From contig JBBRAU010000002.1 in assembly GCA_038206475.1 (NCBI GenBank), positions 13,892 to 77,891 of the forward strand: 64,000 nucleotides of DNA, read 5' to 3'. The DNA is from Patescibacteria group bacterium. Its GTDB lineage: Bacteria; Patescibacteriota; UBA1384; JBBRAU01. The notes beneath the pieces were generated by a model. That model saw only the letters and a program-made list of their open reading frames with translations. It was not told where the DNA came from and did not search any database. Positions 1 to 64,000 of this stretch are shown here, one piece after another (positions within the stretch are counted from its first letter, which is position 1; each line of letters opens with the position of its first letter). The translations under genes were made by a program, and so were the position numbers.

Positions 1-69
1 ACCGTCTACTTCCTGATGGCCAACACCGTACGCGCCGCTGAAGAGCAATCAGCTGACAAACTACGCTAA
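1..69 (+). CDS. 3' end of an unidentified CDS (partial at window edge)
   Basis: Frame open from position 1 to TAA at 67-69 (..TVYFLMANTVRAAEEQSADKLR*); too short to identify. Confidence 0.25.
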   Translation, partial: TVYFLMANTVRAAEEQSADKLR

Positions 70-150
70 TACTGCTACTATTACGCCTGAGTTGAGGGTT
101 GTTGTGTATATTACTCACATCTGGCAAGCGGAGCTTGCCGCCTCCGGCGG

Positions 151-180
151 TAAGAACCTCTCGCTACGCTCGAGAACCTT
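151..180 (+). repeat. Copy of recurring intergenic motif (half A: TAAGAACCTCTCGCTACGCTCGAGAACCTT) upstream of tRNA-Ala
   Basis: 26/30 identity to the sequence just 3' of the tuf stop (read on minus strand) and strong similarity to the one after the rpsN stop. Confidence 0.5.
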
Positions 181-237
181 GCAGACATGCTTCATCTCTC
201 AGTCCAGCCCCCATACTTCGCATGGTGTCTGAACTGA

Positions 238-313
238 GGGCCTGTAGCTCATCTGGTAGAGCGCAGCATTCGCATTGCTGAGGTAAGGAGTTCGAGTCTC
301 CTCAGGTCCACCA
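238..313 (+). tRNA. tRNA-Ala (anticodon CGC)
   Basis: 76-nt cloverleaf read by eye: acceptor GGGCCTG/CAGGTCC with G3:U70 Ala identity pair, D-arm GCTCATCTGGTAGAGC, anticodon loop TTCGCAT, T-arm GGAGTTCGAGTCTCC, encoded CCA. Confidence 0.85.
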
Positions 314-395
314 TTGGCTAGTCATCTGACAAGATGGCTGGCCAATGGTTTATTAAAGGCTCGAACGACCAGCGAGCTTGCGAGCTGGAGTTGGG

Positions 396-414
396 TCACG
401 AGCGAAGCGAGTGG
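396..414 (+). repeat. Copy of recurring motif half B (TCACGAGCGAAGCGAGTGG)
   Basis: Matches TCACGAG-N-GTAGCGAGTG present in the tuf/rpsJ and rpsN/rpsH spacers. Confidence 0.35.
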
Positions 415-441
415 GGATACTCGGCGAACGCAGTGAGCCAA

Positions 442-464
442 GGGCCTGTCTCCTCAGGTCCACC
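442..464 (+). repeat. Truncated tRNA-Ala-like repeat (acceptor 5' strand fused to the 3' T-arm/acceptor end)
   Basis: GGGCCTGT + CTCCTCAGGTCCACC reproduces tRNA positions 238-245 and 298-312 with the internal 52 nt missing. Confidence 0.45.
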
Positions 465-563
465 TGTTGAAAGTAATTACTGTTTAGCCACACTACATAT
501 TAGAGAAATTATTGCCAGTCGCATGCGCGAAATGGACCAGGAGCAAGCGACTTAATGGTTTGA

Positions 564-1727
564 TTACGATTCGATGCCGGACGTACCGGCAGTGCTCAGT
601 GCGCTAATGGTAATTGCTGTATCAGGGTGGACAACTTCCACCCAAATTGTGCCACGGACGAGTGGAATTTCGTTGCCACCTTGATCATAAAAACGAGTGC
701 GGCCAGTCCCCTTTCTTTTCCAGGTTCCAGCCGTAGCCTGTCCGTTCTCTATAACCACGGCTTTGTTGCTGCCGGTGGTTGTGTATTGCCAAATTTGTTT
801 ATCGCCAGCCTCGGTCAGGGATTTACGTTCGACTGTTTGCAAAATAATCGTTTTGGCCACAATCTGCTGATGCGTCTCCGCGTCGAGGTGTGGCTTGCCG
901 GCCATTGTCCGGCTGTAGCTACTCGTGGCCATGTCATATGTCCAGTTCACAGCAAAGCCTGGTGTTGAAAAATCAATTTTGACCGTTTGGCTGGCTGGAC
1001 GATCCGTCTCGGCGACGTCATCACGAAATAGCCACGGGGCAAAGTTGGCGCCGGTCGGCCAGCGATTAATAACGGTCGCCACCTTCCAAAGCTTATCGGT
1101 CGACGAATACATCGTATGCTCAAGCGCCACTTTTTTATTACTATCGCGGGCGTAAGCCGCCGCGCCAACCGTAAACTGGTTGAGGTCAAAGACATGGGTG
1201 GCGGCAATTTGAGCCAGGGCCGGCTCGCTACCACCAACATGAGCATAAAAGGCACCGAGCTCCGTCGCCCAGTCAATATAGTACGTGCGGGCGCTGCGCA
1301 CCGGCCCTACACGCTGCAGCTGGCGCGGATCGGCGTAGACAGCCATAAAGCGAGTAATGCCGCCTTCAGCGATGGCCTCGTACACTAGGTCGGCCGCGGC
1401 CAAGCCAGACTGCGGCCGGGCATCGGGGTGGTTCTCGATCATGACCGCCAGTGGGTGTAGCTTAGTGGCGTCAGATGCCACCAGTTTGCCGGTGAGGATA
1501 TCAGGCTCTAGCTGCGGCGAAACAACGGGGTTGGGCTGCAGCACCGCTGCGAACGGAGCCGTCAAACAGACCCTGTCGCAGTGCAAACGCTTGCCCCAGA
1601 CAATAACGGTGTACACCAAGGCGGCCAGAATAATACAGATGATAGCGCCGCCAATCAGGCGCCGGGCATGTGGTTTTGGCGCGGCTGTTGGCAGCTGGTC
1701 ACCCCCAGAGCTGATGAAAGACTTCAC
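564..1727 (-). CDS. DUF3048-like (YerB-like) protein with N-terminal membrane anchor
   Basis: 387-aa ORF; hydrophobic N-terminal segment; recalled DUF3048-like blocks (VMIENHPDARPQSGL, ITRFMAVY). Confidence 0.55.
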   Translation of the reverse strand: MKSFISSGGDQLPTAAPKPHARRLIGGAIICIILAALVYTVIVWGKRLHCDRVCLTAPFAAVLQPNPVVSPQLEPDILTGKLVASDATKLHPLAVMIENHPDARPQSGLAAADLVYEAIAEGGITRFMAVYADPRQLQRVGPVRSARTYYIDWATELGAFYAHVGGSEPALAQIAATHVFDLNQFTVGAAAYARDSNKKVALEHTMYSSTDKLWKVATVINRWPTGANFAPWLFRDDVAETDRPASQTVKIDFSTPGFAVNWTYDMATSSYSRTMAGKPHLDAETHQQIVAKTIILQTVERKSLTEAGDKQIWQYTTTGSNKAVVIENGQATAGTWKRKGTGRTRFYDQGGNEIPLVRGTIWVEVVHPDTAITISALSTAGTSGIES

Positions 1728-1766
1728 TCCTTCAGTATGACCGACATTGCACCCTTGGCCAACTGA

Positions 1767-1792
1767 GGAAAAACCCCGCCGGTGAAGCGGGG
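1767..1792 (-). terminator. Rho-independent terminator downstream of tRNA-Ala(GGC)
   Basis: CCCCGC/GCGGGG stem with 7-nt loop, followed on the minus strand by a U5 run. Confidence 0.5.
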
Positions 1793-1826
1793 TAGGTTAC
1801 GTGGCGGCGGCCTAGTTCTGTCAACC

Positions 1827-1850
1827 AAAAAGAGCCCGCTGGCTCTTTTG
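1827..1850. terminator. Bidirectional hairpin terminator
   Basis: AGAGCC-CGCT-GGCTCT hairpin flanked by AAAA and TTTT. Confidence 0.5.
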
Positions 1851-1869
1851 CAACATTAGTATTGATTCT

Positions 1870-1945
1870 TGGTGGACCCTACCGGATTCGAACCGGTGAC
1901 CTTCTCCATGCCATGGAGACGCTCTACCAACTGAGCCAAGGGCCC
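1870..1945 (-). tRNA. tRNA-Ala (anticodon GGC)
   Basis: Reverse complement folds as a 76-nt cloverleaf: acceptor GGGCCCT/AGGGTCC with G3:U70, anticodon loop ATGGCAT, T-arm GGTTCGAATCC, encoded CCA. Confidence 0.85.
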
Positions 1946-1949
1946 ATCG

Positions 1950-2022
1950 TATGGGACAATTGGCGAAGTTGGCAACGTTCTCAAATGAAATGAGAGGTTA
2001 CTGCCAACTGAGCCACGAACCC
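1950..2022 (-). pseudogene. Degenerate tRNA-like element (tRNA 5' half plus anticodon arm with UCA anticodon; no T-arm or acceptor 3' strand)
   Basis: Reverse complement GGGTTCGTGGCTCAGTTGGCAG..TCTCA-TTTCATT-TGAGA resembles the 5' half of the adjacent tRNA-Ala; position 37 is a pyrimidine and no T-arm is detectable. Confidence 0.3.
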
Positions 2023-2060
2023 AAAGACATGATGTAAACTACCAAAAACTGGCGGTTTTC

Positions 2061-3770
2061 TCAAGTCGCAACCGGTGCCGGCACAGTGATTGTAGTTGGT
2101 TCAGCCGCCTGAATTTCATCAGGTGCTGGCACTTGGGTCTGGTGATTGAGGTCAAATAGACTAACGCCGGTCATGTCAAAGCCCAGCGGACACTGCAACA
2201 ACTGCAACATGGTCGGCGCCACATCGGCCAAAACGCCTTGCGGCCGGAGTGGCCAAAGTTGACTCTGATCAGAAGGTATATAGAGAAATGGTACCGGGTT
2301 CATGGTGTGCTCGGTTTCGGCCTCACCACTTTTGGGGTTAAGCATTTCCTCGGCGTTGCCGTGGTCTGCCGTCAGTAGCGCCGCGCCGTGGTGGTTCCAG
2401 GTCTCTTGGACAATTTGACCAACCAGTTGATCTATCAAGGTCAAAGCAGCGACAGTCGCCGGAAAATTGCCGGTGTGGCCAACCATGTCTGGGTTGGCAA
2501 AATTCAAAATAATGACATCGTCATGGCGGCGGCGGATACGGGCGGTCACCTCAGCAGTTATGGCCCGGGCCGACATCTCCGGTGCCTGGTCGTACGTTGC
2601 AACTTTGACTGAGGGCACTAAAAAACGCTCTTCACCGGGATAGGGCTGCTCATGTCCGCCGTTGAAAAAGTAGGTCACGTGCGCATATTTCTCTGTTTCG
2701 GCAATGTGAAACTGGCGCAGACCATATTTTGCCAGCACCGCCCCGAGCGGCTCTTTCGGGTAGGCCGGATGAAACGCCGGAATAGCCGGTAGTCGGTCTT
2801 CATAGCGGACAAAGGTGACAAAGTAGAGGCCATCAAATTTATGATCTATCTGCATTTTGTGCATATCCGGCACGGTAAAGGCGGCGGTCAGTTGACGGGC
2901 GCGGTCTGGCCGGAAATTGAAAAAGATAAAGGCGTCGTTATTCTCGACTGGTGCTTTCGGTTGGCTGGCGCTGGCAATGACTGTCGGCACTAAAAATTCA
3001 TCAGTCAGGCCGCGGGCGTAGGCTGATTGTAGCACTTGCTCTGCTGTCGGCATTACCTCGCCTTCAGCTTTAGCGATGGCCCGCCAGGCTTGGCTGGTAC
3101 GCTCCCAGCGATTATCACGATCCATGGCGTAAAATCGACCGGACAGGCTGGCAATACGAACATACGAGCTAAGATCAGAGGTTTGCAAATAGCGTGTTAG
3201 CTTGGCTATTTCGGTTAAGCCGGACATCGGCGGCGCGTCGCGGCCGTCGGTGAAGAGATGCAGCAGCACCTCCGGCGGCCGACCGGGCGTGGCGCTAATG
3301 CGCCAGCGAATTAATTCCAGCAAAGCGTACAGGTGATCGGCTGAACTATGCACGGTACCTTGGCCAAACAAACCAAGCAAATGCAAACGCGTGCCGTGCT
3401 CAACAGCGTAAGTAATGGCACCATTTAAGGCCGGATTATCAAAAAAACTCTGGTTATGGATGAGTGAGGAGATGTAGCTGTAGTCTTGCTTAACAATGCG
3501 TCCAGCGCCTAAATTTAAATGGCCAGCCTCTGAGTTGCCGCGCGTTCGCGGCGGCAGGCCAACTGCCTGGCCGCTAGCATCGAGTGAAGCGTGCGGAAAA
3601 TTACGCAAATAATTGAAAAAATTTGGCATAGCGGCTGAGGCCTCGGCATTGCCGCCCCACAGCGGCGCCTCGCCAAAACCATCCAAAATTAAGAGTACGA
3701 GCGGACGCGGCACTCCAGCCACCTGTTTACGGGCATGAAAATCGTCGCTTGAAAACGGCCACATACTCAT
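2061..3770 (-). CDS. gpmI: 2,3-bisphosphoglycerate-independent phosphoglycerate mutase
   Basis: 569 aa; LILDGFG, GNSEAGHLNLGAGR, FTDGRD and TADHGN-type motifs of iPGM. Confidence 0.9.
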   Translation of the reverse strand: MSMWPFSSDDFHARKQVAGVPRPLVLLILDGFGEAPLWGGNAEASAAMPNFFNYLRNFPHASLDASGQAVGLPPRTRGNSEAGHLNLGAGRIVKQDYSYISSLIHNQSFFDNPALNGAITYAVEHGTRLHLLGLFGQGTVHSSADHLYALLELIRWRISATPGRPPEVLLHLFTDGRDAPPMSGLTEIAKLTRYLQTSDLSSYVRIASLSGRFYAMDRDNRWERTSQAWRAIAKAEGEVMPTAEQVLQSAYARGLTDEFLVPTVIASASQPKAPVENNDAFIFFNFRPDRARQLTAAFTVPDMHKMQIDHKFDGLYFVTFVRYEDRLPAIPAFHPAYPKEPLGAVLAKYGLRQFHIAETEKYAHVTYFFNGGHEQPYPGEERFLVPSVKVATYDQAPEMSARAITAEVTARIRRRHDDVIILNFANPDMVGHTGNFPATVAALTLIDQLVGQIVQETWNHHGAALLTADHGNAEEMLNPKSGEAETEHTMNPVPFLYIPSDQSQLWPLRPQGVLADVAPTMLQLLQCPLGFDMTGVSLFDLNHQTQVPAPDEIQAAEPTTITVPAPVAT

Positions 3771-3854
3771 CGCAGCAGTTGAAAATTAATCATTAACATG
3801 GTAGAAGATATAATCTCTGTCCTTTATACCCAGTCTACCAGAAGGAGACCACAA

Positions 3855-4850
3855 ATGGCCCCTGCAACCGTTCGCTTCGGCACCACGTACAGTCCTAGCC
3901 ACGCGGCCTGGACAATGGACAACCGGTTTAAAGCAATCAGCTGGCAAGAAGCACTATCGGCGGTACATGAGCTGAATCTGAAACGTCTGCGCATCGCGGT
4001 GCCTTGGCGCGATTGCGATGAGCAACTTGGCCTGGCTTGGTTGTCCGACATGCTAAAACAAGTAGATCACTCCGGTGTCAGCATCACCATCGCCTCCGGC
4101 TTAAAGACGCCGCGCTGGCCAGAAAATTACCCGCCTACTGACCTGCTGGCGGCCCATCCGCTTCCAGAGCGCAGTGAATTTACTGATGTCTACCGCCCAG
4201 CCCTTGAAGCCTGGTGGCAGCGCCTTTACACCGAGGTGCATCCGTACCTACACCTTGTCGAGGCGATCCAAGTCGAAAACGAGCCGCGTGACTTCTTTGG
4301 CGAAGGTGATCGCCGCATTAGCCTCTCGATGTTGCAGTGGGAGATGGCGCTGGTGCACAGCCTGTTCCATCACCAACAGATCGTCACAACAGTCGGCGCC
4401 CTCGGCGGCACACCGGCGATGCTGTATGGCTACAGCGGCGTCAACCGCAAATGGCGGGAGATGCTGGCATTAGCCCCCAGCAATTTCCGGCTTGGCCTTA
4501 ACCTCTATCAAAAAACTTTCTGGCATGGCTTGCGGCTCAGTGCCAGCCCGCAAGCTTGGAAAAAATTCCGTCACTACGTCCAGAGCGCCCGAGATTCGCA
4601 CCTGCAACCGTTTGTGTCTGAGCTACAAGCCGAGCCGTGGGACAGCCCTCAGCGGTTCGATTACCACGAGATCAACGGTAACCCAACCTGCCGACCCGAG
4701 CAGGTTGAAGCGATGATCCGCAGCGTGCTTGCCGCCGGTATCACTGACATTGACCTGTGGGGGCTGGAATTTTGGCTGCGCTGCCGCCAGCGCTCTAGCA
4801 GCGGCTGGATGGCTCACGTTAAACAGCTGGTTCAAAAGTACCAGCTGTAA
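3855..4850 (+). CDS. Putative glycoside hydrolase (TIM-barrel, NEP catalytic motif)
   Basis: QVENEP motif; start set at ATG 3855, preceded by AAGGAG at 7-nt spacing (ORF track begins at 3798). Confidence 0.45.
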   Translation: MAPATVRFGTTYSPSHAAWTMDNRFKAISWQEALSAVHELNLKRLRIAVPWRDCDEQLGLAWLSDMLKQVDHSGVSITIASGLKTPRWPENYPPTDLLAAHPLPERSEFTDVYRPALEAWWQRLYTEVHPYLHLVEAIQVENEPRDFFGEGDRRISLSMLQWEMALVHSLFHHQQIVTTVGALGGTPAMLYGYSGVNRKWREMLALAPSNFRLGLNLYQKTFWHGLRLSASPQAWKKFRHYVQSARDSHLQPFVSELQAEPWDSPQRFDYHEINGNPTCRPEQVEAMIRSVLAAGITDIDLWGLEFWLRCRQRSSSGWMAHVKQLVQKYQL

Positions 4851-4892
4851 CTCAATACTCACTTCCCCGCCTCAGGCGGGGATTTTTTGCGT

Positions 4893-5597
4893 TTAAAAAA
4901 CTAGCTTTGGCTCAAGGGTGACTACACGGTGAAACTCATTGGGACCGGCTTGCAGTTGGTGGTAAATCTCATTAGCCACGTCTGAGGGCTGCAGCACATC
5001 GGCCCACTGCGCCGGTGTGAGCTGAAAACCCTGGCGGGCCAGAGGCGTATCAACCAGGCCGGGCGCGACAGCCGAAACGTGAATGTCGCATGGTTTCAGC
5101 TCTTCATGTGCCGCCTCGGTTAAACCGACCACGGCGTACATCGTGGCGTTGTAAGCGCTCTCCTCCGGAAATGGCCGCAGTCCAGCCACCGAGGCCACAT
5201 TAACAATGTAGCCGCGGCCAGCCTGCTTCATAAACGGAATCACCGCTCGCATCAGCACTAGTTTGGCAAAGACGTTCACACTCCAAGCCAAGTGCAGCTT
5301 ATCAAGCGCCAGCTCTTCTATCGGCTGGCTCAAAAATATGCCGGCCGCATTAATGAGTGCGTCAATCTGGCCATGCTCTGCCTGAACGCGACCAACGGTC
5401 TCCGTGACCCACTGATCGTCGGTGATATCGCCAACTTCAGACTGTAAGCCATGGCCGTCATGCTCAGCCAAATGCTCAAGCGACTGCTCAGAGCGATCAA
5501 GCCCGATCACCTGCCAACCCTCGGCCAATAATTTAATAACCACGGCCGAACCGATGCCGCCGCCGGCCCCGCTAACCACAGCTACTTGTTTCGCCAT
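4893..5597 (-). CDS. Short-chain dehydrogenase/reductase (SDR) family oxidoreductase
   Basis: N-terminal Rossmann motif VVSGAGGGIGSAV; start at ATG 5597 with AAAGGA SD. Confidence 0.8.
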   Translation of the reverse strand: MAKQVAVVSGAGGGIGSAVVIKLLAEGWQVIGLDRSEQSLEHLAEHDGHGLQSEVGDITDDQWVTETVGRVQAEHGQIDALINAAGIFLSQPIEELALDKLHLAWSVNVFAKLVLMRAVIPFMKQAGRGYIVNVASVAGLRPFPEESAYNATMYAVVGLTEAAHEELKPCDIHVSAVAPGLVDTPLARQGFQLTPAQWADVLQPSDVANEIYHQLQAGPNEFHRVVTLEPKLVF

Positions 5598-5672
5598 GTT
5601 GTCCTTTCTCTCTTGTGCAGTCATATGTCATTTTTAGATTGCTTCGTCGGCGATAGACTTCTCGCAATGACG

Positions 5673-6236
5673 TTATTTGGTTACCCCGTTGCATGTTTTG
5701 GCATTCCAAAAGCCCAGCCCGGCGGCTTTGGCCGCCGTTTCTACCTGTCTGAAGGTGCCTTGCGCTTGATATGGCTTATCATAGGTGTACTCGTGGGCAA
5801 AGCCTTCGGCAATCAGTTTTTGATTAATGAGCGTACCGTCAGCCAAAAACACATAGCGCAGCAACCGGCCATACTTATCTTGGTCGTCTTGGCTGGTATC
5901 TGGCAACAGTTTGACGCGCTGACCGTCAAGCAGCTTATGTGCCTCCGTCGACGCCTGCGGCCCAAAGCACTGTACCGGTTTGCGTGGGTCTACCACTTCC
6001 GGCGTATCGATGCCAATCAGGCGCACCCGGTCTGTCTTCAGGCGCGAGGTTTTTACGTCAATGGTGTCGCCGTCAATTACTTTGGCCACGGGTACTAACC
6101 CGTCGTTTGGTTGGCTGCTGACATTGTCGGCGGTCGTGTGCCAATCGAAGTGGCTGATCTCACTTACGGCCACTACAACAAAGGCGACGATCGCAATAAG
6201 CAGCAGCCAACCGACAATTACTCTCCGTTCAGGCAT
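5673..6236 (-). CDS. Thermonuclease (staphylococcal-nuclease-like), membrane anchored
   Basis: DGDTIDV...RVRLIGIDTPE SNase motifs; start taken at internal ATG 6236 giving an N-terminal signal anchor (longer ORF runs to 6404). Confidence 0.75.
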   Translation of the reverse strand: MPERRVIVGWLLLIAIVAFVVVAVSEISHFDWHTTADNVSSQPNDGLVPVAKVIDGDTIDVKTSRLKTDRVRLIGIDTPEVVDPRKPVQCFGPQASTEAHKLLDGQRVKLLPDTSQDDQDKYGRLLRYVFLADGTLINQKLIAEGFAHEYTYDKPYQAQGTFRQVETAAKAAGLGFWNAKTCNGVTK

Positions 6237-6318
6237 ACGTTTAGTGTAGCCGAGCCGGCTGTACACGTCATTTTTACCAAGTTGCTCACGTTTGTCACAC
6301 TTATAATAAACACTTGAA

Positions 6319-7002
6319 ATGAAAGGGATCACGCTGCATGGCACCCCGGAGGGCTGGCGGAAAATGCCAGTCAAAACCGGGACCGTACGGCTCCACAGAA
6401 CCACGCCGGGGCGGCTGTGGTTTCAAACGCTCATCGTGGAGGAGGGCAGGGAGCATGTGTTCCTGCCCGATGGCTCCGCCGTGGTCAAGGGTCTCGGTGG
6501 GGTCACCACCCTGATACCGGGCCCTAAATACGGCGGCGGCGAAGTCACCCCCGTGACGACGCCGGCCGGGATGGTAGTGGTGAACACCACGACCACCCCG
6601 GGGTCAGCTCGGACACTTCTAAACGCCCGCGGGTGGGGCGGGTATATTCTTGACCCGCTCACCGCAACGGCAACGCCATTCGGCTGCCCCCCAATCCGGT
6701 GGGCAGCCGAACTGCGACCGGACCAGTTCATAGTTGTCGACCCAGGCGGCTACTACGCCTACCGAGTCGACGTGACCTTCCCCATCAACCCCCGCCGCGT
6801 CCAGGGTGACGTTGGCGGCAACGGCAGGTTCGACCTGTCGGATGCCCTGTTGGCGTTGTACTTGCTTCACGGGGATATCAACGCCAACCCCGGCCAGAAA
6901 CAGGCCGCGGACGTCGATGGCGACGGCTTCGTAACGCTGGAAGACGTCATCCGGATGCTGTACGCAGCAACCGGAACGCCATTCAGCTCCCCGCTCTGGT
7001 AA
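6319..7002 (+). CDS. Protein with C-terminal dockerin-like (paired EF-hand Ca-binding) domain
   Basis: DVGGNGRFDLSDALLALYLL and ADVDGDGFVTLEDVIRMLY repeats; by eye the gene is markedly more GC-rich than its neighbours, with CGG/GGG/CCG codons. Confidence 0.55.
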   Translation: MKGITLHGTPEGWRKMPVKTGTVRLHRTTPGRLWFQTLIVEEGREHVFLPDGSAVVKGLGGVTTLIPGPKYGGGEVTPVTTPAGMVVVNTTTTPGSARTLLNARGWGGYILDPLTATATPFGCPPIRWAAELRPDQFIVVDPGGYYAYRVDVTFPINPRRVQGDVGGNGRFDLSDALLALYLLHGDINANPGQKQAADVDGDGFVTLEDVIRMLYAATGTPFSSPLW

Positions 7003-7033
7003 TCGGGCGGGGAACATCAAAAAAACAAACTAC

Positions 7034-7066
7034 AGCCCTCGGCTTTACCGCCGGGGGCTTTTTTAT
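7034..7066 (+). terminator. Rho-independent terminator after the dockerin-like gene
   Basis: 10-bp stem AGCCCTCGGC/GCCGGGGGCT (one G.U) followed by T6. Confidence 0.6.
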
Positions 7067-7165
7067 GCTCTACGTTCAGATTGACTATCATTTGTGCAGT
7101 CGCGATTTTGCGCCCGCCTTCTGCAACAGCGCGTTGCACTGGCATTTATGCTAAGCTCTAGGCAA

Positions 7166-9562
7166 ATGACTGGCCCGGAACGACGCGAAATAGAGCAAAA
7201 ATGGCAACAGCGGTGGCAAGACGACCGCATTTTTGCAGTGGACTTGGCCAAGGCTGACCACAAATTCTACCATCTCAACATGTTCCCCTACCCCAGCGGC
7301 AATTTGCACGTGGGCCACTGGTACAACTTTGCTGTCTCGGACATTGCGGCTCGCGCCGTTCGCCGTCAAGACAAAACCGTCTTCAACCCGATGGGCTTTG
7401 ACGCCTTCGGCTTGCCGGCTGAAAACGCCGCCATCAAGCACGGCCTCGACCCAGCCGCTTGGACGGAGCAAAACATCAGCTCGATGCGTACGCAGCTGCA
7501 AAGTACCGGCGCCAGCTTTGATTGGTCAAAAGAAATTGCCACCTGCCGGCCGGATTATTACCGCTGGACACAGTGGATGTTCCTGTTTATGTACCAGCAC
7601 GGCCTGACCGAGAAGCGCGAGGCGCCGGTTAACTGGTGTCCGAAAGATCAAACCATTTTAGCCAATGAGCAGGTTGTCGGTGGCAAGTGTGAACGTTGCG
7701 GCAGCGAAGTAATTTTAAAGAAATTGCCGCAGTGGGTATTTAAGATTACTGACTACGCCGAGCGACTGCTTAAAGATGTTGACGCACTGGACTGGCCAGA
7801 AAAAACCAAAACCATGCAGCGCAACTGGATCGGCCGCTCTGAAGGGGCTTATGTTGAGTTCAGCTTGGCTGACACGCCTGATACGCGCTTAAAAGTTTTT
7901 ACCACACGCGTGGATACGCTCTACGGCGTGACTTACTTGGTGGTCGCTCCAGAACACAGCCTCACCCCCAAACTGACGGCTGAGGGCCACACAGAGGCAG
8001 TTGAAGCCTACGTAGAGTCGGCTAGCCATAAATCTGAGCTGGAGCGGACGGAACTGCAGAAGCAGAAAACCGGCGTTTTCTCTGGCAGTTACGCTATCCA
8101 TCCGTTGACCGCTGAGAAACTGCCTATTTGGATTGCCGACTATGTGCTGGCTACGGTTGGCACCGGCGCCGTGATGGGCGTGCCGGCCCACGATGAACGT
8201 GACTGGGAGTTCGCCAAAAAACACGATCTGCTGATTGTGGCTGTTATCCATCCTGCAACGGGCGAGGTCAATGCCAATCAAGTCGTTACCGAACCGGGAA
8301 AGTTAATTAATTCGGCTGAGTTTTCTGGCCAGACAAGCGAAGAGGCCAAACAAACGATTGTCGCTAAACTCAAAGAGCTGGGCCTAGGTCAGCCGGCCGT
8401 GACATACCGTCTACGCGATTGGGTGGTGTCACGCCAGCGCTACTGGGGCGCCCCTATCCCGATTGTTTACTGCGGCACATGCGACACGGTGCCGGTACCG
8501 GCCGCCGAGCTGCCGGTGCTGCTGCCGACCGATGTTGATTTTAAGCCAACCGGCGAATCGCCACTAGCTCGCTCCGAAAGCTTTAGCCACACCACCTGTC
8601 CGCGGTGCGGCAATGCGGCGAGGCGCGAAACCGACACGCTTGATACCTTTGTTGACTCCAGTTGGTACTTCTTCCGCTTTTTGTCGCCCGACAATACAGC
8701 GGCATTTACCGATCAGGCGTTGGCCAAAAAATGGCTGCCGGTTGACCTGTACATCGGCGGCGCTGAGCACTCGGTGCTGCACCTGCTGTACGCCCGCTTC
8801 TTCACGAAAGTGCTGTATGACCACGACTTGTCTCCCGTCAGCGAGCCGTTCCAAAAACTGCGCCACCAAGGTACAATTCTCGGGCCGGATAACCAAAAAA
8901 TGTCCAAATCAAAAGGCAATGTAGTTGATCCGGATGCGTTGGTCGCCGAGCACGGCGCCGATGTTGTGCGCAGCTACCTGGCCTTTATGGGCCCATACAA
9001 CCAAGGCGGTCCGTGGCATCAGGGTGGACTTGTGGGCGTTGAACGCTTCTTTAACCGTGTTGAACGCTTAGTCATCGAGTCGGCTGCAGCTAGCAGCGAG
9101 GTCGGTGATAGTGCTGGACGCGAGCGACATAGTGTCATCAAAAAAGTTACGGAGGAAATCGCTGAGCTGCGTTTCAATACAGCGCTGGCGGCTTTAATGG
9201 CATGGGCAAATAATTTGGAGAAGCGCGGCGCCAGCCGCGAAGATCAAGAGGCGCTTACTTCGCTACTCAACCCGTTTGCACCGCATCTGACTGAGGAGCT
9301 TTGGCAGCATTTGGGGCATGAGCCATATTTGGCACTGGCGGCCTGGCCAGAATTTGATAACAGCTTGACGGTTGAAGACCGGGTAATCGTGGTCGTGCAA
9401 ATCAATGGGCGCTTACGCGGCTCATTTGAGACCCAGCGCCAGCAATCGGAAGCCGCATTGATCCGCCAAGCCCGCCAAATAGAGGCTATTCAACACTACT
9501 TGACCGGTGAACCGAAAAAGACCATTGTCGTGCCTGACAAGCTCATCAATTTTGTGATTTAG
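7166..9562 (+). CDS. leuS: Leucyl-tRNA synthetase
   Basis: HVGH-type motif (PYPSGNLHVGHWYNF), KMSKSKGN motif; start chosen at ATG 7166 (ORF track begins at GTG 7094). Confidence 0.95.
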   Translation: MTGPERREIEQKWQQRWQDDRIFAVDLAKADHKFYHLNMFPYPSGNLHVGHWYNFAVSDIAARAVRRQDKTVFNPMGFDAFGLPAENAAIKHGLDPAAWTEQNISSMRTQLQSTGASFDWSKEIATCRPDYYRWTQWMFLFMYQHGLTEKREAPVNWCPKDQTILANEQVVGGKCERCGSEVILKKLPQWVFKITDYAERLLKDVDALDWPEKTKTMQRNWIGRSEGAYVEFSLADTPDTRLKVFTTRVDTLYGVTYLVVAPEHSLTPKLTAEGHTEAVEAYVESASHKSELERTELQKQKTGVFSGSYAIHPLTAEKLPIWIADYVLATVGTGAVMGVPAHDERDWEFAKKHDLLIVAVIHPATGEVNANQVVTEPGKLINSAEFSGQTSEEAKQTIVAKLKELGLGQPAVTYRLRDWVVSRQRYWGAPIPIVYCGTCDTVPVPAAELPVLLPTDVDFKPTGESPLARSESFSHTTCPRCGNAARRETDTLDTFVDSSWYFFRFLSPDNTAAFTDQALAKKWLPVDLYIGGAEHSVLHLLYARFFTKVLYDHDLSPVSEPFQKLRHQGTILGPDNQKMSKSKGNVVDPDALVAEHGADVVRSYLAFMGPYNQGGPWHQGGLVGVERFFNRVERLVIESAAASSEVGDSAGRERHSVIKKVTEEIAELRFNTALAALMAWANNLEKRGASREDQEALTSLLNPFAPHLTEELWQHLGHEPYLALAAWPEFDNSLTVEDRVIVVVQINGRLRGSFETQRQQSEAALIRQARQIEAIQHYLTGEPKKTIVVPDKLINFVI

Positions 9563-9600
9563 CCTCCCCGCTCTAGGCCCAGCCAAGCGCCGGGTTTTTC

Positions 9601-10047
9601 TTGACTTCCACGCCTAAAATGCGTATGGTGACGGTAATGACTGAGCCTTCCACCTTTCTCGTCTCGGTCCAAACGCTGTGGCAATATGCGGCGGATGAGC
9701 CGGTGCTCTACACATTTGACGGACCAATTACGCTCGACGAACAGCGTACCGTCCACGCCGAAGGCACTGTTAAGCTGACTAAACTGGCCGATGATGAAAT
9801 ATTGGCCGAACTGGCCCTACACGCTCTGACGCCACTGGCTTGCGCCCGCTGTCTGCGTACGTTTGAGCACGAGATGATGCTTGAAGCCAACGAAGTGTTC
9901 AACCGCTTCCCAGAGCCAGAGCAGTTCCCTATCTCGGCACGCTTACAGATTGACCTGGCCGCGCCTATACGCCAATTAATTATCTTAAACGAACCGGGCT
10001 TCCCTTTGTGCCAAGCAGATTGCCCAGGTACAATGGAATTATCCTAG
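9601..10047 (+). CDS. YceD/DUF177-family protein (start uncertain)
   Basis: C-terminal Cys motifs (CARC..., CQADCPG), typical neighbourhood upstream of rpmF. Confidence 0.55.
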   Translation: MTSTPKMRMVTVMTEPSTFLVSVQTLWQYAADEPVLYTFDGPITLDEQRTVHAEGTVKLTKLADDEILAELALHALTPLACARCLRTFEHEMMLEANEVFNRFPEPEQFPISARLQIDLAAPIRQLIILNEPGFPLCQADCPGTMELS

Positions 10048-10070
10048 AGAAACGCCAAAGGAAAGGTGAA

Positions 10071-10448
10071 ATGAAAGCGCACGCGCTAATCCGATCTATT
10101 TACCTGTATGTGGCGACTTTAATCGGCCTGATCATGATGATTATTGCGTTGTACAACTTAGTCACCCTTGGACTGAAAGTAGCCATATTCCATCAGGCCG
10201 ATCAAAGTTATCCCTATGCCATGCCAGCCTGCGCGCCGGTGCCAGCCGACCCAGAAATCAGCGCAAGCCCGATGCCGGTTAAATCACTGCCCAACTGCGT
10301 CAGCTCGGTTGACCAGACGCAGCAAGACACTCAGCGCACCGCAGATCACCAGCGTACGGCGGTGAATAGCATTGCCGGATTGATCATTGGCCTGCCGCTG
10401 TACTGGTACCACTGGCAGTTAATCAAGCGCGACCAACAGACAAGTTAA
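10071..10448 (+). CDS. Hypothetical membrane protein (two predicted TM helices)
   Basis: AGGAAAGG SD before ATG 10071; hydrophobic N- and C-terminal segments. Confidence 0.5.
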   Translation: MKAHALIRSIYLYVATLIGLIMMIIALYNLVTLGLKVAIFHQADQSYPYAMPACAPVPADPEISASPMPVKSLPNCVSSVDQTQQDTQRTADHQRTAVNSIAGLIIGLPLYWYHWQLIKRDQQTS

Positions 10449-10542
10449 GTAAATTATTTAATAAATTGAATGATGCCAGGCTTTGCCCGGTATCAAAAGC
10501 ACCTACCGGATAGGGTGACAGCGAGCAACGTGAGTACCCTTA

Positions 10543-10575
10543 GGGGAAACCACTAGCGAAGCTCGGGGTTTCCCC
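10543..10575 (+). promoter_or_regulatory. Hairpin in the rpmF leader (GGGGAAACC/GGTTTCCCC, 15-nt loop)
   Basis: Perfect 9-bp inverted repeat immediately upstream of the rpmF SD GGAGAAAG; no T-run. Confidence 0.35.
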
Positions 10576-10592
10576 TCGGAGAAAGTATTCCC

Positions 10593-10838
10593 ATGGCAAT
10601 GCCGAAAAAGAGAATGAGTCAAACGCGCACCGGTACTCGCCGGAGTCAGATTCAGGCCGTCCTGCCAACCATCGTTAAATGCGCTCAGTGCAGCTCTGCC
10701 GTTGCTCCACACACTGCCTGCGCCAATTGCGGCAGCTACCGCGGCCGCGCTGTCATTGATGTCGAAAAAAATGCTCGCAAACTGGCTGCTCGTCAGGCCG
10801 CCGAGCACGATCACGGCCACGATCACGCAACAACCTAA
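10593..10838 (+). CDS. rpmF: 50S ribosomal protein L32 with His-rich C-terminal tail
   Basis: MAMPKKRMSQTR..C..C....C..CG.YRGR pattern. Confidence 0.85.
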   Translation: MAMPKKRMSQTRTGTRRSQIQAVLPTIVKCAQCSSAVAPHTACANCGSYRGRAVIDVEKNARKLAARQAAEHDHGHDHATT

Positions 10839-10840
10839 GC

Positions 10841-11380
10841 ATGGCCGGCAACCGTCATTTAAGTCGCACTATTCTGCTGCAGACGCTGTATGAGGCTGAT
10901 CTGCGTCCGTCAGCCAATTTTGAGGAGATTTTTCAGCGCAACGCTGCCCTGTTCCCTAACGACTTAGACGTGCCGTTTATGCGCCACATCGCTGAAGGTA
11001 TCGCTAACAGCAAAGAGTCAATTGACCAACTCATTTTAACCGCCGCCCCAGAATGGCCCATTGAGCAAGTGGCGCCGATCGATAAAACTATTCTGCGTAT
11101 GTCCATTTTTGAGCTGCTGTTTTGGAATGAAGTGCCGCCAAAGGTAGCCATTAACGAAGCGGTTGAGCTGGCTAAGAGCTACGGCGGCGAAAGTACCTCC
11201 AAATTCGTCAACGGCGTCCTGGGCACGATCTACCGTCAAAGCGACAAGTACGAAGGCGATGATGCAGCGGAGGTGCCCGTCGTGCCGGCGCCCGAAGCGG
11301 TAGAAACAGTCGAAGCGCCACTAGCGGCTAAGACAGATGAAATGCCAGGAACAAAGGAACCCGATGCCAGCATCACCTGA
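10841..11380 (+). CDS. nusB: Transcription antitermination factor NusB (with C-terminal extension)
   Basis: ILRMSIFELLF...INEAVELAK...FVNGVLG conserved blocks. Confidence 0.85.
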   Translation: MAGNRHLSRTILLQTLYEADLRPSANFEEIFQRNAALFPNDLDVPFMRHIAEGIANSKESIDQLILTAAPEWPIEQVAPIDKTILRMSIFELLFWNEVPPKVAINEAVELAKSYGGESTSKFVNGVLGTIYRQSDKYEGDDAAEVPVVPAPEAVETVEAPLAAKTDEMPGTKEPDASIT

Positions 11381-12074
11381 CCTGAGCCCGCTCGAGACGG
11401 CGACCGGTATCCACTTCGAGAACCGATCACTCCTTGAACGGGTTTTTATCCACCGCTCCTACTTGAACGAACACCCAGGTGCCAACAGCGAACACAATGA
11501 GCGCCTCGAGTTTTTGGGTGACGCCGTGTTGGAGCTGATAGTAACCGAATACCTGTACAAAACACTGGAGAGCCGCGAGGGTGAGCTAACCAACCTGCGC
11601 TCAGCGCTAGTGCGAGGCCAACACCTGGCCGAGTTGGCTTTAAGCCTCGACTTTGGCACCTATTTAATGCTCTCTCGCGGTGAAGAAAAAAGCGGCGGCA
11701 AAGAGAAACATCTGCTGTTAGCCAACACTTTTGAGGCCTACGTTGGCGCTATCTACTTAGAGCATGGTTATGACGTAGCCAAAAAATTTGTGACTGATAC
11801 GGTGCTGGCCCAATTGCCGAAGATTCTCGAAGAGAACCGGCACATTGACCCGAAAGGCCGCTTCCAGGAACTAGCCCAGGAGCAAATTGGCCTGACGCCA
11901 ACCTACCGAGTGCTATCTGATACCGGTCCGGATCATGATAAAAATTTTGTCGTTGGCGCCTACATTGGCAGTGTTTTAGTAGGCCAAGGTGAAGGCTCTA
12001 GCAAACAACGTGGCCAAACCAAGGCCGCCGAAAACGCTCTGGCCAACCAAGCCACCTGGCCACCAAGTCGCTAG
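11364..12074 (+). CDS. rnc: Ribonuclease III
   Basis: ERLEFLGDAVLELIV signature and C-terminal dsRBD; start ambiguous (11337 or 11364). Confidence 0.9.
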   Translation: MPASPDLSPLETATGIHFENRSLLERVFIHRSYLNEHPGANSEHNERLEFLGDAVLELIVTEYLYKTLESREGELTNLRSALVRGQHLAELALSLDFGTYLMLSRGEEKSGGKEKHLLLANTFEAYVGAIYLEHGYDVAKKFVTDTVLAQLPKILEENRHIDPKGRFQELAQEQIGLTPTYRVLSDTGPDHDKNFVVGAYIGSVLVGQGEGSSKQRGQTKAAENALANQATWPPSR

Positions 12075-12219
12075 GCGACTAAACTTCGCTCTTTAACGCT
12101 CTCCGAGAGGAATCAACGCTTGAGTCAATCGGAGTCCCCGCTCTGGAGGAAACCATCCGGCTCAGCCAATTGCTAGGGACATAGTTACTTGCCCGCGCCA
12201 ACCGCGCAGGCTTTTTGGG

Positions 12220-13158
12220 TTATTTTAGTGGGTTTACCTTGGCGCGGATAGCCGCAGTGAGTGCCGAGACAGTATCTGCAGCGGCTTGTTTTGTATTGCC
12301 ACGAGCGTGAAGCACGACGGTGATGAGCGTCCGACCGTCAACTTCCTTGGTCATGGCGGCCAAGTTGAACCCGGCTTCATTAATATAGCCGGTTTTGCCG
12401 CCGATAAAGCCTGGCAGTGGAGATTTACTAAACAATAGGTTGGTTGAAACGAGCTTATAGCTCTTTTGGCCGCCCTGGTTATGCACCGTCAATCGCTCGG
12501 TATTCATCAGTTTTTGGACCGTCGCATTGCGGGCAACAATTTCGAGCAGCCGAGCAGTATCTTGCGCTGATCCGACAGTTGTCGGGTCAAGCCCGGCTGG
12601 ATCAGCGTAGTGCAGGCTAGTTAAGCCAAGAATCATGGCATTGCGGTTCATGGCCGCGATGAAGGCTGCGCGCTTATTTTGACCGGCTGGATTTGCGGCA
12701 GTTTGCCCAGCAGCGAGCGTCTCGGCAGCGTCGTTGGCCGACGGGATGAGCACTCCGGCCAGCAAATCTTTGACCATCAGCTGGTCGCCTGACGCGAGGC
12801 CCATTTTAGCCTCTGGCAGTGCGGTGACGGCATCGGGAACTACGAGTACATCATCCAACCGGTAGGTTTTCAGCGTCGTCAAAACCGTCATCAATTTAGT
12901 CAGCGAGGCTAGCGGTAGCGGTTGAGTGGCGTTGTTGTTGGCTAGAACAGCTCGCGCCCGGGTGTCAAAGACGAACTCAGCGTCGGCTTGAGACAACAAT
13001 GCCGGGTCCGCTGCAGCCGGATAGGGCCTGGCGGTTTCGGATTGGCCCATTGCCACCGCTTGGCGCGCCGGCAGGGCTGCCGGCAAGGTTTGAACAACCA
13101 TGCTGGTCGCCTGTGAATGCAGCCCGAGCGCAAACAGCCAAGGTGCGAGCCCAATCAC
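12220..13158 (-). CDS. D-alanyl-D-alanine carboxypeptidase (S11 family)
   Basis: SLTK (SxxK), SAND (SxN) and KTG motifs; N-terminal signal-like segment. Confidence 0.8.
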   Translation of the reverse strand: MIGLAPWLFALGLHSQATSMVVQTLPAALPARQAVAMGQSETARPYPAAADPALLSQADAEFVFDTRARAVLANNNATQPLPLASLTKLMTVLTTLKTYRLDDVLVVPDAVTALPEAKMGLASGDQLMVKDLLAGVLIPSANDAAETLAAGQTAANPAGQNKRAAFIAAMNRNAMILGLTSLHYADPAGLDPTTVGSAQDTARLLEIVARNATVQKLMNTERLTVHNQGGQKSYKLVSTNLLFSKSPLPGFIGGKTGYINEAGFNLAAMTKEVDGRTLITVVLHARGNTKQAAADTVSALTAAIRAKVNPLK

Positions 13159-13943
13159 GGTCTGACCTTTTTGGATCGGCGTGGCGGGTAAGCCGGCGGT
13201 GTCACAGTCAACAACTTAATTTGACTCACAGTCAAAATAGTCCACTGGCCAGGCTGCAAATGCAGCGCCCCGAGAGACAAGTGGCCGATGGCGATGCGAT
13301 TGACATCCAACAGCGGCGCTCCAAGCGCCCGAAAAAGACGTCTCAGCTCATGCTTGCGCCCTTGGTGCAGTTCGACTTGCAGCACCGCTGCTTCGTCCTC
13401 TCGCCGTTTGACGCTGCAGCGGTCAACCCGTAGGTGCTCTTTCGTTTCTTTGTCAGCGACACCGCTACAGGCCGCCAAGCAGAGCGCGGTTAGGTCGGGG
13501 TATGACTTGAGAAACAGTTCATACTTTTTGACAATATTGTTTTTTGGATGGGTAATTATGTTTTGCAGTTCGCCATCATTGGTTAAGATAACTAACCCGC
13601 GAGAGGCCGAGTCCAACCGGCCCGCCGGTGCTAGGTCAACAATCGTTTTCAGAGTGTCCTTATTGGCTTGGCGAGAAGCAGCAATAACCTCTAGCACCGA
13701 CTGTTGGCCTGGAAAGCTGGCGGTTGTCGAAACAACCCCGCGCGGTTTATTAAGCGCGATCGTTAGCAGCTGGCGCGCTGCTTGCCGCTTGCCGTCAAGC
13801 TCAATCCTGGCTGCTTCCGGCGTTTCGGTGGCCGGGTTAGATTGAACAACACCGTCTACCTCAACACGGCCGGCTTGGATAGCCGCATCCGCTGCTCGCC
13901 GCGATAGCCCGCTTCTATTGGCGAGCAGTTTATTGAGCCGCAT
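13155..13943 (-). CDS. Pseudouridine synthase, RsuA/RluB family
   Basis: N-terminal S4 domain (MRLNKLLANRSGLSRR) and GRLDSASRGLVILTNDGEL catalytic block. Confidence 0.8.
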   Translation of the reverse strand: MRLNKLLANRSGLSRRAADAAIQAGRVEVDGVVQSNPATETPEAARIELDGKRQAARQLLTIALNKPRGVVSTTASFPGQQSVLEVIAASRQANKDTLKTIVDLAPAGRLDSASRGLVILTNDGELQNIITHPKNNIVKKYELFLKSYPDLTALCLAACSGVADKETKEHLRVDRCSVKRREDEAAVLQVELHQGRKHELRRLFRALGAPLLDVNRIAIGHLSLGALHLQPGQWTILTVSQIKLLTVTPPAYPPRRSKKVRP

Positions 13944-15294
13944 TATCCTGATCAGCGCTCAGGCGGATGTCTACCCGTTCCATATCGCGTGGGAAGAGTG
14001 TCGCTTCACGGACATTGCCTAACTGCAGAACGTTGGCCACCAAGCGCTCAGCGCCGATGGCAAAACCGCCCTCTTTAGGCATGCCATACTGGAAGGCTTG
14101 CAGGTACATGGCAAATTTAGCCGGGTCATTGCCCCACTTTTTGATATTTTCAACCAACTGCTCATAGTTATTAATACGCTGGCCGCCGGTCACCCACTCA
14201 ACACCGAGACCAATTAGGTCAAATGACAGCGTCTCCTCTGAATTTTCTGGGTCCGGGTAGGTATACATCGGCCGCTTCTTGGTTGGGTAGTGCGTGACAA
14301 AAACCAGGTCTGAGCCGTGCTCTTTTTTGGCCCACGCCGACAGATCGCGCTCATCCTGAGGCGACAAATCTGGCTCATGGCGACTATCGCGGCCAGTTTC
14401 TTGCAACAGAATCTCCTGCGCCTGGCGCAACTTTACCCGCGGAATTGTATCGGACAGCGACGGTACGGTCACGCCGAAACGGTCTAAAATAGCTTGGCAA
14501 TCCGTCGCTAGGTCCGCAAAGATACGCCGCATCACGTGCTCAACCGTTTCCATAATCTCGGTGTAGTCGTGAATAAAGCCCATCTCAGCATCGAGCGAAA
14601 CATACTCAGACAGGTGGCGGGTGGTCACCGACGGCTCGGCTCGGTAGGCGTGTGCCACCGCAAAGACGCGTTCAAAAATACCAACCATCATCTGTTTATA
14701 AAACTGTGGCGACTGGGCAAGGTATGCATCATACTTATAGTAATCAACGTGAAATACCTCGGAGCCGCCTTCGGTGGCGGTTGGCACTAAGGTCGGCGGA
14801 AAAATCTCGGTAAAGCCGAGGTTCGACAAAGCGTCGCGGAAGCTTTTGACCACGCGGGCTTTGATAATAAAGACGTCACGCTTCTTGCTGTGGCGCAATG
14901 TTAGTGGCCGGTAGTCGAGCAGAGTTGGCAGGCTTACATCCAACTCCGGATCACTAATCGGAAACGGCAGCTCCTGGGCGTGAGCCTCGACAGCAATCTC
15001 TTCAAGCTGTAGCTCTACCTCGCCGGAGACTATTTGGCTGTTTTTCAAATGCTCAGGCCGAGCCTGGACGGTGCCACGACAAATGATAACGTCTTCCGGG
15101 TGCAGTTCTGAGGCGATGGCGTAGGCTGCAGCAGCCTGCGGCAGCGCCACCACCTGTATCAGACCGGTGCGATCACGTACGTCGAAAAAGATTAGTTTGC
15201 CATGATCACGGCGCGCCTGAACCCAACCAGCAATTGTCACCAGTTGGCCAACTAGGCCATTTACTTCACTTGCGAGTTTACGGTCAATTGGCAT
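13930..15294 (-). CDS. aspS: Aspartate--tRNA ligase, archaeal/eukaryotic type
   Basis: OB anticodon-binding N-terminus; class IIb motifs DAYLAQSPQFYKQ, YRAEPSVTTRHLSEY, GGFAIGAERL...FPRD resemble archaeal-type AspRS more than AsnRS. Confidence 0.8.
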   Translation of the reverse strand: MPIDRKLASEVNGLVGQLVTIAGWVQARRDHGKLIFFDVRDRTGLIQVVALPQAAAAYAIASELHPEDVIICRGTVQARPEHLKNSQIVSGEVELQLEEIAVEAHAQELPFPISDPELDVSLPTLLDYRPLTLRHSKKRDVFIIKARVVKSFRDALSNLGFTEIFPPTLVPTATEGGSEVFHVDYYKYDAYLAQSPQFYKQMMVGIFERVFAVAHAYRAEPSVTTRHLSEYVSLDAEMGFIHDYTEIMETVEHVMRRIFADLATDCQAILDRFGVTVPSLSDTIPRVKLRQAQEILLQETGRDSRHEPDLSPQDERDLSAWAKKEHGSDLVFVTHYPTKKRPMYTYPDPENSEETLSFDLIGLGVEWVTGGQRINNYEQLVENIKKWGNDPAKFAMYLQAFQYGMPKEGGFAIGAERLVANVLQLGNVREATLFPRDMERVDIRLSADQDNAAQ

Positions 15295-15298
15295 GTCG

Positions 15299-17677
15299 TT
15301 ATTCCTTTCTGTCTAGCCAGGTGGCGACAGTCAGCTGTTCAATTTGTTGGATGACTTGTGCGAGCTCGGAGTTGACCTCAGTATCTGTCAGCGATCGGTC
15401 GGCTGCTCGGAAGGTTAAGCGGAGCGTCATATTAGCTTTTCCATCGTTAGCCTGATACGTATCGCGCAGCTCAAACCCAGACAACAGCGGAAGGTTAGCC
15501 AAAACAGGCCGGCACGCTTCTTCGAAGTGTTTGGCCTTAGCTTGAGGCACGACAAAAGTTACGTCTCGGACAATTTTCGGGAAACGCGAGAATGGCTGAT
15601 ACGCCGCAAGCGAGTCTGGCGTTTGCAGCGGTGGCGTGGGTGCCGCCGCAGTGATTGCCTCAAGCGACAGGTTCACCCAGCACAGTGGTCGTTTTAATTT
15701 TGCTCGTTTGAGCCATGTTTGGCTAGGCACAATCAGTTTGCCGATTTGTCTCGCAGCATGCATAATCGTCAATTGGCCAATCTGGTTCGCTTCGGGGGCA
15801 ACCTCAGTCACGACGGCATTTGTCATCTTGGCCCATGTAAACAGCTCTTTCATCAGTTGCACTAGTTCGATAGGCTGATCGGTAAAGCCACCGATCGACA
15901 GCCAAATATCTTCGCTCACTCCTTCTGTCCATTGACCTTGGCCAGCTTTGGCCACGTGACCTATCTCAAATAACCACAGTGTTTCCGCTTCAAACTGGTT
16001 GCGCCGCAGCGCCTCAATTGTGCCGTATTGTAACGTCGGGCGCACCCAGGTCATTTCCGGCGAGGCGGGGTTGGTCACTTTTAAGAGACCGTCGGTTGTT
16101 TCATCAAACAGCTGCAAATCCTGGATTGGCACAAACGGTGAAGAGTAAATTTCAGTCAGGCCGTGGGTTTTCAAAAAGTCGCGCAGTGCTTCGATTTTAA
16201 GTAGTTCTGGGGGTAGCACCATTGGCCTCACTGGCAGCACGACCGGCTCTGGCTTAAGCTCAGCCAAACCAACCACGCGGGCTATCTCCTCCGTTACTTC
16301 AGCTTGCATGGTTAGATCCGGCCGCCAGCTCGGCGGTGTGATCTGCCAGGTTTCTCCAGCCGCAACGTGACAACCGCTGGCGAGCAAAATCGCTTGTTGC
16401 CGCTCGGACGCTACCGGCTCACCAATTAAAGCATCGGTGAGGGTAGGATCGTATGAGAAGGCGACTGACTGCGCGGTCTGACCAGCAACACGGTGGGACA
16501 ATAGTTTGCCGCCTAATTGCTGCAATATACGTGTCGCCAAAATTGCCGCCAACTCTGGCAGCTCTGGGTCAACAAAGCGTTCAAAACGATAACTGGCCTC
16601 AGTCGACAAACCATGCGACCGACGGTCACGGCGAACAATTTTCGGGTTCCAGTGGGCTGCCTCAAACAGAATGTGCGTCGTCTGCCCGTCGACGGCGGTG
16701 CGCTCATCACCCATCACGCCGGCCAAGGCAATCGCTCCCACCTGGTCAGCAACGACTAAATTGTTATGCAACTTATATGAACTTTTGTCCAACAGCATGA
16801 CGCTTTCATCACTTGTCATACGAGTGGTAATTGTATCGCCTTTTATTTTATCCGCATCGTAGACATGGCCCGGCTGGCCAATCAGCTGCGTTAAGTAATT
16901 GGTCACGTCAACCGGCAAGGTGTAGAGAGTACTACCGGTCAACATCAACTGACGTTTCAACCAAAAGGGCGTCTCACTACTGGCTGGCAGCTGAAACTCA
17001 GTTAGGCTAAAGCGCGAACAGGCTTGGCTATCCTGGATATCAATCTGCCAAGCCCCTGGCTTGGCTTCGGACAAGGTCAGGTTGCCAAATAACTCGTTGG
17101 GATAGGCCGTGGCAGGCAAACCAGACACCAGCTTCAGATCACGGACGACGCCCCAATGTGACAGCAAATCGCCGCGGTTGGGCGTAATCGAGGTTTCGAA
17201 AACAGTGGTCTCCGGCCATAGCTCGGCTACATTTGTGCCGAGCGGCCGATCGACACCGGACAGCAAGAAAATGACGTCTTCAGCTTTACCTAACCCAAGT
17301 TCTTCCGCAGAAGCAAGCATTCCCATCGAGTGCACACCGCGAATGTTCCTCTCTGCAATCTCTAGTCCGGAAGGCAGCACCGTGCCTGGCAATACTACTG
17401 GGACCAATTGGCTGGCGGCAATATTTTTAGCACCGCAGACAATCGTCAGCCGCTCTGACTGGCCAATATTGACCGTGGTCACCTGCAACTTATCAGCATC
17501 CGGATGCGGCATGATGGTTTCAATCCGGCCGAGCACTACCTGCCCTTGACTTATGGGCCAGACAATTTTGGTTTGGCTTTCAACTTCAACACCACCTTGA
17601 ACAAGGAGGTCAGCGACACAGTCGACCGCCGGCACATCTGGCCAAAGCTCCTGGAGAATTTCATGGACAATACGCAT
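15299..17677 (-). CDS. pheT: Phenylalanyl-tRNA synthetase beta subunit
   Basis: 792 aa, domain order consistent with PheT, immediately downstream of pheS. Confidence 0.9.
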   Translation of the reverse strand: MRIVHEILQELWPDVPAVDCVADLLVQGGVEVESQTKIVWPISQGQVVLGRIETIMPHPDADKLQVTTVNIGQSERLTIVCGAKNIAASQLVPVVLPGTVLPSGLEIAERNIRGVHSMGMLASAEELGLGKAEDVIFLLSGVDRPLGTNVAELWPETTVFETSITPNRGDLLSHWGVVRDLKLVSGLPATAYPNELFGNLTLSEAKPGAWQIDIQDSQACSRFSLTEFQLPASSETPFWLKRQLMLTGSTLYTLPVDVTNYLTQLIGQPGHVYDADKIKGDTITTRMTSDESVMLLDKSSYKLHNNLVVADQVGAIALAGVMGDERTAVDGQTTHILFEAAHWNPKIVRRDRRSHGLSTEASYRFERFVDPELPELAAILATRILQQLGGKLLSHRVAGQTAQSVAFSYDPTLTDALIGEPVASERQQAILLASGCHVAAGETWQITPPSWRPDLTMQAEVTEEIARVVGLAELKPEPVVLPVRPMVLPPELLKIEALRDFLKTHGLTEIYSSPFVPIQDLQLFDETTDGLLKVTNPASPEMTWVRPTLQYGTIEALRRNQFEAETLWLFEIGHVAKAGQGQWTEGVSEDIWLSIGGFTDQPIELVQLMKELFTWAKMTNAVVTEVAPEANQIGQLTIMHAARQIGKLIVPSQTWLKRAKLKRPLCWVNLSLEAITAAAPTPPLQTPDSLAAYQPFSRFPKIVRDVTFVVPQAKAKHFEEACRPVLANLPLLSGFELRDTYQANDGKANMTLRLTFRAADRSLTDTEVNSELAQVIQQIEQLTVATWLDRKE

Positions 17678-17685
17678 AGCTACCC

Positions 17686-18693
17686 TTAGAACTGGCTCAA
17701 GAAGCGGATGTCATTTTCGACAAGCAGACGAATATCCGGAATATCCGTCGACAGCATGAGCAAGCGATCAAAACCCATGCCAAAGGCATAGCCTACATGC
17801 TCGGCCGGATCAAGCTGCATCTCACGCAAAACGTTTGGATGGACCATGCCGGCCCCGCCAGATTCGAGCCAGCCAGTGTGGGCACAAACGCGGCATCCCT
17901 TTCCTTGGCAGAGCAAGCAGGTAATATCAACCTCAACGCTCGGCTCAGTAAATGGGAAGAAAGAGGGGCGAAAGCGTGCTTTGGCACCGCGGCCAATCAA
18001 TTGTTCGGCAAACTGGTTCAAGGTCCAGAGTAGCTGGCGCAAATTAGCGCCCGGCTCAATAACTAACGCTTCAAACTGGAAGAAAGAGGATAGGTGGCGG
18101 GCATCGGTCGCTTCGTTGCGAAAAACGCGGCCTGGGTACATTACCCGTAGTGGCGGCCGCCGATTCTCAAGTAAACGAATTTGCATATCGGTTACCTGCG
18201 TCCGCATGACTAACTCGGTTTCACCTGTCTCGTTCCGCTCGGCCGATGTGAGGTAAAAGGTGTCCTGAATGTCGCGCGCCGGGTGATCCCGCGGCACGTT
18301 CAGGCGATCAAAATTATATTCGACCGTTTCAATTTCTGGGCCACTGGCGTATTCATAGCCAAGCGATTGAAAGATACTGATGAGCCGGCGCATGAACTGC
18401 GTTTCGGGGTGCAGATGTCCGGTCATAGTCGGCCAGACTACCGATTGCTCTGACCAGCCGGCCTCAAGCGGAACTTCAGCTGTTTGCTCAGCAAACAGTG
18501 CTTCTAGCTCTGCCCGCAGCGCGTTGGCCTCAGCACCGGCTTGGCGACGTGCCGCCTCAGGCAGGTTCTTCAGCGACCGCAGCAACTCTGTCAGTTTACC
18601 GCTGCGCCCTAAGTATTGCTGCCTAAGGGAAATTTTATCGCTGCCAGCTTCAAGCGCTGCCAGCGCCTCCGAGTGGAGTTCTCCAGCCGTCAT
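17686..18693 (-). CDS. pheS: Phenylalanyl-tRNA synthetase alpha subunit
   Basis: Class II motifs (FRNE..., FFPFTEPS, GMGFDRL). Confidence 0.9.
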   Translation of the reverse strand: MTAGELHSEALAALEAGSDKISLRQQYLGRSGKLTELLRSLKNLPEAARRQAGAEANALRAELEALFAEQTAEVPLEAGWSEQSVVWPTMTGHLHPETQFMRRLISIFQSLGYEYASGPEIETVEYNFDRLNVPRDHPARDIQDTFYLTSAERNETGETELVMRTQVTDMQIRLLENRRPPLRVMYPGRVFRNEATDARHLSSFFQFEALVIEPGANLRQLLWTLNQFAEQLIGRGAKARFRPSFFPFTEPSVEVDITCLLCQGKGCRVCAHTGWLESGGAGMVHPNVLREMQLDPAEHVGYAFGMGFDRLLMLSTDIPDIRLLVENDIRFLSQF

Positions 18694-19079
18694 TTCGACC
18701 TGCCGGGCTGGAGTGAGAACGACGACTTTGCGCCAGATCGAAAGAACAGCTCCAAAAGTACCGCCGCCAACAGCAGCGGCAGTGCGTTAGCCCAACTGAG
18801 TAACCGATTGGCTTGCAACAGTAGCAAAATAACGATTGCGCCAGAGACAAGCCCCGCTAAACGCAGCCTCTGGCCAAATTGGCGAGCAGAGCCAAGACGA
18901 GCTAACCACGACAGCAGCAGACAGATCGCCGATGATAAGACGAGCCACAGCACAACGTAAAATAAACTAGCTTGCTCCGCCGTCATCTTCAGTGGATTAA
19001 CCGTGGTCAGCATCACATACAAACCAGCACCGGCAAACAGCAGCACCGTAAAGCAGACAAAGAGCAGCGATTTAACCAC
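18690..19079 (-). CDS. Hypothetical membrane protein
   Basis: Hydrophobic 129-aa ORF between rbfA and pheS, 4-nt overlap with pheS start. Confidence 0.4.
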   Translation of the reverse strand: MVKSLLFVCFTVLLFAGAGLYVMLTTVNPLKMTAEQASLFYVVLWLVLSSAICLLLSWLARLGSARQFGQRLRLAGLVSGAIVILLLLQANRLLSWANALPLLLAAVLLELFFRSGAKSSFSLQPGRSK

Positions 19080-19407
19080 GGCTCTCCCCCTCTACCTGCT
19101 CAAGCAATTCGTCGACCCGGCTAACATGCTCCGCCGAATGGTCTAAGTAAAAATGCAACTCCGGCGCATATTTAAAATCATATTTGTGAAATATTTGCGT
19201 GCTAAAGCGTGGCGCCTCGTTGTGCAGGCGAACCAGCAAATTGTCTGGTGCGGTAGCTAAACTGCGCACAAACACTTTGGCTTGGCGCAAATCAGGCGAG
19301 ACCTCAACCGCCGTTACGGTGAGCGTTGGCCCGGGCAGCACCTCAAACAGCAGCTCCGCAACCGCTCGCCGAAACAATTCGCTGACACGCTCGGTACGCC
19401 TTGACAT
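19072..19407 (-). CDS. rbfA: Ribosome-binding factor A
   Basis: RbfA pattern (R..RV...L.......TVTAVEVSPDLRQAKVFV); start at internal ATG 19407. Confidence 0.7.
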   Translation of the reverse strand: MSRRTERVSELFRRAVAELLFEVLPGPTLTVTAVEVSPDLRQAKVFVRSLATAPDNLLVRLHNEAPRFSTQIFHKYDFKYAPELHFYLDHSAEHVSRVDELLEQVEGESRG

Positions 19408-19501
19408 AGTAGGCCAACTATAGCAGCAATATGCGGGTGTGGGTAGCAGAAGAGGTTTTGGCTTCAACGCACACTGCTACTACAGTACTTTTCAGGATGC
19501 A

Positions 19502-19532
19502 CAAAAATAGCGGCCCCTCAGGACCGCTATTT
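19502..19532. terminator. Bidirectional hairpin terminator downstream of rpsI
   Basis: ATAGCGG...CCGCTAT stem flanked by AAAA and TTTT. Confidence 0.5.
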
Positions 19533-19670
19533 TATACAATAGATTGAGCGAGGTGCTGGCTTTGCCAAGCCTCGCGAACTCCTGCTGAAAGGGAGGAGGT
19601 GATTTGCCTGCAAATCACGGTCGGAAGGGAAAATTACAAGCGTAGCGCAGTAGCTGTCCCTCCGAGCCCT

Positions 19671-20141
19671 TTAGCGTTTGGCGAACTGCGGAGCGCGGCG
19701 GGCCGACTTCAGACCGTACTTCTTACGTTCACGCTCACGAGCGTCACGGGTCAAGAAGCCAGCGTGCTTCAAAGTTGGTTTAAAATCTGGGTTTAAGTCG
19801 ATTAAAGCCCGGGCTAAACCGAGGCGAATGGCCATCGGCTGACTAGCATAGCCGCCGCCGGCAACGAGAATAGAGATGTCCCACTTATTCGTTTCGCCAA
19901 CGAGCTTGAGCGGCTCAAGAACGTAGTCAGGCAGCACCTTCTCTACTTTATTGATAACAACTTTGCCACTGCCGGAGGTGATACGCACCTGGGCAACTGC
20001 CCGTTTGCGGCGGCCAGTACCGCCTTTGGCGGTTGTCGCCTTGTCCCCATGTGAGGACTTGGTTTTTGCACTTGGTACGGCCGGTGCCTGAGCAGCGCTC
20101 TGGGGCTGAGTTGAATTATCGGTTTTTAACATAGTCGGCAT
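19671..20141 (-). CDS. rpsI: 30S ribosomal protein S9
   Basis: GGGYASQ...[13 protein letters not shown]...RRAPQFAKR. Confidence 0.9.
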
Positions 20142-20143
20142 AC

Positions 20144-20659
20144 TTACTCCACGCTCTTCTCAATGGTGGCTGCACTATCACTGGCGACCATTTTGACTTC
20201 TTGCTGGGTGTGCGGATGCTCAGCACCGAGATAAACATGCAAGCGCTGAATCATTAAGTCACCCAGTTTGTTCTGCGGCAACATGCCGCGGACGGCGTGA
20301 CGGAACATTTCATCCTGTTTGCCAGCACGAATCTTATCCGCGGCAGAAAATATTTTTAAGCCGCCTGGATAACCGGAGTGCCTGGCGTACTGTTTCTGCT
20401 CAGCCTTGCGGCCGGTCAGCACCAAGTCGGCGGCGTTAACAATAATCACCTCGTCACCTTGGTCAATGTACGGGACATAGCTTGGTTTGTGCTTGCCAAT
20501 CAATAGTTTAGCGGCAGCGCTAGCCACCCGGCCAAGCGGCCGATGTTTGGCGTCAAGCTGCCACCAGGTCCGCAGATCGCCTCGGCCAACATGTTGGCGG
20601 TTGGCTTTTTGCGACAGAGTAACAGGAGGTGCAGGTGTTTTGGCAGTAGTTTCAGGCAT
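20144..20659 (-). CDS. rplM: 50S ribosomal protein L13
   Basis: WWQLDA..PLGRVAS..LIGKHK...GD.VIIVNA; start at ATG 20659. Confidence 0.9.
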
Positions 20660-21164
20660 TTTGGTCCTCAGTCTTTTTGGCGCGAGCGGCATGTGGTTTG
20701 TCGGCAGTCTTTGTTTCCTTACTGCCGCGGCGGCGGACGGTCACGTTCGTGTCAGAGGTGGCCGGTGAGGCAACCTCAGCACTGCGGGTGACTGCAAACG
20801 GAGCGGCGCCGATAATTTCCAGCTGCATGACGCTGGCACCGTCACCGAGCCGAGCCGGCAGGCGGGTTAAGCGAACGTAACCACTTGGCCGGTCAGCCAA
20901 TTTTGGCGCCCAGTACTCAACGGCTTTTTTGGCCGCCAGCGGATCAGCCACACTGGCAAACAGCGTGCGCGTGGCCGGCAGGTTATCACCAACCGCAGCC
21001 CGCTTAGCCAGACCAAGAATTTTCTCAACTTGGCCGCGGACGGCTTTGGCCTTCGCTTCAGTTGTCTCAACCCGCTCAAACAGAATCAGGCTGGTCGCCA
21101 GGTTTTTCAGCATGTGGCTGCGGTGAGCCGACTTGCGACCAAGTTTGCGGGTAGAAGCAGGCAT
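20652..21164 (-). CDS. rplQ: 50S ribosomal protein L17
   Basis: LGRKSAHRSHMLKNLATSLILFERVETTEAKAK. Confidence 0.9.
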   Translation of the reverse strand: MPASTRKLGRKSAHRSHMLKNLATSLILFERVETTEAKAKAVRGQVEKILGLAKRAAVGDNLPATRTLFASVADPLAAKKAVEYWAPKLADRPSGYVRLTRLPARLGDGASVMQLEIIGAAPFAVTRSAEVASPATSDTNVTVRRRGSKETKTADKPHAARAKKTEDQNA

Positions 21165-21165
21165 C

Positions 21166-22146
21166 TTAGCTTTCGCGATCCGCGTTGCTCACCAAACGCT
21201 TCGCGTTTGTCGGGAGCCCTTCGCGTTGGCCACGGAGTAGGCGAATTTCTTGCTTGTTGCGCTCAGTCAAGCCTTCAAGCGCCAGCACGGCCTCTTCAGC
21301 CGCATCACGGACAGCGCCAACGGTAATAAAACCGCCAGTTTCTAAAATTTTAGCAATTTTCGGCGTCAGACCAGCCTCTTGGATAACTGTCTCATCTGGC
21401 ACCATGCGGGGACCGGCAGCGGCTTCACGCAGAACCGGCGCCGAGGCTTCGCCCTTGCTCTGGGCGCGAATAGACTCAAATTGTTCGGTCAAAATATCCA
21501 TCGCTTGTTGAAAGGCCTCTTTTGGTGCGGTCGTACCGTCAGTCGTGACAATGAGTGCCAACTTGTCGTAGTTGGTCATTTGGCCGACACGAGTGTCTTC
21601 AATTTGCATTTCAACGTGCGTGACGGGTGAGTAGAGTGCATCCAGGGCAATGGTTCCGAGCGGCGTGCTGCCGCCACCAAGGCTACTGCGCTGCTCAACG
21701 GTTTGATAACCGCGGCCGCGTTCCGCTTGTACGGTCAGGCTGAGACTGCCGTCTTTATCTAGGGTGGCAATGGCCAAGTCAGGGTTTTTGATGTCAACTT
21801 GGTCGGATTTTTTAAAGTCAGCTGCGGTCACCATGCTTGGACCTTTTTTGCTCAGTGACAGCTCAACCGGGCCGTCTGAGTGCAGCTGCAAACGCAGTGC
21901 TTTTAAGTTTAAGGTCAGCTCAACAACATCCTCTTTGACGCCCGGCAAGGTCGAGAACTCATGGGTGGCACCCTCAAATTGGACCGAGACCAATGAGGCA
22001 CCCGGCAGCGAGGACAGCAAAACGCGCCGAATGGCGTTGCCGACGGTTGGTCCGTAGCCTGGGAACAATGGGGTGATCGTAAAGCGAGACTGAGTGGCGC
22101 CGAGCGTTTCCTCCGTCCAAGCTGGGGTGGTGATATCAACAATCAT
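21166..22146 (-). CDS. rpoA: DNA-directed RNA polymerase alpha subunit
   Basis: GPTVGNAIRRVLLSSLPGA block; start at ATG 22146 with AAGGAG SD. Confidence 0.95.
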   Translation of the reverse strand: MIVDITTPAWTEETLGATQSRFTITPLFPGYGPTVGNAIRRVLLSSLPGASLVSVQFEGATHEFSTLPGVKEDVVELTLNLKALRLQLHSDGPVELSLSKKGPSMVTAADFKKSDQVDIKNPDLAIATLDKDGSLSLTVQAERGRGYQTVEQRSSLGGGSTPLGTIALDALYSPVTHVEMQIEDTRVGQMTNYDKLALIVTTDGTTAPKEAFQQAMDILTEQFESIRAQSKGEASAPVLREAAAGPRMVPDETVIQEAGLTPKIAKILETGGFITVGAVRDAAEEAVLALEGLTERNKQEIRLLRGQREGLPTNAKRLVSNADRES

Positions 22147-22165
22147 GTTTGACTCCTTAACCGGC

Positions 22166-22762
22166 CTACCGGCTGTAATACTCAACAATTAATTCACGGT
22201 CGAGTTCACTGGGCATCTCTTCGGTTTCAGGCGCGTGCAGCACCTCAATGGTACGGCTTGCAGCGGTCGCTTTCAGCCAACTGGGCGTTTCTTCAAAAGT
22301 CGAGCGCGGAAAGACATCTGGGCCAACAATTTGCAGTCGGTCATTTGGGCTGGCAATAATTGAGGCAATGGTCACTTTCTTACCATTTTGCTTGATGTGG
22401 CCATGGCTAATCATTTGGCGGGCCAGGGAACGGGAGGCGGCTAAACCGGCACGGTAGAGAATGTTGTCCAGACGCAGCTCGAGCATACGCACCAGGTTTT
22501 CACCGGTGTCGCCTTGGCGGCGGACTGCCTCACCAAAGAAGCGCTTGAGCTGCTCTTCGCGCAGGCCATAAATGGCCTTAGCGCGCTGCTTCTCGTGCAG
22601 CTGGCGACCATATTCTGAAATTTTAATTCTCATGGTTGGACCATGCTCACCTGGCGGATAGGTGCGGCGGCTAACAGGGCATTTCTGAGAGAAACACTTC
22701 TCGCCCTTTAAAAACAGCTTTTTACCTTCACGACGACAACGACGACAAACCGGTTCGTGCAT
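22166..22762 (-). CDS. rpsD: 30S ribosomal protein S4 (Cys-cluster N-terminus)
   Basis: SRR..PPGEHG..YGRQLHEKQ...RLDNILYRAG. Confidence 0.9.
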   Translation of the reverse strand: MHEPVCRRCRREGKKLFLKGEKCFSQKCPVSRRTYPPGEHGPTMRIKISEYGRQLHEKQRAKAIYGLREEQLKRFFGEAVRRQGDTGENLVRMLELRLDNILYRAGLAASRSLARQMISHGHIKQNGKKVTIASIIASPNDRLQIVGPDVFPRSTFEETPSWLKATAASRTIEVLHAPETEEMPSELDRELIVEYYSR

Positions 22763-22777
22763 AACGTCCTTTCCTGC

Positions 22778-23179
22778 CTAAACCCGCCGGGCTTTTTTAG
22801 GCCGGCAACCGTTGTGAGGGATGGGGGTGCGATCTTTTAAGGCTGAGATGCTGAAACCGCCGGTTGAGAAGGCGCGCAGGGCGGCATCACGGCCAGAGCC
22901 AACACCGGTGACGGTGACGGCAATGTCGTGCAGACCAAACTGACGAGCTTTCTCAATCACGCGCTGTGTTGCCACGGTAGCAGCGTACGGAGTAGAGCGG
23001 CGGGCACCCTTAAAACCGCTGGATCCGGCCGAAGACCAAGCCAAAACCGCACCAGTCGGATCAGTGACCGAGATGATGGTGTTGTTGAACGTCGCTTGAA
23101 TATACACTCGGCCTTTAGGGACTTGGCGGAGCTGTTTCTTGCGACGAGGCGTGGCGACGGTTGGCGTGGCGGTTGGCAT
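22778..23179 (-). CDS. rpsK: 30S ribosomal protein S11
   Basis: IQATFNNTIISVTDPTG...IPHNGCRPKKARRV. Confidence 0.9.
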   Translation of the reverse strand: MPTATPTVATPRRKKQLRQVPKGRVYIQATFNNTIISVTDPTGAVLAWSSAGSSGFKGARRSTPYAATVATQRVIEKARQFGLHDIAVTVTGVGSGRDAALRAFSTGGFSISALKDRTPIPHNGCRPKKARRV

Positions 23180-23192
23180 AGGTATATTCTTT

Positions 23193-23582
23193 CTACGTCT
23201 TCTGGCCCGACGGCTTTTTACCGGAGGCGGCGGTCATGCGTTTGTTGCCGCGAACGGTGCGTGAGTTGGTTTTTGTCTGCTGACCGCGCACGGGCAGATG
23301 CTTTTTGTGACGCAGGCCTCGGTAGCTGTTGATTTCTACCAAGCGCTTAATATTTTGGCCAATCTGCATGCGCAGATCGCCCTCTACTTTGTACTGTTTT
23401 TCAATCAAATTGCGCAGGCGGTCAACTTCAGCGTCAGACAGCTCTTTCGTCCGTTTGCCGGTCTCAATTTTGGCCTGCTCCAACACGGAGCGACTGCTGG
23501 TTGGCCCAATACCATAAATATAGCGAAGGGCGATCGCAATCGGCTTGTCGGCCGGAAGGTTCACACCTGCAATACGTGCCAT
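23193..23582 (-). CDS. rpsM: 30S ribosomal protein S13
   Basis: MARIAGVNLP..K...IAL..IYGIG. Confidence 0.9.
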   Translation of the reverse strand: MARIAGVNLPADKPIAIALRYIYGIGPTSSRSVLEQAKIETGKRTKELSDAEVDRLRNLIEKQYKVEGDLRMQIGQNIKRLVEINSYRGLRHKKHLPVRGQQTKTNSRTVRGNKRMTAASGKKPSGQKT

Positions 23583-23585
23583 AAT

Positions 23586-23939
23586 TTACTTTTCCTCTAC
23601 CCTTGGCGCTGTTTGTGTTTGGGGTTGCTGCAGATTACTCGAACCACTCCCCGGCGTTTGAGGGACTGGCAGTTGAGACACATTTTTTTTACCGAAGCTC
23701 GGACCTTCATGTTGTACCTCTTCCTTCTGCAGGCGGCGGACAATCCGACCGCGCGTTAAATCGTAGGGCGACATCTCAACCGTCACCTGATCACCAGGCA
23801 ACAATTTAATGAAATGCTTGCGCATCTTTCCGCCGACGTAGGCCAAAACTTCGTGGCCAGACTCAAGGCGTACCCGAAACATTGCACTCGGCAGTGCTTC
23901 CAGCACACTTCCAGTCAAAGCGATAGTGTCACCGGCCAA
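23586..23939 (-). CDS. infA: Translation initiation factor IF-1 with ~50-codon C-terminal read-through overlapping rpmJ
   Basis: S1-like IF-1 core ([52 protein letters not shown]); TTG start; no in-frame stop until 23586. Confidence 0.75.
23597..23710 (-). CDS. rpmJ: 50S ribosomal protein L36
   Basis: Manual translation gives [37 protein letters not shown], a canonical L36 with C11, C14, C27, H32 zinc ligands; below the ORF-track length cutoff. Confidence 0.85.
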
Positions 23940-24088
23940 AGCGGTACATCCTCTCAGGGTTGTTTGAGATACTCAAGACGCTCAAAAAATCGGAGCCGAT
24001 ACGCCGAACGTAGCAATGCAACATTCGATCGGCCTGACGTGCTTTAAGGTAGCAAACTATCGTCATTTGGTCAAGCATTCGCCCACGC

Positions 24089-24835
24089 TCAGGCGGTCAG
24101 AATTCGCGGGCCGTTTTTCGTCACGGCAATGGTATGCTCAAAGTGAGCGGACGGCTGGCCGTCGGCGGTGGTCACCGTCCAATCATCCTGACCAAAACTG
24201 AGATCGGCAACGCCAACATTGACCATCGGTTCAATAGCCAAGACCATCCCCAATTCTAAGGGTATATCGCCGTCAGGAGTAACAAAATTCGGCACGTTTG
24301 GATCTTCGTGGACGGCGTAGCCGACGCCGTGACCGACAAAGTCACGCACCAGCGTAAAGCCAGCCGGCTCAACAAACTCTTGAATAGCCCGACCGATGTC
24401 ATTCAAAGTATTTCCCAGGGTCGCAGCGGCAATGCCGCGAGCCAGCGACTCCTCGGTGACGCTCAACAGACGGCGTCGCGATTCGTCAATCTCGGCAACC
24501 GGCACCGTTACTGCTGTGTCGGTGTAGAGGCCATCGTAGTAAATGCCGAGATCGAGGCCGACAATTTGGCCAGCTTTCAGTTTGACAGCAGTTGGCAAGC
24601 CGTGCACCACCTGGCTGTCGGGCGAAACACACAACGCCGCCGGAAAGCCTTGGTAGTCCAAAAAGGCCGGTTCGGCTCCAGCGGCTTTGATAAATTCACG
24701 CGCGCGCTGGTCTAGTTCAATGCCACTGACCCCAGGCTTAACCATCGAGGCCACCTGAGCCAAAATATTGGCCAACAGGTGGCCGCCCTTAGCCAAGCGG
24801 TCAATTTCAGCGTCGGTTTTTGTCTGCTTCATCAC
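24089..24835 (-). CDS. map: Methionine aminopeptidase, type I
   Basis: MetAP fold motifs including GHGVG..HE. Confidence 0.9.
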   Translation of the reverse strand: MMKQTKTDAEIDRLAKGGHLLANILAQVASMVKPGVSGIELDQRAREFIKAAGAEPAFLDYQGFPAALCVSPDSQVVHGLPTAVKLKAGQIVGLDLGIYYDGLYTDTAVTVPVAEIDESRRRLLSVTEESLARGIAAATLGNTLNDIGRAIQEFVEPAGFTLVRDFVGHGVGYAVHEDPNVPNFVTPDGDIPLELGMVLAIEPMVNVGVADLSFGQDDWTVTTADGQPSAHFEHTIAVTKNGPRILTA

Positions 24836-25478
24836 TTTCCTTTATAGCTTGCTTAATTCGTTTGCTGACGGCCGGAACTGTGCCGTGGCCAGAAACGGTC
24901 AACAAGCGGCCGCGAGATTGAAAATAACGGCGCAGCGGTCGGCTCGTGCGTGCAAATAGGCGCAACCTAGCGCGGGCAACTTCCGGGGCATCATCGGCTC
25001 GGCGAATCAGTATTGCTTGGTCGTGCTGGCAGCGGCCTGTTTTAAACGACTGTTGGCGCGGATAGTAACTGCGGTGACAGGTCGGACAAATAAGCCTTTT
25101 CTGCAGCCGCTTCAGTGCTTCGGCTTGGGTAATTTTGATGTAAATAGCTGTGGGCAACGGCCGACCAAGTTTGATCAGCAGGTGATCAAGCCACTTGGCC
25201 TGGCTGACTGTGCGCGGCGTGCCGTCAAAAATTAATTTGCGTTTGCGGCCAGCAGCCTCGATGTTGTGCTCCAATGTCGGCAATAGCAGCTCATCGGGAA
25301 TCAGTTTACCCTGAAGCATGGCGTTTGCCGCTTCGTGGCCGGCTTTTGTCGGACTGTTAGCCAATGCCCGCGTTACATCACCGCTGGAAATGACCGCTGC
25401 GCGCCAAGAGCGGCGCAAACGTTCGGCCTGTGTACCCTTACCGCTGCCCTGTGGCCCAAGAAAGATTGTACTCTGCAC
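24807..25478 (-). CDS. adk: Adenylate kinase
   Basis: P-loop LGPQGSGKGTQ; Cys4 lid (CPTC...C..H); GTG start. Confidence 0.9.
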   Translation of the reverse strand: MQSTIFLGPQGSGKGTQAERLRRSWRAAVISSGDVTRALANSPTKAGHEAANAMLQGKLIPDELLLPTLEHNIEAAGRKRKLIFDGTPRTVSQAKWLDHLLIKLGRPLPTAIYIKITQAEALKRLQKRLICPTCHRSYYPRQQSFKTGRCQHDQAILIRRADDAPEVARARLRLFARTSRPLRRYFQSRGRLLTVSGHGTVPAVSKRIKQAIKESDEADKNRR

Positions 25479-25624
25479 AGCCCGAGCCTAGCTTATAGAC
25501 AGCAAAATTGCCACCTCTCCTTGCTTTTTGTCGCTTATATGCTATGCAAAGTGATTCACACCTGGGCAATCATGCCCATTTTTCTCTCAAGTAGAGCGAG
25601 AGAGAAGTTTGCCGTCAGCAAAAC

Positions 25625-26935
25625 TTAGTCCAGTTCGTAAGTAGAGGTAACTATCTGAGCTCGGACGGCCAGCATCGTTTCAATAACAACGGAGACAACA
25701 ATTAATAAGCCGGTGCCGCCGAGCGAGAAGGTGTTGTTGCCGAGCAGACGCTGAACCACCGTCGGCAAAATAGCCACGATACCGAGGAAAACGGCGCCAA
25801 ACAGCGTCAGGCGCATCAGCACCAAACTAATGTAGCGCTCAGTCTCACCGCCCGGCCGGACGCCCGGAATATAGCCGGACTGCTTTTGCAGGTTCTCAGC
25901 GATATTTTTCGGTTGGAAGATGACAAAGGTGTAGAAGAAGGTGAAAACGACCACCAAAATGAAGTATAGGAGCGGGTAGTAGGTGGCGGTCGGCCGCGTG
26001 AAGTTAATGACCGCCTGAGCGCCATCCCGGAGCCAAGCTGAGCGGGCATGCAGGAAGAACTGGGCCATGAAGCTCGGTGTAATCAACAATGAAATGGCAA
26101 AGATAATTGGAATGACGCCGGCCGAGTTGACCCGCAGCGGCAAATTCGACGGAACCTGCGATTGCACTCCTTGGCGCACACCGCGGGCATAGACGACCGG
26201 AATGTTACGGATGGCTTGGGTGACGGCTACAACTAGGGCCAAAATGACCACCGCGACAATGGCCACAATGCCGTACTGAATAAGCATGGCAGTGTCCATT
26301 TGCGACAAATCAAGTCCAGACAGCGAAACGGAAATACCGGCCAGCGCCAATGAACGGCCAATTAAACTCGGTAGGCCAGATAGAATGCCAAGGATAATAA
26401 TTAACGAGATACCATTACCGATGCCTCGCTCAGAGATAACCTCTCCGAGCCACATCAAGAGCACCGTACCAGCGGCGGTAGCGGTTAGCATCAGAAACAG
26501 CGATGGTGCCGACAATGTCTGCAACAAACCTTGGCTTTTGAGCAATGCAACGGTGCCGTAACCCTGCAAATAAGCTAGTGGTACAGCGAGATAGCGCGTG
26601 TATTGCTGAATTTTCTGCTGACCGTACTGGCCCTCTTTTTGTAACGCTTCTAATGACGGCACGACGTAGGCAAGCAACTGAAAAACAATCGAGGCGGTAA
26701 TATAAGGGCCGACACCAAGCATAGCCAGTGACAGCCGGCTAATTGAGCCACCCGAAAACAGCTCGAGCAAACCGAGGAATTGGTTGCCAGACAATAATTG
26801 GCCTAGCTCGGCCTTAGGTACACCAGGCGCCGGAATGTGCGCCAGTGCCCGGGCGGCCAAAAGCAACCCGAAGGTCGTCAGCACTCGTCCCCTTACGTCA
26901 CTAAGTGCCCAGAGCGAACGCAAACGGGCAAACAT
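25625..26935 (-). CDS. secY: Preprotein translocase subunit SecY
   Basis: 436 aa, about ten hydrophobic helices, conserved position after rplO. Confidence 0.95.
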   Translation of the reverse strand: MFARLRSLWALSDVRGRVLTTFGLLLAARALAHIPAPGVPKAELGQLLSGNQFLGLLELFSGGSISRLSLAMLGVGPYITASIVFQLLAYVVPSLEALQKEGQYGQQKIQQYTRYLAVPLAYLQGYGTVALLKSQGLLQTLSAPSLFLMLTATAAGTVLLMWLGEVISERGIGNGISLIIILGILSGLPSLIGRSLALAGISVSLSGLDLSQMDTAMLIQYGIVAIVAVVILALVVAVTQAIRNIPVVYARGVRQGVQSQVPSNLPLRVNSAGVIPIIFAISLLITPSFMAQFFLHARSAWLRDGAQAVINFTRPTATYYPLLYFILVVVFTFFYTFVIFQPKNIAENLQKQSGYIPGVRPGGETERYISLVLMRLTLFGAVFLGIVAILPTVVQRLLGNNTFSLGGTGLLIVVSVVIETMLAVRAQIVTSTYELD

Positions 26936-26936
26936 A

Positions 26937-27383
26937 CTAGGCTGCTTTAGTTGAAGTTTGGGTAGTCAAAATGCCCAAGTGAGCGGCGACGCTCTTGGTC
27001 GTGGCAATGCCAGACAGGCTGAAGCGTTTGCTCATGTTCGGCGTGGCGACAATTTTGACAGTACCAGGGCGCGTGCGGAGCAGGCCAACCTGTTTTAAGC
27101 GCTGCGGCGTAATAACTGCTCCCTCGTCAAAGCTCGCTTCAAGCGCCGAAAAACGGACGGTGGCCGATTTTGGCGTCAGTGAGCGGAAACCGTTCAGTTT
27201 TGGCAGGCGTTGCACCAGCGGTGTTTGCCCACCTTCAAAGCGCCGCGGGATGTTGTGGCCCGTGCGCGAGTTTTGACCCTTCGTACCGCGGCCAGCGGTT
27301 TTACCCTGGCCAGCGGCAATACCGCGCCCGACACGGCGGCGGCTCTGCTTCGGCATTGAGACGCGAATATCATGCAGTTGCAT
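26937..27383 (-). CDS. rplO: 50S ribosomal protein L15
   Basis: MQLHDIR...GRGIAAGQGKTAGRGTKGQ; start at internal ATG 27383. Confidence 0.85.
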   Translation of the reverse strand: MQLHDIRVSMPKQSRRRVGRGIAAGQGKTAGRGTKGQNSRTGHNIPRRFEGGQTPLVQRLPKLNGFRSLTPKSATVRFSALEASFDEGAVITPQRLKQVGLLRTRPGTVKIVATPNMSKRFSLSGIATTKSVAAHLGILTTQTSTKAA

Positions 27384-28116
27384 TCGTCTCCTCTGTAGCC
27401 AACACCTCGGCCTTTTTAGTCCGTGGCTTGACGGTTTTCTTGACCGGCGTCGCTTCAACTAGTGCGACTTCCTCAACCATTTCGGCTGTTTTGTGGCTGT
27501 CGGCTTGAACGCGGCGCGGACGGTCTGTTTTGAAAGAGGATAGCGCCAAGAGCGTCGCTTTGGTCATGTTAATTTTATTTGAGCTGCCCAAACTCTTGGA
27601 CAGTACGTTTTTGATTCCCGCCAACTCAATGACCGCCCGAACGGCGCCGCCAGCGACAATCGAAGTGCCAGGAGAGGCAGGCTTGAGCAATAAACGCACG
27701 CCAGAGTAACGGACAGTGCTCTCATGCGGGATCGTGTCATTGATAATAGTGACGGTTTGCATATGGCGTTCGGCCTGCGTTTTGGCTTTTTGTACGGCAC
27801 CCGCCACATCGCCGGATTTAGCCACACCCATACCGACCTTGCCAGCACGGTTGCCCATAACCACCAGCGCTCGGAAGCGGATACGGCGACCACCTTTAAC
27901 GACCCGGGAGACACGGTCAACTGAGACTACACGGTCGTCATACTCACTGGTTGAGCGGCTCCGTTGACCGTCGGTCCGGCCGCCGCCTTGGCGACCGCGG
28001 CGCTGACCGTCTGATCCGCCAGCACGTCCGCCCCCCATTGACCGCGAATAATTCGCTGGAGAGGTGGTTGGCCGTGTTTGAGCTGCGCTCGAGGTGGTTG
28101 GTTGTTCTTCAGGCAT
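27370..28116 (-). CDS. rpsE: 30S ribosomal protein S5 (N- and C-terminal extensions)
   Basis: VVKGGRRIRFRALVVMGNRAGKVGMGVAK core; no rpmD (L30) between rpsE and rplO. Confidence 0.9.
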   Translation of the reverse strand: MPEEQPTTSSAAQTRPTTSPANYSRSMGGGRAGGSDGQRRGRQGGGRTDGQRSRSTSEYDDRVVSVDRVSRVVKGGRRIRFRALVVMGNRAGKVGMGVAKSGDVAGAVQKAKTQAERHMQTVTIINDTIPHESTVRYSGVRLLLKPASPGTSIVAGGAVRAVIELAGIKNVLSKSLGSSNKINMTKATLLALSSFKTDRPRRVQADSHKTAEMVEEVALVEATPVKKTVKPRTKKAEVLATEETNATA

Positions 28117-28123
28117 ATCTCTC

Positions 28124-28540
28124 CTAATTCAGTAACTTAGCCGTACGCAGCGCCTCAGCCAACGCCTTGACCCGACCGTGGTAAGCATAACCGGCCCGGT
28201 CAAATACCACGCTCGACACACCGGCTGCTTTGAGCGAGGCAGCCAGCGCTTGGCCAACCTGCTCAGCTTGAGCAGTTTTAGCATTGCTGTCAGCAGAGCT
28301 TGCGACCTGACGGTCTGAAACAGAGCTTTTGGCTGCGCCATAAGCAGAGCTTTTGGCTGCGCCATAGTCTGAAGCGGCGGCAATTGTTTTCATGGCTGTG
28401 TCATCAATAGCTTGGGCGGCAATATGCTTGCCGGAACGGAAAACCGCTACGCGAGGACACTCGGCCGAACCAGCCAAGCGAGTCCGAATCCGCGCTGCGC
28501 GCGTAGCTCGTTTCTGTTTTCGTGGATAGATGGAAATCAT
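28124..28540 (-). CDS. rplR: 50S ribosomal protein L18 (contains in-frame 24-nt tandem duplication)
   Basis: L18 N-terminal RKQKRATRAARIR and C-terminal FDRAGYAYHGRVKALAEALR. Confidence 0.85.
   Translation of the reverse strand: MISIYPRKQKRATRAARIRTRLAGSAECPRVAVFRSGKHIAAQAIDDTAMKTIAAASDYGAAKSSAYGAAKSSVSDRQVASSADSNAKTAQAEQVGQALAASLKAAGVSSVVFDRAGYAYHGRVKALAEALRTAKLLN
28321..28366. repeat. 24-nt in-frame tandem duplication inside rplR
   Basis: CAGAGCTTTTGGCTGCGCCATA twice, encoding YGAAKSSA / YGAAKSSV. Confidence 0.7.
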
Positions 28541-28560
28541 AATAAACTCTTATTTCTTAG

Positions 28561-29103
28561 TTATTTGGCGGCTTTACCGGCTTTACCGGCCTTGCGACGA
28601 ATGTGTTCGCCAGTATAGCGAATGCCTTTGCCTTTGTATGGCTCTGGCGGACGCAGGCTGCGAATGTTAGCGGCCACTTGACCCACCAGCGCGCGATCTA
28701 AACCGGTCACAGTGACAGTATTCTTCTGAACACCGAGGGTGATGCCCTCTGGTGGCGACACATCAATCGGGTGCGAATAGCCAAGGTTGAAAACTAAGTT
28801 TTGACCCTGCTGGCTAACGCGGTAACCAACGCCAATCACCTCTAACTGTTTGCTGAAGCCTTCGGTTGCTCCTGTAACCATATTTTGCAGCAGCTGGCGG
28901 TATAAGCCCCAGTCAGCCATGGCTTGGTTGCCGGTTTTGGCCGGTGTAACGCGCAGAAGGTCAGATTCTTGCGCGATTGTTACGCGAGGAGAGACGACCA
29001 GTTCAGCCGTACCCTTTGGACCACTAACGGTCACTTCAAGACCGCTGACGGTAACAGTAACGCCGGATGGCAGCTGGATCGGTTTTTTACCAATGCGGGA
29101 CAT
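28561..29103 (-). CDS. rplF: 50S ribosomal protein L6
   Basis: MSRIGKKPIQLPSGVTV; start at internal ATG 29103. Confidence 0.9.
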   Translation of the reverse strand: MSRIGKKPIQLPSGVTVTVSGLEVTVSGPKGTAELVVSPRVTIAQESDLLRVTPAKTGNQAMADWGLYRQLLQNMVTGATEGFSKQLEVIGVGYRVSQQGQNLVFNLGYSHPIDVSPPEGITLGVQKNTVTVTGLDRALVGQVAANIRSLRPPEPYKGKGIRYTGEHIRRKAGKAGKAAK

Positions 29104-29114
29104 CTCAGTACTCC

Positions 29115-29504
29115 TTACGCAACCAGGCAAATAACTTCGCCGCCGAGCTTCTCACGCCGAGCCTCACGGTCGGTCAAAAAGCCTTTAGGTGTTGAGACAA
29201 CGGCAATACCATAGCCGGACAGCGGACGCATCAGGTCGCGGTAACCGCGATAAACACGCTGACCTGGCGTCGAGACACGACGCAGCAACCGGAAAGGTTG
29301 CGGACGATTATCGGCAAAACGAACCCGAATCGTATCTTGCGGCGTCGCCTCTTCTTTCGTCAAGCCCGCCACATAGCCTTCACGCTGCAGCAGCTGTAGC
29401 AGTGCCATTGACTGGTTGGTGTGAGGCACCACAAATTCGGTCCGTCCAGCACCTTGGGCGTTCTTCAGACGGACAACGAGATCAGATAGGGTGTCGTTTG
29501 TCAT
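29115..29504 (-). CDS. rpsH: 30S ribosomal protein S8
   Basis: MTNDTLSDLVVRLKNAQ...; AAGGA SD. Confidence 0.9.
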   Translation of the reverse strand: MTNDTLSDLVVRLKNAQGAGRTEFVVPHTNQSMALLQLLQREGYVAGLTKEEATPQDTIRVRFADNRPQPFRLLRRVSTPGQRVYRGYRDLMRPLSGYGIAVVSTPKGFLTDREARREKLGGEVICLVA

Positions 29505-29523
29505 GGTATTCCTTAATTATTTA

Positions 29524-29574
29524 TCACGAGTGTAGCGAGTGAAGAGTCTCTGGAGCGTAGCGACATGGTACTTA
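29524..29574 (-). repeat. Recurring bipartite intergenic motif (copy between rpsN stop and rpsH start)
   Basis: Minus-sense TAAGTACCATGTCGCTACGCTCCAGAGACTCTTCACTCGCTACACTCGTGA; about 82% identical over ~50 nt to the tuf/rpsJ copy. Confidence 0.6.
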
Positions 29575-29763
29575 CCAAGAGGCTTTGCGGACACCCGGCA
29601 ACATGCCGGCTGAAGCAAATTCGCGAAAATGGATGCGGCAAACGCCAAATTTACGCATGTACCCGTGCGGACGACCGCACTTTGGCACTAAGCAGCGATT
29701 TTTCTGGCGCACGCTAAACTTGGGTTTCCTTTGACTTTTAACAATATGAGCAACGGTCGCCAT
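29572..29763 (-). CDS. rpsN: 30S ribosomal protein S14 (Zn-binding type Z)
   Basis: 61-aa CxxC...CxxC form ending ...[11 protein letters not shown]. Confidence 0.9.
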
Positions 29764-30344
29764 TATGCCTCCGACTTTTCTGCAGTTTCATTAGTTAAGC
29801 GCTCGGCTCCCGCCAGCGGGAAACCCAGCTGGCGCAGCAGTTCCGTTGCTTGCTCAGCGTTCTGGCTGGTCGTAACCAGCGAGACCTGCAAACCGTGGAC
29901 GGCGCCAATGTTCTCGTAGCTGATCTCTGGGAAAATGGTCTGGTCTTTAATACCTAAGTGGAAGTTACCGTGGCGATCAACCAGCGAGCTTGGCAAACCA
30001 CGAAAGTCGCGGATGCGCGGCAGCGCTACGTTGATTAACCGGTCAAGAAAACTCCACATCTTTTCACCACGCAGGGTGACCATCATACCAATCGGCTGGC
30101 CTTGACGGATTTTGAACGAGGCAATGGCCCGCTTGGCTTTGGTGATCACCGGTTTCTGGCCGGTGATGGTGGTTAACGTTTTTTCTACTTCGTTCATCAA
30201 TGCTGTCTGCTCTTTGGCGTGTCCAGCCCCCACATTAACAACCACCTTCATTAAGCGCGGCATCTCCATAGTGTTGGCATAGGAAAACTGCTTGGCCATG
30301 GCTGGTCGGGTGACTTCGGTATATTGCTCGTGCATTGTACGCAT
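29763..30344 (-). CDS. rplE: 50S ribosomal protein L5
   Basis: [30 protein letters not shown]. Confidence 0.9.
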
Positions 30345-30352
30345 GATTTCCT

Positions 30353-30703
30353 TTAGCCAATGACACTGTCACACTTTTGGCAAGTGCGCAGTTTACGGTC
30401 GCCTTCTAGGCGCGAGCCCAGGCGGGTTGGTTTTTTACAAGCTGGGCAGATGAGTTGCACGTTTGAGGCGTCAATTGGCATTGCTACTTCGCTAATGCCG
30501 CCCGGCTGACCGGCTGAGGCCTTTTTGTGCCGTTTGACAACATGAACGCCAGGAATAACTACTTGGCCAGTGCGACGCAACACGCGCTCAATAGCGCCGG
30601 TTTTGCCAACCGAGCCGCCAGAAGTCACCTTGACCGTATCGCCCGCTTTAAGACGCAGTGAAACATTGAGGTTGCGGGCTGAGCCCTGATTACCACGAGC
30701 CAT
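30353..30703 (-). CDS. rplX: 50S ribosomal protein L24 (with C-terminal CxxC...CxxC tail)
   Basis: KAGDTVKVTSGGSVGKTG KOW motif; tail ICPACKK...CQKCDSV. Confidence 0.85.
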   Translation of the reverse strand: MARGNQGSARNLNVSLRLKAGDTVKVTSGGSVGKTGAIERVLRRTGQVVIPGVHVVKRHKKASAGQPGGISEVAMPIDASNVQLICPACKKPTRLGSRLEGDRKLRTCQKCDSVIG

Positions 30704-31071
30704 TACAGCACCTCCGGCGCCAGTGAGACGATTTTCTGAAAACCGCGGTCTCGCAATTCACGAGAGATTGGGCCAAAAATACGGGTACCTCGCGGCAAGT
30801 TGTCTTTACTGATAATAACGGCGGCGTTGTCGTCAAAGCGAATGTAGCTGCCGTCGGTTCGGCGCAATGGCTTAACCTGGCGGACAATAACCGCCCGGAC
30901 TACCTCTTTGCGTTTAACGGTAGCGTTCGGCGTGGCCGTCTTAACGGAGGCAGTGATAATATCGCCAATTTGAGCATTAGCATCAGCCACATTGCCAAGT
31001 GCGGTAATCATTTCAACCTCTTTCGCGCCACTGTTATCAGCGACGAGCAAGCGGGATCCGGCCTGAATCAT
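30703..31071 (-). CDS. rplN: 50S ribosomal protein L14
   Basis: [18 protein letters not shown]... Confidence 0.9.
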
Positions 31072-31376
31072 ACTGTTTCCTTGGTGGGTGTCATTACTTC
31101 CGGCTCAACGATATTCAGGTCGCCGTCAGCCAGACCATGCTCGCCAGCCACCACACGCCAGCTTTTGTGCTTGGACATCGGCCGCATCTCTTCAATCACG
31201 ACCGCGTCGCCCTCATGCCACTGGTTATTTGGGTTGTCGGCTAAAATACGGCTCGAGGATTTAACAATTTTTTGATAAATCGGGTGGCGGTGATTTTGCT
31301 CCACAGCAACCACGACGGTTTGCTCCATCTTGTCAGAGACTACGACACCAATTTTGCGTTTCTTCGACTCAGACAT
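31068..31376 (-). CDS. rpsQ: 30S ribosomal protein S17
   Basis: [17 protein letters not shown]...[23 protein letters not shown]. Confidence 0.9.
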
Positions 31377-31590
31377 GTTTCTCCTCAGACAGAATTTCCA
31401 ACTGGCGCATACGAGTTAAAATGCGGGCAACCTGACGGCGCTTCTCGGCCAACAGATGGTGTTGCTTCGACTGGTTGGTTGTTAAGCGAAAGCGTAGGTC
31501 CAGCAGCTCATGCCGTGCGGTCTTTTCGAGCTCTTTAAGCTCTGCCGCTGGCTTTTCCATCACCGCTTGGGCAGCGTTGCGGCGTTTCAT
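31369..31590 (-). CDS. rpmC: 50S ribosomal protein L29
   Basis: Small helical protein in the conserved position between rplP and rpsQ. Confidence 0.85.
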
Positions 31591-32021
31591 GCGCGCTCCT
31601 CAACTTGGGCCAAACCAGGCTTGCTAATAAACTTGGTTTCCACGGAAATTTTATGCCTAGCCAAACGCATGGCCTCTTTGGCCACCGTCTCAGACACTCC
31701 AGCCATCTCAAACAGCACGCTGCCCGGCTTAACGACGGCCACAAAGTGGTCAACGGCGCCTTTACCGGAGCCCATCGGCGTCTCGGCCGAGGTTAAGGTG
31801 ACAGGCTTATCTGGGAAAATACGAATCCAAACTTCGCCGCCGCGCTTGATGTAGCGGGTCATCGCCCGGCGGGCGGCTTCAATTTCCCGGCTGGAAATCC
31901 AACCGCGGCTAAGCGACTTAATACCAAAGGTACCAAAACTGAGCTCGGTGCCACGGGTAGCATAACCACCGCGTTTGCCGCGCTGCTGTTTTCGGAATTT
32001 CATCCTTTTGGGTATTAGCAT
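31587..32021 (-). CDS. rplP: 50S ribosomal protein L16
   Basis: [16 protein letters not shown]... Confidence 0.9.
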
Positions 32022-32052
32022 TGCTTATCTTTCCAATATATTCAGTTAATGC

Positions 32053-32100
32053 TTTTCACTCGCTTCGCCTGTTTATCGACAGACAGACTCGTGATGAACA
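32053..32100. repeat. Partial, inverted and interrupted copy of motif half B in the rpsC-rplP spacer
   Basis: Plus-strand TTTTCACTCGCT ...(27 nt)... CTCGTGAT. Confidence 0.3.
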
Positions 32101-32168
32101 TGAGAATAACCTTTGGTCTGTTTTGATCTTGTTTACTTTACTTGATTTTTGACTTTTCTTCAATGAGC

Positions 32169-32861
32169 TTACGAAGAGATGCGCCGAGCGGCTGGACGCT
32201 CAAGATTGAGCTTGGCTTCATCACCACGGTAAACCCAAACTTTGATGCCGATTGTGCCGTAGGTGGTCTTAGCTTCGGCAAAGCCGTAGTCAATCAAGCC
32301 ACGCAGAGTCGACAGCGGGACACTGCCTTGAACTAACTTCTCAGAGCGGGCAATTTCTGCCCCGCCGAGACGGCCAGCCATAATAATACGAATGCCCTGA
32401 ACGTGCTGGGCCATGGCTTTTTCTACCGCTTGCTTCATTGCTCGTTTAAACATAACGCGCTTTTCGATCTGGTACTGAATATTCTCGGCCACCAACTGGG
32501 CGTTTGCTTCAGGTTGGCGCACTTCAACGATGTCAATCTTGATACGCGGCAGATCAGTTTTTTTACCTCGGCTAATAATCAGCTTCTCGAGGTGTTTTTT
32601 CAGCTCCGTCGTGCCAGCACCGCCGCGGCCAATGATAACTCCGGGGCGTGCAGTATGGATTAAGATGGTCAGGTCACCCGGACCGCGCTCAATTTCGATC
32701 AGAGAGACGCCAGCGTTTTGTAAACGCTGCTTGAGTAGTGCCCGAATGGCCAAATCTTCCTGCAGTGAATGGGTATAGTTGCGACCGGCGGCAAACCAAC
32801 GGCTTCGCCAGTTAGTGTTAATGCCTAAACGGAGGCTGATCGGATTAATTTTTTGACCCAT
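32169..32861 (-). CDS. rpsC: 30S ribosomal protein S3
   Basis: MGQKINPISLRLGINTNWRSRWF. Confidence 0.9.
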   Translation of the reverse strand: MGQKINPISLRLGINTNWRSRWFAAGRNYTHSLQEDLAIRALLKQRLQNAGVSLIEIERGPGDLTILIHTARPGVIIGRGGAGTTELKKHLEKLIISRGKKTDLPRIKIDIVEVRQPEANAQLVAENIQYQIEKRVMFKRAMKQAVEKAMAQHVQGIRIIMAGRLGGAEIARSEKLVQGSVPLSTLRGLIDYGFAEAKTTYGTIGIKVWVYRGDEAKLNLERPAARRISS

Positions 32862-33363
32862 CGCGGCCTCCTTTCTCGGTTGCTACGATTTCTTCTGGCT
32901 CAACTGTTTCAGTCTTGGCGGTTTCGGTGATTTCTGGGTCTGGCGCTACAAGTGGCTCAGCTGACGCGACCTGCTCGGTTTTGGCTGTCCGCTTCAGCGG
33001 TCTGGCGGCAAGTGCCGCTACAGCCCGCTGCGGGCCAATCTGTACCAGCAAATGGCTTTTTTGCTTTTTGACAAGAGCGGCGCGGCCGCGACTGCCGTAG
33101 ATGCGGTTTTTCGTCGCCGAGGCGCCGTCAACGCGAATCATCTGAACGGCCAACGATTCTGGTGCAACTCGGGCCTCTTCAGCGGCCGCTTTGGCGGCGC
33201 GAATGACCTTCCAGGCCAACTTTGCCCCACGCTTCGGCATGAACTGCAGCGTAGTTAGAGCGCGCTCGAGTGGCATACCACGGACACCATCAATCACAAT
33301 ACGTAACTTACGCGGCGCAATGTCCAGCGATTTACCAGAGACACGAATAACTTGTTCAGCCAT
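32845..33363 (-). CDS. rplV: 50S ribosomal protein L22 (C-terminal extension)
   Basis: SPRKLRIVIDGVRGMPLERALTTLQFMPKRGAK. Confidence 0.9.
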   Translation of the reverse strand: MAEQVIRVSGKSLDIAPRKLRIVIDGVRGMPLERALTTLQFMPKRGAKLAWKVIRAAKAAAEEARVAPESLAVQMIRVDGASATKNRIYGSRGRAALVKKQKSHLLVQIGPQRAVAALAARPLKRTAKTEQVASAEPLVAPDPEITETAKTETVEPEEIVATEKGGRDGSKN

Positions 33364-33365
33364 AA

Positions 33366-33641
33366 TTACCCCTGATCTTTGGCTAATTTACCACCGTGGC
33401 GGACAAATTTACGCGTTGGCGCAAATTCACCCAAACGGTGGCCAACCATATCTTCAGTGATGAAAACCGGAATGTGAATGCGGCCATTGTGCACTTCTAG
33501 GGTGTGGCCAACCATAACCGGGAAAATTTGCGAGCGACGCGACCAGGTTTTAATTTTTAATTGGACACCGGCGGCGGCTTTCTCAAATTTAGCCAACAGT
33601 TTTGGCTCACAGTACGGACCTTTCGAGCTTGATCGTGACAT
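33366..33641 (-). CDS. rpsS: 30S ribosomal protein S19
   Basis: SRSSSKGPY...[29 protein letters not shown]. Confidence 0.9.
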
Positions 33642-33643
33642 GA

Positions 33644-34471
33644 CTACCTCGTCTTTCTTCGACGAATGATTTGCGATTCAGATGATTTGTGGCGACCGCG
33701 GGTTTTAACACCTAAGGCGTGGGCGCCCCATGGCGTTTTTGGATACTTCATACCCACTGAGGTGTTGCCTTCACCGCCGCCGTGCGGGTGGTCAACTGGG
33801 TTCATTGCTTTACCGCGAACGGTTGGCCGCCAACCAAAGTGACGATTGCGGCCGGCTTTGCCGATGCGCACGTGCTGCCAGTCACTGTTTGAGACAACCC
33901 CAAGCGTGGCTTGGCAGTTGTTGTCCAGCCGACGCACTTCGCCGGAGGGTAATTTCACATGAGCGGTCGTCTCTTCGAGGGATAAGAGTGAAGCCGCTTC
34001 TCCAGCGCTACGTACGGTTGTTGCCGGACGCTCGGGTGCCAATGAGACGTTATGAATAAGGGAACCAACCGGAATGCGCTTCAATGGTAAGTGGTTGCCT
34101 GGGCGAATCGGTGCCGCCGCACCAGACATAACCTGGTCGCCAACATTCAAACCGGCAGGAGCTAATATGTAGCGGCGCTCACCGTCTTCATACTGGAGTA
34201 AGGCCACGTTGGCGGTACGGCCCGGATCGTACTGCAGTTCCTGCACCGTGGCTTGCAGCTGCTTGTCGCGCTTCCAATCAATCAAGCGCAGGAAGCGCTT
34301 TTCACCGCCGCCGCGGTGGCGAATAGTGATTTTACCCTGATTATTGCGGCCAGCCTGTTGTTTGGTGGCCAATCTGAGAGCCTTCGGCAAAGTCCGGCCG
34401 AAAACCGGGTTCTTTAAATGGGACAGCTTGCGCTGGCCGGAGGTGGTCGGTTTGGCAACGATAACTGGCAT
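33644..34471 (-). CDS. rplB: 50S ribosomal protein L2
   Basis: [17 protein letters not shown]...[13 protein letters not shown]. Confidence 0.95.
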
Positions 34472-34473
34472 GA

Positions 34474-34863
34474 TTATTCCTTGTCGCCGTTAGGCTGGCG
34501 CTTTGTTTCAGTCTTAGCTGCTGTCTTTGTATTTTGGGCGGGTTTTGTTTTTGGCTCAGCAACCGCACCCTCTTCAACACCGCCGTAAACATCCAGCCGT
34601 TGGCCGGCTGCCAAGCGAACAATCGCCTTTTTGCGGTTACCGCGGGTCGTCAAGCGGCGCGGGGCGCCTTTGCCGCGCATGCGCATTCGCTTACCTTTGA
34701 GCGTTTCCATCGTCACAGCCGTTACTTTGACTTTAAAGTGAGCTTCCACAGCATCAGCCACAGCCTGTTTACTGGCGTTTGGCGTAACCAGAAAAGCGTA
34801 CTGGCCAAGATCAGCTAATCGGACAGATTTTTCGGTTAACCAGGGAGCGAGCAAAATGGGCAT
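34474..34863 (-). CDS. rplW: 50S ribosomal protein L23
   Basis: LTEKSVRLADLGQYAFLV; start at internal ATG 34863. Confidence 0.85.
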   Translation of the reverse strand: MPILLAPWLTEKSVRLADLGQYAFLVTPNASKQAVADAVEAHFKVKVTAVTMETLKGKRMRMRGKGAPRRLTTRGNRKKAIVRLAAGQRLDVYGGVEEGAVAEPKTKPAQNTKTAAKTETKRQPNGDKE

Positions 34864-34864
34864 C

Positions 34865-35605
34865 TTATTCCTCACCCGCTGGCGAAACGTCAACGCTGTC
34901 CGCCGGCGCTTCAGCAACCGCGGTGGTCTTTTTGACTGTGGTTTTAGCAGCTGGAGCAGCGGTCAGGCGTTTGGTGGCAATTTTCGGCCCCCAGGTAACC
35001 TGAATACGCTCAGCGGCGCCAGGCATGAGCACAATTTGCTTAGCGGTAATAACGTCGTGCAAATTAAGCAGGTAGCCGGGTGTGACTTGAACACCAGGCA
35101 CGTTCCGTGTCGTCAATAACAGCGCTTCCGACACATCACCGGCAATCAGTAAGCGCTTTTTAGCCACCGGTAAGCTGGCCAGCGCCTTCGCCACCTGATT
35201 TGTTTTGGTTAATTCAGCCGGCATCGCCTGGATGGCAATCATCTCACCATCAGCCGCTTTGGCTGATAGAGCTGAAACTAAAGCCAGCTGGCGCATTTTT
35301 TTATTTAACCGAGTAGCCCAGTTACGCTCCGGAGTCGGCCCAAAGGCCACACCGCCACCGACCCACTGCGGCGAACGCGTTGAGCCCTGGCGAGCCCGGC
35401 CTGTGCCTTTTTGCCGCCATGGCTTTTTACCGGTACCGGCCACTTCGCCGCGTTTTTTGGTGTTAGCGATAGATTCACGCGCCGAATTACTGATAAAACG
35501 CAGGGCGCGGGCAATCACATCGTCGTGGCGAGCAACCGAAAATACGGCCGGAAGCGTAATATCGCCAGTTTTTGTGCCCTGCCAACTGTATTCAGGAATG
35601 GTCAT
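34865..35605 (-). CDS. rplD: 50S ribosomal protein L4
   Basis: KKPWRQKGTGRARQGSTRSPQWVGGGVAFGP. Confidence 0.9.
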   Translation of the reverse strand: MTIPEYSWQGTKTGDITLPAVFSVARHDDVIARALRFISNSARESIANTKKRGEVAGTGKKPWRQKGTGRARQGSTRSPQWVGGGVAFGPTPERNWATRLNKKMRQLALVSALSAKAADGEMIAIQAMPAELTKTNQVAKALASLPVAKKRLLIAGDVSEALLLTTRNVPGVQVTPGYLLNLHDVITAKQIVLMPGAAERIQVTWGPKIATKRLTAAPAAKTTVKKTTAVAEAPADSVDVSPAGEE

Positions 35606-36225
35606 GCGCTAACCTTTCGAATTTCCAGCATGCTGCCGCGCGGACCAGGCAAAGCACCTTTGATCAGCACTGTCTCAGTATCAGCGTCAACAGCAACTAC
35701 TTCGGCGTTCTTGACCGTCACCTGGACATTACCCATATGACCCGGCAATTTGCGCCCTTTCATGACGTGCTGCGGGAACATCGAACCAATTGAGCCCGGG
35801 GCACGGTGATGGTCTGAGCCATGCGTCTCCGGACCGCGACTAAAGCCGTGGCGCTTGATAACACCGGAGAAGCCCTTGCCTTTGCTGGTGCCGGTCACTT
35901 TGACTTTGTCGCCCGCGGTAAATACAGAACAAGAGAGGGCGTCACCAGGCGTGGGTACGTCCTCTGTTTCAGCGTCAATGATGGTTTCGCGAATAAACGC
36001 CAGATTGTCACGACCAGCGGCAGCCAAGTGGCCGCGCATTGGTTTGGTCTGACTCTTCTTGCTGCCAGCGCCAATTTGGACGGCAGCATAGCCGTCTTTC
36101 TCAACCGTTTTGATCTGAGTAACCACATTGGGCCGCACCAAAACTACCGTGACAGGAATGTCGCGGCCGTCTTCATCAAAGATGCGGGTCATGCCGACCT
36201 TTTGGCCAAGCACGAATGAAATCAT
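35602..36225 (-). CDS. rplC: 50S ribosomal protein L3
   Basis: LGQKVGMTRIFDEDGRDIPVTVV...; start at ATG 36225 with GGAG SD. Confidence 0.9.
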   Translation of the reverse strand: MISFVLGQKVGMTRIFDEDGRDIPVTVVLVRPNVVTQIKTVEKDGYAAVQIGAGSKKSQTKPMRGHLAAAGRDNLAFIRETIIDAETEDVPTPGDALSCSVFTAGDKVKVTGTSKGKGFSGVIKRHGFSRGPETHGSDHHRAPGSIGSMFPQHVMKGRKLPGHMGNVQVTVKNAEVVAVDADTETVLIKGALPGPRGSMLEIRKVSA

Positions 36226-36422
36226 GTGGTCTCCGGTTTCGGTTGCTCTCGGGTCTTCATCTTCAACCAATATTTGGTTGAAATGCAACTCATGCCTGCG
36301 CACGAGAAGTCAAGAACCGCACTCTTGCGGTTCCGTCCGTCTAGCTCAGCTGCCAAACGCTAAATAAGCGAGAGGCTCAGGCGCCTGGGCAGACACCATC
36401 GGCCTTGCTATCTCTACAGCTG

Positions 36423-36451
36423 ACCTTACCGAAAATATAGTCACACGTCAA
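36423..36451 (-). promoter_or_regulatory. Candidate sigma70-like promoter for the rplC operon
   Basis: Minus strand TTGACG - 17 nt - TAAGGT, about 190 nt upstream of the rplC start. Confidence 0.3.
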
Positions 36452-36525
36452 CTATCCTGCCATCACCGACCCGTCCGCTATTGATAATTATTTCGTCCCC
36501 GCTCTTGAACAAGGAGGCGTCGTCC

Positions 36526-36666
36526 ATGGCTGATCGAGTATGCATTAATGTTGGGAAGGGATACGCTCTTGAGCCAAACCAACTAACAGAGTACCGTGGC
36601 AAGAAAGCAGGACTTCCAACAGCAGAGCCGCTGAGACTCGCTGTGCTACTCTCTATTAATCAATAG
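36526..36666 (+). CDS. Small ORF (46 aa) antisense to the r-protein operon, unknown function
   Basis: AAGGAGG SD 8 nt before ATG 36526; followed by two hairpins; CTA/AGA/GGA codons atypical of neighbours. Confidence 0.3.
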   Translation: MADRVCINVGKGYALEPNQLTEYRGKKAGLPTAEPLRLAVLLSINQ

Positions 36667-36720
36667 AGCTGCCTCAAAGAGGAGATGCTGGCGCATCTCA
36701 TCACTCTGCCTCGTCCGACT

Positions 36721-36755
36721 AAAAGAGCCCCGACCACATGGCCGGGGCTCTTTTT
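36721..36755. terminator. Hairpin terminator between rpsJ and the antisense small ORF
   Basis: 8-bp stem GAGCCCCG/CGGGGCTC, T5 run on plus strand, U4 on minus. Confidence 0.6.
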
Positions 36756-36776
36756 ATGTCCTATTGAGAAGAAGAA

Positions 36777-37106
36777 CTAGCCTTTGATTTCAACGTCGAC
36801 GCCGGCTGGCAGGTCCAGCGACATCAATGCGTCAATAGTCTTTGGCGTTGGCTCAAGCACGTCAATCAAGCGCTTGTGAACCCGAATTTCAAACTGCTCA
36901 CGAGCATCTTTATACTTGTTGGTGGCCCGGTTGACCGTGGTCATAGTGCGGTCGGTCGGCAGCGGAATGGGGCCGGCCACTTGGGCGCCGGTCCTCTCGG
37001 CCGTCTCAATAATCTGCAGGGCAGACTTATCGATGATGCGATAGTCGTAAGCCTTTAGCTTGATGCGGATTTTTTGTACGTCCTTCTTGTTAGTTGCGGC
37101 GGTCAC
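36777..37106 (-). CDS. rpsJ: 30S ribosomal protein S10
   Basis: [18 protein letters not shown]...; start set at GTG 37106 with AAGGAG SD 5 nt upstream. Confidence 0.9.
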
Positions 37107-37152
37107 GTGGTCTCCTTGGTACAAATCTCGTTGCTGATATTTGCTTTGACTG

Positions 37153-37202
37153 TCACGAACGTAGTGAGTGAAAAGGTTCTGGCGCGTAGCGACAGGTTCT
37201 TA
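37153..37202 (-). repeat. Recurring bipartite intergenic motif (copy between tuf stop and rpsJ start)
   Basis: Minus-sense TAAGAACCTGTCGCTACGCGCCAGAACCTTTTCACTCACTACGTTCGTGA; the TAA is the tuf stop codon. Confidence 0.6.
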
Positions 37203-38384
37203 TTTGACGATTTTGGTGACAGCACCAGCACCGACGGTGCGGCCGCCTTCTCGGATAGCGAAGCGCATGCCATCTTCCATGGCAATTGGAGCAATCAGCT
37301 TAACAGTGATATGCACGGTGTCACCTGGCATGGCCATTTCAGTGTCGGCCGGCAGGAAGACTTCACCAGTGACGTCGGTGGTGCGGATGTAAAACTGCGG
37401 TTTGTAACCTTTAAAGAACGGCGTGTGGCGGCCACCCTCTTCTTTGGTCAAGACGTAAATCTCGGCCTCAAATTCGGTGTGGGGCGTAATGGAGCCGGGC
37501 TTGGCTAACACCTGGCCGCGCTCAATCTCTTCACGCTCAATTCCGCGCAGCAAGGCGCCGATGTTATCGCCAGCCTGACCTTGGTCAAGCAGTTTCTTGA
37601 ACATTTCCACACCAGTGACAACCACTTTGCGAGTTGGCTTGACACCGACAATCTCAACCTCTTCGTTGATTTTGACGATGCCGCGCTCAACGCGACCAGT
37701 AGCCACCGTACCGCGGCCTTTAATAGAGAAGACATCTTCAACTGGCATCAGGAACGGCTTGTCGACGTCGCGAACTGGGTCTGGGATGAAATCATCCAAG
37801 GCCTTGACCAGCTCCATAATGTTCTCTTCGTACTTGGCGTCACCCTCAAGCGCCTTCAGGGCGCTGCCACGGATGATCGGCGTGTCGTCGCCTGGGTACT
37901 CATATTTGGACAAGAGCTCGCGGACTTCCATTTCAACCAGATCCAAAAGCTCTGGGTCGTCTACCATGTCAACTTTGTTCAAGAAAACGACAACGGCTGG
38001 CACACCAACTTGGCGCGCCAACAGAATGTGCTCGCGGGTTTGCGGCATCGGGCCGTCGGCGGCGGAAACCACCAAGATGGCGCCATCCATTTGGGCGGCA
38101 CCGGTGATCATGTTTTTGACGTAGTCAGCGTGGCCTGGGCAGTCAACGTGAGCGTAGTGACGCTTCTCTGACTCATACTCCTGGTGGGAGGTAGCGATGG
38201 TAATGCCGCGCTCGCGCTCTTCTGGTGCGTTGTCGATTTCATCGAACTTCTTGGCGGTAGCCATACCCTTTTTGGCCAACACGTGGGTGATGGCAGCGGT
38301 TAAGGTCGTTTTACCGTGATCAACGTGACCAATTGTGCCGACATTGACGTGCGGCTTGTTGCGCTGGAAGGTCTCCTGAGCCAT
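37200..38384 (-). CDS. tuf: Elongation factor Tu
   Basis: [16 protein letters not shown]1 motif, DCPGHADY; start at ATG 38384 with AAGGAG SD. Confidence 0.95.
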
Positions 38385-38493
38385 ACATACTCCTTCTGAC
38401 TTACCCATTGGTGCTTAGACACGACCAATGAGGACCCGCATGCGACCCCAAAAGGCCGCTTTGCGTAGAACTTTGATTTATTTACTCATAAGC

Positions 38494-38522
38494 AGACTAA
38501 CTGATTTTATTGCCTTGGTCAA
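38494..38522 (-). promoter_or_regulatory. Candidate promoter for tuf
   Basis: Minus strand TTGACC - 17 nt - TAGTCT, about 110 nt upstream of the tuf start. Confidence 0.35.
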
Positions 38523-38552
38523 TATTTTGCCACCGGGCCGCTGAGGACGATG

Positions 38553-38586
38553 TAAAAAATCCCCACCGCAGTGTTGCGCGGTGGGG
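38553..38586 (-). terminator. Rho-independent terminator after the small secreted-protein gene
   Basis: 9-bp stem CCCCACCGC/GCGGTGGGG followed on the minus strand by AUUUUUU. Confidence 0.65.
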
Positions 38587-38605
38587 ATGAGGATGCTTGC
38601 CGGCC

Positions 38606-38902
38606 TCAGGGGCCGGCGGTGTCCCACGCGGACTCGGGCAGGAGCTCACTCTCCCTGCGGGCACTGTATATCCCCAGCAGGGCCAGATCCTTCTCGTTTT
38701 CCTCGCCGCGGGCCCCCCTGTACAGGGGCAGGAACTCCTTGCACCAGTCCTGCACGTCCGCATCCTCGGACGTGCAGTCACCGGCGATGGCCAGCCTTTC
38801 GCCATCGTCTTGCTGGTACCTTTCTGTGCCGTCGGTGATGTCGAAGAAGCAGAACATCACCACGAGCACCACGCAGGCGAACACTTCAACGATTTTTTTC
38901 AT
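38606..38902 (-). CDS. Small secreted or membrane-anchored acidic Cys-containing protein, unknown function
   Basis: GGAGG SD 7 nt before ATG; N-terminal hydrophobic segment MKKIVEVFACVVLVVMFCFF; own terminator; AGG/CTG/GTG/GAC codon usage. Confidence 0.5.
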   Translation of the reverse strand: MKKIVEVFACVVLVVMFCFFDITDGTERYQQDDGERLAIAGDCTSEDADVQDWCKEFLPLYRGARGEENEKDLALLGIYSARRESELLPESAWDTAGP

Positions 38903-38982
38903 TGCAGGCCTCCTTGGCCGCGAAATAAAAGGAACAGAGAGTGACTATTTAATTTATGCATTATTTAGTATACTTTGTCAAT

Positions 38983-39783
38983 ATGAAGTATCTCTGGCCG
39001 GCCGCTATCACCCTATGCCTACTGAGCCTATTTTTGTGGCTCCACACGTGGCAACGACCGGCAAACAGCATTGCAGCCTCACCGCAAGCCTCCAGCACTG
39101 CCTATTCGGCTCCACCGAACCCGCTGGCCAGCCTTTCAGCCTCCCCCGCTCTAGTAGACAGTCACACGCCTACGCGTATACCTAAGACGCGTCCAGCCAG
39201 CGTCAATATCAGCGTGCCATTTACTGTCCAGGCGCCAACTGGCCGTTGGGATGCCTTTCATGAGGAAACCTGTGAAGAAGCGGCGGCGCTGATGGCTGCC
39301 TATTGGCGCGACGCCAAATTGCACCGCAGCCTGGGTGACCCAGCCAAAATCCCCAACGATACGACCGAGACCGCTCTGCGCGCAATTGCCGATTGGGAGA
39401 CGCAAACGTTCGGCTATTGGCAAGATACGACGGCCACCGAAACAGCCGAAATTATAACCGATTATTTTCACCTGCAGGCGTCAGTAGAAACCATTGTCAG
39501 CACTGACACAATTGAACAGGCGCTGGCCGACGGCCATTTGGTACTGCTGCCGACCGCCGGCCGTCTACTAAATAGCCCCTACTACACGGCGCCGGGGCCG
39601 GCTTACCACTTTTTGCTCATCCGCGGTTATACCAACACCGACTTCATTACCAACGACGCCGGCACGAAGTACGGCGCAGGCTACCAATTTCGGAAAAAAA
39701 CCGTTCTGCAGGCCATTCACGACTGGACAGGAGACGCGGAAACCATTACAACTGGTCGTAGCGTCATGATTGTCGTGCAGTAG
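38983..39783 (+). CDS. Peptidase C39-like (YvpB-like) domain protein, N-terminal signal anchor
   Basis: Hydrophobic N-terminus, Ser/Pro/Ala linker, VPFTVQAPTGRWDAFHEETCEEAAALMAAYW resembling C39_2 catalytic Cys region; start ambiguous (38956 or 38983). Confidence 0.55.
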   Translation: MKYLWPAAITLCLLSLFLWLHTWQRPANSIAASPQASSTAYSAPPNPLASLSASPALVDSHTPTRIPKTRPASVNISVPFTVQAPTGRWDAFHEETCEEAAALMAAYWRDAKLHRSLGDPAKIPNDTTETALRAIADWETQTFGYWQDTTATETAEIITDYFHLQASVETIVSTDTIEQALADGHLVLLPTAGRLLNSPYYTAPGPAYHFLLIRGYTNTDFITNDAGTKYGAGYQFRKKTVLQAIHDWTGDAETITTGRSVMIVVQ

Positions 39784-39804
39784 CTTTGGAGCTCGAAAAG
39801 GGGA

Positions 39805-40206
39805 ATGATGATTGATCTTCAACATATTGATGCGCGTGCTGAACCGCTAACAGAAGAAAAAGTGCAGGCCATCCTGCTTGGATGCCGGATACGGACAGGA
39901 AAAGCAGCCAGAAAACTGTCGGCCGAATGGTATGAACTGAAATATTACCCAAAGTGGAAGGAGGGCTGGCTGCAGCTCAAAATACTGCGTGAAACCCCCT
40001 ATCCCGAGCGAACAGCCATGCTCTATCACTTCCTCGTCACCTTGCACCTTCACCACTGCTTATCCCACACGCACCAACGTCTTGTCGGGCCGATCACGCT
40101 CTGCGACGCCATGGATGAACAAGTGGCGCTGCTCTGCCAAAATGTCAGCCGTAACCCACCGTGGCGGGAGTGGTGGCTGTTGCAGCATATTCCTGGATAC
40201 CGCTAA
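39805..40206 (+). CDS. Hypothetical protein (His/Cys-rich segment LHLHHCLSHTH)
   Basis: 133-aa ORF with upstream AAAGGGG; ends at a hairpin terminator. Confidence 0.45.
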   Translation: MMIDLQHIDARAEPLTEEKVQAILLGCRIRTGKAARKLSAEWYELKYYPKWKEGWLQLKILRETPYPERTAMLYHFLVTLHLHHCLSHTHQRLVGPITLCDAMDEQVALLCQNVSRNPPWREWWLLQHIPGYR

Positions 40207-40208
40207 CC

Positions 40209-40236
40209 AAAACCCCGCTCTCCGGCGGGGCTTTTT
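40209..40236. terminator. Bidirectional terminator shared by the plus-strand insert and fusA
   Basis: CCCCGC/GCGGGG stem flanked by AAAA and TTTTT. Confidence 0.6.
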
Positions 40237-40295
40237 ATAACATAAGCAAATTATCGAGAAGCGTTCAGTTTGGCTGGATGTTTTTAAGCTCCGCG

Positions 40296-42368
40296 CTACC
40301 TGACTTTACCGGCCTTAATCTCTTCGGCGATATTGTTAGGCACTGGATCGTAGTGATCAAACTCCATGGCGTAGCTGGCCCGGCCTTGCGACAACGAACG
40401 CAGGCTGGTGGCGTAACCAAACATCGAGGCCAAGGGCACCATCGCCCGAATAACTTTAATACCAGCCCGCTCAGTCATTTCCTGAATTTGGCCGCGCTTG
40501 GCATTTAAGTCGCCCATGGCGTCACCCATAAACTCTTCTGGAGTAGTCACCTCAACGTGCATGATCGGTTCAAGAATGACCGGCTTAGCCTTGCGCACCC
40601 CTTCTTGGAAGGCCATTGAGCCGGCGATTTGGAAGGCCATTTCAGAGGAGTCAACTTCATGGAAGCTACCGTCATACAGAACGGCCTTAACGTCTACCAC
40701 TGGATAGCCAGCCACAACACCCTTGTGCGTCGCCTCTTCAATGCCTTTAGCCACCGGATTGATGTACTCCTTGGGAATAGTACCGCCGACAATTTTAGAT
40801 TCAAAGGTGAAACCACTGCCTGGCTCGCCGGGCGACAGCTCGAGCCAAACATGGCCGTACTGACCGCGTCCACCAGACTGGCGAATAAACTTGCCCTCTT
40901 GCTTGACCGTTTCGGTAATCGCTTCGCGGAAGGCGACCTGCGGTTTTCCGACGTTCGCTTCAACTTTGAACTCTCGCTTCATGCGGTCAACGATAATCTC
41001 GAGGTGTAGTTCACCCATACCGGCAATGATGGTCTGGCCAGAATCCTCGTCTGTCCGCACTTGGAACGTCGGGTCCTCTTCGGCGAGGCGCTGCAGAGCC
41101 ACACCCATCTTCTCTTGGTCAGCCTTAGTTTTCGGCTCAATCGCGACGTCAATAACCGGCTCTGGGAAGGTTATGGACTCCAGTTGCACCGGGTGCTCCG
41201 GGTCGCAGAGGGTGTTTCCAGTACGAGTGTTTTTAAGGCCGACGGCAGCCGCAATGTCTCCAGAGTACACTTCACTAACATCCTCGCGGTGATTAGCATG
41301 CAGCTGAACAATGCGACCGATACGCTCTTTATCGCCGGTAGCGGTGTTTAAAATGTAGCTGCCGGCCCGCAGGACTCCACGATAAACGCGGAAGAAGATG
41401 AGTTTACCGACAAACGGATCAGCTGCCACCTTGAAGGCCAGGGCGGCAAACGGCGCCTCGTCATCGGCGGCAATGCCAATATCCTCTTTGGTTTTTAAGT
41501 CAACGCCATGGGCTGGTGGCACGTCCAGCGGCGATGGCAAGTAGGCGACAATAGCGTCGAGCAGCGTTTCAACAACGACGCCACGGCCGTCTCCACCAAG
41601 AATCAGGAAGAAGTCGCCTTTAATGACCGCCTTGCGGATGGCTGTCCGAAAATCAGCGTCAGAAATTTCGTCGCCATTTAAGTATTTTTCAAGCAGCGCG
41701 TCATCAGCCTCAACCGCTTTCTCCAGCAATTCCGTACGGTACTGTTCAATTTGAGCGGCCATGTCGGCTGGCGGCTCACCTTCAACCAGCTCGTGGTCAG
41801 TGTAATCTTTATAGGTGTAAGCTTTGCGCGAAACCAGATCAACCACGCCATTCATTGACTGTTCAAAGCCAATCGGCAGCTGCAGGGGGAAGGCATTCGG
41901 CGACAGGCGCTCGCGGATAGAGGCCAGTGAATTAAAGAAATCGCCGCCGGTTTGGTTAATTTTATTAATAAAGCAGATGCGCGGCACTTGATACTTGTCA
42001 GCCTGGCGCCAGACTGTTTCTGACTGCGGCTCAACACCCATTTTGCCGTCAAAGATAACGACGGCGCCATCCAGCACACGCAGCGAGCGCTCAACTTCAA
42101 CTGTAAAGTCAACGTGTCCAGGCGTGTCGATAATATTAATGCGGTGACCCTTCCAAAAGGCGGAGGTGGCGGCTGAAGTAATGGTAATGCCGCGCTCGCG
42201 CTCTTGCTCCATCCAGTCCATGGTGGCTTCGCCCTCATGGACCTCACCGATTTTGTGGGTTTTGCCGGTGCGGTACAAAATGCCTTCGGTCACTGTCGTT
42301 TTGCCTGCATCAATGTGGGCAATCGTGCCAAAGTTGCGCGTGTGGTCTAGAGAGTACTCTCGGGGCAT
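40296..42368 (-). CDS. fusA: Elongation factor G
   Basis: [10 protein letters not shown]1 motif, 690 aa. Confidence 0.95.
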
Positions 42369-42430
42369 GGGGTATTTCGTCTTTCTTCACTTGTGGCAAC
42401 ACAAAATTTGCCGTGTTGTCATCTCTGGCC

Positions 42431-42459
42431 AGACTAGCACAAAAAGGCTGTTTCGCCAA
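42431..42459 (-). promoter_or_regulatory. Candidate promoter for fusA
   Basis: Minus strand TTGGCG - 17 nt - TAGTCT (same -10 hexamer as the tuf candidate). Confidence 0.35.
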
Positions 42460-42480
42460 TCTGGTATGCTCTGCAGATGC

Positions 42481-42891
42481 TCAAAGAAGGCCGAGGTTTT
42501 GCTTATGACGAATAGAGGCTTTGGTACTGTCGCCGGATTTTCTCGGTCGGAGCGACCGGTATTGTAGGTTTGGCGGCCAATATAGCCTCCACGGGTTTAA
42601 CCTGACAAAAAAACGGAGGCGCATGGCGCCTCCGAAGAGTCGTTTTTGAGATTTACATGACTCGACGATGCACACATCATCGGCATGGTCGAACATCGAC
42701 ACAATGACGAACAAGAGCAGCAGCGGATACGGCTCAACATTCTCGATCAGGCCAGGAGCGCTTGGTAGCGTTATGCTGAAGTTGCCCGCCTGAGTATTGC
42801 CAGTTGACGGCGTTTTGCGCACGATGGGGCCGCTATTTCCTACAGGCAGCACGTCTGAATCAATGTGGATGACGGAGCGATTTTCAGGCAT
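42481..42891 (-). CDS. ORF of doubtful coding status downstream of the STAS gene
   Basis: Only open frame in the region; N-terminal two-thirds has plausible codon usage, but the frame runs through a strong terminator hairpin and a rare-codon W/R/P-rich tail. Confidence 0.2.
   Translation of the reverse strand: MPENRSVIHIDSDVLPVGNSGPIVRKTPSTGNTQAGNFSITLPSAPGLIENVEPYPLLLLFVIVSMFDHADDVCIVESCKSQKRLFGGAMRLRFFVRLNPWRLYWPPNLQYRSLRPRKSGDSTKASIRHKQNLGLL
42607..42634 (-). terminator. Strong rho-independent terminator
   Basis: 9-bp stem CGGAGGCGC/GCGCCTCCG with 3-nt loop, followed on the minus strand by U7. Confidence 0.65.
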
Positions 42892-43276
42892 TGGCTTTCT
42901 CCTGTTGCACGAAGGGAGCGAGAAACTGGACGGCTTCTTGCTCGGTTGCAAAAATAGTGAAGGTTTTCGTCAAGCCGGCGGCGTCTAGTACCCGTTGCGG
43001 TTGATCCGTGATCTGCAGCAACACGAGCTGACCCCCGTACCCGCGAATGCATCTGAGGGACCAGACAAGCCCTCCCAGCCCCGCCACGTCCATGTACGTA
43101 ACTAAGTGCATATTGAGGCCAATATAACGCCGGCCCAACAACTTCATTTTGACAACCATCTCGAGAAGACCAGGCGAGCTGTATGTGTCGAGTTCACCCT
43201 GAAGATCCAAAATGGTTACGCCGTCTACTTCTCGCTGCTCAATATCAAACTCCACCGACCTTCTCCTTATTGTCAC
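42884..43276 (-). CDS. STAS-domain protein (anti-sigma-factor antagonist-like)
   Basis: ILDLQGELD...LVTYMDVAGLGGLV...GGQLVLLQITDQPQRVLDAAGLTKTFTIFATEQEAVQFL; GTG start. Confidence 0.7.
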   Translation of the reverse strand: MTIRRRSVEFDIEQREVDGVTILDLQGELDTYSSPGLLEMVVKMKLLGRRYIGLNMHLVTYMDVAGLGGLVWSLRCIRGYGGQLVLLQITDQPQRVLDAAGLTKTFTIFATEQEAVQFLAPFVQQEKANA

Positions 43277-43320
43277 GGTGTTGCAAGATAGCTATTAGCC
43301 AACCACAACCATGGCTTAAA

Positions 43321-43348
43321 AGCAACAAAATCCGGCCTGAAGCCGGAT
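43321..43348 (-). terminator. Hairpin terminator after rpsG
   Basis: ATCCGGC/GCCGGAT stem followed by a U-rich tract on the minus strand. Confidence 0.5.
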
Positions 43349-43371
43349 GTTATCTTGAGACCAGCTAGTTT

Positions 43372-43845
43372 TTAGTAGCGAGCGAAATGAGCGAAAGCGC
43401 GGTTGGCCTCAGCCATTTTATGCATGTCTTCGCGTTTCTTCATGGCAGCGCCGGTGCCGGCAAAACCGTCCGAGATTTCATCAGCTAGGAAACGCCACAT
43501 TGGTTTGCCTTGGCGGTCACGGGCGGCATTAATAATCCAGCGCATGGCCAAAGCTGTGCGACGCTCGGTGCGCACCTCCATTGGTACTTGATAGTTGGCA
43601 CCGCCGACACGACGGCTGCGTACCTCAACCACTGGGCTAACATTTTTAATAACTTGTTCCAACAGTTCGGAAGGCTCTTGCTTGGTGCACTTAGCAGCCT
43701 CTTCCAGCGCCTGATAGACAATCTTTTTGGCCACAGTTTTTTTGCCATTCAACATAACCATATTAATTAATTTGGTTACGGTAATTGAGCCAAATTGCTC
43801 ATCTGGCGGCAGCAGTCTTTTTTTGAGATGGGTCTTCCCACGCAT
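43372..43845 (-). CDS. rpsG: 30S ribosomal protein S7
   Basis: 157 aa, conserved S7 N-terminal pattern and operon position. Confidence 0.9.
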   Translation of the reverse strand: MRGKTHLKKRLLPPDEQFGSITVTKLINMVMLNGKKTVAKKIVYQALEEAAKCTKQEPSELLEQVIKNVSPVVEVRSRRVGGANYQVPMEVRTERRTALAMRWIINAARDRQGKPMWRFLADEISDGFAGTGAAMKKREDMHKMAEANRAFAHFARY

Positions 43846-43847
43846 AA

Positions 43848-44267
43848 TTACTCTTTCGCTCGTTTGGCGCCGTACAGGCTACGACCCTGCTTGCGGTCTT
43901 TCACGCCCTGCAAATCAAGTTTGCCGCGAACAATACGATAGCGCATGCCTGGTAAATCCTTAACCCGGCCGCCTTGAATCATGACCACGGAGTGCTCTTG
44001 CAACGAGTGGCCTTCCCCCCGAATATAGGCGTTAACTTCCATCCCATTAGTCAGGCGAACGCGAGCAAATTTACGCAGCGCCGAGTTTGGCTTTTTTGGT
44101 GTGACGGTACCAACTTTAATGCAAACACCACGCTTTTGCGGCGCACCACCGTCCAGCTTAACTGGCCGATTTTTTAAGAAGTTAAAGGAGCGCTTGAGGG
44201 CAAGCGTTTTGTGACGTTCAATTTTGGGTGTGCGCGGTTTGCGCAGCAGCTGGTTAATAGTTGGCAT
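43848..44267 (-). CDS. rpsL: 30S ribosomal protein S12
   Basis: [12 protein letters not shown]...[10 protein letters not shown]; start at internal ATG 44267. Confidence 0.9.
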
Positions 44268-44356
44268 AGTTCTACCGAAGAATAGCATAAATGAGTGACT
44301 TGAGCAAGCGTCGATATAAAGCCAATGCTCCCCTGAGAAGCGCCACTCTTGGGTAG

Positions 44357-44385
44357 CAAAAAGCCCCGCCAAGCGGGGCTTTTTG
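44357..44385. terminator. Bidirectional terminator after rpoC
   Basis: 8-bp stem AGCCCCGC/GCGGGGCT with 3-nt loop, flanked by AAAAA and TTTTT. Confidence 0.65.
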
Positions 44386-44471
44386 TGATTCAGCTTTGCC
44401 TACCGCGAGTGCCGGAAGCAATAAACTTCTGCCGCCGGTAAGTTTTTTAGACCGCAGGTCGCAAGCTCCGC

Positions 44472-47400
44472 CTAACGAGGCTGATTTACGCGGGTGCTAA
44501 AGCCAGTACCGGCCGGAATCAATTTACCAATAATGACATTCTCTTTCAGGCCGCGCAGCTTATCAACTTTACCTTCGATAGCCGCTTCCAGAAGCACATT
44601 GGTCGTTTCCTGGAACGATGCGGCCGACAGGAAGGAGTCGGTCTTTAAGGAGACCCTGGAGATACCGAGCACAATCGGCTCAGCGGTGGCCACCTTGCCT
44701 TTATTGCGCTTAGACTCAGTGTTAGCCGTCTGAAAGGCCTGCTTGGAGACCGTGTCACCAGGCGTCAGCGTGGTGTCGTTCGGCTCTAAAATACGCACCT
44801 TTGACAGCATTTGACGAATGATTACCTCGACGTGTTTGTGGTTAATGTTTTGACCTTGGGTGGCGTAAATGGCCTTAACTTCACGGATAATGTATGCGGC
44901 TAATTTCTCCGGTCCGAGCAAACGCAAGCCCTGGGCTAGGTCCCATTGACCATCGGTCAACTGCTGACCAACCGTGACGGCGTCGCCGTCTTTGACGAGT
45001 AGGTCAAGCTCCAGCGGTACTTCATACTCACGGGCAGCCTTTTCCAGCGAGCGGACAACCACAACGTTGCCGGTGATCTCGACCGTGCCTTCCATTTGAG
45101 CGCGGATGTTTTTGCCGTCAACTTTCTGGGCCAAAATCTGTTTTGGTTTAACACGTTCACCGTCAGTCACCGAAACGGTGGCTCCCTCTGGCAATTCGTG
45201 CAATTCACGTTCAAAATCTTTGGCCGTTACGCGGATGCGACGTAAATCTTTCTCGGTAGTAATATTGACTTTGCCGGAAAGCTCAGTCAGACGGGCAACG
45301 ACACGTGGCATGCGAGCTTCAAACAGCTCTTCAACGCGCGGCAGACCGGTAGTAATGTCGGCTGAAGCGGCGGAACCCCCCATGTGGAAGGTTTTCATCG
45401 TCAGCTGTGTGCCCGGCTCGCCAATTGCCTGGGCAGCCACAATACCAACCACGGCGCCAAGTTCAACGGTTGTACCAGTAGCTAAATCGTCACCGTAGCA
45501 ACGCTGGCAAACACCGAATTCAGCTTGGCAAGCCAAGAGCGAGCGAATTTTAGCTGAGGTCACGCCAGAAGCGGCAATGGCGTCAGCAATTTCAGCGCTC
45601 ACCTTGGTACCCGCTTTATGGCCGGCCGTCTCCTCCGCCAGGTAGCGGCCGAGGAGAGCACTTTGCAGTGTCTCACCAACCAACTCAACGTCGGCGGTGT
45701 GAATAATCGTGCCCTCTTTGGTGCCACAATCTGGCTCATCAACAATAGTGTCCTGAGAGACATCGACCAAACGGCGGGTTAAGTAGCCAGCTTCTGAAGT
45801 ACGCAAGGCAGTGTCGGCCCGGCCTTTACGCGAACCGTGGGTGGAGATGAAATATTCAAACTCATCGAGGCCGGTTTTGAAGTTTGATTTAATTGGCAGC
45901 TCAATAATTTCACCTGAAGGATTAACCATCAAACCTTGCATGCCGGCCATCTGGGTTAACTGGTTAACTGAACCGCGTGCGCCGGACATAACCATCCAGT
46001 AAATAGGTGAATTTTGGTCATACTGCGCCACCATATCGTCACCGATTTGGCTCATGGTGCTCATCCAAAGCTGAATGGTTTTTTGGCTGCGTTCTTGATC
46101 CGTCATTAAACCGAGCGTGAATTGCTCATCAACCTGTTCCAACTTATGCTCAACTTTTTGCAAAATGGCATCTTTGGTGTCTGGTACATGCAAGTCAGAA
46201 ATAGCAAAAGTCGTGCCAGAGCGCTCAGCATAACCAAAGCCAAGTTTTTTTACCTCATCGACAATGCGGGCGGTTTCAGCCACGCCGCACTTTTCGAAGA
46301 CTTCGGCGATCACCTTTTTAACACTGTTTTTCTTATCGAGCACGACATTTTTGAAGGAGATACCTTTTGGCAGGTGACGATTGAAAATAACTCGACCGGT
46401 GGTTGTCTCTATCACATCGGATGCGGTATCAGCCATACCGTGGCCACTAATTTTGACTTTGACCTTGGCCTGTAGATCGATCAAGCCGTTCTCATAGGCC
46501 ATGATAGCCTCCTCACCGGAGGAAAAGCTTTTACCTTCGCCCAAAGCACCTGGTTTGTCGTTGGTTAAGTAGTAACAACCGAGCACCATATCCAAGCGCG
46601 GTGAGACCACTGGTTCGCCGGAGGCCGGCTTGAGTAAGTTGTGCGAGCTGCGCATAATTACGCTGGCCTCATGGCGAGCCTGTTTAGACAACGGCACATG
46701 GACAGCCATCATGTCGCCATCAAAGTCGGCGTTGAAGGCTTCGCAGACCAACGGGTGAATTTGAATGGCCTTGCCTTCAATCAAGATTGGCCGGAAAGCC
46801 TGAATACCGAGACGGTGCAGGGTGGGGGCCCGGTTGAGGAGCACGTAGTGTTCGCTGGTAATATCTTCCAGGATGTCCCAAACGACGTTGTCGCTGTGCT
46901 CAATCATTTTGGTAGCGTTTTTAACGTTGAAAACGTAGCCATCCGAGATAAGGCGACCGATGACAAACGGCTTGAACAGCTCAAGTGCCATCACTTTTGG
47001 CAGACCGCACTCGCCCATAGCCAACTGTGGGCCAACGACAATAACCGAACGGCCAGAGTAGTCGACGCGCTTACCGAGCAAGTTTTGGCGGAATCGGCCC
47101 TGTTTGCCGCGCAGCATATCAGACAGAGAGCGCAATTTACGCCGGTTACCGACGGTTTGAGCGGCGCTGCGGCCACGGCGGGTTTCGTTGTCAATCAAGG
47201 CGTCAACAGCCTCTTGCAACATGCGTTTTTCGTTGCGGGTAATAACCTCCGGCGCGCCTTGGTTGAGCAGTCGCTTCAGGCGATTGTTGCGGTTGATGAC
47301 GCGGCGATAAAGGTCGTTTAGGTCAGACGCGGCAAAACGGCCGCCGTCCAGCTGCACCATCGGACGCAGGTCTGGTGGAATGACCGGCAGTCGGGTTAAA

Positions 47401-48485
47401 ATTAACCACTCTGGCTGAATGGCGGCCCGTTCAAAGTTTTGGAAAATTTTCAGCCGGCGCAAGGTTTTGCGCTTGTTTTGGCCAACAGCATGAATGGCCT
47501 CTTCTTTCAGCTCAGTGATGGTGGCCGGCACGTCAATGCGGTGCAGCAGCTCTAGAATAGCTTCGGCACCAATGCCAACGCGCAGGAGGTTGCCATACTT
47601 AACGGATAGATCAAAGTAACGTGACTCAGACAGAATTTGCAGCGACTTAATACCCTGCAGCTCTGATTTAGACTGCTTGAAAGCAGCTTCTAACTGCTCT
47701 GTAGACAGGTCCTCCTGGCCACTGGCCACCGCCGCTTTCAGCTCGGCATACTCACGCTCTAAGTCCAAAAGCATCTCTTCGCGCATTGTTTCGTTAATAG
47801 AAAGTACGATGAAGCCGGCAAAGTAGATAACCTTTTCCAAGTCCGAGACAGAGATGTCTAATATTAAAGATAAAACCGACGGAATGCCGCGAACGTACCA
47901 AGTGTGGGCGGTTGGCACGGCCAAATCGATGTGGCCCATGCGCTCACGACGCACGGCACTTTTGGTTACTTCAACGCCACATTTGTCGCAGATGACACCG
48001 CGATAGCGCACTTTTTTGTACTTGCCACAGTAGCATTCAAAGTCACGGACGGGGCCAAAGATTTTTTCGCAAAACAGACCGTCACGCTCCGGCTTTTGCG
48101 TACGATAGTTAATCGTTTCCGGCTTCAAGACTTCACCATACGACCAGGTCAGAATTTCCTCTGGCGAGGCCACCGCGATGCGCACCGCATCAAAACGATC
48201 CGTTTGGTTCTTGTTCTCAACCTCTTCGCGTTCACGCTCTCGGCGGGGCAGCGCCTCTTCCAACGCTGAGACCTCAATCGGGTCAGCCGCCGCCTTTAAA
48301 ATATCGTCTGAGACAAGCTGCGGCAGAGGTACGCCATCTAACAGCGCCTCATCCTGCAGCACGTCGCGCTCAACCGCTTCCGCGACCTCGTCCGCACCAA
48401 TGTCATCCGACAAAGCCATCGTCGGCAGCTCAAGCATTGGCTCAGCAGCCAGTGGCTCGTCGTTCATCTCAGCTTGTTTCGCCAT
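44472..48485 (-). CDS. rpoC: DNA-directed RNA polymerase beta' subunit
   Basis: 1337 aa; NADFDGD catalytic motif; AAGGGAGA SD. Confidence 0.95.
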
Positions 48486-48540
48486 ATATCTCCCTTTCGC
48501 TTAGCGAAAGCTTGCTTCATCGCGCAGCGAAAAGCTTTGC

Positions 48541-51500
48541 TTATTCCTTAGCCGAAACAACGGCCTTGTTACTTTTAGCTGGGGCTTCGTCATCAACCGG
48601 CTTCTCAGAACCTGGTTCGATATCCTCGGCCATGTCGTCAATTTCAGTGGTTAACTCATCAATAGTCTCTTCGGCTACATCATCTTCGTCCAACACACTC
48701 GGCTCGGCTTGCTGCGTCTCGGCCACAACCGCTCGGATCTTCTCAGCATGATGAACAGTTACGTCTGGAATTTCTTCCAGCTGCTCGCCCTTAGCCTCCA
48801 GGAGGTCAACCGACAGACCGAGTGATTGCAGCTCTTTGACTAACACATGGAACGACTCAGGGATGCTTGGCTTCTGAATTGGCTCGTCTTTAATAATTGA
48901 TTCGTAGGCACGAGAACGACCGACCACGTCATCAGACTTGATGGTTAACATCTCCTGAAGCATGTGGGCAGCACCGTAGGCCTCAAGCGCCCAGACCTCC
49001 ATTTCGCCCAAGCGCTGACCACCGAATTGAGCTTTGCCGCCGAGCGGTTGCTGGGTGATCATTGAGTACGGTCCAACCGAGCGGGCATGCACTTTGTCAT
49101 CAACCAAGTGATTAAGCTTCAACATGTAAATGATGCCGACCGTGACGTCGTGCTCATATGGTTGACCAGTTTTGCCGTCGTAGAGCACCGTCTTACCGGT
49201 TTCCGGCAAGTTTGCCTTCTTGAGCTCGGCGTAAATATCTTCAATTTTGGCGCCTTCAAACACAGGTGCCGCTACTTTGTAACCAAGCTTTTGGGCGGCC
49301 CAGCCAAGGTGCGTTTCAAAAATCTGGCCGAGGTTCATGCGCGAAACCACACCATGCGGGTTGAGCACAACGTCCAGGGGCCGGCCGTCGGGCAAGAACG
49401 GCATATCCTCCTCCGGCAAAATGGCAGCGATAACGCCTTTGTTACCGTGGCGGCCAGCCAACTTATCGCCGACTGAGACTTTGCGCAGTTGAGCCACCGA
49501 CACTTCAACCATCTGGAAAACGCCGGTTGGAAGTTCATCACCCTTTGATTTTTCGAACAATTTAATTTCGACAATTTTACCACGTTCACCGTGCGGCAAA
49601 CGAAGCGAGGAGTCACGAACGTCCTTAGCTTTCTCACCAAAGATGGCGCGCAGCAGGCGCTCTTCAGCCGAAGGCTCCGTCTCACCTTTTGGCGAGATTT
49701 TGCCAACCAGGATATCGCCCGGGCCAACTTCAGCGCCAATTTGGACGACGCCCTCTTCATCTAAATTCGACAACGCTTCTTCACCGACGTTCGGAATATC
49801 GCGCGTAATCTGCTCTGGGCCAAGTTTGGTGTCGCGCACTTCCATGGAATATTTTTCAATATGGATCGAGGTAAAGCGGTCTTCTTTCACCAAACGCTCA
49901 GACAGAATAACACCGTCTTCGTAGTTGTAGCCGCCCCAAGACAAGAAGCCGCACAGCAGATTTTGACCCAGCGCCAGCTCGCCCTCTTCGGTAGCGTTTG
50001 AGTCAACGATAACCTGACCGGCTTTGACAGACTGGCCGACACTAACAATTGGTCGCTGGTTTAAGGAGGTGGCCTGATTAGAGCGGACGAATTTATCTAA
50101 TTGATAGGTGTACTCTTTTTTATCACTGCCAAGCAGAGTAATGCTGTCGCCGCCGACTTTGCTGATTGTACCGTCAATCTCAGCGGTTATCAGCTGACCA
50201 GAGTCCAAGGCGGCCGGGCCTTCAATGCCGGTGCCAACTACCGGCGATTGCGGCCGAATAACCGGCACCGCCTGGCGCATCATTGACGAGCCCATCGAGG
50301 AGCGGGCAGCGGCATCGTGCTCGATAAACGGAATTAGCGCCGTGGTGATGGCCACAGTTTGCATCGGCGAAACGTCCATGTACTGAACATGTTTGCGGTC
50401 TGCCATCCCTGGCTCGCCATAACGGCGGACGACCAAGCGGCGGTCAGTCAGAAAACCTTGAGCGTCAACCGGCGCGGAAGCCGGGGCAATGATAGCCCGT
50501 TCTTCGTCGGCGGCGTCCAGGTAAATCATTTCATCAATTACTTTAACTTTTCCATTCTCTTGGATGACTTTGCGGTACGGCGTTTCAATGAAACCATAGT
50601 CATTGATGCGACCATAGCTCGCCAAATAACCAACCAAACCGATGTTTGGGCCTTCTGGCGTTTCAATTGGGCATATGCGGCCGTAGTGACTGGCATGTAC
50701 ATCACGGACTTCGAAGCCGGCACGTTCACGGGTTAAGCCGCCCGGGCCGGTGGCTGACAGGGTGCGCTTGTGCTCAAGCTCAGCGATGGGGTTAATTTGG
50801 TTCATAAACTGCGACAACTGTGAGGAGGCGAAGAACTCTTGCAGCACAGCCACAATTGGCCGTGAGTTAATCAGTTGTTGCGGCGCCACCGTCGCCAGGT
50901 CGCAGACGGCCATGCGGTCACGGGCGATCCTCTCCAAGCGCAGCAAACCGACCCGCACTTTGTTTTGCACCAGCTCTCCAACGGTACGGATGCGGCGATT
51001 CTTCAGCGAGTCCATGTCGTCGGCTTTGGCGTTTGGATTGTTGTTCAGGCGGATAATTTCTTTAATAATCTCGATCAAATCTTCGCGGCGCAGAACGCGG
51101 TGTTCCGGCATGTTTGGCACGTCCAGCAGCAGGCGCTGGTTGAGTTTGTAGCGGCCAACACGGCCAATGTCGTAGCGTTTCGGGTTGAAAAACAGCGCAT
51201 CCAAAAAGACTTTGGCCGACTCCGGGGTGGCCAAATCGCCCGGTCGAATGCGCTTGTAGACCTCCACTAAAGCTTCGCGCTCGTCTTTGGCCGGGTCTTT
51301 GGCTAGAGTGGCCTTTAGGTACTGGTGGTCTGGGTTATTGTCGACGTCAGCAAACAGCCCGATGATCTCTTCGTCAGTGCTGTAGCCAAACGCCCTGAGC
51401 AGCGTACTAATAGTGACACGACGTTTGCGGTCAACTTTGACCGAGATGATGTCCTTGGAAGAAGTTTCGATTTCCAGCCACGCTCCACGGGAAGGAATGA

Positions 51501-52083
51501 TTTTAGCGCCAAACAGCTTACGACTAGATGAAGAGGAGTCGTCGAGCAAGAAAAGCACGCCGTAGGAGCGGACAATCTGTGAGACGACAATACGTTCGAT
51601 ACCGTTAATAATAAACGTGCCGCGCTCAGTCATAACCGGAAAGTCACCGAGATAGACGTCGCCTTCTTTAATTTCACCGGTTTCCTGGTTTGTCAGGGCG
51701 GTGCGTACTCTCACGCTTGCTTTATAGGTTAAATTTTTAGCTTTGGCGGTAGCTTCATCAATCGTCGGCTCTTCCATAACGTAATCGCCAAGCGACAGCG
51801 TCAGGTTTTTGCCGGTAAAGTCGGCAATCGGCGAAATCTCGTCCAGCAGTTCGCGCAAGCCTTCATTGAAAAACCAACGATAGGAGTTGGTTTGCAGTTC
51901 AATCAGGTTTGGCAACGGTGCCGGCTCAGAAACCGTGCCGAAACGACGGCGCTTGAGAGCTGTGTCGGTTAGTAGCTTCTGATAGCTAGTCCGCTCACGG
52001 ACGGCTGCCTGCGCGGGCACAGCCGCATCTTTAGTTGCGCCGGCGCCGGCAGTCTTCTTGGACGTGGATGCTGTAGCCACCAT
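48541..52083 (-). CDS. rpoB: DNA-directed RNA polymerase beta subunit
   Basis: Approx. 1180 aa from ATG 52083 (GGAAGGAG SD); ORF track extends to TTG 52197. Confidence 0.95.
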   Translation of the reverse strand: MVATASTSKKTAGAGATKDAAVPAQAAVRERTSYQKLLTDTALKRRRFGTVSEPAPLPNLIELQTNSYRWFFNEGLRELLDEISPIADFTGKNLTLSLGDYVMEEPTIDEATAKAKNLTYKASVRVRTALTNQETGEIKEGDVYLGDFPVMTERGTFIINGIERIVVSQIVRSYGVLFLLDDSSSSSRKLFGAKIIPSRGAWLEIETSSKDIISVKVDRKRRVTISTLLRAFGYSTDEEIIGLFADVDNNPDHQYLKATLAKDPAKDEREALVEVYKRIRPGDLATPESAKVFLDALFFNPKRYDIGRVGRYKLNQRLLLDVPNMPEHRVLRREDLIEIIKEIIRLNNNPNAKADDMDSLKNRRIRTVGELVQNKVRVGLLRLERIARDRMAVCDLATVAPQQLINSRPIVAVLQEFFASSQLSQFMNQINPIAELEHKRTLSATGPGGLTRERAGFEVRDVHASHYGRICPIETPEGPNIGLVGYLASYGRINDYGFIETPYRKVIQENGKVKVIDEMIYLDAADEERAIIAPASAPVDAQGFLTDRRLVVRRYGEPGMADRKHVQYMDVSPMQTVAITTALIPFIEHDAAARSSMGSSMMRQAVPVIRPQSPVVGTGIEGPAALDSGQLITAEIDGTISKVGGDSITLLGSDKKEYTYQLDKFVRSNQATSLNQRPIVSVGQSVKAGQVIVDSNATEEGELALGQNLLCGFLSWGGYNYEDGVILSERLVKEDRFTSIHIEKYSMEVRDTKLGPEQITRDIPNVGEEALSNLDEEGVVQIGAEVGPGDILVGKISPKGETEPSAEERLLRAIFGEKAKDVRDSSLRLPHGERGKIVEIKLFEKSKGDELPTGVFQMVEVSVAQLRKVSVGDKLAGRHGNKGVIAAILPEEDMPFLPDGRPLDVVLNPHGVVSRMNLGQIFETHLGWAAQKLGYKVAAPVFEGAKIEDIYAELKKANLPETGKTVLYDGKTGQPYEHDVTVGIIYMLKLNHLVDDKVHARSVGPYSMITQQPLGGKAQFGGQRLGEMEVWALEAYGAAHMLQEMLTIKSDDVVGRSRAYESIIKDEPIQKPSIPESFHVLVKELQSLGLSVDLLEAKGEQLEEIPDVTVHHAEKIRAVVAETQQAEPSVLDEDDVAEETIDELTTEIDDMAEDIEPGSEKPVDDEAPAKSNKAVVSAKE

Positions 52084-52364
52084 GGGCTCCTTCCTCATTC
52101 TCTCTGCTGGCCACCTGCTGCTGGTGACTGCTGAGAAATACCGCTTTCCTGCCCAAACTGCTCTATTTGGGCGATCATCATCTGTCCCCCATGTCAAGAC
52201 AAAATTTTGCCATGGCTCCCGCTGCTGACTGAATCACTCGCTTAGGCGCAAAAACGACCCACATTTTATGCGGCTACAGTAAAGTAGTCGCCTATGCAGG
52301 CTTATACTCAGCGGAAAACTAGGCTAGGGGTGCTACCACGCTGAAAATGTTACTTATGCTTTTA

Positions 52365-52393
52365 TGTATACGCTCCAGTCGTTTGATTGTCAA
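52365..52393 (-). promoter_or_regulatory. Candidate promoter for rpoBC
   Basis: Minus strand TTGACA - 17 nt - TATACA, right after the obg stop; implies a leader of about 280 nt. Confidence 0.3.
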
Positions 52394-52416
52394 GCGTATG
52401 AAGGAAGTGGAAAGTG

Positions 52417-53403
52417 CTACAGATGACTCACAATTTGGCGGACGAGCTCTGGTATTCCAGCGTGAGTAGCGGCGGAGATGACCGCTGGCGGCTGACCGGC
52501 GGTTTGCGCGATCGCCGCCGTCTTTTCGACTAATTCTACCGGCGCAACCAACTCACTCTTGGTTACCACGGCAATCTCTGGCCGGTCCGCCAGAGCCTGA
52601 TCAAAAGCAGCCAGCTCTTGACGGATGGTTCGGTAGGCCTCAGCCATATCTTCGTTCTCAACCGAGATTAAATGAATAAGTAGGCCGGTCCGCCGAACAT
52701 GTTTCAAGAAAGCGTCGCCTAGCCCTTTGCCTTCGGAGGCACCGGCGATCAAGCCCGGGATATCGGCGACGACAAAGGTTTTGTCATCAATCTCAACTAC
52801 GCCGAGCTCAGGCTCAAGCGTCGTAAAGGGGTAGGCGGCAATTTTTGGTTTGGCTCGGCTGATAACCGACAGCAGGGTGGATTTGCCGGCGTTCGGCAGA
52901 CCGATCAAACCGACATCAGCAATCAGCTGCCACTCCAGCTCTAGTTTGCGTTGCTCACCCGGTTGACCTGGCTTGGCCCAATCTGGCGCCTGTTTAATAG
53001 AAGTGGCAAAATGTTGGTTGCCCCAACCACCGTTACCGCCACGGGCCACACGCACAGTTTGGCCGACCGTTTGTAAGTCGGCCAGTTGTTGTTTGCGACC
53101 ATCCGGCAACAGTTCGCGCACAACGGTGCCGACTGGTACAGCCAGCACTAAATCTTCGCCACGTTTACCGCTTTTTTGTTGGCGACCACCCTGCTCGCCC
53201 TCAGGAGCGGCGAAGTCATGTTTGCGGCGAAAGAGGTCTAAACCGTGCGGTCCAGCCTCAGCGCGGACCAAAACATCACCGCCGCGGCCACCGTCACCGC
53301 CGTCTGGTCCGCCGTTTGGCACATACTTTTCACGCCGAAAAGAGACGTGCCCGTCACCGCCGCGGCCGCCTTGAACGTGGATTGTCGCTTCATCAATCAG
53401 CAT
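52417..53403 (-). CDS. obg: GTPase Obg
   Basis: Gly-rich Obg fold N-terminus, GLPNAGKST G1 motif; start at internal ATG 53403. Confidence 0.9.
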   Translation of the reverse strand: MLIDEATIHVQGGRGGDGHVSFRREKYVPNGGPDGGDGGRGGDVLVRAEAGPHGLDLFRRKHDFAAPEGEQGGRQQKSGKRGEDLVLAVPVGTVVRELLPDGRKQQLADLQTVGQTVRVARGGNGGWGNQHFATSIKQAPDWAKPGQPGEQRKLELEWQLIADVGLIGLPNAGKSTLLSVISRAKPKIAAYPFTTLEPELGVVEIDDKTFVVADIPGLIAGASEGKGLGDAFLKHVRRTGLLIHLISVENEDMAEAYRTIRQELAAFDQALADRPEIAVVTKSELVAPVELVEKTAAIAQTAGQPPAVISAATHAGIPELVRQIVSHL

Positions 53404-53827
53404 GCGGACGAGTATACACCAGACGGAGCGGGATATGAAGGGTGCGCCGGCGTTTTGCCTGCAACAAGCCAAGCGGTACAACGACCGTACCGTGGTCGAC
53501 GCTAGCACGAACCACATGGTGGCCGGCCACCTCAATACGGTCCAGCTCAACCTCAAAACCGGCCGGCTGCGGCAGTCTCAGCTGGATATTTTCAAGCACC
53601 AGCGGCAAGTGATTAGTAACAGTAATTTTCGCCACACCAACTTCACCGACAGCAAGCGGCTCGGGCGGCAGAACTTGTTCAATTTGCAGCAAGCGTGATG
53701 AAATTTGGTAGCCCACCGGGTTTTGGGCCGTCTCGGCTGGCAGGGCGGTTCGCCGTTGCCAGCACCAAAATGAGACTGCTGTTGCGCCGAGCTCCAGCAG
53801 CAGGGCGATAGCTACAAGCCCGGTCAT
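53393..53827 (-). CDS. Hypothetical membrane-anchored protein
   Basis: N-terminal TM segment; overlaps downstream obg start by 11 nt and the upstream gene by 4 nt. Confidence 0.4.
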   Translation of the reverse strand: MTGLVAIALLLELGATAVSFWCWQRRTALPAETAQNPVGYQISSRLLQIEQVLPPEPLAVGEVGVAKITVTNHLPLVLENIQLRLPQPAGFEVELDRIEVAGHHVVRASVDHGTVVVPLGLLQAKRRRTLHIPLRLVYTRPHAD

Positions 53828-54414
53828 GGCTGGGTTGAGCTGGCCTGAGGCGGCGCGGGTGTTGTCACCGTCAACGATGCTGGCTGGTCAATCTTCGAGA
53901 CCACGCCGTCCTGTTTGGTCAGCACTAGACTGTCGACTGGAATTGTCAAGTTAACTGCCGCAGACAGCGGCAGTGTACCAAGTGTCATCTGACCCTCGGG
54001 CAGCAAACTATCCGGCAGCATGACAGTCAACTTACGACTGGCCGCATCATAGTGCAGACCGGGTGTGTCTTCGGCTGCCGAAAAACCGGCAAATGCCGGG
54101 TCGACCGGCAGCGTCAGCTCAACTGACTGCAGTGAGCTGTCTGGTACATCGAGAATGAGCGTGGCGGCATCAGTATGATCTTCGGCTAATGTTAATTTTT
54201 CCGGCAAAAAGAATAGGCTTGGCGTTGAGCTAGCCGTCACAATCGCCGTTGGCTGGTCGGCGTAACTGGCGGCGCCGCGTCCTAGCCACTCGCTGCCGCT
54301 GACACCGAGTACCAAGAGAACCGCAATCAAAAAACCGTAGCGGTGGAACGTCTGACGCAGCCACTGCCAAAAGAGCCCGAGCGGGTGCGCGCGGTGAGGA
54401 TGGCGCTTCTGCAT
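53824..54414 (-). CDS. Hypothetical membrane-anchored protein
   Basis: Basic N-terminus then TM (GFLIAVLLVLGV) then soluble domain. Confidence 0.45.
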   Translation of the reverse strand: MQKRHPHRAHPLGLFWQWLRQTFHRYGFLIAVLLVLGVSGSEWLGRGAASYADQPTAIVTASSTPSLFFLPEKLTLAEDHTDAATLILDVPDSSLQSVELTLPVDPAFAGFSAAEDTPGLHYDAASRKLTVMLPDSLLPEGQMTLGTLPLSAAVNLTIPVDSLVLTKQDGVVSKIDQPASLTVTTPAPPQASSTQP

Positions 54415-54476
54415 GATGGCTTGAGTATATCAAAAAAATGGCATCATGAGACGCCATTTTTGACTATATATAGACG

Positions 54477-55685
54477 CTAACGAATACCGGGGTCAAACGG
54501 CACGCCACCCCGCTCAACTTGAAGGTGTAGGTGCGGGCCGGTTGAATTGCCGGTTGAGCCAACCGAGCCAATACGCTCACCTTGACCAATGGCACCGCCG
54601 CTGGCCGCCTCGGCCGCATAAGCCGAAAGATGAGCGTAGCGCATGGTAATACCGCCGCCGCAGTTGACGAGAATGTAGTTACCGAAGCCACCGTTCCAAG
54701 CGCCAAAGTGGCCAGCATCAATGACTGTACCAGAGCACGAGGAGTAGACCGGCGTACCGGTGGGCGCGTCGTAATCAACACCCATATGGCCGGTGCCGAC
54801 ACCGCGGGCGATCCGCGTGTAGTGCAAGGGCAAAATCCAACCACTGGCGGCGGCGCTGATGCGGTCGCTAGAGGTTAAAAGAACTTTGCCTCTGGAGGTG
54901 GCTTTTTTGCTGGCGGTCGCTAATTTAGCTTGCTCAGTGGCGGCAAATTTGGCTAGCTCGGTGTCTGAATAGTCATCGCTCGGGATAACAAGGTTTTGAC
55001 CCACCTGCATGTTGTCGACGTTCGTAAGGTGGTTAGCGTACTTTAGGGTGGCGGTTTTTACACCGAACATGGTGGCCACGGTCGACAGTGTGTCGCCGTC
55101 AGTAACGATATAATTGGTCGGCCGCACCACTGGTCGGCTGGCCCGGTCAATTGGGTCTGGCTCAATTGCCACTGGACTAGGTTGCGCAATTGGTCCCCCT
55201 TGGGCTGGTCCTTGCAGCACATTCGCCACGGTTAACGTTTGACTTAAATGAGACTGCAGCACCTGTATGTTCTCGTTAGAAGCTGGTGGCAGAGGGTCAA
55301 TTGAAGTCACAAATAAATTGCCAACTACCGCAAAGGCAGCCAACAGAATAAGCGGCAGCAAGGGAGAACGAACCGCTTGCAGGCGTCGCGCAATCGCCAT
55401 TAAAATAACCGGCGCAGCCGAAACAGCAGAAAATGGCTCAAAAGTAGTACGGAACGCTCCTATGCGCTGACGCAAGCCAGATCCCGAGAAAAGACGATTA
55501 GCCTTTTGAGAGTTCTGCTGATGCATTAGCCAGAGGAGCAGCGGTTCATGCGGGCCGTCGCTGTCGACAGTGGCGTCGATAGACGAGCTATCCATCACGT
55601 GACAAGCATGTGATGGCAGCCCTCGACGGCGGCCCGGACGAGAAGTCGGAGTAACCTTCGACTGGGCGCCCAAGTTTAGTAGCAA
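54477..55685 (-). CDS. LysM-domain M23 family metallopeptidase
   Basis: LysM (YIVTDGDTLSTVATMFGV...VGQNLVIP) and M23 (GHMGVDYDAP...GSTGNSTGPHLHLQV); TTG start with AAGGAG 4 nt upstream. Confidence 0.8.
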   Translation of the reverse strand: MLLNLGAQSKVTPTSRPGRRRGLPSHACHVMDSSSIDATVDSDGPHEPLLLWLMHQQNSQKANRLFSGSGLRQRIGAFRTTFEPFSAVSAAPVILMAIARRLQAVRSPLLPLILLAAFAVVGNLFVTSIDPLPPASNENIQVLQSHLSQTLTVANVLQGPAQGGPIAQPSPVAIEPDPIDRASRPVVRPTNYIVTDGDTLSTVATMFGVKTATLKYANHLTNVDNMQVGQNLVIPSDDYSDTELAKFAATEQAKLATASKKATSRGKVLLTSSDRISAAASGWILPLHYTRIARGVGTGHMGVDYDAPTGTPVYSSCSGTVIDAGHFGAWNGGFGNYILVNCGGGITMRYAHLSAYAAEAASGGAIGQGERIGSVGSTGNSTGPHLHLQVERGGVPFDPGIR

Positions 55686-55765
55686 ATGGCTCCTTCGTCC
55701 GCTGATTCGTGAAAAAACGGCGGAACTGTGTTGGTGACGGCAAACGCCATGACCACACGATTGTC

Positions 55766-55794
55766 ATCTTACCGAGGCCGCTGAGCCCTGTCAA
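55766..55794 (-). promoter_or_regulatory. Candidate promoter for the LysM/M23 gene
   Basis: Minus strand TTGACA - 17 nt - TAAGAT. Confidence 0.4.
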
Positions 55795-55851
55795 CTATTT
55801 TTGCTGATAAAACAGCTTCTTTGGGCCTATTTTAGGCGTTTCTAGGCGTGA

Positions 55852-57057
55852 TTAGCGGGCTGCGGTCAGCAGTTGGACTGAAGACGGCAATAAGGAAATA
55901 ACACTGACACCGGTCGGCACGACCACCTGCGTTTTGGCCAAATCCAAAACGAGTGTGCCGAGCGGTTTCTGGCTGGCGTCGATACTGACAACAACTGAGT
56001 TAGGACTCAATGAATTAATGAAACTAGCTGGGCCAGAGAGCACCACTTTGACGCTTGAGGGCGTCGTGCTGACCAACTTAGCGTTGGGCGGCAGTTTGAC
56101 GTCAAAGCCAACCGTTAATTCACGTTCGGTCTGGGGCTGACTGAGTGTGGCTTTAACCTGAACCGTAGCGGCTCCGCCGACCAGATTAACACCCTTCGGC
56201 AACACCAAACTAACCACTTTGCTTAGGTCGCCGGCACCGACGCCATCAAGCGGCAGTGGTGCCGTATCAATCGTCTGCAGACCGCTGATCAGACTGGCCT
56301 CACTACTAATGCTGATTGTGGCCGGATTGACCACAATGGCTGACAGGATGCTGCCGTCGGACGTGTGGCCACTGGTGACAACATGGACCCCGACATTTTT
56401 AACCGGCCCGGCCTTACTGAGCTGAATAACGACGTGGGCCGTCTGCGGCTCAAAGCGCACATGCGTCAGTGCTTTGCCAGAGGCATCTTCGGCCAGCCAG
56501 CCGACGTCGCGCTCAAAGCCATCGGTTTCACCATTTAATTTTACCTCAGCCGAAACTTGGGCTAAGGCATTCAGTTCACTTTGCGGACCGCGAACAGTCA
56601 CATGATCCGGCGTCAACGCCGTCGTACCGAGGACACTGCCAGCGGCTGCTTGACCACTGGTCTTAATTGCGGCCTTCACTTGCTTGGCCTTCTCCGGCTC
56701 CAGGCGGACAATAACGTGGTCTGGGATAACCTGAGCTATCTCTACGCCAGGCACCAGACTGGTTACCGTCACCGGCACACTGACGGTGCCCTCTTTAAGC
56801 GCCGCCAGCTCCAATTTGGCCTGAAAAGAATCGCTCTTTAAGGCCTGCCAGACCGCCCCGGGCGCTGAGACAATAATACGGACCGAGGCTGTGTCATACA
56901 CAGGCACCAGGCCGGCTGGCACGCTTGAGACGGTCAATGGCACGTCGCCTGGCACACTGTCTTGGCGCGCCTGATTAGCCGATACGTACAACCATAAGCT
57001 CGCCGCAATCAGCACGGCCAAAGCCTTGGTGGCAAAATGTTCAAATAGCCCCTTCAC
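55852..57057 (-). CDS. cdaR: YbbR-domain protein (CdaR-like regulator of diadenylate cyclase)
   Basis: N-terminal TM, repeated beta-rich YbbR-like segments, immediately downstream of and overlapping cdaA. Confidence 0.6.
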   Translation of the reverse strand: MKGLFEHFATKALAVLIAASLWLYVSANQARQDSVPGDVPLTVSSVPAGLVPVYDTASVRIIVSAPGAVWQALKSDSFQAKLELAALKEGTVSVPVTVTSLVPGVEIAQVIPDHVIVRLEPEKAKQVKAAIKTSGQAAAGSVLGTTALTPDHVTVRGPQSELNALAQVSAEVKLNGETDGFERDVGWLAEDASGKALTHVRFEPQTAHVVIQLSKAGPVKNVGVHVVTSGHTSDGSILSAIVVNPATISISSEASLISGLQTIDTAPLPLDGVGAGDLSKVVSLVLPKGVNLVGGAATVQVKATLSQPQTERELTVGFDVKLPPNAKLVSTTPSSVKVVLSGPASFINSLSPNSVVVSIDASQKPLGTLVLDLAKTQVVVPTGVSVISLLPSSVQLLTAAR

Positions 57058-57848
57058 TTGCGCTCCTTAAGCATGCGCAGTAGCGCTCGCCGCAGCTCAT
57101 CGGCGGTCAGATCAAAGCGAATTTTGCGATCATAGGCCAGTGAAATGGTCCCCTTTTCTTCAGATATCACCACGCTGACGGCATCCGTTTGCTGCGCCAG
57201 TGCCAAAGCTGCCTTATGTCGGGTGCCCAACTGATATTCCAGGGATCCCTGGAATACGGGCAGTGTCGTGCTGGCCGCGGTAATGGTATTACCTTGGATA
57301 ATGACCGCGCCGTCATGCAGTGGTGTCCGCGGCTGGAAAATAGTTAACAGCAACTCAAACGACAGCTTAGCGTTCAAACGCGTGCCGGTCTGGATTGTTT
57401 CTTCCAGTGAATCTTGGCGTTCGATAACCAGCAAGGCGCCAACATGCTGATTGGCGAGCGTCTCGGCGGACAACACAATGTCGTCAATGGCCTGCAGAAT
57501 TTCTGGGTGCTTCAACACGCCAAAGCGACCAACAAACTGTGTCCGGCCAAGACGCTCCAGGGCGGCGCGTAACTCCGGCTGAAAGATAATCGGAATGGCG
57601 ATAAGCAAGCCGGCCAAAATATGGTCCAGCACCCAGTTTAAGAGTTCAAGCTGCAACAACCGACCAAGTAGAAACAATACAAATAGTAGGGCGATGCCGC
57701 CGACCATACGGGCTGCTCGCGTCTCGCGGATGAGCGTTAACGCCCAGTAGCAGAGAATGGCGACGATACCGATATCTATCAGTGTCAATGGCAGTGTACG
57801 CAGGGTCATGTGCTGCCAAGTCGAACCAGCCCGCGACAGCTGACTCAT
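57054..57848 (-). CDS. cdaA: Diadenylate cyclase (c-di-AMP synthase), membrane form
   Basis: Three N-terminal TM helices and DAC blocks (GALLVIER, TPLHDGAVII, LGTRHKAALAL...ISLA); start chosen at ATG 57848 because the TTG at 57941 abuts a terminator. Confidence 0.8.
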   Translation of the reverse strand: MSQLSRAGSTWQHMTLRTLPLTLIDIGIVAILCYWALTLIRETRAARMVGGIALLFVLFLLGRLLQLELLNWVLDHILAGLLIAIPIIFQPELRAALERLGRTQFVGRFGVLKHPEILQAIDDIVLSAETLANQHVGALLVIERQDSLEETIQTGTRLNAKLSFELLLTIFQPRTPLHDGAVIIQGNTITAASTTLPVFQGSLEYQLGTRHKAALALAQQTDAVSVVISEEKGTISLAYDRKIRFDLTADELRRALLRMLKERK

Positions 57849-57960
57849 CAATGTCTGCAAGAATGTAGTGATAATGCCCACCGGTGCTGCCCCAGACTTA
57901 GCGGCGCGACTACCGCTTTGTTTTAGTGTAGCAAGGGGCAAGATCAGAAGCTACTAACAC

Positions 57961-57990
57961 AAAAGAGGCCGTCTGGCCTCTTTTGTGTTC
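57961..57990. terminator. Bidirectional terminator
   Basis: GAGGCC-GTCT-GGCCTC hairpin flanked by AAAA and TTTT. Confidence 0.65.
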
Positions 57991-58001
57991 GGAACCTAAA
58001 T

Positions 58002-58160
58002 TTATTTTATAAGTTGCACAGCAGCGTGAGCGTGCATTGCTGCCTGGAAAAAGAAGAGGCCGCCTCCGATGAGCAGCGCCACGGCGAAGGTGGCAAGCCG
58101 GTTCATTAGATGATGATCAGACGTATCTTGACTCTGTTCCGGACTGTGGTAGTAGGCCAT
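58002..58160 (-). CDS. Small membrane protein (52 aa), unknown function
   Basis: AAGGAG SD 9 nt before ATG 58160; single hydrophobic helix; followed by terminator. Confidence 0.4.
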   Translation of the reverse strand: MAYYHSPEQSQDTSDHHLMNRLATFAVALLIGGGLFFFQAAMHAHAAVQLIK

Positions 58161-58257
58161 GCGGCTATCTCCTTTTTGTTGCTCCCCTTGCAGGGCTAAT
58201 GAATGGATTGCTCCGATGAGCGTAGCACTCACCTCGCCTATAGCCGCAAGCACACAA

Positions 58258-58298
58258 GCGACAAAACAATCGGCTATTGCTAGCCGATTGTTTGTCGC
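58258..58298. repeat. 17-18 bp near-perfect inverted repeat immediately downstream of the infB stop
   Basis: GCGACAAAACAATCGGCT - attgct - AGCCGATTGTTTGTCGC (single A bulge). Confidence 0.6.
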
Positions 58299-58308
58299 AC
58301 TTCAGCAA

Positions 58309-60201
58309 TTACAGTTCGCGCTTTAGTTCTTCGGTACGGAACAGCTCCAAGACGTCACCTTCGGCGACTTCAACGTGGCCGGGCAGGCCAACGCCGGCTT
58401 CAACTCCAGCGGAAATTTCTGGCACTTCAGTCTTCTCACGGCGGAGCGATTCAACTGTCCCTTCACCGACAATTTCTTTACCGCGAAAAACATGGACCGG
58501 CTGGCCTTTGACCAGTTTGCCCTCTTCCACCCGCACACCAAGAATTTTCTCACGCTTATCGGCCCGGAAGACGCGCAGCACTTTGGCCCGGCCAACAACA
58601 ACCTCGACGGTTTCGGTTGGCAGCAAGCCCGACAGCGCCCGGCGCAGATCATCCTGCAGTTCATAAATAACGTCGTAGAGTGAAACAGGCACCTGGCTTT
58701 GCTCCGCCAGGCGGCGCACCGGTGCCGGCAGCGCCACGCGGAAGCCAATCAGAAGGCTGCCAGTGGTTTGGGCCAGCAGAATATCAGATTCCGTGATGTC
58801 ACCAACGCCGGAACGGACGGTTTTGATGGCTACTTCACTGGTGCCAATATCTTCAAGCAGCTGGGCAATGGCGTCAATTGAGCCCTGCACATCAGCTTTT
58901 AAAACAATCGACAGCTCGCGTAGTCGGCCCAGGCCAACCCGCTCGGCCAAGGCTGACATGCCTTTGGTTTTCAGTTGGGCAACCGATTTGACCACGTCTT
59001 GCTGTTTGGCAAAACTGGCAGCCGCCTCACGGGCCTCTTTCTCGCTGGAGAAGACAGCCACCGACTGGCCGGCCTTCGGCACACCAGACAGACCAGCTAC
59101 GATTACCGGTGTGCCCGGCGAGGCGGCTTCAAGCCGCTCACCGCGTTCATTCTCTAGGAAGCGTACGCGGCCCCAGAATGAGCCAATGGAGATCGATTCA
59201 CCCGGATGCATGGTGCCATTTTGAATCAAGATGGTCGCCACCGCGCCACGGCCAGACTGCTTGTTGGCCTCAATAACGACTCCGACGGCGGTAGCCGCCG
59301 GATCAGCTCGCAGATTTTTCATATCAGCCACAACCATGACGGTGTCGAGCAGCGTCTCGATGCCTTCTCGACTGATTGATGAAATTGGCACAATCGGCGT
59401 CTCACCGCCCCAACCTTCGACCAATACGCCGGCTTCAGCCAGGCCGGCCTTGACCATGTCCGGATTAGCCTCTGGTTTGTCCATCTTGGTGATCGCCACA
59501 ACCAGCGGCACGTTGGCCGCTTTGGCGTGGTCAATGACCTCTTTGGTTTGCGGCTTGACACCGTCGTCGGCCGCGACAACCAAAATAATAATGTCGGTAA
59601 TGGTCGCGCCGTGGGCGCGCATGGTGGCAAAGGCGGCGTGACCCGGTGTATCAAGGAAGGTGATTTTGCGCTGATCGCCGTTTGGGCTCTGCCAGTCAAC
59701 TTGGTAGGCGCCGATGTGTTGGGTAATACCGCCAGACTCGCCAGCCACCACATTGGTTTGGCGCACTGCGTCGAGCAGAGTAGTTTTGCCATGATCAACA
59801 TGGCCCATAACAGCGACAACCGGCGGCCGCGGCCGGAGGTCAGCTTCATTAACCAGCTCAGCGGTATGCTCAGCGGCTTTGGCGGCGGTCGGCATTACCT
59901 CCGCCCCTAAGTCGTCAGCTACAATAGCGGCGGTTTCAAAATCGATCGCTTGGTTGATAGTGGCTAGTACACCGTAGCGCATGAGCGCGCCAATAACTGC
60001 GGTTGGCGGTTGGTCTAATTTGTCGGCATAGTCCCGGACACTAACCACAGGCGGCAACTCGACGCGCTTTTTAACAACCACAGCCGCCACCTGCACCGGC
60101 TGGTTGGCCAAAAAAGCCGCCCGCTCAACTGACTGGCGTACTTCGGCTTTGGCCTCCTTTTTAGAAGGCTTGCGTTTTTTAGAGCGACTATGTTGTGCCA
60201 T
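58309..60201 (-). CDS. infB: Translation initiation factor IF-2
   Basis: [13 protein letters not shown]1 motif and IF-2 C-terminal domains; start at ATG 60201 (track starts TTG 60207). Confidence 0.95.
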   Translation of the reverse strand: MAQHSRSKKRKPSKKEAKAEVRQSVERAAFLANQPVQVAAVVVKKRVELPPVVSVRDYADKLDQPPTAVIGALMRYGVLATINQAIDFETAAIVADDLGAEVMPTAAKAAEHTAELVNEADLRPRPPVVAVMGHVDHGKTTLLDAVRQTNVVAGESGGITQHIGAYQVDWQSPNGDQRKITFLDTPGHAAFATMRAHGATITDIIILVVAADDGVKPQTKEVIDHAKAANVPLVVAITKMDKPEANPDMVKAGLAEAGVLVEGWGGETPIVPISSISREGIETLLDTVMVVADMKNLRADPAATAVGVVIEANKQSGRGAVATILIQNGTMHPGESISIGSFWGRVRFLENERGERLEAASPGTPVIVAGLSGVPKAGQSVAVFSSEKEAREAAASFAKQQDVVKSVAQLKTKGMSALAERVGLGRLRELSIVLKADVQGSIDAIAQLLEDIGTSEVAIKTVRSGVGDITESDILLAQTTGSLLIGFRVALPAPVRRLAEQSQVPVSLYDVIYELQDDLRRALSGLLPTETVEVVVGRAKVLRVFRADKREKILGVRVEEGKLVKGQPVHVFRGKEIVGEGTVESLRREKTEVPEISAGVEAGVGLPGHVEVAEGDVLELFRTEELKREL

Positions 60202-60393
60202 ATGCAATTACACTACTACAAATACGCTTCTTTTTCAATTGACTGACCGCGTAAAGTTGGGCAGATTCGCAAACGAGGTAGATTAAGTGCTGTCTTGACA
60301 AACCTGCCGACCTGGTAAAATAATGGCCTAAATGGGGTAGGGTGGTTTTGTACTTTCTGTGACACTCTCCCCGGCTCGTGCACGAGGAGGTGC

Positions 60394-60714
60394 ATGATGA
60401 CCCGCTACAGACTGCACTTCGACAAGCCAGACCAGATGCATGCGACTAGGCAACTCGTAGAAAAACGGTTCGGTCCGGAGGCAGCCACCGTATTCTATGA
60501 GGCCAGCGACAACCTAGAGCACGTGCCTGGGCATATCGGTCAGCTGCTCCTTGGTAAAGAGTGTTTCGTGGTCATAAGCAACTCTCAGCTCGCAAGCGAG
60601 CAGTCCTCGAAGCCAGAAGGGTCAGGCGGATATGGGCTGCTTATAATCAGAGCTCTGGGCGGGATCATCGGCTACGACCAACACGGTACCGCCGTCGCGT
60701 GGGCAAACACCTAA
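60394..60714 (+). CDS. Hypothetical protein (106 aa), divergent from infB
   Basis: GAGGAGG SD before ATG 60394; followed by hairpin terminator. Confidence 0.45.
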   Translation: MMTRYRLHFDKPDQMHATRQLVEKRFGPEAATVFYEASDNLEHVPGHIGQLLLGKECFVVISNSQLASEQSSKPEGSGGYGLLIIRALGGIIGYDQHGTAVAWANT

Positions 60715-60716
60715 CA

Positions 60717-60750
60717 AAGAGCCGGGAATTACTCCCGGCACTTTATTTGT
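60717..60750. terminator. Bidirectional terminator between the hypothetical gene and gyrA
   Basis: GCCGGGA/TCCCGGC stem with 5-nt loop followed by a T-rich tract. Confidence 0.55.
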
Positions 60751-60766
60751 TGCCGTGTCCGGCCAA

Positions 60767-63430
60767 CTACTCTTCAGAGACGTTTTGTTTATACTTGTGA
60801 ACCGTAATGGCCGGGGTTGCTTTAGCGGCTTCTGCAGCTGGTTTTTTGGTTGCCAGAGCAGCCTTTTTACCTGCTGGCGCTTTAACAGTAGAAATAGCCG
60901 GTTTGGTAGCAGAGGCTTTGGTCGACTCAACCGGTATAGGTGTTTCGATTATTTCCTCTTCAATGAGAGCAACTGAGGCCACTTTATCACCGCTCTTCAA
61001 GCGCATAATGGTCACGCCTTGCGTGTCACGGCCCAGCCGCTTAATCGATTTCAGCGGAATGCGCAGCATTTGGCCGCCGTCAGAGATGAGTAGCAAATCG
61101 GACGTTTCGTTGTGCACCAGCTCCATACCAATAATTTGACCGGTTTTAGCTGTCACATTGGCCACTTTAATACCGATGCCGCCGCGGCCTTGCTCGCTAA
61201 AGTGGTCAAGTTTGGTCCGCTTGCCAAAGCCGTTTTCCAGCACAATCAAAGCATCGGTTTGCGCTTTTTCTTCCGTGCCCACCACGTCCATACTCATGAC
61301 GCGGTCAGTTGGGCGCAACTTCATGCCTCGCACGCCGGCGGCTGAGCGGCCAAGCGGACGGGCGTCTTGCTCGTTGAACAAAATGGCCTGGCCGCGGGCG
61401 GAAACCATAAAAACTTGATCTTTGCCGTGCGAGGTTTTAACCCACTTCAGTTCGTCACCGGTTTGCAGCCGAATGGCAATAATGCCGGACTTGCGCACGT
61501 TCTTATAGGCTTCAATCTCGGTTTTTTTAATGACGCCCTGCTCGGTGGCCATAATAAAGTACTTGAGCTTATCGCGACTACCCTTTTTGAGGGTAATCAT
61601 GGCAGTCACCTTTTCATCTGGGGCAATTTGGACAATGTTGACCAACGCTTGACCTTTTGCCTGGCGTGAGGCCATCGGCAGCTCGTACACCTTGGTTTGG
61701 AACAATCGACCGCGGTTGGTAAAGAACAAAACATCGTCATGGGTGCGGGCGGTCAGCAGCTCGCTCACCATGTCTTCCTCTTTGGTCTGCATGCCGACAA
61801 TGCCTTTACCACCGCGGCCCTGCGCCCGAAAGGTGTCAACCGGCAAACGCTTAATGTAGTTCGATTTAGTCAGAGTGATAAGCGTCTCTTCATCCGGAAT
61901 TAAATCTTCAGCCGAGAATTTACCCAGGCCTTCCTGATGAATTTCGGTTCTACGCGCGTCGCCAAATTTGGCTTTGATGGCCAAAAACTCCTCTTTCATG
62001 ATGGCGTGAATGCGACCTGGGTCAGCCAAAATAGCTTTGTACTCCGCAATGCTTACCAGCATTTCGGCCAATTCATCCTCAATCCGCTGCCGTTCAAGAG
62101 CGGCCAAGGCGGCCAGGCGCATTTCCAAGATAGCGCTGGCCTGAATTTCGGACAGTTTAAACTGAGTAATTAAGTTAGTACGGGCGACTTCACGGTTGGC
62201 GGAGGCACGGATGGTCGAGATGACGGCGTCAATATGGTCAAGAGCAATCTTTAAGCCCTGCAAAACATGGGCGCGTTCTTCAGCTTTTTTGAGCAGATAC
62301 TCGGTGCGCCGACGGACCACTTCAAAGCGGAATTCGAGGAACAGCCGCATCAACTCTTTGAGATTCAAAATCCGCGGCTCTAAGTCCTTGGTCAAGGCCA
62401 GCATGTTGACGTAAAAAGCGCTCTGCAGCTGCGTCAGCTCATACAGCTGGTTCAGTATTTTGGTTGGGTAGGCCGTAGCTTTCAACTCAACGACCACCCG
62501 AATGCCTTTGCGGTCAGATTCGTCTCGCAGGTCAGCAATGCCTTCAATTCGTTTCTCTTTGACCAGATCAGCAATTTTTTCAACCAGCGTCGCTTTATTA
62601 ACCGCAAACGGAATTTCGCTAATGATAATATGCGAACCACGCTTACCTTCTTCGATAATTGCGCGTCCGCGGACAACAATCTTTCCGCGTCCAGTGGCAT
62701 AAGCGGTGCGAATATCTTCGGTATTATATATCAGGCCAGCCGTCGGGAAATCCGGCCCCTTCACAAATTGGAGAAGCTCATCAACGTCAGCTTCCGGGTT
62801 ATCGACTAAGTGGTTGAGGCCGTCACACAACTCCGTTAAATTGTGGGGCGGAATGTTGGTGGCCATGCCAACCGCAATGCCAACTGAGCCGTTCATTAAC
62901 AGCTGCGGTACTTTGGAGGGCAGTACTCGCGGCTCTTGGCGCGTGGAGTCATAGTTAGGAATCCAGTCGACCGTCTCTTTCTCTAAATCTTCAAGCATCT
63001 CCTCGGCAATCGCCGTTAAGCGTGCTTCGGTGTACCGCATGGCTGCCGCTTCATCGCCATCGATGCTGCCGAAATTGCCTTGGCCGTCTACCAGCGGGTA
63101 GCGCATGGCGAACGGTTGGGCCATGTGCACCAGGGTTGGGTAGATAACTTGTTCACCGTGTGGGTGGTAATTACCCGATGTGTCGCCGGCAATTTTAGCG
63201 CATTTTCGGTGCTTGGATCGATGGCTTAAATTGAGGTCACGCATGGCAACTAAAATACGGCGCTGTGATGGCTTTAAACCATCACGTAAATCGGGCAGCG
63301 CCCGGGCAACAATAACCGACATGGCGTAGTCCAGATAGGAGCGCGACAATTCCTCGGTAACACTCATGACCTCAACTTGGCCGATATCAAGGCCTGGGTC
63401 AGTCTCGTGGCGCGAAGGTTTTTTTGGCAT
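60767..63430 (-). CDS. gyrA: DNA gyrase subunit A
   Basis: SYLDYAMSVIVARALPDLRDGLKP, active-site region, GyrA-box-like QGRGGKG in the C-terminal domain. Confidence 0.9.
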   Translation of the reverse strand: MPKKPSRHETDPGLDIGQVEVMSVTEELSRSYLDYAMSVIVARALPDLRDGLKPSQRRILVAMRDLNLSHRSKHRKCAKIAGDTSGNYHPHGEQVIYPTLVHMAQPFAMRYPLVDGQGNFGSIDGDEAAAMRYTEARLTAIAEEMLEDLEKETVDWIPNYDSTRQEPRVLPSKVPQLLMNGSVGIAVGMATNIPPHNLTELCDGLNHLVDNPEADVDELLQFVKGPDFPTAGLIYNTEDIRTAYATGRGKIVVRGRAIIEEGKRGSHIIISEIPFAVNKATLVEKIADLVKEKRIEGIADLRDESDRKGIRVVVELKATAYPTKILNQLYELTQLQSAFYVNMLALTKDLEPRILNLKELMRLFLEFRFEVVRRRTEYLLKKAEERAHVLQGLKIALDHIDAVISTIRASANREVARTNLITQFKLSEIQASAILEMRLAALAALERQRIEDELAEMLVSIAEYKAILADPGRIHAIMKEEFLAIKAKFGDARRTEIHQEGLGKFSAEDLIPDEETLITLTKSNYIKRLPVDTFRAQGRGGKGIVGMQTKEEDMVSELLTARTHDDVLFFTNRGRLFQTKVYELPMASRQAKGQALVNIVQIAPDEKVTAMITLKKGSRDKLKYFIMATEQGVIKKTEIEAYKNVRKSGIIAIRLQTGDELKWVKTSHGKDQVFMVSARGQAILFNEQDARPLGRSAAGVRGMKLRPTDRVMSMDVVGTEEKAQTDALIVLENGFGKRTKLDHFSEQGRGGIGIKVANVTAKTGQIIGMELVHNETSDLLLISDGGQMLRIPLKSIKRLGRDTQGVTIMRLKSGDKVASVALIEEEIIETPIPVESTKASATKPAISTVKAPAGKKAALATKKPAAEAAKATPAITVHKYKQNVSEE

Positions 63431-63436
63431 AGACCT

Positions 63437-63465
63437 ATTCTAGCACAGCCCGCGCTCAGAGCCAA
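63437..63465 (-). promoter_or_regulatory. Candidate gyrA promoter positioned for a leaderless transcript
   Basis: Minus strand TTGGCT - 17 nt - TAGAAT, with only 6 nt between the -10 hexamer and the gyrA ATG. Confidence 0.4.
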
Positions 63466-63633
63466 TTGACAGAGTACGTCTTTTGGCTCACTTTAGGCAC
63501 TTCTTCGCTGCTCTGCCTGCAGAAGGGACTGCTTAACCATGCACTTGCACCTAAGCATCTGCAAGACAATCGTCCTTGGTCTCTTCATCTGGACTATTGT
63601 CTGATTCTCGGCCTACAACAAGTCAGCTCTGCC

Positions 63634-63837
63634 ATGAATCACTTCCTAGATTTACCGGAGGTACTAATCCTCGCTGCTATCCTCTGGGGCGCTATGCTCT
63701 TTTTGCTCGCTTGGTGTGTTTGGGAGCGAGCTATTGCATCGCGTTCAATCCTCCGCGGCGCTAGGAGCTGGTCTCTCATGCTGCTCCCTTCGGCCGGACT
63801 CGCTTACGGCGGCTGGGTTGGCCTCCTTTACCATTGA
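63634..63837 (+). CDS. Small hydrophobic ORF (67 aa), doubtful
   Basis: Membrane-like composition; no convincing SD; a 23-codon ORF (63859-63930) and a terminator follow. Confidence 0.2.
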   Translation: MNHFLDLPEVLILAAILWGAMLFLLAWCVWERAIASRSILRGARSWSLMLLPSAGLAYGGWVGLLYH

Positions 63838-63932
63838 GGAGTGAGCTGGACGATCGTCATGACGATTGTGATGGCGATCGGGCTCTTCCTGCCTATCTCG
63901 CTTCGCGCCTACCGTTTCGAACAGTTCTAATC

Positions 63933-63962
63933 AAAAACCCGCCGAACCTGGCGGGTTTTTTA
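63933..63962. terminator. Bidirectional hairpin terminator
   Basis: CCCGCC-GAACCT-GGCGGG flanked by AAAAA and TTTTT. Confidence 0.55.
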
Positions 63963-64000
63963 TGGTTTCGGTTGAGCTAAAAATGGAGACTCAATATTTC

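Follow-up and report, generated by a model that had tools for sequence, protein, structure and literature searches.

A probable operon boundary with an orphan small open reading frame between rpsJ and rplC in a patescibacterial genome

In the str operon of cyanobacteria and plastids, which has the order rps12-rps7-fusA-tufA-rps10, the S10 gene is attached to tuf and lies apart from the L3 gene. Bidirectional terminators between convergent genes are commonplace, and so are orphan small open reading frames (ORFs). The standard layout in Archaea is similar in that EF-1a-S10 ends the str/L30e cluster, while the L3-L4-L23-L2 genes are separate (PMC10833476). In E. coli, the RNA that interacts with ribosomal protein L4 is a series of five hairpins in the S10 leader, and the known ribosomal-protein leaders of this species are narrowly distributed (PMC3616713).

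Here we describe the junction between rpsJ (S10) and rplC (L3) in a 64,000-nt stretch of a Patescibacteria group bacterium, referred to below as the window. The spacer between the two genes spans positions 36226-36776 and measures 551 nt, in agreement with the ~550 nt given in a preliminary description of the locus; the host operon lies on the minus strand. All spacer elements named in that description were found, with coordinates shifted by only 1-4 nt. The features of the region are as follows.

37200-38384, minus strand: tuf, encoding EF-Tu (394 aa), identified from its ORF and translation; Shine-Dalgarno (SD) sequence AAGGAG 5 nt 5′ of the ATG at 38384
36777-37106, minus strand: rpsJ, encoding ribosomal protein S10 (109 aa); GTG start after AAGGAGACCAC; Pfam Ribosomal_S10, E = 6e-33
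36721-36754, both strands: predicted bidirectional intrinsic terminator; arms 36721-36736 and 36739-36754, 16 nt, 94% complementary
36526-36666, plus strand: orphan 46-codon ORF (MADRVCINVGKGYALEPNQLTEYRGKKAGLPTAEPLRLAVLLSINQ); AAGGAGG at 36511-36517, then 8 nt and ATG; TAG stop
36422-36450, minus strand: candidate promoter of the rplC operon, TTGACG-17-TAAGGT, with −35 at 36450-36445 and −10 at 36427-36422; read from the sequence
36413-36441, plus strand: promoter-like site of the small ORF, TCTACA-17-TATAGT; consensus scan, 9 of 12 matches
36226-36415, minus strand: predicted rplC 5′ leader of ~190 nt, from inverted repeats and folding; a longer-range stem encloses three stem-loops
35602-36225, minus strand: rplC, encoding L3 (207 aa); Pfam Ribosomal_L3; exact protein P0002

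As in the archaeal EF-1a-S10 cluster, S10 directly follows the EF-Tu gene and is uncoupled from the L3-L4-L23-L2 block. The locus differs from the archaeal one in that it is bacterial, that fusA and tuf are split by two opposite-strand genes (a C39-like peptidase gene and a 133-aa ORF), that rplC still lies only 551 nt downstream of rpsJ, and that the transcription units are inferred rather than measured. It also lacks the contiguous rpsL-rpsG-fusA-tuf order found upstream in the archaeal and cyanobacterial str units; rpsG and fusA are separated by STAS-domain and unknown genes. Upstream of tuf, a terminator and promoter scan detected a terminator-like hairpin (38588-38559) and promoter-like sites (38533-38504), and tuf would be the first gene of a two-gene tuf-rpsJ unit. 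The distance between the two genes is 93 nt; in this interval the terminator scan gave no hit and folding was no better than that of shuffled sequences (z = +0.75). The rpsJ product has an exact 109-aa counterpart in the database (P0123). The ATG of rplC at 36225 is preceded by GGAGACCAC, with the SD sequence GGAG 5 nt before the start codon, and rplC is the first gene of an operon that continues with rplD (L4), rplW (L23) and rplB (L2).

Searches for other types of element in the spacer were negative. ARAGORN detected no tRNA or tmRNA in it, and an Rfam search of the window at gathering thresholds returned two tRNAs only, both outside the spacer. At E ≤ 10, the Rfam hits over 36100-37250 were limited to terminator look-alikes and one chance match to a CRISPR repeat. 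No second copy of the spacer occurs within the window except for the terminator palindrome, and a repeat or mobile element reading was unsupported.

We consider this spacer likely to be an operon boundary of a kind typical for a sparsely sampled clade, with an orphan mini-gene lodged in it. Transcription of tuf and rpsJ as one unit would end at the bidirectional terminator (36721-36754), and the rplC-rplD-rplW-rplB operon would restart from its own sigma-70-type promoter (TTGACG-17-TAAGGT, 36450-36422), which would feed the hairpin-rich leader of ~190 nt. Terminator and promoter would then bound a slot whose content differs among members of the clade. Here it would hold only a short opposite-strand mini-gene with a promoter-like site, an SD sequence, an ATG, 46 codons and the shared terminator. 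Because it has no detectable relatives and its third codon positions are AT-rich, the mini-gene would most simply be a lineage-specific small ORF that is young, was acquired recently or is in decay. The earlier proposal that S10 is expressed with tuf and that the L3 operon is transcribed separately draws support from the sequence signals and from the gene layout of relatives. Such an arrangement of ribosomal operons, though uncommon, is unremarkable.

The hairpin terminator reported after rpsJ was recovered and proved strong on both strands by folding energy. It has the order A-tract, GC-rich stem, T-tract, with a 15-bp stem; its arms are only 2 nt apart, which is why it was absent from the output of the simple scan. 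The calculated folding energy was −31.5 kcal/mol (z about −6.9) for the minus strand and −26.4 kcal/mol (z about −6.3) for the plus strand, and none of 200 shuffled sequences came near either value. In comparison with bidirectional terminators between convergent genes elsewhere, the A-tract/stem/T-tract design is the same and nothing notable differs, making it a textbook example. It would end transcription from both sides, that of rpsJ on the minus strand and, on the plus strand, that of the small ORF. The U-tract reads UUUUUAUG on the plus strand and UUUUAGUC on the minus strand, where it includes only 4 U; some read-through into rplC is therefore possible.

Taken further, such read-through would make the hairpin a leaky terminator or attenuator and tuf-rpsJ-rplC essentially one transcript, with the putative promoter and the hairpins being incidental or acting as processing or stability elements. 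The short U-tract on the rpsJ side and the weak −10 hexamer before rplC (3/6) agree with this reading, as does the fact that concatenated ribosomal-protein operons are common, B. subtilis co-transcribing S10-spc-alpha (PMC3616713). However, the stem of 15 bp and −31.5 kcal/mol speaks against it, and the form of the rplC promoter recurs both in the window and in relatives. Moreover, rplC is not even downstream of rpsJ in the closest relatives, which requires a separate promoter for rplC in this clade. A single transcript therefore appears unlikely, and two units separated by a terminator and a promoter are retained as the preferred interpretation.

The S10 and L3 genes had been described as normally contiguous, which holds for most bacteria but not for this clade, nor for Archaea (PMC10833476). 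The S10-L3 gap was 23-131 nt in the 80 reference genomes retrieved with L3. In 80 metagenome loci, it was mostly 3-185 nt, with only a few values of 245-496 nt. The best matches in these L3/L4 scans of genomes and metagenomes were only 55% and 45% identical, so they do not provide a close comparison and served to show how far apart S10 and L3 usually lie. The organism is seldom represented in public data, its L3 and small-ORF proteins being singletons in the database. The most similar L3 shares 68% identity, and those ranking next share 56-59%. Named S10 matches came from Patescibacteria, Berkelbacteria and Saccharimonadales (73-79% identity), which makes an origin in the candidate phyla radiation likely.

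Among the relatives closest by S10, locus L173 (90% identity) has tuf, a 37-nt gap, rpsJ and a bidirectional terminator (AAAAAGAGCGCC...GGCGCTCTTTTT), after which a perfect TTGACA-16-TATAAT promoter and unrelated same-strand genes follow; no rplC was found within 6 kb of rpsJ. Locus L174 (84%) carries fusA, an opposite-strand C39-like peptidase gene as in the window, tuf, rpsJ and again a bidirectional terminator. Beyond it lie a convergent 170-aa coiled-coil gene with the SD sequence TAAGGAGG and then another opposite-strand gene. In L176 (82%), the 8 kb after rpsJ are taken up by non-ribosomal genes. In all three of these closest S10 relatives (82-90%), rplC was not found nearby downstream. 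The gene immediately before rpsJ is tuf in L173 and L174 and also in L171, and the EF-Tu proteins of the relatives are 392-394 aa long.

Relatives found by L3 showed a more varied junction. In L082-L085 (68% identity), at least 265 nt upstream of rplC contain no S10 gene; this DNA carries a TTGACC-17-TAAAGT site, and an apparent SD sequence and the start of a divergent gene are visible at the contig edge. In L086 (59%), the genes before rplC are gyrB, gyrA, queA and one for a pilin-like protein, and S10 is not among them. L168 and L171/L172 (56-58%) have S10-L3 spacers of 529 and 597 nt, respectively, and share a conserved TTGACA-17-TAAGAT promoter, which is followed by a leader of high stability (z = −6.4); L171, unlike L168, also has a 92-aa repeat ORF on the same strand. 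S10 and L3 are contiguous in L167 and L169/L170 (58-59%), with gaps of 75 and 50 nt.

The comparison across the lineage that had been suggested for this junction thus turned out in favour of separate units, the tuf-rpsJ pair of the closest relatives ending at a terminator or at unrelated genes. A tuf-rpsJ pair ending in a predicted terminator is conserved in the closest relatives of the window, and in every case of separation from rpsJ, rplC appears to be transcribed from a promoter of its own. The slot between the two genes is variable in content from one genome to the next. Since relatives lack rplC after rpsJ and have rplC promoters and leaders of their own, the split is a trait of the clade, and the window is the most compact version of the broken S10-L3 junction.

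What is new is a bacterial clade, probably of the candidate phyla radiation, with a break between S10 and L3 and, in one of its genomes, a 46-codon orphan inside the break. One poorly sampled clade has broken an otherwise very stable junction, with a predicted terminator and then a candidate promoter as punctuation, and the freed slot after rpsJ accumulates lineage-specific genes. This adds a small data point on the cohesion and breakup of ribosomal-protein operon clusters and offers one candidate young small ORF; it opens no new mechanism.

The sequence TTGACG-17-TAAGGT, proposed earlier as the promoter of rplC, is present on the minus strand upstream of the gene. Its −35 hexamer matches the consensus at 5 of 6 positions and its −10 hexamer at 3 of 6 (T1, A2 and T6 are kept), which places it below the scan threshold. 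The pattern TTGACN-16..18-TAANNT has only three matches in 64 kb, namely the rplC site, a site at 55794-55766 and one inside tuf; two of the three are intergenic and correctly oriented upstream of genes. The site at 55794-55766 reads TTGACA-17-TAAGAT and lies in the intergenic DNA upstream of a LysM/M23 peptidase gene. The same promoter form is found before rplC in relatives, as TTGACA-17-TAAGAT in L168/L171 and TTGACC-17-TAAAGT in L083. An alternative site, TTGACT at 36311-36306, shares GGTTCTTGAC with L083; it was rejected because no usable −10 hexamer accompanies it and because the motif forms the 3′ arm of a hairpin.

On the plus strand, TCTACA-17-TATAGT would place the transcription start of the small ORF near 36448 and give a 5′ UTR of ~78 nt. 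The 3.3-kb region contains 6 promoter-like sites against 1.9 expected, so that the plus-strand site is weak evidence on its own. The two putative promoters share the same 38 bp (36413-36450), where they are arranged back to back and interleaved on opposite strands.

The transcript starting at the rplC promoter would carry a structured leader. Of the two perfect hairpins reported in it, both were found (36262-36282, 9 bp, and 36314-36333, 8-9 bp), and a third perfect stem-loop is present at 36289-36306. Individually, these hairpins fold at −10.6 to −13.6 kcal/mol. The leader as a whole folds better than shuffled sequences (z = −2.9 over 200 nt), most clearly in its proximal 130 nt (z = −4.4), and the SD sequence of rplC is predicted to be largely unpaired. 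Other leaders of the window are structured as well (tuf, z = −3.1; the region upstream of rpsL, −2.4; the M23 peptidase gene, −1.3); given the tuf value, structure alone is not specific to rplC.

As in the S10 operon of E. coli, a multi-hairpin 5′ leader precedes an operon that encodes L4. In the window, the hairpin at 36306-36289 is followed by a U-containing tract and was flagged by the scan as terminator-like. Here, however, the structured leader precedes rplC and not rpsJ, the tuf-rpsJ spacer being unstructured, and no sequence or structure match to the known S10 leader or to any curated ribosomal-protein leader was found in Rfam. The rplC leaders of relatives are likewise multi-hairpin (L171, z = −6.4; L083, z = −2.1), and in both of them the ribosome-binding or start region lies under the last hairpin. 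Local alignment of the leaders of the window, L083 and L171 gave scores no better than shuffled sequences. With no sequence similarity across the lineages, the leaders give no sign of conservation or of selection on their structure.

These data bear on the idea that a product of the operon, such as L4 or L3, binds the rplC leader and thereby regulates its own synthesis. The leader would then be a functional counterpart of the L4-responsive S10 leader of E. coli, relocated as rpsJ left the operon. By analogy with E. coli, where the L4-interacting RNA is likewise multi-hairpin, with five hairpins in series (PMC3616713), the length of ~190 nt, the stability of the proximal part and the separately promoted multi-hairpin leaders of L171 and L083, with their covered start regions, would fit such a role. 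The points against it are the dissimilar leader sequences of the three lineages, the Rfam search at E ≤ 10, which assigned the rplC leader to no family, the SD sequence predicted to be largely unpaired in the window, the structured leader of tuf and the narrow distribution of known E. coli ribosomal-protein leaders (PMC3616713). We regard autoregulation by L4 or L3 as improbable, and the hairpins may equally be stability elements. For the earlier suggestion that the L3 operon is separately regulated, the structured leader speaks in favour, whereas lineage-to-lineage alignment and the Rfam search do not.

A still bolder combination, in which the rplC leader is a new lineage-specific autoregulatory RNA for L4/L3 and the interleaved promoters make expression of the peptide and transcription of the ribosomal operon mutually exclusive, strikes us as very doubtful. 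If it were true, L4 or L3 binding to 36226-36415 would control the L3 operon after the loss of rpsJ. The 46-aa peptide, made from mutually exclusive promoters at 36413-36450, would be a product linked to growth state, and its gene might have arisen de novo.

We return to the preferred reading of an operon boundary with a mini-gene in its slot. The small ORF is convergent with rpsJ and divergent from rplC, and its stop codon lies 55 nt before the shared terminator. An opposite-strand ORF of 46 codons with a perfect AAGGAGG SD sequence and a terminator had been reported, and all of these parts are present. In random spacers (n = 4000, 551 nt, matched dinucleotide content), AAGGAGG followed within 4-10 nt by ATG and an ORF of at least 46 codons occurred in 2-5 of 4000 sequences (about 0.05-0.13%). 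AAGGAGG itself occurs eight times in the window, and at least one of these occurrences (32873) is the SD sequence of a clear gene. AGGAGG also precedes at least one clearly spurious antisense ORF, at 20624.

The codon composition of the small ORF was unlike that of the host genes, as had been stated. Its GC3 was 0.38, compared with 0.59 ± 0.08 for 376 chunks of the same length from the genes of the window, none of which was lower. The codon log-odds score was 0.03 per codon, between the values for real genes (0.32) and for out-of-frame or spurious ORFs (−0.17). This score is below 92% of real-gene chunks and is reached or exceeded by 17% of spurious ORFs.

The ORF is an orphan. A word-indexed search of 5.8 billion clustered proteins returned only the self-match, and a HMMER search of 1.8 billion representatives added a single match to P0122, a 2019-aa MucBP repeat protein (E = 9e-4). 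That score was summed over six repeat matches of ~25 bits each, and P0122 was therefore treated as a chance match and rejected as a homologue. Pfam, NCBIfam and PHROGs gave no match. Against phages and plasmids, tblastn found nothing credible (one phage match at E = 0.7 and no plasmid match), and in the metagenome collection tblastn with the extended 61-aa frame found no homologue. The genes after rpsJ in L173 and L174, including the 170-aa gene of L174, showed no similarity to any frame of the spacer, and derivation of the small ORF as a remnant of these slot genes was rejected for that reason. AlphaFold without an alignment predicted two short low-confidence helices for the peptide (mean pLDDT 57.9), which is uninformative. 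A type I toxin-antitoxin system was considered because the small ORF faces convergent transcription, but the peptide is charged and polar and lacks the hydrophobic, membrane-spanning stretch of such toxins. A 53-aa ORF on the minus strand (36441-36602) has no SD sequence and was not accepted as a gene. The small-ORF protein is already listed in the NCBI annotation (P0001).

Taken together, the signals of the small ORF suggest that it is expressed, while its composition and conservation suggest that it is young, foreign, decaying or noncoding. From these features, we judge the case for a translated gene to be roughly evenly balanced. Of the small-protein or antisense element proposed earlier, the expression signals are in place, but homologues and host-like codon usage are not. 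In its shortness, lack of homologues, atypical composition and canonical signals, it resembles other taxonomically restricted orphan small ORFs of intergenic regions; it differs from them by its site inside the normally invariant S10-L3 junction.

That the 46-codon ORF is not a gene is a serious possibility, if somewhat short of an even one. It would then have arisen by chance or be the stump left by decay of a larger gene on the opposite strand, and the spacer would consist of terminator, promoter and leader only. RNA from the plus strand, if any, would not encode a protein and could be a by-product of the divergent promoter. This would account for the absence of homologues among the 5.8 billion and 1.8 billion proteins and in the metagenome tblastn search, the absence of family matches, the low GC3 (0.38 against 0.59), the codon score reached by 17% of spurious ORFs and the lack of a confident AlphaFold fold. 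The other, larger genes that relatives carry in the slot after rpsJ are also in line with it. It is harder to reconcile with AAGGAGG, 8 nt and ATG followed by a terminator 55 nt past the stop codon, given the rarity of the SD-ORF combination in random sequence (2-5 of 4000), and the decayed-stump version finds no detectable similarity to the 170-aa gene of L174.

Finally, the 551-nt spacer could be a chimeric join of two contigs in the assembly. Two independently assembled Logan contigs from run SRR19962014 end at 36592 and 36564, so that 27 nt within the small ORF are not bridged. However, both contigs (38051-36592 and 36564-34061) are 100% identical to the window up to the gap, which is only 27 nt long. 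The terminator lies on the S10 side, the promoter, the leader and the ORF start lie on the L3 side, and one coherent ORF results from the join; spacers of similar length are present in L168 and L171. We consider a chimera extremely improbable. The two contigs support both flanks of the spacer, and the uncovered 27 nt may reflect low coverage or variation among strains at this spot.

The rpsL-rpsG-fusA-tuf operon is contiguous as a rule. In the window, two genes between rpsG and fusA constitute a third interruption. The features of this region are as follows:

43845-43372, rpsG
42481-43276, minus strand, a 130-aa STAS-domain protein and a 156-aa ORF, between rpsG and fusA
42368-40296, fusA
38956-40206, plus strand (opposite to the operon), two genes between fusA and tuf
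38606-38902, minus strand, a 98-aa ORF just upstream of tuf, with a perfect AAGGAGG Shine-Dalgarno sequence
38588-38559, a 12-bp terminator-like hairpin after the 98-aa ORF, followed by the tuf promoter region

The 156-aa ORF was assigned to no family. The opposite-strand pair between fusA and tuf encodes a 275-aa C39-like peptidase and a 133-aa ORF, the latter also without a family. A C39-like peptidase with 45% identity to that of the window occupies the equivalent position in L174 (573-1358), a relative with 84% identical S10; members of the clade therefore share this second str-cluster break. The 98-aa ORF has a hydrophobic N-terminus and yielded no family matches. The GC-content around it is unusually high, reaching 0.65-0.69 locally versus 0.54 for the window.

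In L168 and L171, close relatives of one another from a related lineage with 56-58% identical L3, rplC is preceded by a shared promoter and a ~130-nt leader (z = −6.4), along with a hairpin that is conserved between the two. A 92-aa ORF on the same strand, in which LDEHTKI is repeated three times, occupies 3422-3700 within the S10-L3 spacer of L171 and is absent from that of L168 (1037-1565). Spacers of 245-496 nt were also found in a few unrelated metagenome lineages (L155, 311-805; L147, 534-827; L125, L111 and L163), indicating that long S10-L3 spacers arise repeatedly; the ORF content of these five was not consistent. Within the 46-codon ORF of the window's own spacer, independent Logan contigs from run SRR19962014 stop at either side of a 27-nt stretch (36565-36591), possibly owing to low coverage or strain-level variation there.

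A second promoter-like site resembling the candidate rplC promoter was located elsewhere in the window:

55766-55794, minus strand, TTGACA-17-TAAGAT, intergenic, upstream of the peptidase gene
55685-54477, LysM/M23 peptidase gene

Because both sites share CGGTAAGRT, their sequences suggest that TAAGRT is a lineage-typical form of the −10 element.

Downstream of rplC, the L4 and L23 products are longer than in relatives:

34474-35605, minus strand, L4 and L23 genes

L4 comprises 246 aa versus 212-227 aa, and L23 ~129 aa (from the ATG used in the Logan gene call) versus 92-100 aa. The C-terminal tails of both are rich in Ala, Lys, Thr and Glu.

Follow-up and report, generated by a model that had tools for sequence, protein, structure and literature searches.

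A probable interspersed hairpin repeat of CPR bacteria at the tuf-rpsJ and rpsN-rpsH junctions

The window, that is, the whole 64 kb stretch of DNA analysed here, represents a ribosomal-protein, rpoBC and tuf region in which the gene for S5 is followed by an ORF without a Pfam match and then by that for SecY, no L30 gene having been called. Its named S10 and SecY homologues are assigned to 'Patescibacteria group' and Ca. Berkelbacteria. Since the named SecY matches (Berkelbacteria) show only about 50% identity to the window protein, and closer relatives 57-68%, this lineage is sparsely sampled.

On the minus strand, TAAGAACCTGTCGCTACGCGCCAGAACC and then TTTTCACTCACTACGTTCGTGA come after the tuf stop codon (37151-37202); this is the two-part sequence described by the original prediction. 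It was said to recur after the rpsN stop, where it is indeed present (29524-29574, minus strand; 83% over 42 nt), and its first half was reported upstream of tRNA-Ala, where it lies at 151-181 of the plus strand. An unbiased repeat search paired 37153-37194 with 29524-29565 (83% identity, 42 nt, ungapped; family D13). The 64 kb contain two full copies composed of halves A and B, in the tuf-rpsJ (37151-37202) and rpsN-rpsH (29524-29574) spacers; half A occurs again at 151-178/181 (plus strand) with 3 mismatches, and tRNA-Ala(CGC) (238-313) begins 57 nt downstream. The exact 9-mer TCGCTACGC has three occurrences in 64 kb, every one within a copy of the motif. The pattern TAAGNACC N0-1 TNTCGCTACGCNCNAGA, with 21 specified bases, fits all three copies and is expected 0.00 times (100 shuffles), in agreement with the claim that the recurrence is not due to chance. 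The motif is also bipartite and non-coding, as proposed. A coding reading was rejected, since a 1-nt indel between copies 1 and 2 breaks the frame and, by reading, substitutions are not enriched at synonymous positions. The copies, their parts and possible relatives are located as follows:

37151-37202, minus strand: copy 1, full A+B, beginning with the tuf stop TAA (37200-37202)
37195-37202, minus strand: box 1 of copy 1, TAAGAACC
37179-37195, minus strand: hairpin A of copy 1, CUGUCGC-UAC-GCGCCAG, -5.6 kcal/mol
37172-37180, minus strand: box 2 of copy 1, AGAACCTTT
37154-37170, minus strand: hairpin B of copy 1, CAC-UCACUACGUUC-GUG, -2.3 kcal/mol
37141-37199: 59-nt block at copy 1 that is extra relative to locus L083
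29516-29574, minus strand: copy 2, full A+B and more degenerate, beginning with the rpsN stop TAA (29572-29574)
29567-29574, minus strand: box 1 of copy 2, TAAGTACC
29555-29563, minus strand: core 1 of copy 2, TCGCTACGC
29542-29550, minus strand: box 2 of copy 2, GAGACTCTT
29525-29541, minus strand: hairpin B of copy 2, CAC-UCGCUACACUC-GUG, -2.0 kcal/mol
29521-29523, minus strand: trailing TAA of copy 2
29512-29515, minus strand: second TAAG of copy 2, overlapping the rpsH Shine-Dalgarno
151-181, plus strand: copy 3, core module only, TAAGAACC-TCTCGCTACGCTCGA-GAACCTTG (box, hairpin A, box)
1973-2000, minus strand: probable diverged module, TAACC-T-CTCA-TTTCATT-TGAG-A-GAACGTTG, marginal
395-422, minus strand: reverse-oriented candidate for a degenerate unit of half-B type, CCAC-TCGCTTCGCTC-GTGA, downstream of tRNA-Ala(CGC)
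32051-32085, plus strand: candidate for a degenerate unit of half-B type, in antisense to the operon, weak (nhmmer E=0.93)
48486-48543, minus strand: possible relative of the second module type, beginning at the rpoB stop codon

Half B forms another hairpin of the half-A kind, its degenerate core (TCACTACGT in copy 1, TCGCTACAC in copy 2) lying 25 nt past the first core. Copy 3 is the commonest metagenome variant save for one compensatory pair, C...G in place of T...A (family HMM E=1.6e-12; covariance model 45.7 bits, E=1.6e-13; hairpin A -4.3 kcal/mol). Copy 1 is recognised by the family HMM with E=4.9e-8 and by the covariance model with 41.4 bits, a score to be read in the light of its presence in that model's training set. 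Copy 2 gives an HMM E-value of 0.04 and no match to the covariance model; its boxes are degenerate, its hairpin A is at -1.1 kcal/mol, and it looks as if it is decaying. The direct repeat GAACC...AGAACC, 20 nt apart, to which attention had been drawn, holds in copies 1 and 3 and is degenerate in copy 2 (GTACC...GAGAC).

The remaining candidates are less secure. The module at 1973-2000 lies in sense orientation 28 nt upstream of tRNA-Ala(GGC) (1945→1870) and scores 12.2 bits (E of about 0.07) with the covariance model, with a hairpin of -5.0 kcal/mol. The weak unit at 395-422 (nhmmer E=0.54) has one mismatch in its core and complementary arms, CCAC/GTGA. A pairing of 157-173 with 398-414 around tRNA-Ala (14/17 bp by eye) was discarded, being unused in the MFE fold of 100-480. 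The rpsC-rplP spacer (32022-32168), in which the 32051-32085 unit is situated, is unusually long at 147 nt. The element at the rpoB stop reads TAAGCAAAGCTT, TTCGC-TGC-GCGA, TGAAGCAAGCTT, TCGC-TAA-GCGA, AAGGGAG, and contains two perfect 4-5-bp hairpins 23 nt apart (-4.1 and -8.1 kcal/mol); its AAGCAAAGCTT recurs in the L105, L106 and L129 arrays, a possible likeness seen on reading.

The JGI metagenomes were searched with the half-A pattern (21 specified bases), which gave 62 exact matches on 49 contigs, against about one due to chance by our estimate. They take the form TAAGAACCT[T/C/G]TCGCTACGCTC[A/G/C]AGAACCTTG with hardly any further variation, on contigs of 31-54% GC; among the hosts, Ca. 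Nealsonbacteria (L087, L100) and candidate division WWE3 (L098) could be named. The same pattern gave 0 matches in viral contigs. Because a strict pattern across the A/B junction gave 0 matches in the JGI metagenomes, the exact A+B junction of the window copies is lineage-specific. Scans with profile models, which had been recommended, were also run. The family HMM found nothing significant in the close relatives or in 1.25 Mb of unrelated control loci (80 loci from a scan for relatives by ribosomal protein L4, which was swamped by a generic peptide pattern, best match 45% identity); covariance model R1 gave no matches in the close relatives or in three further loci from Patescibacteria. Within the element-bearing loci (329 kb) R1 recognised 149 modules, the densest contigs having about 25 in 12.7 kb (L133) and about 17 in 9.9 kb (L104); in the window it recognised copies 3 and 1 together with the marginal module at 1973-2000 (minus strand).

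These loci define a family grammar: TAAGAACC, then T[stem-loop-stem]A, then GAACCTTG, usually a second hairpin, and finally TAA. The core module of about 31 nt consists of the box TAAGAACC, a small hairpin closed by T...A with a free stem sequence, and the box (A)GAACCTTG. Many copies, both full window copies among them, add the second hairpin, with a TCGCTACGCTC-type core, and end at TAA. The canonical 50-nt unit, TAAGAACCTT, TCGCTACGCTC, AAGAACCTTG, TTTC-TCGCTACGCTC-GAAA, corresponds exactly to halves A and B as first described.

Copies stand alone or follow one another head to tail in arrays whose period is 39, 50-51 or 65 nt. Five units with a 51-nt period are present in L087, six units in L100 and at least three, with a 50-nt period, in L114 and L119; L104 and L112 have a 39-nt period and L134 one of 65 nt. 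The copy number varies, L096 having 2 units as against at least 3 in the otherwise identical L114 and L119. The family is dispersed between the genes of several CPR classes, in either orientation, as single copies or head-to-tail arrays of variable copy number.

Arrays of this appearance in CPR bacteria invite comparison with guide-RNA systems. In CPR TIGR-Tas stem-loop arrays, variable palindromes are combined with CUU/UG boxes, each unit having two variable 8-12-nt spacers, a box C (CCA or CUU) and a box D (UG) (PMC12045711; 10.64898/2026.09.09.750476). The repeat shares with them the hosts, arrays of units with short conserved boxes, variable palindromic stems and a CUU at the stem base, and its 39-nt arrays can be parsed, in our reading, as 10-11-nt repeats split by 9-nt segments. 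Nevertheless, the segments between hairpins are invariant across genomes rather than variable spacers, there is no in-register UG box D (UC or UA, never UG, stands 9 nt past each CUU), and the hairpins are local, with 3-6-nt loops. Furthermore, units inside an array are often identical, single copies are scattered at many loci per contig among housekeeping genes, and the flanking ORFs gave no Nop or Tas match with Pfam, which may miss divergent Tas proteins. An array of the TIGR-Tas or CRISPR type is accordingly regarded as extremely unlikely. A CRISPR array was rejected since whole units, the 'spacer' part included, are identical within the L087, L100 and L134 arrays.

The existence of the hairpin deserves further attention, as the original prediction had found no convincing one. 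Single-copy folding agrees with this as far as the window is concerned, none of its copies beating shuffles (z = -0.1, +0.6), and the hairpin can consequently be demonstrated only by comparison within the family, which supports it strongly. The commonest variant, which is that of the window, forms a hairpin that is imperfect, a U·C/C·U internal mismatch being conserved in it, and is therefore missed by single-sequence folding. Hairpin energies range from -5.6 to -1.1 kcal/mol in the window copies and reach about -10 kcal/mol in other members of the family.

Covariation was apparent already at the two free pairing positions of the search pattern, which in 52 copies of distinct context read T-A (33), C-G (8), G-C (3) and C·A (8) and nothing else. 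Independently of this pattern, all GAACC-N(5-28)-GAA[CT]CTT segments were collected, giving 40 distinct interiors, nearly all closed by T...A. Most of these are small perfect palindromes unrelated to one another in sequence, for example TCGCTTTCAGCGA, TCAGGATTACCTGA, TGGCTACGCCA, TGCCCTTTGGGCA, TCTCCGACTTACATCGGAGA and CCCGGTAAGACCGGG. Alignment A1 comprised 35 modules chosen by their flanking boxes alone, with a 7-pair stem; three segments which spanned the junction of neighbouring units and contained no hairpin module were dropped before counting. Of its stem cells, 81.9% were paired (shuffles 59.9±2.2%) and 55 showed two-sided changes (shuffles 21±3.6), with a covariation score of 0.449 (shuffles 0.136); in each case 0/500 shuffles reached the observed value. 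Registers of the stem slid by 1-3 columns had only 29-47% of cells paired. The stem is kept by compensatory changes across the family. The second hairpin showed at least 3 consecutive complementary flanking pairs in 15/27 core units outside half A, as against 4.4±1.6 in shuffles, with arms as different as TTTC/GAAA, ATTT/AAAT, ATTC/GGAT, TTTT/AAAA, TCAC/GTGA and CCAC/GTGA.

The boxes are conserved in sequence and the stem as a structure only, which points to a trans-acting factor that reads a folded single strand (DNA or RNA) together with the GAACC boxes. A protein binding DNA in tandem, as the direct repeat had suggested, is conceivable, yet it would not account for complementary stems of unrelated sequence. 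The 31-mer is almost identical between CPR classes whose SecY proteins are <50% identical, which would fit either strong constraint by a putative conserved factor or horizontal spread.

The 65 half-A copies are mostly intergenic, and their orientation relative to the flanking genes is mixed (same/same 11, opposite/opposite 10, with both mixed classes present); about 22 copies run in the direction of the upstream gene and about 17 against it. Copies occupy 27/233 tandem, 8/46 convergent and 3/42 divergent spacers, a mild preference towards 3' ends. The ORFs flanking arrays encode L31, RF1, RbfA, L13, MurB, PlsY, FtsK, HPF and NUDIX proteins (Pfam), and no recurrent protein family was found close to the elements. 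In 9/44 independent copies the TAA of the motif closes a frame of 50 codons or more, compared with 6.8% of all TAA triplets, so that it serves as the stop codon of the upstream gene above the background rate; examples are tuf and rpsN in the window, L31 in L108 and L6 in L111.

Two of the elements, copy 3 and the module at 1973-2000, precede tRNA genes, and a weak sigma-70-like match (TTCACT, 16 nt, AATAAT) coincides in part with copy 2, which might indicate a promoter or an intrinsic terminator. Against this, the promoter-like hexamers differ between copies and only about 4-5 of some 40 distinct loci (~10%) have a tRNA within 150 nt, roughly the chance value for intergenic positions; a tRNA association of the family was rejected on these grounds. 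A terminator was rejected likewise, as no T-run follows the hairpins, the orientation is mixed and the rpsJ terminator is located away from the motif, at 36720-36755. The probability of either function is very small.

The orthologous spacers of relatives were then compared. The tuf-rpsJ spacer measures 93 nt in the window, 33 nt in L083 (S10 90% identical, the closest) and 23 nt in L084 (S10 84%). That of L083, TAAttatcagttaaacgttttgcaccaaggagaataATG, matches just the 3' part of the window spacer (atatcagcaacgagatttgtaccaaggagaccacGTG); MAFFT places the gap elsewhere than 37141-37199, the robust point being the difference in length. In L085 (S10 82%) the spacer has an unrelated sequence with a small called ORF. 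The rpsN-rpsH spacer measures 67 nt in the window, 7 nt in L135-137 (S8 64%) and 9 nt in L139 (SecY 68%). L139 and L083 come from the same sample. Minus the block, the window junction would read TGG-TAA-GGAATACC-ATG (a junction reading), in which the rpsN stop would overlap the Shine-Dalgarno as in the TAG-GAGCGCC...ATG of the relatives. The 59-nt block at this site is bordered by TAAG on both sides; at the right junction of copy 1, AAA stands in place of the TAA that a duplication would have left. Both full window copies are 59-nt blocks missing from the orthologous spacers of the nearest relatives. Since the relatives with empty sites are distant (S10 84-90%, S8 64%, SecY 68%), a loss in these rather than a gain in the window is possible. 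In the nearest relatives and in another CPR lineage this ribosomal-protein operon carries its modules in different spacers: L139 has GAACC-A-CGCGCC-TGT-GGCGC-A-GAACC at L6-L18, and L111, of the other lineage, has modules in the L14-L24 spacer and at the L6 stop codon (L6-L18).

These results bear directly on the functions first suggested for the motif, namely an operon-specific regulator site, a processing signal or a translational-coupling element, and on the absence of conservation at orthologous spacers that had been named as counterevidence. Such conservation is lacking at both junctions in the closest relatives, and the operon-specific reading is therefore not supported. A cis-regulator of rpsJ and rpsH, whether tandem operator, RNA leader or coupling element, would fit the location between a stop codon and the next Shine-Dalgarno at two ribosomal-protein junctions, and direct GAACC repeats two helical turns apart. 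It is largely refuted by the empty junctions; the same sequence also stands beside unrelated genes in both orientations and in dozens of other genomes, multi-copy arrays exist, and Rfam offers no match, leaving it very improbable. The earlier impression that this is not a known ribosomal-protein leader was confirmed, Rfam at the gathering threshold finding only the two tRNAs in the window; five array loci searched at E up to 1 gave tRNAs and sub-threshold noise only.

A function for the host independent of any particular operon is harder to dismiss. The GAACC boxes and hairpin could be bound or cleaved by a conserved CPR protein or RNP, acting for instance as a single-stranded-DNA site or as a signal for RNA processing or stability, and be retained by selection wherever they landed; this overlaps with the reading as a dispersed repeat, and the two are not mutually exclusive. 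In its favour are boxes that are almost invariant in several CPR classes with hosts of 31-54% GC, the covarying stem, a compensatory change of T-A to C-G at what is apparently one orthologous site in the related contigs L092, L094, L109 and L125, and sense copies placed exactly at stop codons in the ribosomal-protein operons of three lineages. The mixed orientation to transcription (about 22 same versus 17 opposite), the orthologous spacers of relatives without the motif, the lack of a consistent gene association and the weak or degenerate hairpins of the window speak against it, and we entertain it only tentatively.

The interpretation which we consider probable is that the motif is a copy of a short, modular, hairpin-forming interspersed repeat of CPR bacteria, similar in behaviour to REP/BIME or BOX elements. 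New copies would be inserted at or beside TAA, perhaps with duplication of TAA or TAAG as at rpsN-rpsH, and arrays would expand and contract through slippage or unequal recombination. Insertion would probably be catalysed in trans by a putative enzyme reading the single-stranded hairpin and the flanking GAACC boxes. The window copies are presumably co-transcribed with tuf-rpsJ and the spc operon and would put weak hairpins right after a stop codon, the downstream Shine-Dalgarno being left intact. They probably have little local effect, no more than a modest one on the 3' stability of the upstream mRNA or on translational coupling.

REP and BIME sequences of proteobacteria are repetitive extragenic palindromes mobilised by RAYT Y1-HUH transposases. 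The CPR repeat resembles them in being a short (20-40 nt) imperfect intergenic hairpin, single or clustered and in both orientations, often just past stop codons, with a fast turnover between relatives and a short conserved flank next to a structurally maintained stem. It differs in several respects. The REP flank is a 5' GTAG, whereas here two direct GAACC boxes surround the hairpin, and CTAC is found only in the loop of the commonest variant and is missing from many others. Clusters are head-to-tail, in contrast to the alternating inverted pairs of BIMEs and REPINs, and the sequence hardly varies between CPR classes, REPs being species-specific. Finally, REPs have a RAYT, and no RAYT gene is present among the approximately 30 window and 10 array-flanking ORFs. 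A Pfam search of these ORFs yielded housekeeping families only, with no match to Y1_Tnp, and disclosed no mobilising enzyme (transposase, integrase, Nop domain). The gene lying between two oppositely oriented copies in L101 resembles, on sequence reading, a long coiled-coil protein of the membrane-fusion type and not a transposase.

The BOX elements of Streptococcus pneumoniae have the structure boxA-boxB(n)-boxC, and ERIC, Correia/CREE and RUP are similar modular repeats. Common to these and the CPR repeat are the modular build, an internal module amplified in tandem, an intergenic location, hairpin potential and the absence of coding capacity. There is no sequence similarity, however, and the CPR units are much smaller (31-50 nt) and occur in another phylum with genomes of about 1 Mb. 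Correia and RUP elements also carry terminal inverted repeats, which the CPR repeat does not, its ends GAACCTTTCGC... and ...GCTCGAAA not being reverse complements past TTTCG (by reading).

MITEs derived from IS5/IS630-type insertion sequences duplicate a TA or TAA target. In the CPR repeat TAA is frequent at both ends, the 59-nt block of copy 2 is flanked by TAAG...TAAG and presence differs between relatives; yet the repeat is without terminal inverted repeats and far shorter, and no insertion sequence of full length related to it came to light. The TAAG...TAAG is clear at copy 2 only; most full elements are followed by TAA, which could also be the first bases of a truncated next unit. The signs of a target duplication of TAA or TAAG are suggestive only.

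A stronger claim would be that the GAACC-box hairpin is the recognition site of a trans-acting system common to the CPR classes, either a hairpin-reading recombinase or HUH mobiliser or an RNA-binding or processing machinery. This is possible, though on balance unlikely. If it were true, the near-identity of the 31-mer in hosts with <50% SecY identity would reflect strong functional constraint or ongoing horizontal spread among episymbionts, and the element would represent a new class of mobile or regulatory element and not a REP look-alike. The 31-nt core, nearly unchanged across CPR classes, points to a putative conserved partner, be it an enzyme or a binding factor, and the search for it is made concrete by the covariance model, which can be run on complete CPR genomes and its matches related to their gene content.

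In the full-text literature two of the motif strings turned up in unrelated papers only, there was no occurrence of the 11-mer core or of GAACCTTTCGC, and no repeat element of this type from CPR bacteria was met with. A family of hairpin repeats of about 30-55 nt spread across many tiny CPR bacteria has apparently not been described before. CPR or Patescibacteria genomes, of about 1 Mb, are highly streamlined and are usually called poor in repeats and mobile DNA. A repeat that fills the spacers of some lineages, locally at about 2 per kb, contradicts this picture, and it reaches even ribosomal-protein, tuf and possibly rpoBC junctions. Such repeats explain oddly long spacers in CPR operons; they can also generate spurious ORFs (for example RTFRYAQEP... 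repeats) and could be misread as CRISPR or TIGR-like arrays.

The rpsJ gene ends in a clean intrinsic terminator at about 36720–36755 (−), AAAAAGAGCCCCGGCC...GGTCGGGGCTCTTTT, and is followed by a gap of approximately 470 nt without a convincing ORF up to rplC (region 36304–36776 (−)). In the relatives L083–L085 tuf is followed by rpsJ, which is without any linkage to rplC. Since a terminator and a long gap separate the two genes in the window and the link is missing from these relatives, tuf-rpsJ seems to form a transcription unit of its own in the window lineage, apart from the remaining S10 operon. The window (38956–39783 (+)) and L084 (573–1358), the 84% relative, each have a Peptidase_C39-like gene upstream of tuf and on the strand opposite to it; in the window this gene stands between fusA and tuf. 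This neighbourhood is conserved in both and is unusual for the str operon.

Four related, diverged contigs (L092, L094, L109 and L125) have kept the GAACC element at apparently one orthologous site; between them a C-G pair of hairpin A is exchanged for T-A, a compensatory change. At this site the element sits between the inverted flanks ACTACAGCACTA ... TAGTGCTGTAGT plus TTTT, that is, within the loop of a terminator-like hairpin.

In the arrays of the metagenome contigs L104, L105, L112, L117 and L091/L106/L129 the GAACC modules alternate with modules of another type, TAAGC-ATA-GCTTGACGGAAGA. Variable 8–11-mers rich in purines serve as linkers between CTTG and TAAG (ATGGGAGA, GCGGGAGGA and ATGAAAGAA) and are Shine-Dalgarno-like in sequence. 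Arrays also give rise to long spurious ORFs, for example through repeated RTFRFAQEPCFSLTFEI, which gene callers could label as repeat proteins:

L100, 3186–3578: array-derived spurious ORF region
L104, 5403–5678: array-derived spurious ORF region
L121, 6264 onwards: array-derived spurious ORF region
L087, 1589–2194: array-derived spurious ORF region

An unusually long spacer separates rpsC from rplP: 147 nt in the window and 112 and 198 nt in relatives. The regions concerned, including those of the L139 repeat described below, are:

Window, 32022–32168: spacer
L139, 1515–1626 and 5060–5303: spacers in a relative
L135, 479–676: spacer in a relative

The S3→L16 and L6→L18 spacers of L139 have another repeat of about 50 nt in common, GGACTGGGTCCYTCG...CCTGCRG...TCGYTTC.CTC.GGAT, with a TCGCTTCGCTC-like core inside. 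This second repeat family may be kin to that of the GAACC module.

Two tRNA genes have further features nearby. Directly 3' of tRNA-Ala(CGC) lies a strong hairpin (window 314–350 (+), TTGGCTAGTCATCT...AGATGGCTGGCCAA), and the same strand carries:

443–465 (+): acceptor-strand fusion, GGGCCTGT|CTCCTCAGGTCCACC

Here the 5' acceptor strand of tRNA-Ala(CGC) is joined to the last 15 nt of that tRNA. The segment would form an Ala acceptor-stem minihelix with G3·U70 kept and an ACC end, and could be what a deletion left of a second tRNA-Ala, or else a duplication of att-like kind. Positions 2001–2022 (−), GGGTTCGTGGCTCAGTTGGCAG, directly upstream of the diverged repeat module, are similar to the neighbouring tRNA-Ala(GGC) in its 5' acceptor and D-arm, GGGCCCTTGGCTCAGTTGGTAG. 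Likewise, an element in contig L097 is flanked by a duplicated stretch of 18 nt from the 3' end of a tRNA. Together, 2001–2022 and L097 suggest rearrangements near tRNA genes involving the repeats.

Follow-up and report, generated by a model that had tools for sequence, protein, structure and literature searches.

A gene-bearing spacer splits fusA from tuf in a Patescibacteria genome, as at many fusA-tuf junctions of the phylum, and encodes a predicted exported Peptidase_C39_2 protein

The fusA and tuf genes of this Patescibacteria genome, both on the minus strand, are separated by a spacer of 1,911 nt (38385-40295) that holds three ORFs. The split was confirmed, but splits of this kind are common in Patescibacteria, and the locus is largely ordinary. 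The spacer is probably a permissive junction filled specifically in this lineage, rather than a mobile island or a demonstrable functional module. Positions refer to the window, the whole stretch of 64,000 nt that was analysed. The features of the locus are listed below, with promoters and terminators predicted from the sequence.

37200-38384, minus strand: tuf (EF-Tu), downstream boundary of the spacer, with an AAGGAG Shine-Dalgarno (SD) sequence upstream of its start
38522-38494, minus strand: candidate tuf promoter TTGACC-17-TAGTCT, read from the sequence, a consensus match only, with a weak -10
38533-38504, minus strand: candidate tuf promoter GTGGCA-18-TAAAAT, from a consensus scan, a consensus match only
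38559-38588, minus strand: predicted intrinsic terminator of sm98, a 12-bp stem followed by UUUUUU
38606-38902, minus strand: sm98, an orphan ORF of 98 aa with a strong SD sequence and its own predicted terminator
38903-38982, no strand assigned: divergent control region of sm98 and the peptidase gene, with promoter-like and SD motifs
38956-39783, plus strand: predicted Peptidase_C39_2 (YvpB-type, papain-fold) cysteine peptidase, 275 aa, Pfam PF13529
39805/39808-40206, plus strand: ORF133/132, an orphan ORF of 133/132 aa, coding status uncertain
40213-40230, both strands: G+C-rich hairpin between an A-tract and a T-tract, predicted to act as an intrinsic terminator in both directions, for fusA (minus) and ORF133 (plus)
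40296-42368, minus strand: fusA (EF-G, 690 aa), an ORF, upstream boundary of the spacer

The tuf ORF extends over 37200-38408, but the gene itself begins with the ATG at 38384 (MAQETF...), which has the AAGGAG in front. The first-pass annotation had described the pair as split by a 1.9-kb insertion of three genes with their own signals. The coordinates agree, and the arrangement recurs in an independent assembly. The order tuf-sm98-C39-ORF132-fusA was found in the Logan assembly of run SRR19962014 (L001, 2,954 bp) with proteins that are 100% identical; there the gene call for ORF132 starts at the second ATG.

In a canonical co-transcribed str operon (rpsL-rpsG-fusA-tuf), fusA and tuf lie tens to about 200 nt apart with no terminator or gene between them. 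The window shares the gene order and strand of this operon, inside the rpoBC-str-S10-spc cluster. Unlike the canonical operon, however, it has two gene-bearing spacers, one with a STAS gene between rpsG and fusA and the other with the three ORFs and two predicted terminators. Terminator-like hairpins are predicted after rpsG, the STAS insert, fusA and rpsJ. Separate candidate promoters were assigned to fusA and to tuf; the site for fusA is promoter-like and follows the predicted terminator of the STAS gene.

The first-pass annotation had reasoned that fusA and tuf are adjacent in nearly all bacteria. This does not hold in Patescibacteria. The junctions of relatives were compared among the matches listed, in which the best EF-G identity was about 75% (73-75% for the EF-G proteins of Patescibacteria loci). 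Among these matches, 26 of the 37 Patescibacteria junctions exceeded 400 nt (460-6,345 nt) and contained unrelated genes; in other bacteria all 51 loci listed were at or below 426 nt, and 49 of the 51 at or below 200 nt. The cargo of the Patescibacteria junctions, as identified by Pfam, included a Phd/YefM-like small gene, pilin-like proteins, a CYTH-domain protein and a CxxCxxCC-domain protein. A putative ATCase, FabD, a P-type ATPase and aromatic-amino-acid enzymes were recognised by eye only. In a neighbour-joining tree of EF-G and EF-Tu, occupied and empty junctions were interleaved. With unrelated cargo in so many junctions and this interleaving, the split is routine in the phylum. We found no functional study of the str operon in Patescibacteria in the literature.

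We also examined whether the three genes can be regarded as an insertion, and this part of the first-pass annotation survived in part. The nearest relatives in the tree, among the matches listed, have geneless junctions: that of the sister locus L091, whose EF-Tu is 86% identical to that of the window, is 241 nt long, and that of the nearby L004 is 199 nt long. Homologues of the peptidase lie away from fusA and tuf in all eight contexts examined. Both observations favour insertion, although the split itself is routine in the phylum. When the tuf upstream region of the window was aligned with the L091 and L004 junctions, no insertion boundaries could be defined because the three regions are too divergent. 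The pair L097 and L098 also speaks for a permissive junction. Their EF genes are near-identical, and they differ by about 700 nt inserted right after the fusA stop; the other edge is a conserved tuf-proximal region of about 150 nt with TTTACA-17-TATACT. The synteny comparison proposed with the first-pass annotation placed the three ORFs outside the conserved str-operon architecture, as sm98, the peptidase gene and ORF133 were found at none of the 37 Patescibacteria junctions that span both genes (among the matches listed). The same three genes with ordinary composition across the lineage, which would speak for conserved architecture, were thus not seen at these junctions, and the composition of sm98 is anomalous.

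These results suggest how the junction may have become permissive. In Patescibacteria, tuf is predicted to have its own promoter, and the ribosomal super-operon appears to be already split into separate predicted units, each with a terminator-like hairpin at its end. Genes could therefore settle between fusA and tuf with neither being disturbed, and the junction would have been filled repeatedly with different cargo. Here the cargo would form two units. The peptidase gene and ORF133 would make up one on the plus strand, ending at the bidirectional terminator in common with fusA, and sm98 the other on the minus strand, with its own SD sequence and terminator. Since about 70% of the sampled fusA-tuf junctions (among the matches listed) are occupied by unrelated genes, synteny reasoning based on the integrity of the str and S10 operons does not hold for Patescibacteria. 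This affects annotation by operon, checks on concatenated marker genes and heuristics for misassembly in these genomes. The junction is also a defined site for studying new-gene gain in small-genome symbionts. The single locus matters little: its yield is a further exported cysteine peptidase of the YvpB type, from a family already widely annotated in candidate-phyla-radiation genomes, and two orphan ORFs.

Each ORF group in the spacer has its own start and stop signals. A terminator after fusA had been noted at 40209-40236, and we recovered it as the predicted hairpin at 40213-40230. On the minus strand it reads as an A-tract, a stem and UUUUGG (-20.3 kcal/mol, z -2.8), and on the plus strand as GGGGCUUUUUAUAA (-13.5 kcal/mol). 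Because a U-tract follows on each strand, the hairpin is predicted to be able to terminate both ORF133 and fusA. The predicted terminator of sm98 is stronger (-23.1 kcal/mol, z -4.9), and 0 of 200 shuffles were as strong. In the divergent control region, AAGGAGG lies 6 nt upstream of the sm98 ATG, and the consensus scan gave a promoter-like TTCATA-16-AATAAT at 38987-38960 on the minus strand. The peptidase probably starts at the ATG at 38983 (MKYLWPAAITLCLL...), a start chosen to match the N-termini seen in homologous proteins. TATACT at 38969-38974 lies 8 nt ahead of this ATG, so the peptidase mRNA may be leaderless. The own promoter and SD sequence claimed for tuf were confirmed only in part: the AAGGAG and the TTGACC-17-TAGTCT motif are present, but the -10 is weak and the consensus scan missed the motif.

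We propose that the sole interpretable product of the spacer is a cysteine peptidase with a papain fold, of the Peptidase_C39_2 / YvpB type, that is secreted or type-II-anchored, as modelled from its sequence. The HMM search matched PF13529 at 31.2 bits (cut-off 24; E 3.9e-7) over profile positions 2-141 of 143. The match is modest by its E-value. In the protein, an N-terminal membrane helix is joined by a disordered Ser/Pro/Ala linker to a catalytic domain at residues ~80-275. Q92, C106, H218 and D234 were invariant in 24 aligned sequences, and the 161 homologues found were mostly from Patescibacteria and Margulisbacteria. Structure prediction by AF2 gave a confident papain-like model (pLDDT 85.6 overall), with values above 94 across the catalytic domain except for one 10-residue block at 78; a helix was placed at residues 13-31, and residues 37-70 were of low confidence. 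The top Foldseek matches were 3ERV (a C39-like peptidase), Alr0975, PeiR and cathepsins, with probability 1.0 for 3ERV, Alr0975, cathepsin S, papain and PeiR. The model and these matches both point to the papain-like alpha+beta fold. PDB sequence and profile searches gave no meaningful match, and fold comparison alone succeeded. The first-pass description of a plus-strand C39-like peptidase with a signal anchor is therefore borne out by the Pfam match, the four invariant residues, the model and the N-terminal helix. In the cell, the helix would hold the protein in the membrane and the linker would present the catalytic domain outside. Cys106 is the putative nucleophile. His218, held in orientation by Asp234, would serve as general base, and the oxyanion hole would come from Gln92.

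Among known systems, the protein is closest to the Peptidase_C39_2 / YvpB type represented by PDB 3ERV of Bacillus anthracis. It shares a Pfam match above the gathering score and the conserved Gln, Cys, His and Asp, 3ERV is its best structural match, and its homologues also have an N-terminal export or anchor segment. Unlike Peptidase_C39_2 in general, however, the subfamily is divergent and largely restricted to Patescibacteria and Margulisbacteria, with a long low-complexity linker and invariant motifs of its own (CEEA, AGR, GPxYH, NDxGT and HD). Classical C39 bacteriocin-processing domains (ComA/LagD, PF03412) belong to the same clan and have the same papain-like Cys/His core. The peptidase differs from them in that it is neither fused to nor beside an ABC transporter, and its domain is predicted to point away from the cytoplasm. 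Pfam gave no match to PF03412, with PF13529 as the sole match. No ABC transporter was found in the spacer or among its neighbours, and no double-glycine leader peptide was found next to the peptidase, the N-terminus of sm98 being a hydrophobic anchor without a GG-leader. A classical C39 bacteriocin-leader peptidase was rejected on these grounds.

The most likely substrate class, by analogy, is envelope peptides, either peptidoglycan stem or cross-link peptides or surface proteins. In phages that infect Gram-positive bacteria, PF13529 is used by endolysins as a catalytic domain (PMC8223927). Homologues of the peptidase adjoin MurJ (twice), Peptidase_M23, GT2 and ABC-2 exporters, and one (P0063) is fused to VanZ. 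An envelope role would follow from the endolysin domains, these neighbours and the fusion. The pseudomurein endoisopeptidase PeiR is structurally similar (TM 0.46-0.48 on target), and like PeiR and the phage endolysins the peptidase is predicted to be extracytoplasmic. Unlike papain-fold cell-wall hydrolases, it has no cell-wall-binding domain and no phage context, and activity on peptidoglycan is putative. No functional study of YvpB or other Peptidase_C39_2 members and no characterised close homologue were found in the literature. The subfamily is conserved, exported, uncharacterised and sometimes encoded beside MurJ or M23 genes, which makes it a reasonable target in envelope biology.

The other two products match nothing in Pfam, NCBIfam, PHROGs or PADLOC, so the HMM searches suggested for them yielded no family; a MobI match (E 0.069, below cut-off) was dismissed. 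We therefore considered whether the peptidase alone is a gene, with ORF133 and, less likely, sm98 being ORFs that arose by chance or are decaying within non-coding filler. ORF133 is an uncertain case. It was described as a plus-strand hypothetical with a His-rich motif, and it does carry the stretch TLHLHHCLSHTHQ (motif HLHHCLSHTH). The predicted protein is basic (pI 8.7), has no hydrophobic segment and is of unusual composition, with 6 Trp, 8 His and 4 Cys in 132 aa. Its codon score of 0.009 per codon is below that of known genes (0.10-0.61), but above that of all five other frames. A word-indexed search of 5.8e9 clusters returned only ORF133 itself. A full HMMER scan of 1.84e9 representatives added two weak matches to repeat proteins of 1,140-1,570 aa, which were judged uninformative, their scores being inflated by repeats of about 35 residues. 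The single-sequence AF2 model had a pLDDT of 41.6, too low for a fold search. Against a chance ORF, ORF133 takes up nearly the whole gap between the peptidase gene and the terminator, leaving 24 nt after the stop codon of the former and 6 nt ahead of the latter, and an SD-like AAAGGGG lies 4 nt upstream of it. It is probably co-transcribed with the peptidase gene.

For sm98, a word-indexed search of a very large protein collection likewise returned only the query. However, its strong 3-base periodicity (GC1/2/3 of 0.62/0.39/0.83), its codon score of 0.24, the canonical AAGGAGG and the dedicated strong predicted terminator argue against a chance ORF. The protein has an N-terminal hydrophobic anchor (residues ~4-22; Kyte-Doolittle maximum of 2.68 at residue 13) and an acidic tail (pI 4.2). 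It contains 4 Cys, two of them within the hydrophobic segment, and the earlier label of a small secreted Cys-protein is overstated. From these sequence features, sm98 is probably a real small membrane protein, recently acquired or fast-evolving. Taken together, we regard it as rather unlikely that only the peptidase gene is real.

The first-pass annotation had proposed an accessory island in a core operon. Such an island, whether gained by horizontal transfer or left over from a mobile element or prophage, could account for the composition of sm98, whose GC3 of 0.83 (GC 0.62) is about 5.6 sd above the window mean of 0.588 (sd 0.043). This value hints at horizontal acquisition of at least the sm98 piece, which the permissive-junction account does not explain. 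The separate signals of every spacer unit would also fit an island, as would an imperfect 13-nt direct repeat (11/13) flanking the block at 38487-38499 and 40241-40253. However, 27 of 300 shuffles equalled this repeat, and it was rejected as a target-site duplication. GC3 is native in the peptidase gene (0.61) and ORF133 (0.59), which leaves sm98 alone as anomalous, and homologues of the peptidase are encoded by ordinary chromosomal genes within this phylum. No integrase or transposase was found; the window has just two tRNA genes (238-313 and 1870-1945), both far from the spacer. PHROG and PADLOC searches gave no match, nor did phage and plasmid collections at the DNA level. With the hallmarks of mobile DNA missing from these searches, a mobile island is improbable.

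A last proposal holds that the three genes form a surface module, in which sm98 would be a membrane-anchored acidic partner of the secreted or anchored peptidase, serving as its inhibitor, substrate or anchor, and ORF133 would be an accessory or regulatory protein in the cytoplasm. The three ORFs lie close together and have a divergent control region in common, and an N-terminal hydrophobic anchor is present in the peptidase as well as in sm98. The closest peptidase homologue (L002, 62% identity) also has a divergent small ORF upstream, with a transmembrane segment and elevated GC3. However, this ORF showed no significant similarity to sm98 by BLASTP, MAFFT or DNA alignment. Such a partner was absent in the seven other homologue contexts, where the neighbours differ. 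No ORF133-like gene was found in the homologue searches or contexts, and neither a double-glycine leader nor a bacteriocin-type ABC transporter accompanies the peptidase. The pairing of a secreted peptidase with a small secreted protein in a surface or host-interaction module thus comes down to adjacency, sm98 and ORF133 having no homologues, and we consider the module very doubtful. A broader reading joins two claims. The fusA-tuf, rpsG-fusA and rpsJ-rplC junctions would be recurrent landing sites in Patescibacteria for unrelated, often orphan genes because the core genes are autonomous transcription units. A young surface module would have been captured at this one, made up of the exported cysteine peptidase and two taxonomically restricted genes, ORF133 and sm98, the latter possibly from a high-GC donor. 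In envelope remodelling or host contact, sm98 might serve, as an acidic protein tethered to the membrane, to inhibit or dock the peptidase. We give this joint reading little credence.

An Rfam scan of 36200-43400 at a relaxed threshold gave sub-threshold matches only, both on the two terminator hairpins. The one to STnc370 at 40213-40230 looks like a generic terminator-hairpin match.

On the minus strand of the window, the genes run in the order rpoB-rpoC-rpsL-rpsG-fusA-tuf-rpsJ-rplC..., and fusA and tuf were found to lie 1,911 nt apart, with three ORFs between them:

40296-42368, minus strand: fusA (ORF listing)
40213-40230, both strands: hairpin between an A-tract and a T-tract (terminator scan and folding)
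39805/39808-40206, plus strand: ORF133/132
38956-39783, plus strand: peptidase ORF, 275 aa
38606-38902, minus strand: sm98
38588-38559, minus strand: predicted sm98 terminator, 12-bp stem and U6 (-23.1 kcal/mol, z -4.9)
38522-38494, minus strand: candidate tuf promoter TTGACC-17-TAGTCT (motif of the first-pass annotation)
38384 (start) to 37200 (end), minus strand: tuf, protein MAQETF..., with AAGGAG ahead of the start

This arrangement was confirmed in L001, a Logan assembly of run SRR19962014, which covers the end of tuf, all three spacer ORFs and the end of fusA with a 100% match for each protein. Since this assembly is independent, the split is no binning artefact.

The hairpin at 40213-40230 folded at -13.5 kcal/mol on the plus strand and -20.3 kcal/mol on the minus strand. 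We read it as a predicted bidirectional terminator that would serve both ORF133 and fusA, in agreement with the fusA terminator proposed in the first-pass annotation. The tuf promoter motif proposed there is present; our scan favoured an overlapping GTGGCA-18-TAAAAT, and both are consensus matches only. ORF133 starts 24 nt past the peptidase stop, behind AAAGGGG, which suggests that the two genes are probably co-transcribed. ATG 38983 is the probable start of the peptidase. No Shine-Dalgarno sequence was found ahead of the peptidase ORF, and a TATACT (38969-38985 region) ends 8 nt ahead of this ATG, so that a leaderless mRNA is possible.

The sm98 reading frame scored 0.24 per codon with strong codon periodicity (GC1/2/3 = 0.62/0.39/0.83), and AAGGAGG is located 6 nt ahead of its ATG. 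Codon usage, a canonical Shine-Dalgarno sequence and a dedicated predicted terminator suggest that sm98 is a genuine gene. At about 5.6 sd over the window mean of 0.588, its GC3 makes it look foreign. The protein has a hydrophobic N-terminal segment, an acidic tail, a pI of 4.2 and four Cys residues, two of them within the anchor segment. ORF133 is basic, has no hydrophobic segment and carries HLHHCLSHTH. Its codon score (0.009) was above all alternative frames and below known genes, and its single-sequence structure model was unusable (pLDDT 41.6); we consider it fairly likely to be a gene. In a search of 5.8 billion clusters, sm98 and ORF133 each recovered only themselves, family libraries gave no match for either, and a full HMMER scan with ORF133 returned just two matches, both weak and repeat-inflated. 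By these searches, both are orphans.

We then compared fusA-tuf junctions across bacteria. EF-G was the query against species-representative genomes, and a segment of EF-G specific to the lineage was used against metagenome contigs; rpsG, fusA, tuf and rpsJ were placed in each locus by tblastn. Among the matches listed, all 51 loci with both genes from bacteria outside the candidate phyla radiation had a junction of at most 426 nt (at most 200 nt in 49). Among the listed Patescibacteria (drawn from loci L004-L145), 37 loci had both genes; the junction exceeded 400 nt in 26 (460-6,345 nt) and was at most 241 nt in 11. Some additional Patescibacteria loci lacked tuf in the several kb around fusA. 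The genes filling the junction were unrelated and varied between loci. They included assorted membrane proteins, pilin-like proteins, a Phd/YefM-like small gene (nine loci, eight inside the 37) and, as judged only by eye, an ATCase-like gene, methyltransferase/FabD-like genes, a P-type ATPase and aromatic-amino-acid genes. These results indicate that the split is ordinary in Patescibacteria, where the near-universal fusA-tuf adjacency assumed in the first-pass annotation does not hold.

The Phd/YefM-like gene lies co-directionally and directly upstream of tuf in L005, L007, L010, L011 (for example, L011:3897-4319), L012, L014, L015, L018 and L024; it was not found in the window. Its antitoxin-like N-terminus is approximately ...LKKxINLxKKTGDRIIxF...YVLMxLxEYExL (local HMM E 1e-17 to 1e-31; Pfam PF02604 weak, E 0.006). 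The related low-GC loci L014 (8204-9343) and L015 (2726-5519) carry, at the fusA-tuf junction, one and two tandem type IV pilin-like genes, respectively, with the prepilin N-methylation motif (PF07963). The rpsG-fusA spacers of Patescibacteria were often enlarged too, up to about 2 kb (L013 and L078).

Relatives of sm98, the peptidase and ORF133 were found at none of the sampled junctions. In a neighbour-joining tree of EF-G+EF-Tu, the sister of the window among the matches listed was L091, with an empty junction of 241 nt; next came L093 (1,938 nt, a hypothetical gene and an ATCase-like gene) and then L004 (199 nt, empty). Empty and occupied junctions were intermingled all over the tree. The insertion reading is thus partly supported: the filling is lineage-specific relative to the nearest listed relatives (EF-G identity only 73-75%), but the split itself is common.

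Recent filling of a junction is cleanly illustrated by the metagenomic relatives L097 and L098, near-identical in EF-G/EF-Tu and differing by about 700 nt (L097:9480-9800, L098:5496-6510). The extra segment contains a terminator and an oppositely oriented gene for a 185-aa membrane protein. It sits precisely in the interval that separates the fusA stop from a conserved tuf-proximal promoter/leader region of about 150 nt containing TTTACA-17-TATACT. Therefore, tuf retains its own predicted promoter when the junction is empty, and cargo settles upstream of it, as in the window.

The following features were found elsewhere in the window:

42884-43276, minus strand: STAS-domain gene, anti-sigma-factor antagonist-like (PF01740 E 7.5e-17, TIGR00377 E 8e-18)
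42634-42614, minus strand: strong predicted terminator past the STAS gene (-20.2 kcal/mol)
42608-42579, minus strand: promoter-like TTGTCA-18-TATATT for fusA, past that terminator
about 36721-36756, minus strand: hairpin past rpsJ, GAGCCCCGGC...GCCGGGGCTC and TTTT

The STAS gene lies between rpsG and fusA (42369-43371), a second gene-bearing break of the str operon, with no partner kinase or phosphatase adjoining it. In the S10 operon rpsJ and rplC are usually contiguous, whereas here the hairpin and about 470 nt up to the rplC ORF (36304-36776; longer up to the probable rplC start) separate them, with no convincing gene or Rfam match in the gap. Together, these breaks support a super-operon that was already broken. 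The spacer is best explained as a permissive junction that genes occupied opportunistically: division into autonomous predicted units would have left the fusA-tuf junction open to incoming genes.

No evidence for a mobile island emerged. No integrase, transposase or adjacent tRNA was found at the spacer, its DNA matched nothing in phage and plasmid collections, and PHROG and PADLOC gave zero matches for its ORFs. An 11/13 direct repeat flanking the block was rejected as an insertion mark, being equalled by 27 of 300 shuffles. The peptidase and ORF133 are native in composition, and sm98 alone among the three gives a hint of foreign origin. Of the 67 ORFs in the window that reach 90 aa, just one more is a strong GC3 outlier: 6319-7002 on the plus strand (0.78). 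It overlaps minus-strand ORFs and could therefore be either foreign or a shadow frame.

The peptidase matched Pfam PF13529 (Peptidase_C39_2; 31.2 bits, cut-off 24) and had 161 homologues, with named sources in Uhrbacteria, Paceibacterota, Berkelbacteria, Parcubacteria, Margulisbacteria and one Binatia. Q92, C106 (CEEA), H218 (GPxYH) and D234 (ND) were invariant in a 24-sequence alignment. The AlphaFold2 model built with this alignment (pLDDT 85.6) shows a helix spanning residues 13-31, then a Ser/Pro/Ala linker of low confidence that reaches about residue 80, and finally a catalytic domain scoring above 94, bar one 10-residue block at 78. Sequence searches of the PDB gave no match; Foldseek, run on the same database, placed first 3ERV, a putative C39-like peptidase of B. 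anthracis, followed by phytochelatin-synthase-like Alr0975, cathepsin S, papain and the pseudomurein endoisopeptidase PeiR. Thus, the gene is predicted to encode an intact cysteine peptidase of papain fold whose N-terminus directs anchoring or export.

The first-pass annotation had suggested that it and sm98 could represent a surface or host-interaction module. At L002, the locus of the closest homologue (62% identity), a small ORF that encodes a transmembrane segment lies upstream in divergent orientation, without detectable similarity to sm98; downstream is a different gene in convergent orientation. The remaining homologues have other neighbours, and all eight contexts examined were away from fusA and tuf. 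These comparisons thus gave no evidence for a module beyond the adjacency of the genes.

Among the endolysins of phages that infect Gram-positive bacteria, PF13529 is found as a catalytic domain (PMC8223927). Homologues of the peptidase adjoin MurJ twice, as well as Peptidase_M23, a GT2 and ABC-2 exporters, and one is fused to VanZ. These observations indirectly suggest an envelope role. Both homologues next to MurJ, the lipid II flippase, are convergent with it on two unrelated contigs (L147:4001-6207 and L148:4001-6104). In two Uhrbacteria genomes (L085 and L146), homologues lie inside a conserved RNase_H_2-like / C39_2 / DUF2938 / xseA-xseB / holin-like block.

Follow-up and report, generated by a model that had tools for sequence, protein, structure and literature searches.

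Bacteria of the CPR/Patescibacteria live fixed to other cells, and the proteins chiefly suspected of recognizing the host are their lineage-specific surface proteins. ORFans usually have a higher AT content than the genome that carries them. The genes of the elongation factors G and Tu, fusA and tuf, are usually adjacent in the str operon. The systems closest to the locus described here are the small membrane or secreted ORFan proteins of CPR bacteria, double-glycine leader peptides and horizontally acquired islets. In the window (the whole 64-kb stretch of DNA that was analyzed), the fusA-tuf pair was split by a 1.9-kb island (38409..40295) with three genes: ORF98, a gene for a C39-like cysteine peptidase (ORF275) and ORF133. 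ORF98 runs from an ATG through 98 codons to a stop, exactly where it had been placed by an earlier reading made from the letters and the list of open reading frames (the sequence-only reading), which had taken it for the gene of a small secreted protein of recent horizontal origin. Our overall reading, to which we give a probability of roughly 55%, is that ORF98 is a lineage-restricted gene for a fast-evolving surface protein tied to the peptidase, with a codon bias that is either long-standing or of old foreign origin.

The borders and genes of the island were as follows.

40296..42368, minus strand: fusA (EF-G), bordering the island on its upstream side
40213..40231: terminator hairpin between ORF133 (plus strand) and fusA (minus strand)
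39805..40206, plus strand: ORF133 (133 aa), second orphan of the island, native composition, without a transmembrane segment
38956..39783, plus strand: ORF275 (275 aa), C39-like cysteine peptidase gene, divergent from ORF98, product membrane-anchored, native composition
38606..38902, minus strand: ORF98
38522..38517 and 38499..38494, minus strand: candidate promoter of tuf itself (TTGACC, 17-nt spacer, TAGTCT)
37200..38408, minus strand: tuf (EF-Tu) as listed, downstream border of the island

The fusA-tuf island and its host

A separately produced Logan assembly contig of 2,954 bases was 100% identical to positions 38139..41092. Because this independent contig reproduces the junctions between tuf, ORF98, the C39 gene, ORF133 and fusA, those junctions are not chimeric. 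With the fusA-tuf pair interrupted by the island, tuf needs a promoter of its own, for which the candidate above is available. The listed start of tuf at 38408 (MGKSEGVC...) is less likely than the ATG at 38384, which has AAGGAG before it at the right spacing. The two elongation factor genes also share a 25-nt stretch, ATGGTAATGCCGCGCTCGCGCTCTT, that was identical in tuf (38197..38221) and fusA (42181..42205) and encodes the ERERGITI GTPase motif common to both proteins; the identity extends to every synonymous site, which hints at gene conversion or a strong constraint on codons. At the other end of the island, a sub-threshold Rfam match to STnc370, an enterobacterial sRNA (40202..40252, minus strand; 37 bits vs 54, E = 0.006), overlapped the terminator between ORF133 and fusA and is most likely a mere terminator resemblance. 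ORF133 matched nothing in the family and protein databases searched.

The best database match of EF-G had only 77% identity, and the named EF-G matches came from Patescibacteria, CPR2, Howlettbacteria, WS5, Berkelbacteria and Saccharibacteria, all of them Patescibacteria/CPR groups. Because of this low identity, and because the named homologues of the C39 protein are mostly from Patescibacteria, the host, an uncultured bacterium, is placed by its protein matches as a deep-branching, poorly sampled CPR lineage. A scan of genome contigs with the C39 protein found no true sister genome; its single match (38%) was to an unrelated MAG. Since EF-G identity of the available relatives is 77% at most, presence or absence at the same site was seen in distant relatives only. 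In one of them (L008), fusA and tuf lie 72 nt apart and four extra ORFs lie between rpsG and fusA; in another (L009), three small ORFs separate fusA from tuf, and a third (L010) carries others. These lineage-specific small ORFs around fusA and tuf were unrelated, several had hydrophobic segments, and none in the three contigs resembled ORF98.

ORF275 was assigned to Peptidase_C39_2 (PF13529) with E = 3.9e-7 and 31.2 bits (gathering cut-off 24). We found 161 homologues, the named ones being mostly from Patescibacteria (Uhrbacteria, Paceibacterota, Berkelbacteria). The closest (P0005; 62% identity) is encoded on a 1.5-kb contig, L003. Cys106 (ETCEEAA) and His218 (YHFL) were invariant between the two proteins, and the transmembrane and linker part was weakly conserved at this overall identity. 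A search of the literature on C39 peptidases in Patescibacteria gave nothing useful.

ORF98 as a gene and its predicted product

The signals in and around ORF98 were the following.

38953..38981, minus strand: predicted sigma-70-like promoter, a consensus match only (TTGACA at 38981..38976, 17-nt spacer, CATAAA at 38958..38953)
38909..38915, minus strand: Shine-Dalgarno sequence AAGGAGG, 6 nt 5′ of the ATG
38750..38777: perfect palindrome CTGCACGTCCG-N6-CGGACGTGCAG inside the coding sequence (codons 42-51), 28 bp with 11-bp arms, hairpin of -20.5 kcal/mol
38599..38617: 7-bp hairpin GCCGGCC-N5-GGCCGGC, spanning the ORF98 stop codon
38554..38588, minus strand: intrinsic terminator with a 12-pair stem (11 pairs perfect), a loop of 6-8 nt and a U run

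The strong Shine-Dalgarno sequence and the terminator after the stop codon, both claimed from the sequence alone, were confirmed. With both strands counted, the window had eight copies of AAGGAGG, of which two, including that of ORF98, preceded ORF starts. The promoter scan found an overlapping candidate at ORF98, TTCATA-16-AATAAT. Five overlapping ORFs of 85-204 aa occupy the GC-rich stretch, so ORF length proves nothing here. GC was strongly periodic in the ORF98 frame (61, 40 and 82 of 99 codons at positions 1, 2 and 3; chi-square P = 7e-9), and the codon log-likelihood z was -0.21 for ORF98 vs -2.6 to -6.3 for the four ORFs that overlap it. These alternative frames (85, 102, 115 and 204 aa) were discarded for their far worse log-likelihoods; the 102-aa and 204-aa ORFs had no Pfam match. 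In Rfam 15, the segment belonged to no family, with the best overlap being anti-hemB (19.9 bits vs a threshold of 49.5, E = 0.12). Periodicity, codon log-likelihood, Shine-Dalgarno/ATG spacing, promoter, terminator, an export-like N terminus and the Rfam result together led us to take ORF98 as a real-looking protein-coding gene.

The predicted protein begins with MKK followed by IVEVFACVVLVVMFCFF, that is, the positively charged n-region and the hydrophobic h-region of a Sec-type signal. The hydrophobic segment covers residues 4-20, where the Kyte-Doolittle mean over 19 residues reaches 2.68; the sequence-only reading had recognized this segment. Its description of an acidic mature part was also correct: residues 21-98 have a pI of 4.1, with 20 Asp and Glu vs 8 Lys and Arg. 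The three cysteines that it had counted there were miscounted, since the protein has four, two within the hydrophobic segment (C10 and C18) and two in the tail (C43 and C54, CX10C). By eye, T23-D24-G25|T26 was the sole -3/-1 fit to a signal peptidase I site, and the 17-residue h-region equally fits an uncleaved anchor. No lipobox could be read: VFAC10 lies too close to the start, with E6, K2 and K3 before it, and VMFC18 has F at -1. ORF98 is thus predicted not to be a lipoprotein. The single-sequence AF2 model was poor (mean pLDDT 57, pTM 0.29); it had a helix at residues 2-27 (pLDDT about 75) and two helices of low confidence (residues 48-64 and 70-87).

ORF98 is a strict orphan. It matched only itself when 5.8 billion proteins were searched through a word index and when 1.84 billion cluster representatives were searched exhaustively with phmmer, and it had no match in Pfam, PHROGs, NCBIfam, PADLOC or the PDB sequences. 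Remote homology was likewise sought with the model, for which Foldseek gave no PDB match with E < 5, so that neither the fold search nor the sequence databases returned anything for the protein. One pattern or tblastn match each in JGI metagenomes (L014) and IMG/VR (L015) was rejected as chance, as it consisted of the octapeptide FCFFDITD read antisense to a 183-aa phage gene. Diversity-generating and other repeats were sought in the window as well, and no part of ORF98 recurred there. Elsewhere in the window, in the ribosomal-protein operon, a 138-aa ORF (28124..28540, minus strand) contains a tandem 24-nt duplication (28318..28365) with copies 96% identical; because the duplication is in frame, the protein has an 8-residue repeat.

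Composition and the internal palindrome

Codon statistics were referred to 52 confident genes of the window, cut into 513 chunks of 97 codons. As had been judged by eye, ORF98 is GC-richer than its surroundings (0.62 vs 0.54 for the window). Its GC1, GC2 and GC3 were 0.62, 0.40 and 0.83; because GC1 and GC2 are ordinary, the excess is entirely synonymous. Neither this GC3 (0.596±0.055 in chunks) nor the Karlin codon-bias distance (0.734 vs 0.469±0.060) was reached by any of the 513 chunks. Four of the six Arg codons were AGG, a codon used for 3.2% of Arg in the reference genes, where CGC (47%) and CGT (25%) prevailed. The probability of at least four AGG in six was 1.6e-5 (binomial), and no 97-codon reference chunk had four AGG. 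CTG encoded 7 of 9 Leu, GTG 6 of 7 Val, GAC 7 of 10 Asp and GGC 4 of 7 Gly, so that every codon preference claimed for ORF98 and for its neighbors was borne out. The measures of adaptation were normal (CAI 0.664, 12th percentile; synonymous log-likelihood z = -0.21) because the preferred codons of the host mostly end in G or C. Codon usage is statistically atypical by GC3, the Karlin distance and the share of AGG, and inside the normal range by CAI.

The other compositional outlier of the window was a Dockerin_1-domain gene (6319..7002, plus strand), with a GC3 of 0.78 and a 300-nt window (6529..6828) of 0.67 GC. Its RNA folding z was also very negative (-2.1 to -4.5 vs codon-order shuffles). 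The data suggest that the genome contains a class of GC3-rich accessory surface-protein genes that includes the dockerin gene. Two of the GC-richest 300-nt windows coincided with sizeable terminal extensions of ribosomal proteins, namely of S5 (27370..28116), which has 248 aa with its domains at residues 60-197, and of L17 (20652..21164), which has 170 aa with its domain at residues 18-117.

Perfect hairpins with a stem of at least 10 bp occurred eight times in the 64-kb window, and mononucleotide shuffles gave none. Seven of them were intergenic A/T-flanked terminators, and the palindrome of ORF98 was the sole non-terminator. It was found nowhere else in the window, nor among the viral contigs of IMG/VR. 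RNA folding z of ORF98 was -3.2 vs dinucleotide shuffles and -3.9 vs codon-order shuffles (-3.2 to -4.7 with either strand considered), the most negative among 50 gene chunks (average -0.48±1.09). A globally hyper-structured mRNA was nevertheless rejected: synonymous disruption of the single 11-bp hairpin brought z to -1.2, so the signal comes down essentially to one hairpin.

Origin, role and comparison with known systems

The contig with the closest C39 homologue, L003, also carries a small ORF next to the peptidase gene.

L003 120..377, minus strand: ORF of 85 aa, divergent from the C39 gene, one transmembrane helix, Pro/Asp-rich tail

Its GC was 0.64 and its GC3 0.74, with a GC3 of 0.64 in the adjoining C39 gene. 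Both small ORFs share one layout: TTGACA, 17 nt, CATAA[AT], 36-37 nt, AAGGAG, 7 nt, ATG. Both proteins end in T-x-G-P-stop within a short hairpin, which in L003 is an 8-bp hairpin (128..149) around ...RTGP-stop. The proteins showed no significant similarity to each other (BLASTP E = 0.14; shuffle P about 0.05-0.1). Local alignment of the flanks against shuffles gave P of about 0.01 upstream, where the promoter elements are consensus motifs, and 0.25 downstream. The gene after the C39 gene differs between L003 and the window, and L003, with its 1.5 kb, does not extend to the tuf/fusA context. None of five more distant C39 contexts showed a small ORF paired with the C39 gene. On this thin evidence, we consider the two small ORFs to be positional counterparts, probably orthologues that have become unrecognizable, which points to ORF98 being an older feature of this locus. 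If they are indeed orthologues with saturated sequences, their synonymous sites should have equilibrated, and the GC3 excess would reflect a gene-specific constraint or bias rather than an import not yet ameliorated.

The recent horizontal acquisition proposed by the sequence-only reading was weighed against several other accounts. That ORF98 alone came recently from a GC-richer donor and has kept its codons unameliorated would explain a GC3 and a Karlin distance beyond all 513 chunks, the AGG usage, and an orphan in a segment that is missing at the fusA-tuf junction of L008, an insertion-prone site. However, no donor or homologue appeared among about 15 billion clustered proteins; the borders have no direct repeats, tRNA, integrase or transposase, and the neighboring genes no mobility domains; and the C39 gene and ORF133, which share the island, have native composition. 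CAI is normal, the dockerin gene shows the same kind of GC3 excess, and L003 has a GC-rich positional counterpart with the same promoter geometry. AGG-rich Arg usage, moreover, is not typical of most high-GC bacteria. The comparison with relatives was divided, as ORF98 is absent from the distant L008, which fits an acquisition, and a small GC-rich, non-alignable ORF sits at the same position in the nearest C39 relative, which does not. With no donor, no mobility marks, a normal CAI and this counterpart, recent acquisition was not supported and we regard it as unlikely. Atypical GC3 and one rare codon alone do not show recent transfer. A different kind of youth is offered by de novo birth of the gene, or by repeated replacement of a cassette, behind an old promoter/Shine-Dalgarno platform beside the C39 gene; the ORFs in the window and in L003 would then be unrelated because each is young or was swapped in. 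It accounts for identical promoter/Shine-Dalgarno geometry in front of unalignable proteins that are strict or near orphans. Saturated divergence accounts for them equally well, given that the C39 protein is itself weakly conserved in its transmembrane and linker part. No recombination-site repeats flank ORF98, and de novo ORFs are usually not codon-periodic. We give this origin a low probability.

An untranslated element, either a GC-rich structured RNA or a DNA site centered on the 11-6-11 palindrome with the ORF being incidental, seems similarly improbable. Open frames are cheap in a stretch with five overlapping ORFs, folding is in excess on either strand, and the palindrome is the only perfect hairpin of its length outside intergenic terminators. 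Against this stand the three-base periodicity, the optimal Shine-Dalgarno sequence and ATG, the textbook n-region and hydrophobic start, the lack of an Rfam family, the reduction of the folding excess mostly to one hairpin, and the single copy of the palindrome in the window and the viral contigs. A remnant of a phage or toxin-antitoxin system, in which ORF98 would be a small membrane toxin or holin-like protein and the papain-fold C39-like enzyme a lysin, is the least probable of the accounts considered: one helix at the N terminus followed by a charged tail, beside an N-terminally anchored papain-fold peptidase, would suit it, but none of the three island genes matched PHROGs or PADLOC, no phage genes lie nearby, the viral and metagenome matches were chance matches antisense to a phage gene, and 98 aa with a long acidic tail are unlike type I toxins. 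Only slightly less doubtful is the most ambitious account, according to which the small ORF and the gene of the C39-like peptidase form a conserved two-gene surface module of this CPR lineage whose promoter/Shine-Dalgarno platform is kept while the small protein is hyper-divergent or is swapped as a GC-rich cassette; the palindrome would be functional (in recombination, or for a regulatory protein or an RNase), and it or a related constraint would maintain the synonymous composition. If true, episymbiotic bacteria would have here a variable surface locus of a new kind.

Our best guess remains a surface protein that evolves fast and possibly works with the peptidase. Having no homologue, the protein could also be non-functional. 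According to the predicted signals, ORF98 would be transcribed independently, from the sigma-70-like promoter to its own terminator, and translated efficiently from the strong Shine-Dalgarno sequence. MKK and the 17-residue hydrophobic helix would then either anchor the protein in the membrane (N-in/C-out) or be removed by signal peptidase after TDG25. The acidic tail of ~75 residues, probably helical, would be exposed outside the cell, possibly with a C43-C54 disulfide bond. The back-to-back arrangement recurs in one relative, L003, and for this reason the protein may be tied functionally to the C39-like peptidase, which it could work with, be processed by or restrain. The synonymous bias most likely is a long-standing property specific to the gene, or goes back to an old foreign origin that other accessory genes for surface proteins have in common with it, and does not stem from a recent transfer of this gene alone. 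ORF98 is a curiosity rather than a discovery, and the leads worth following are only two, the palindrome within the coding sequence and the possible module of small ORF and C39 gene.

Among known systems, the palindrome resembles Xer/dif core sites in its 11-bp inverted arms around a 6-bp spacer. It differs from them in lying inside a coding sequence, as a single copy with no recombinase gene nearby, and its arms are presumably unlike the dif consensus; its origin is explained just as well by a neutral template-switch mutation. The island resembles horizontally acquired islets in the atypical codon usage of ORF98 and in interrupting a conserved pair, fusA-tuf. Unlike such islets, it has no mobility genes, att-like repeats or tRNA, only one of its three genes is atypical, and a counterpart exists in the nearest relative. 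Type I toxins are shorter than ~60 aa and mostly hydrophobic, with an overlapping antisense RNA, whereas ORF98 has 98 aa and a 78-residue acidic tail. With double-glycine leader peptides it shares the arrangement of a small Cys-containing peptide gene beside a C39-type cysteine peptidase gene. Its N terminus, however, is of the hydrophobic Sec type and has no GG, and the sole AG|D site (ERLAIAG|D) lacks the hydrophobic spacing of a leader. ORF275, for its part, is a Peptidase_C39_2 (YvpB-like) protein and not the C39 domain of an ABC transporter, and no ABC transporter gene is adjacent. By these features, ORF98 does not qualify as a double-glycine bacteriocin precursor, because it has no leader, or as a type I toxin, because it is too long and too acidic.

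The likeness to the small membrane or secreted ORFan proteins of CPR bacteria extends to the short length, the single N-terminal helix, the lack of homologues and the variable spot in a conserved operon. A small exported orphan and a membrane-anchored cysteine peptidase, encoded within the operon that is the best conserved in the genome, may plausibly belong, as a hypothesis, to the host-recognition set of this lineage. ORF98 differs from other CPR ORFans in being GC3-rich (0.83 vs 0.60) and in holding a perfect 11-bp hairpin.
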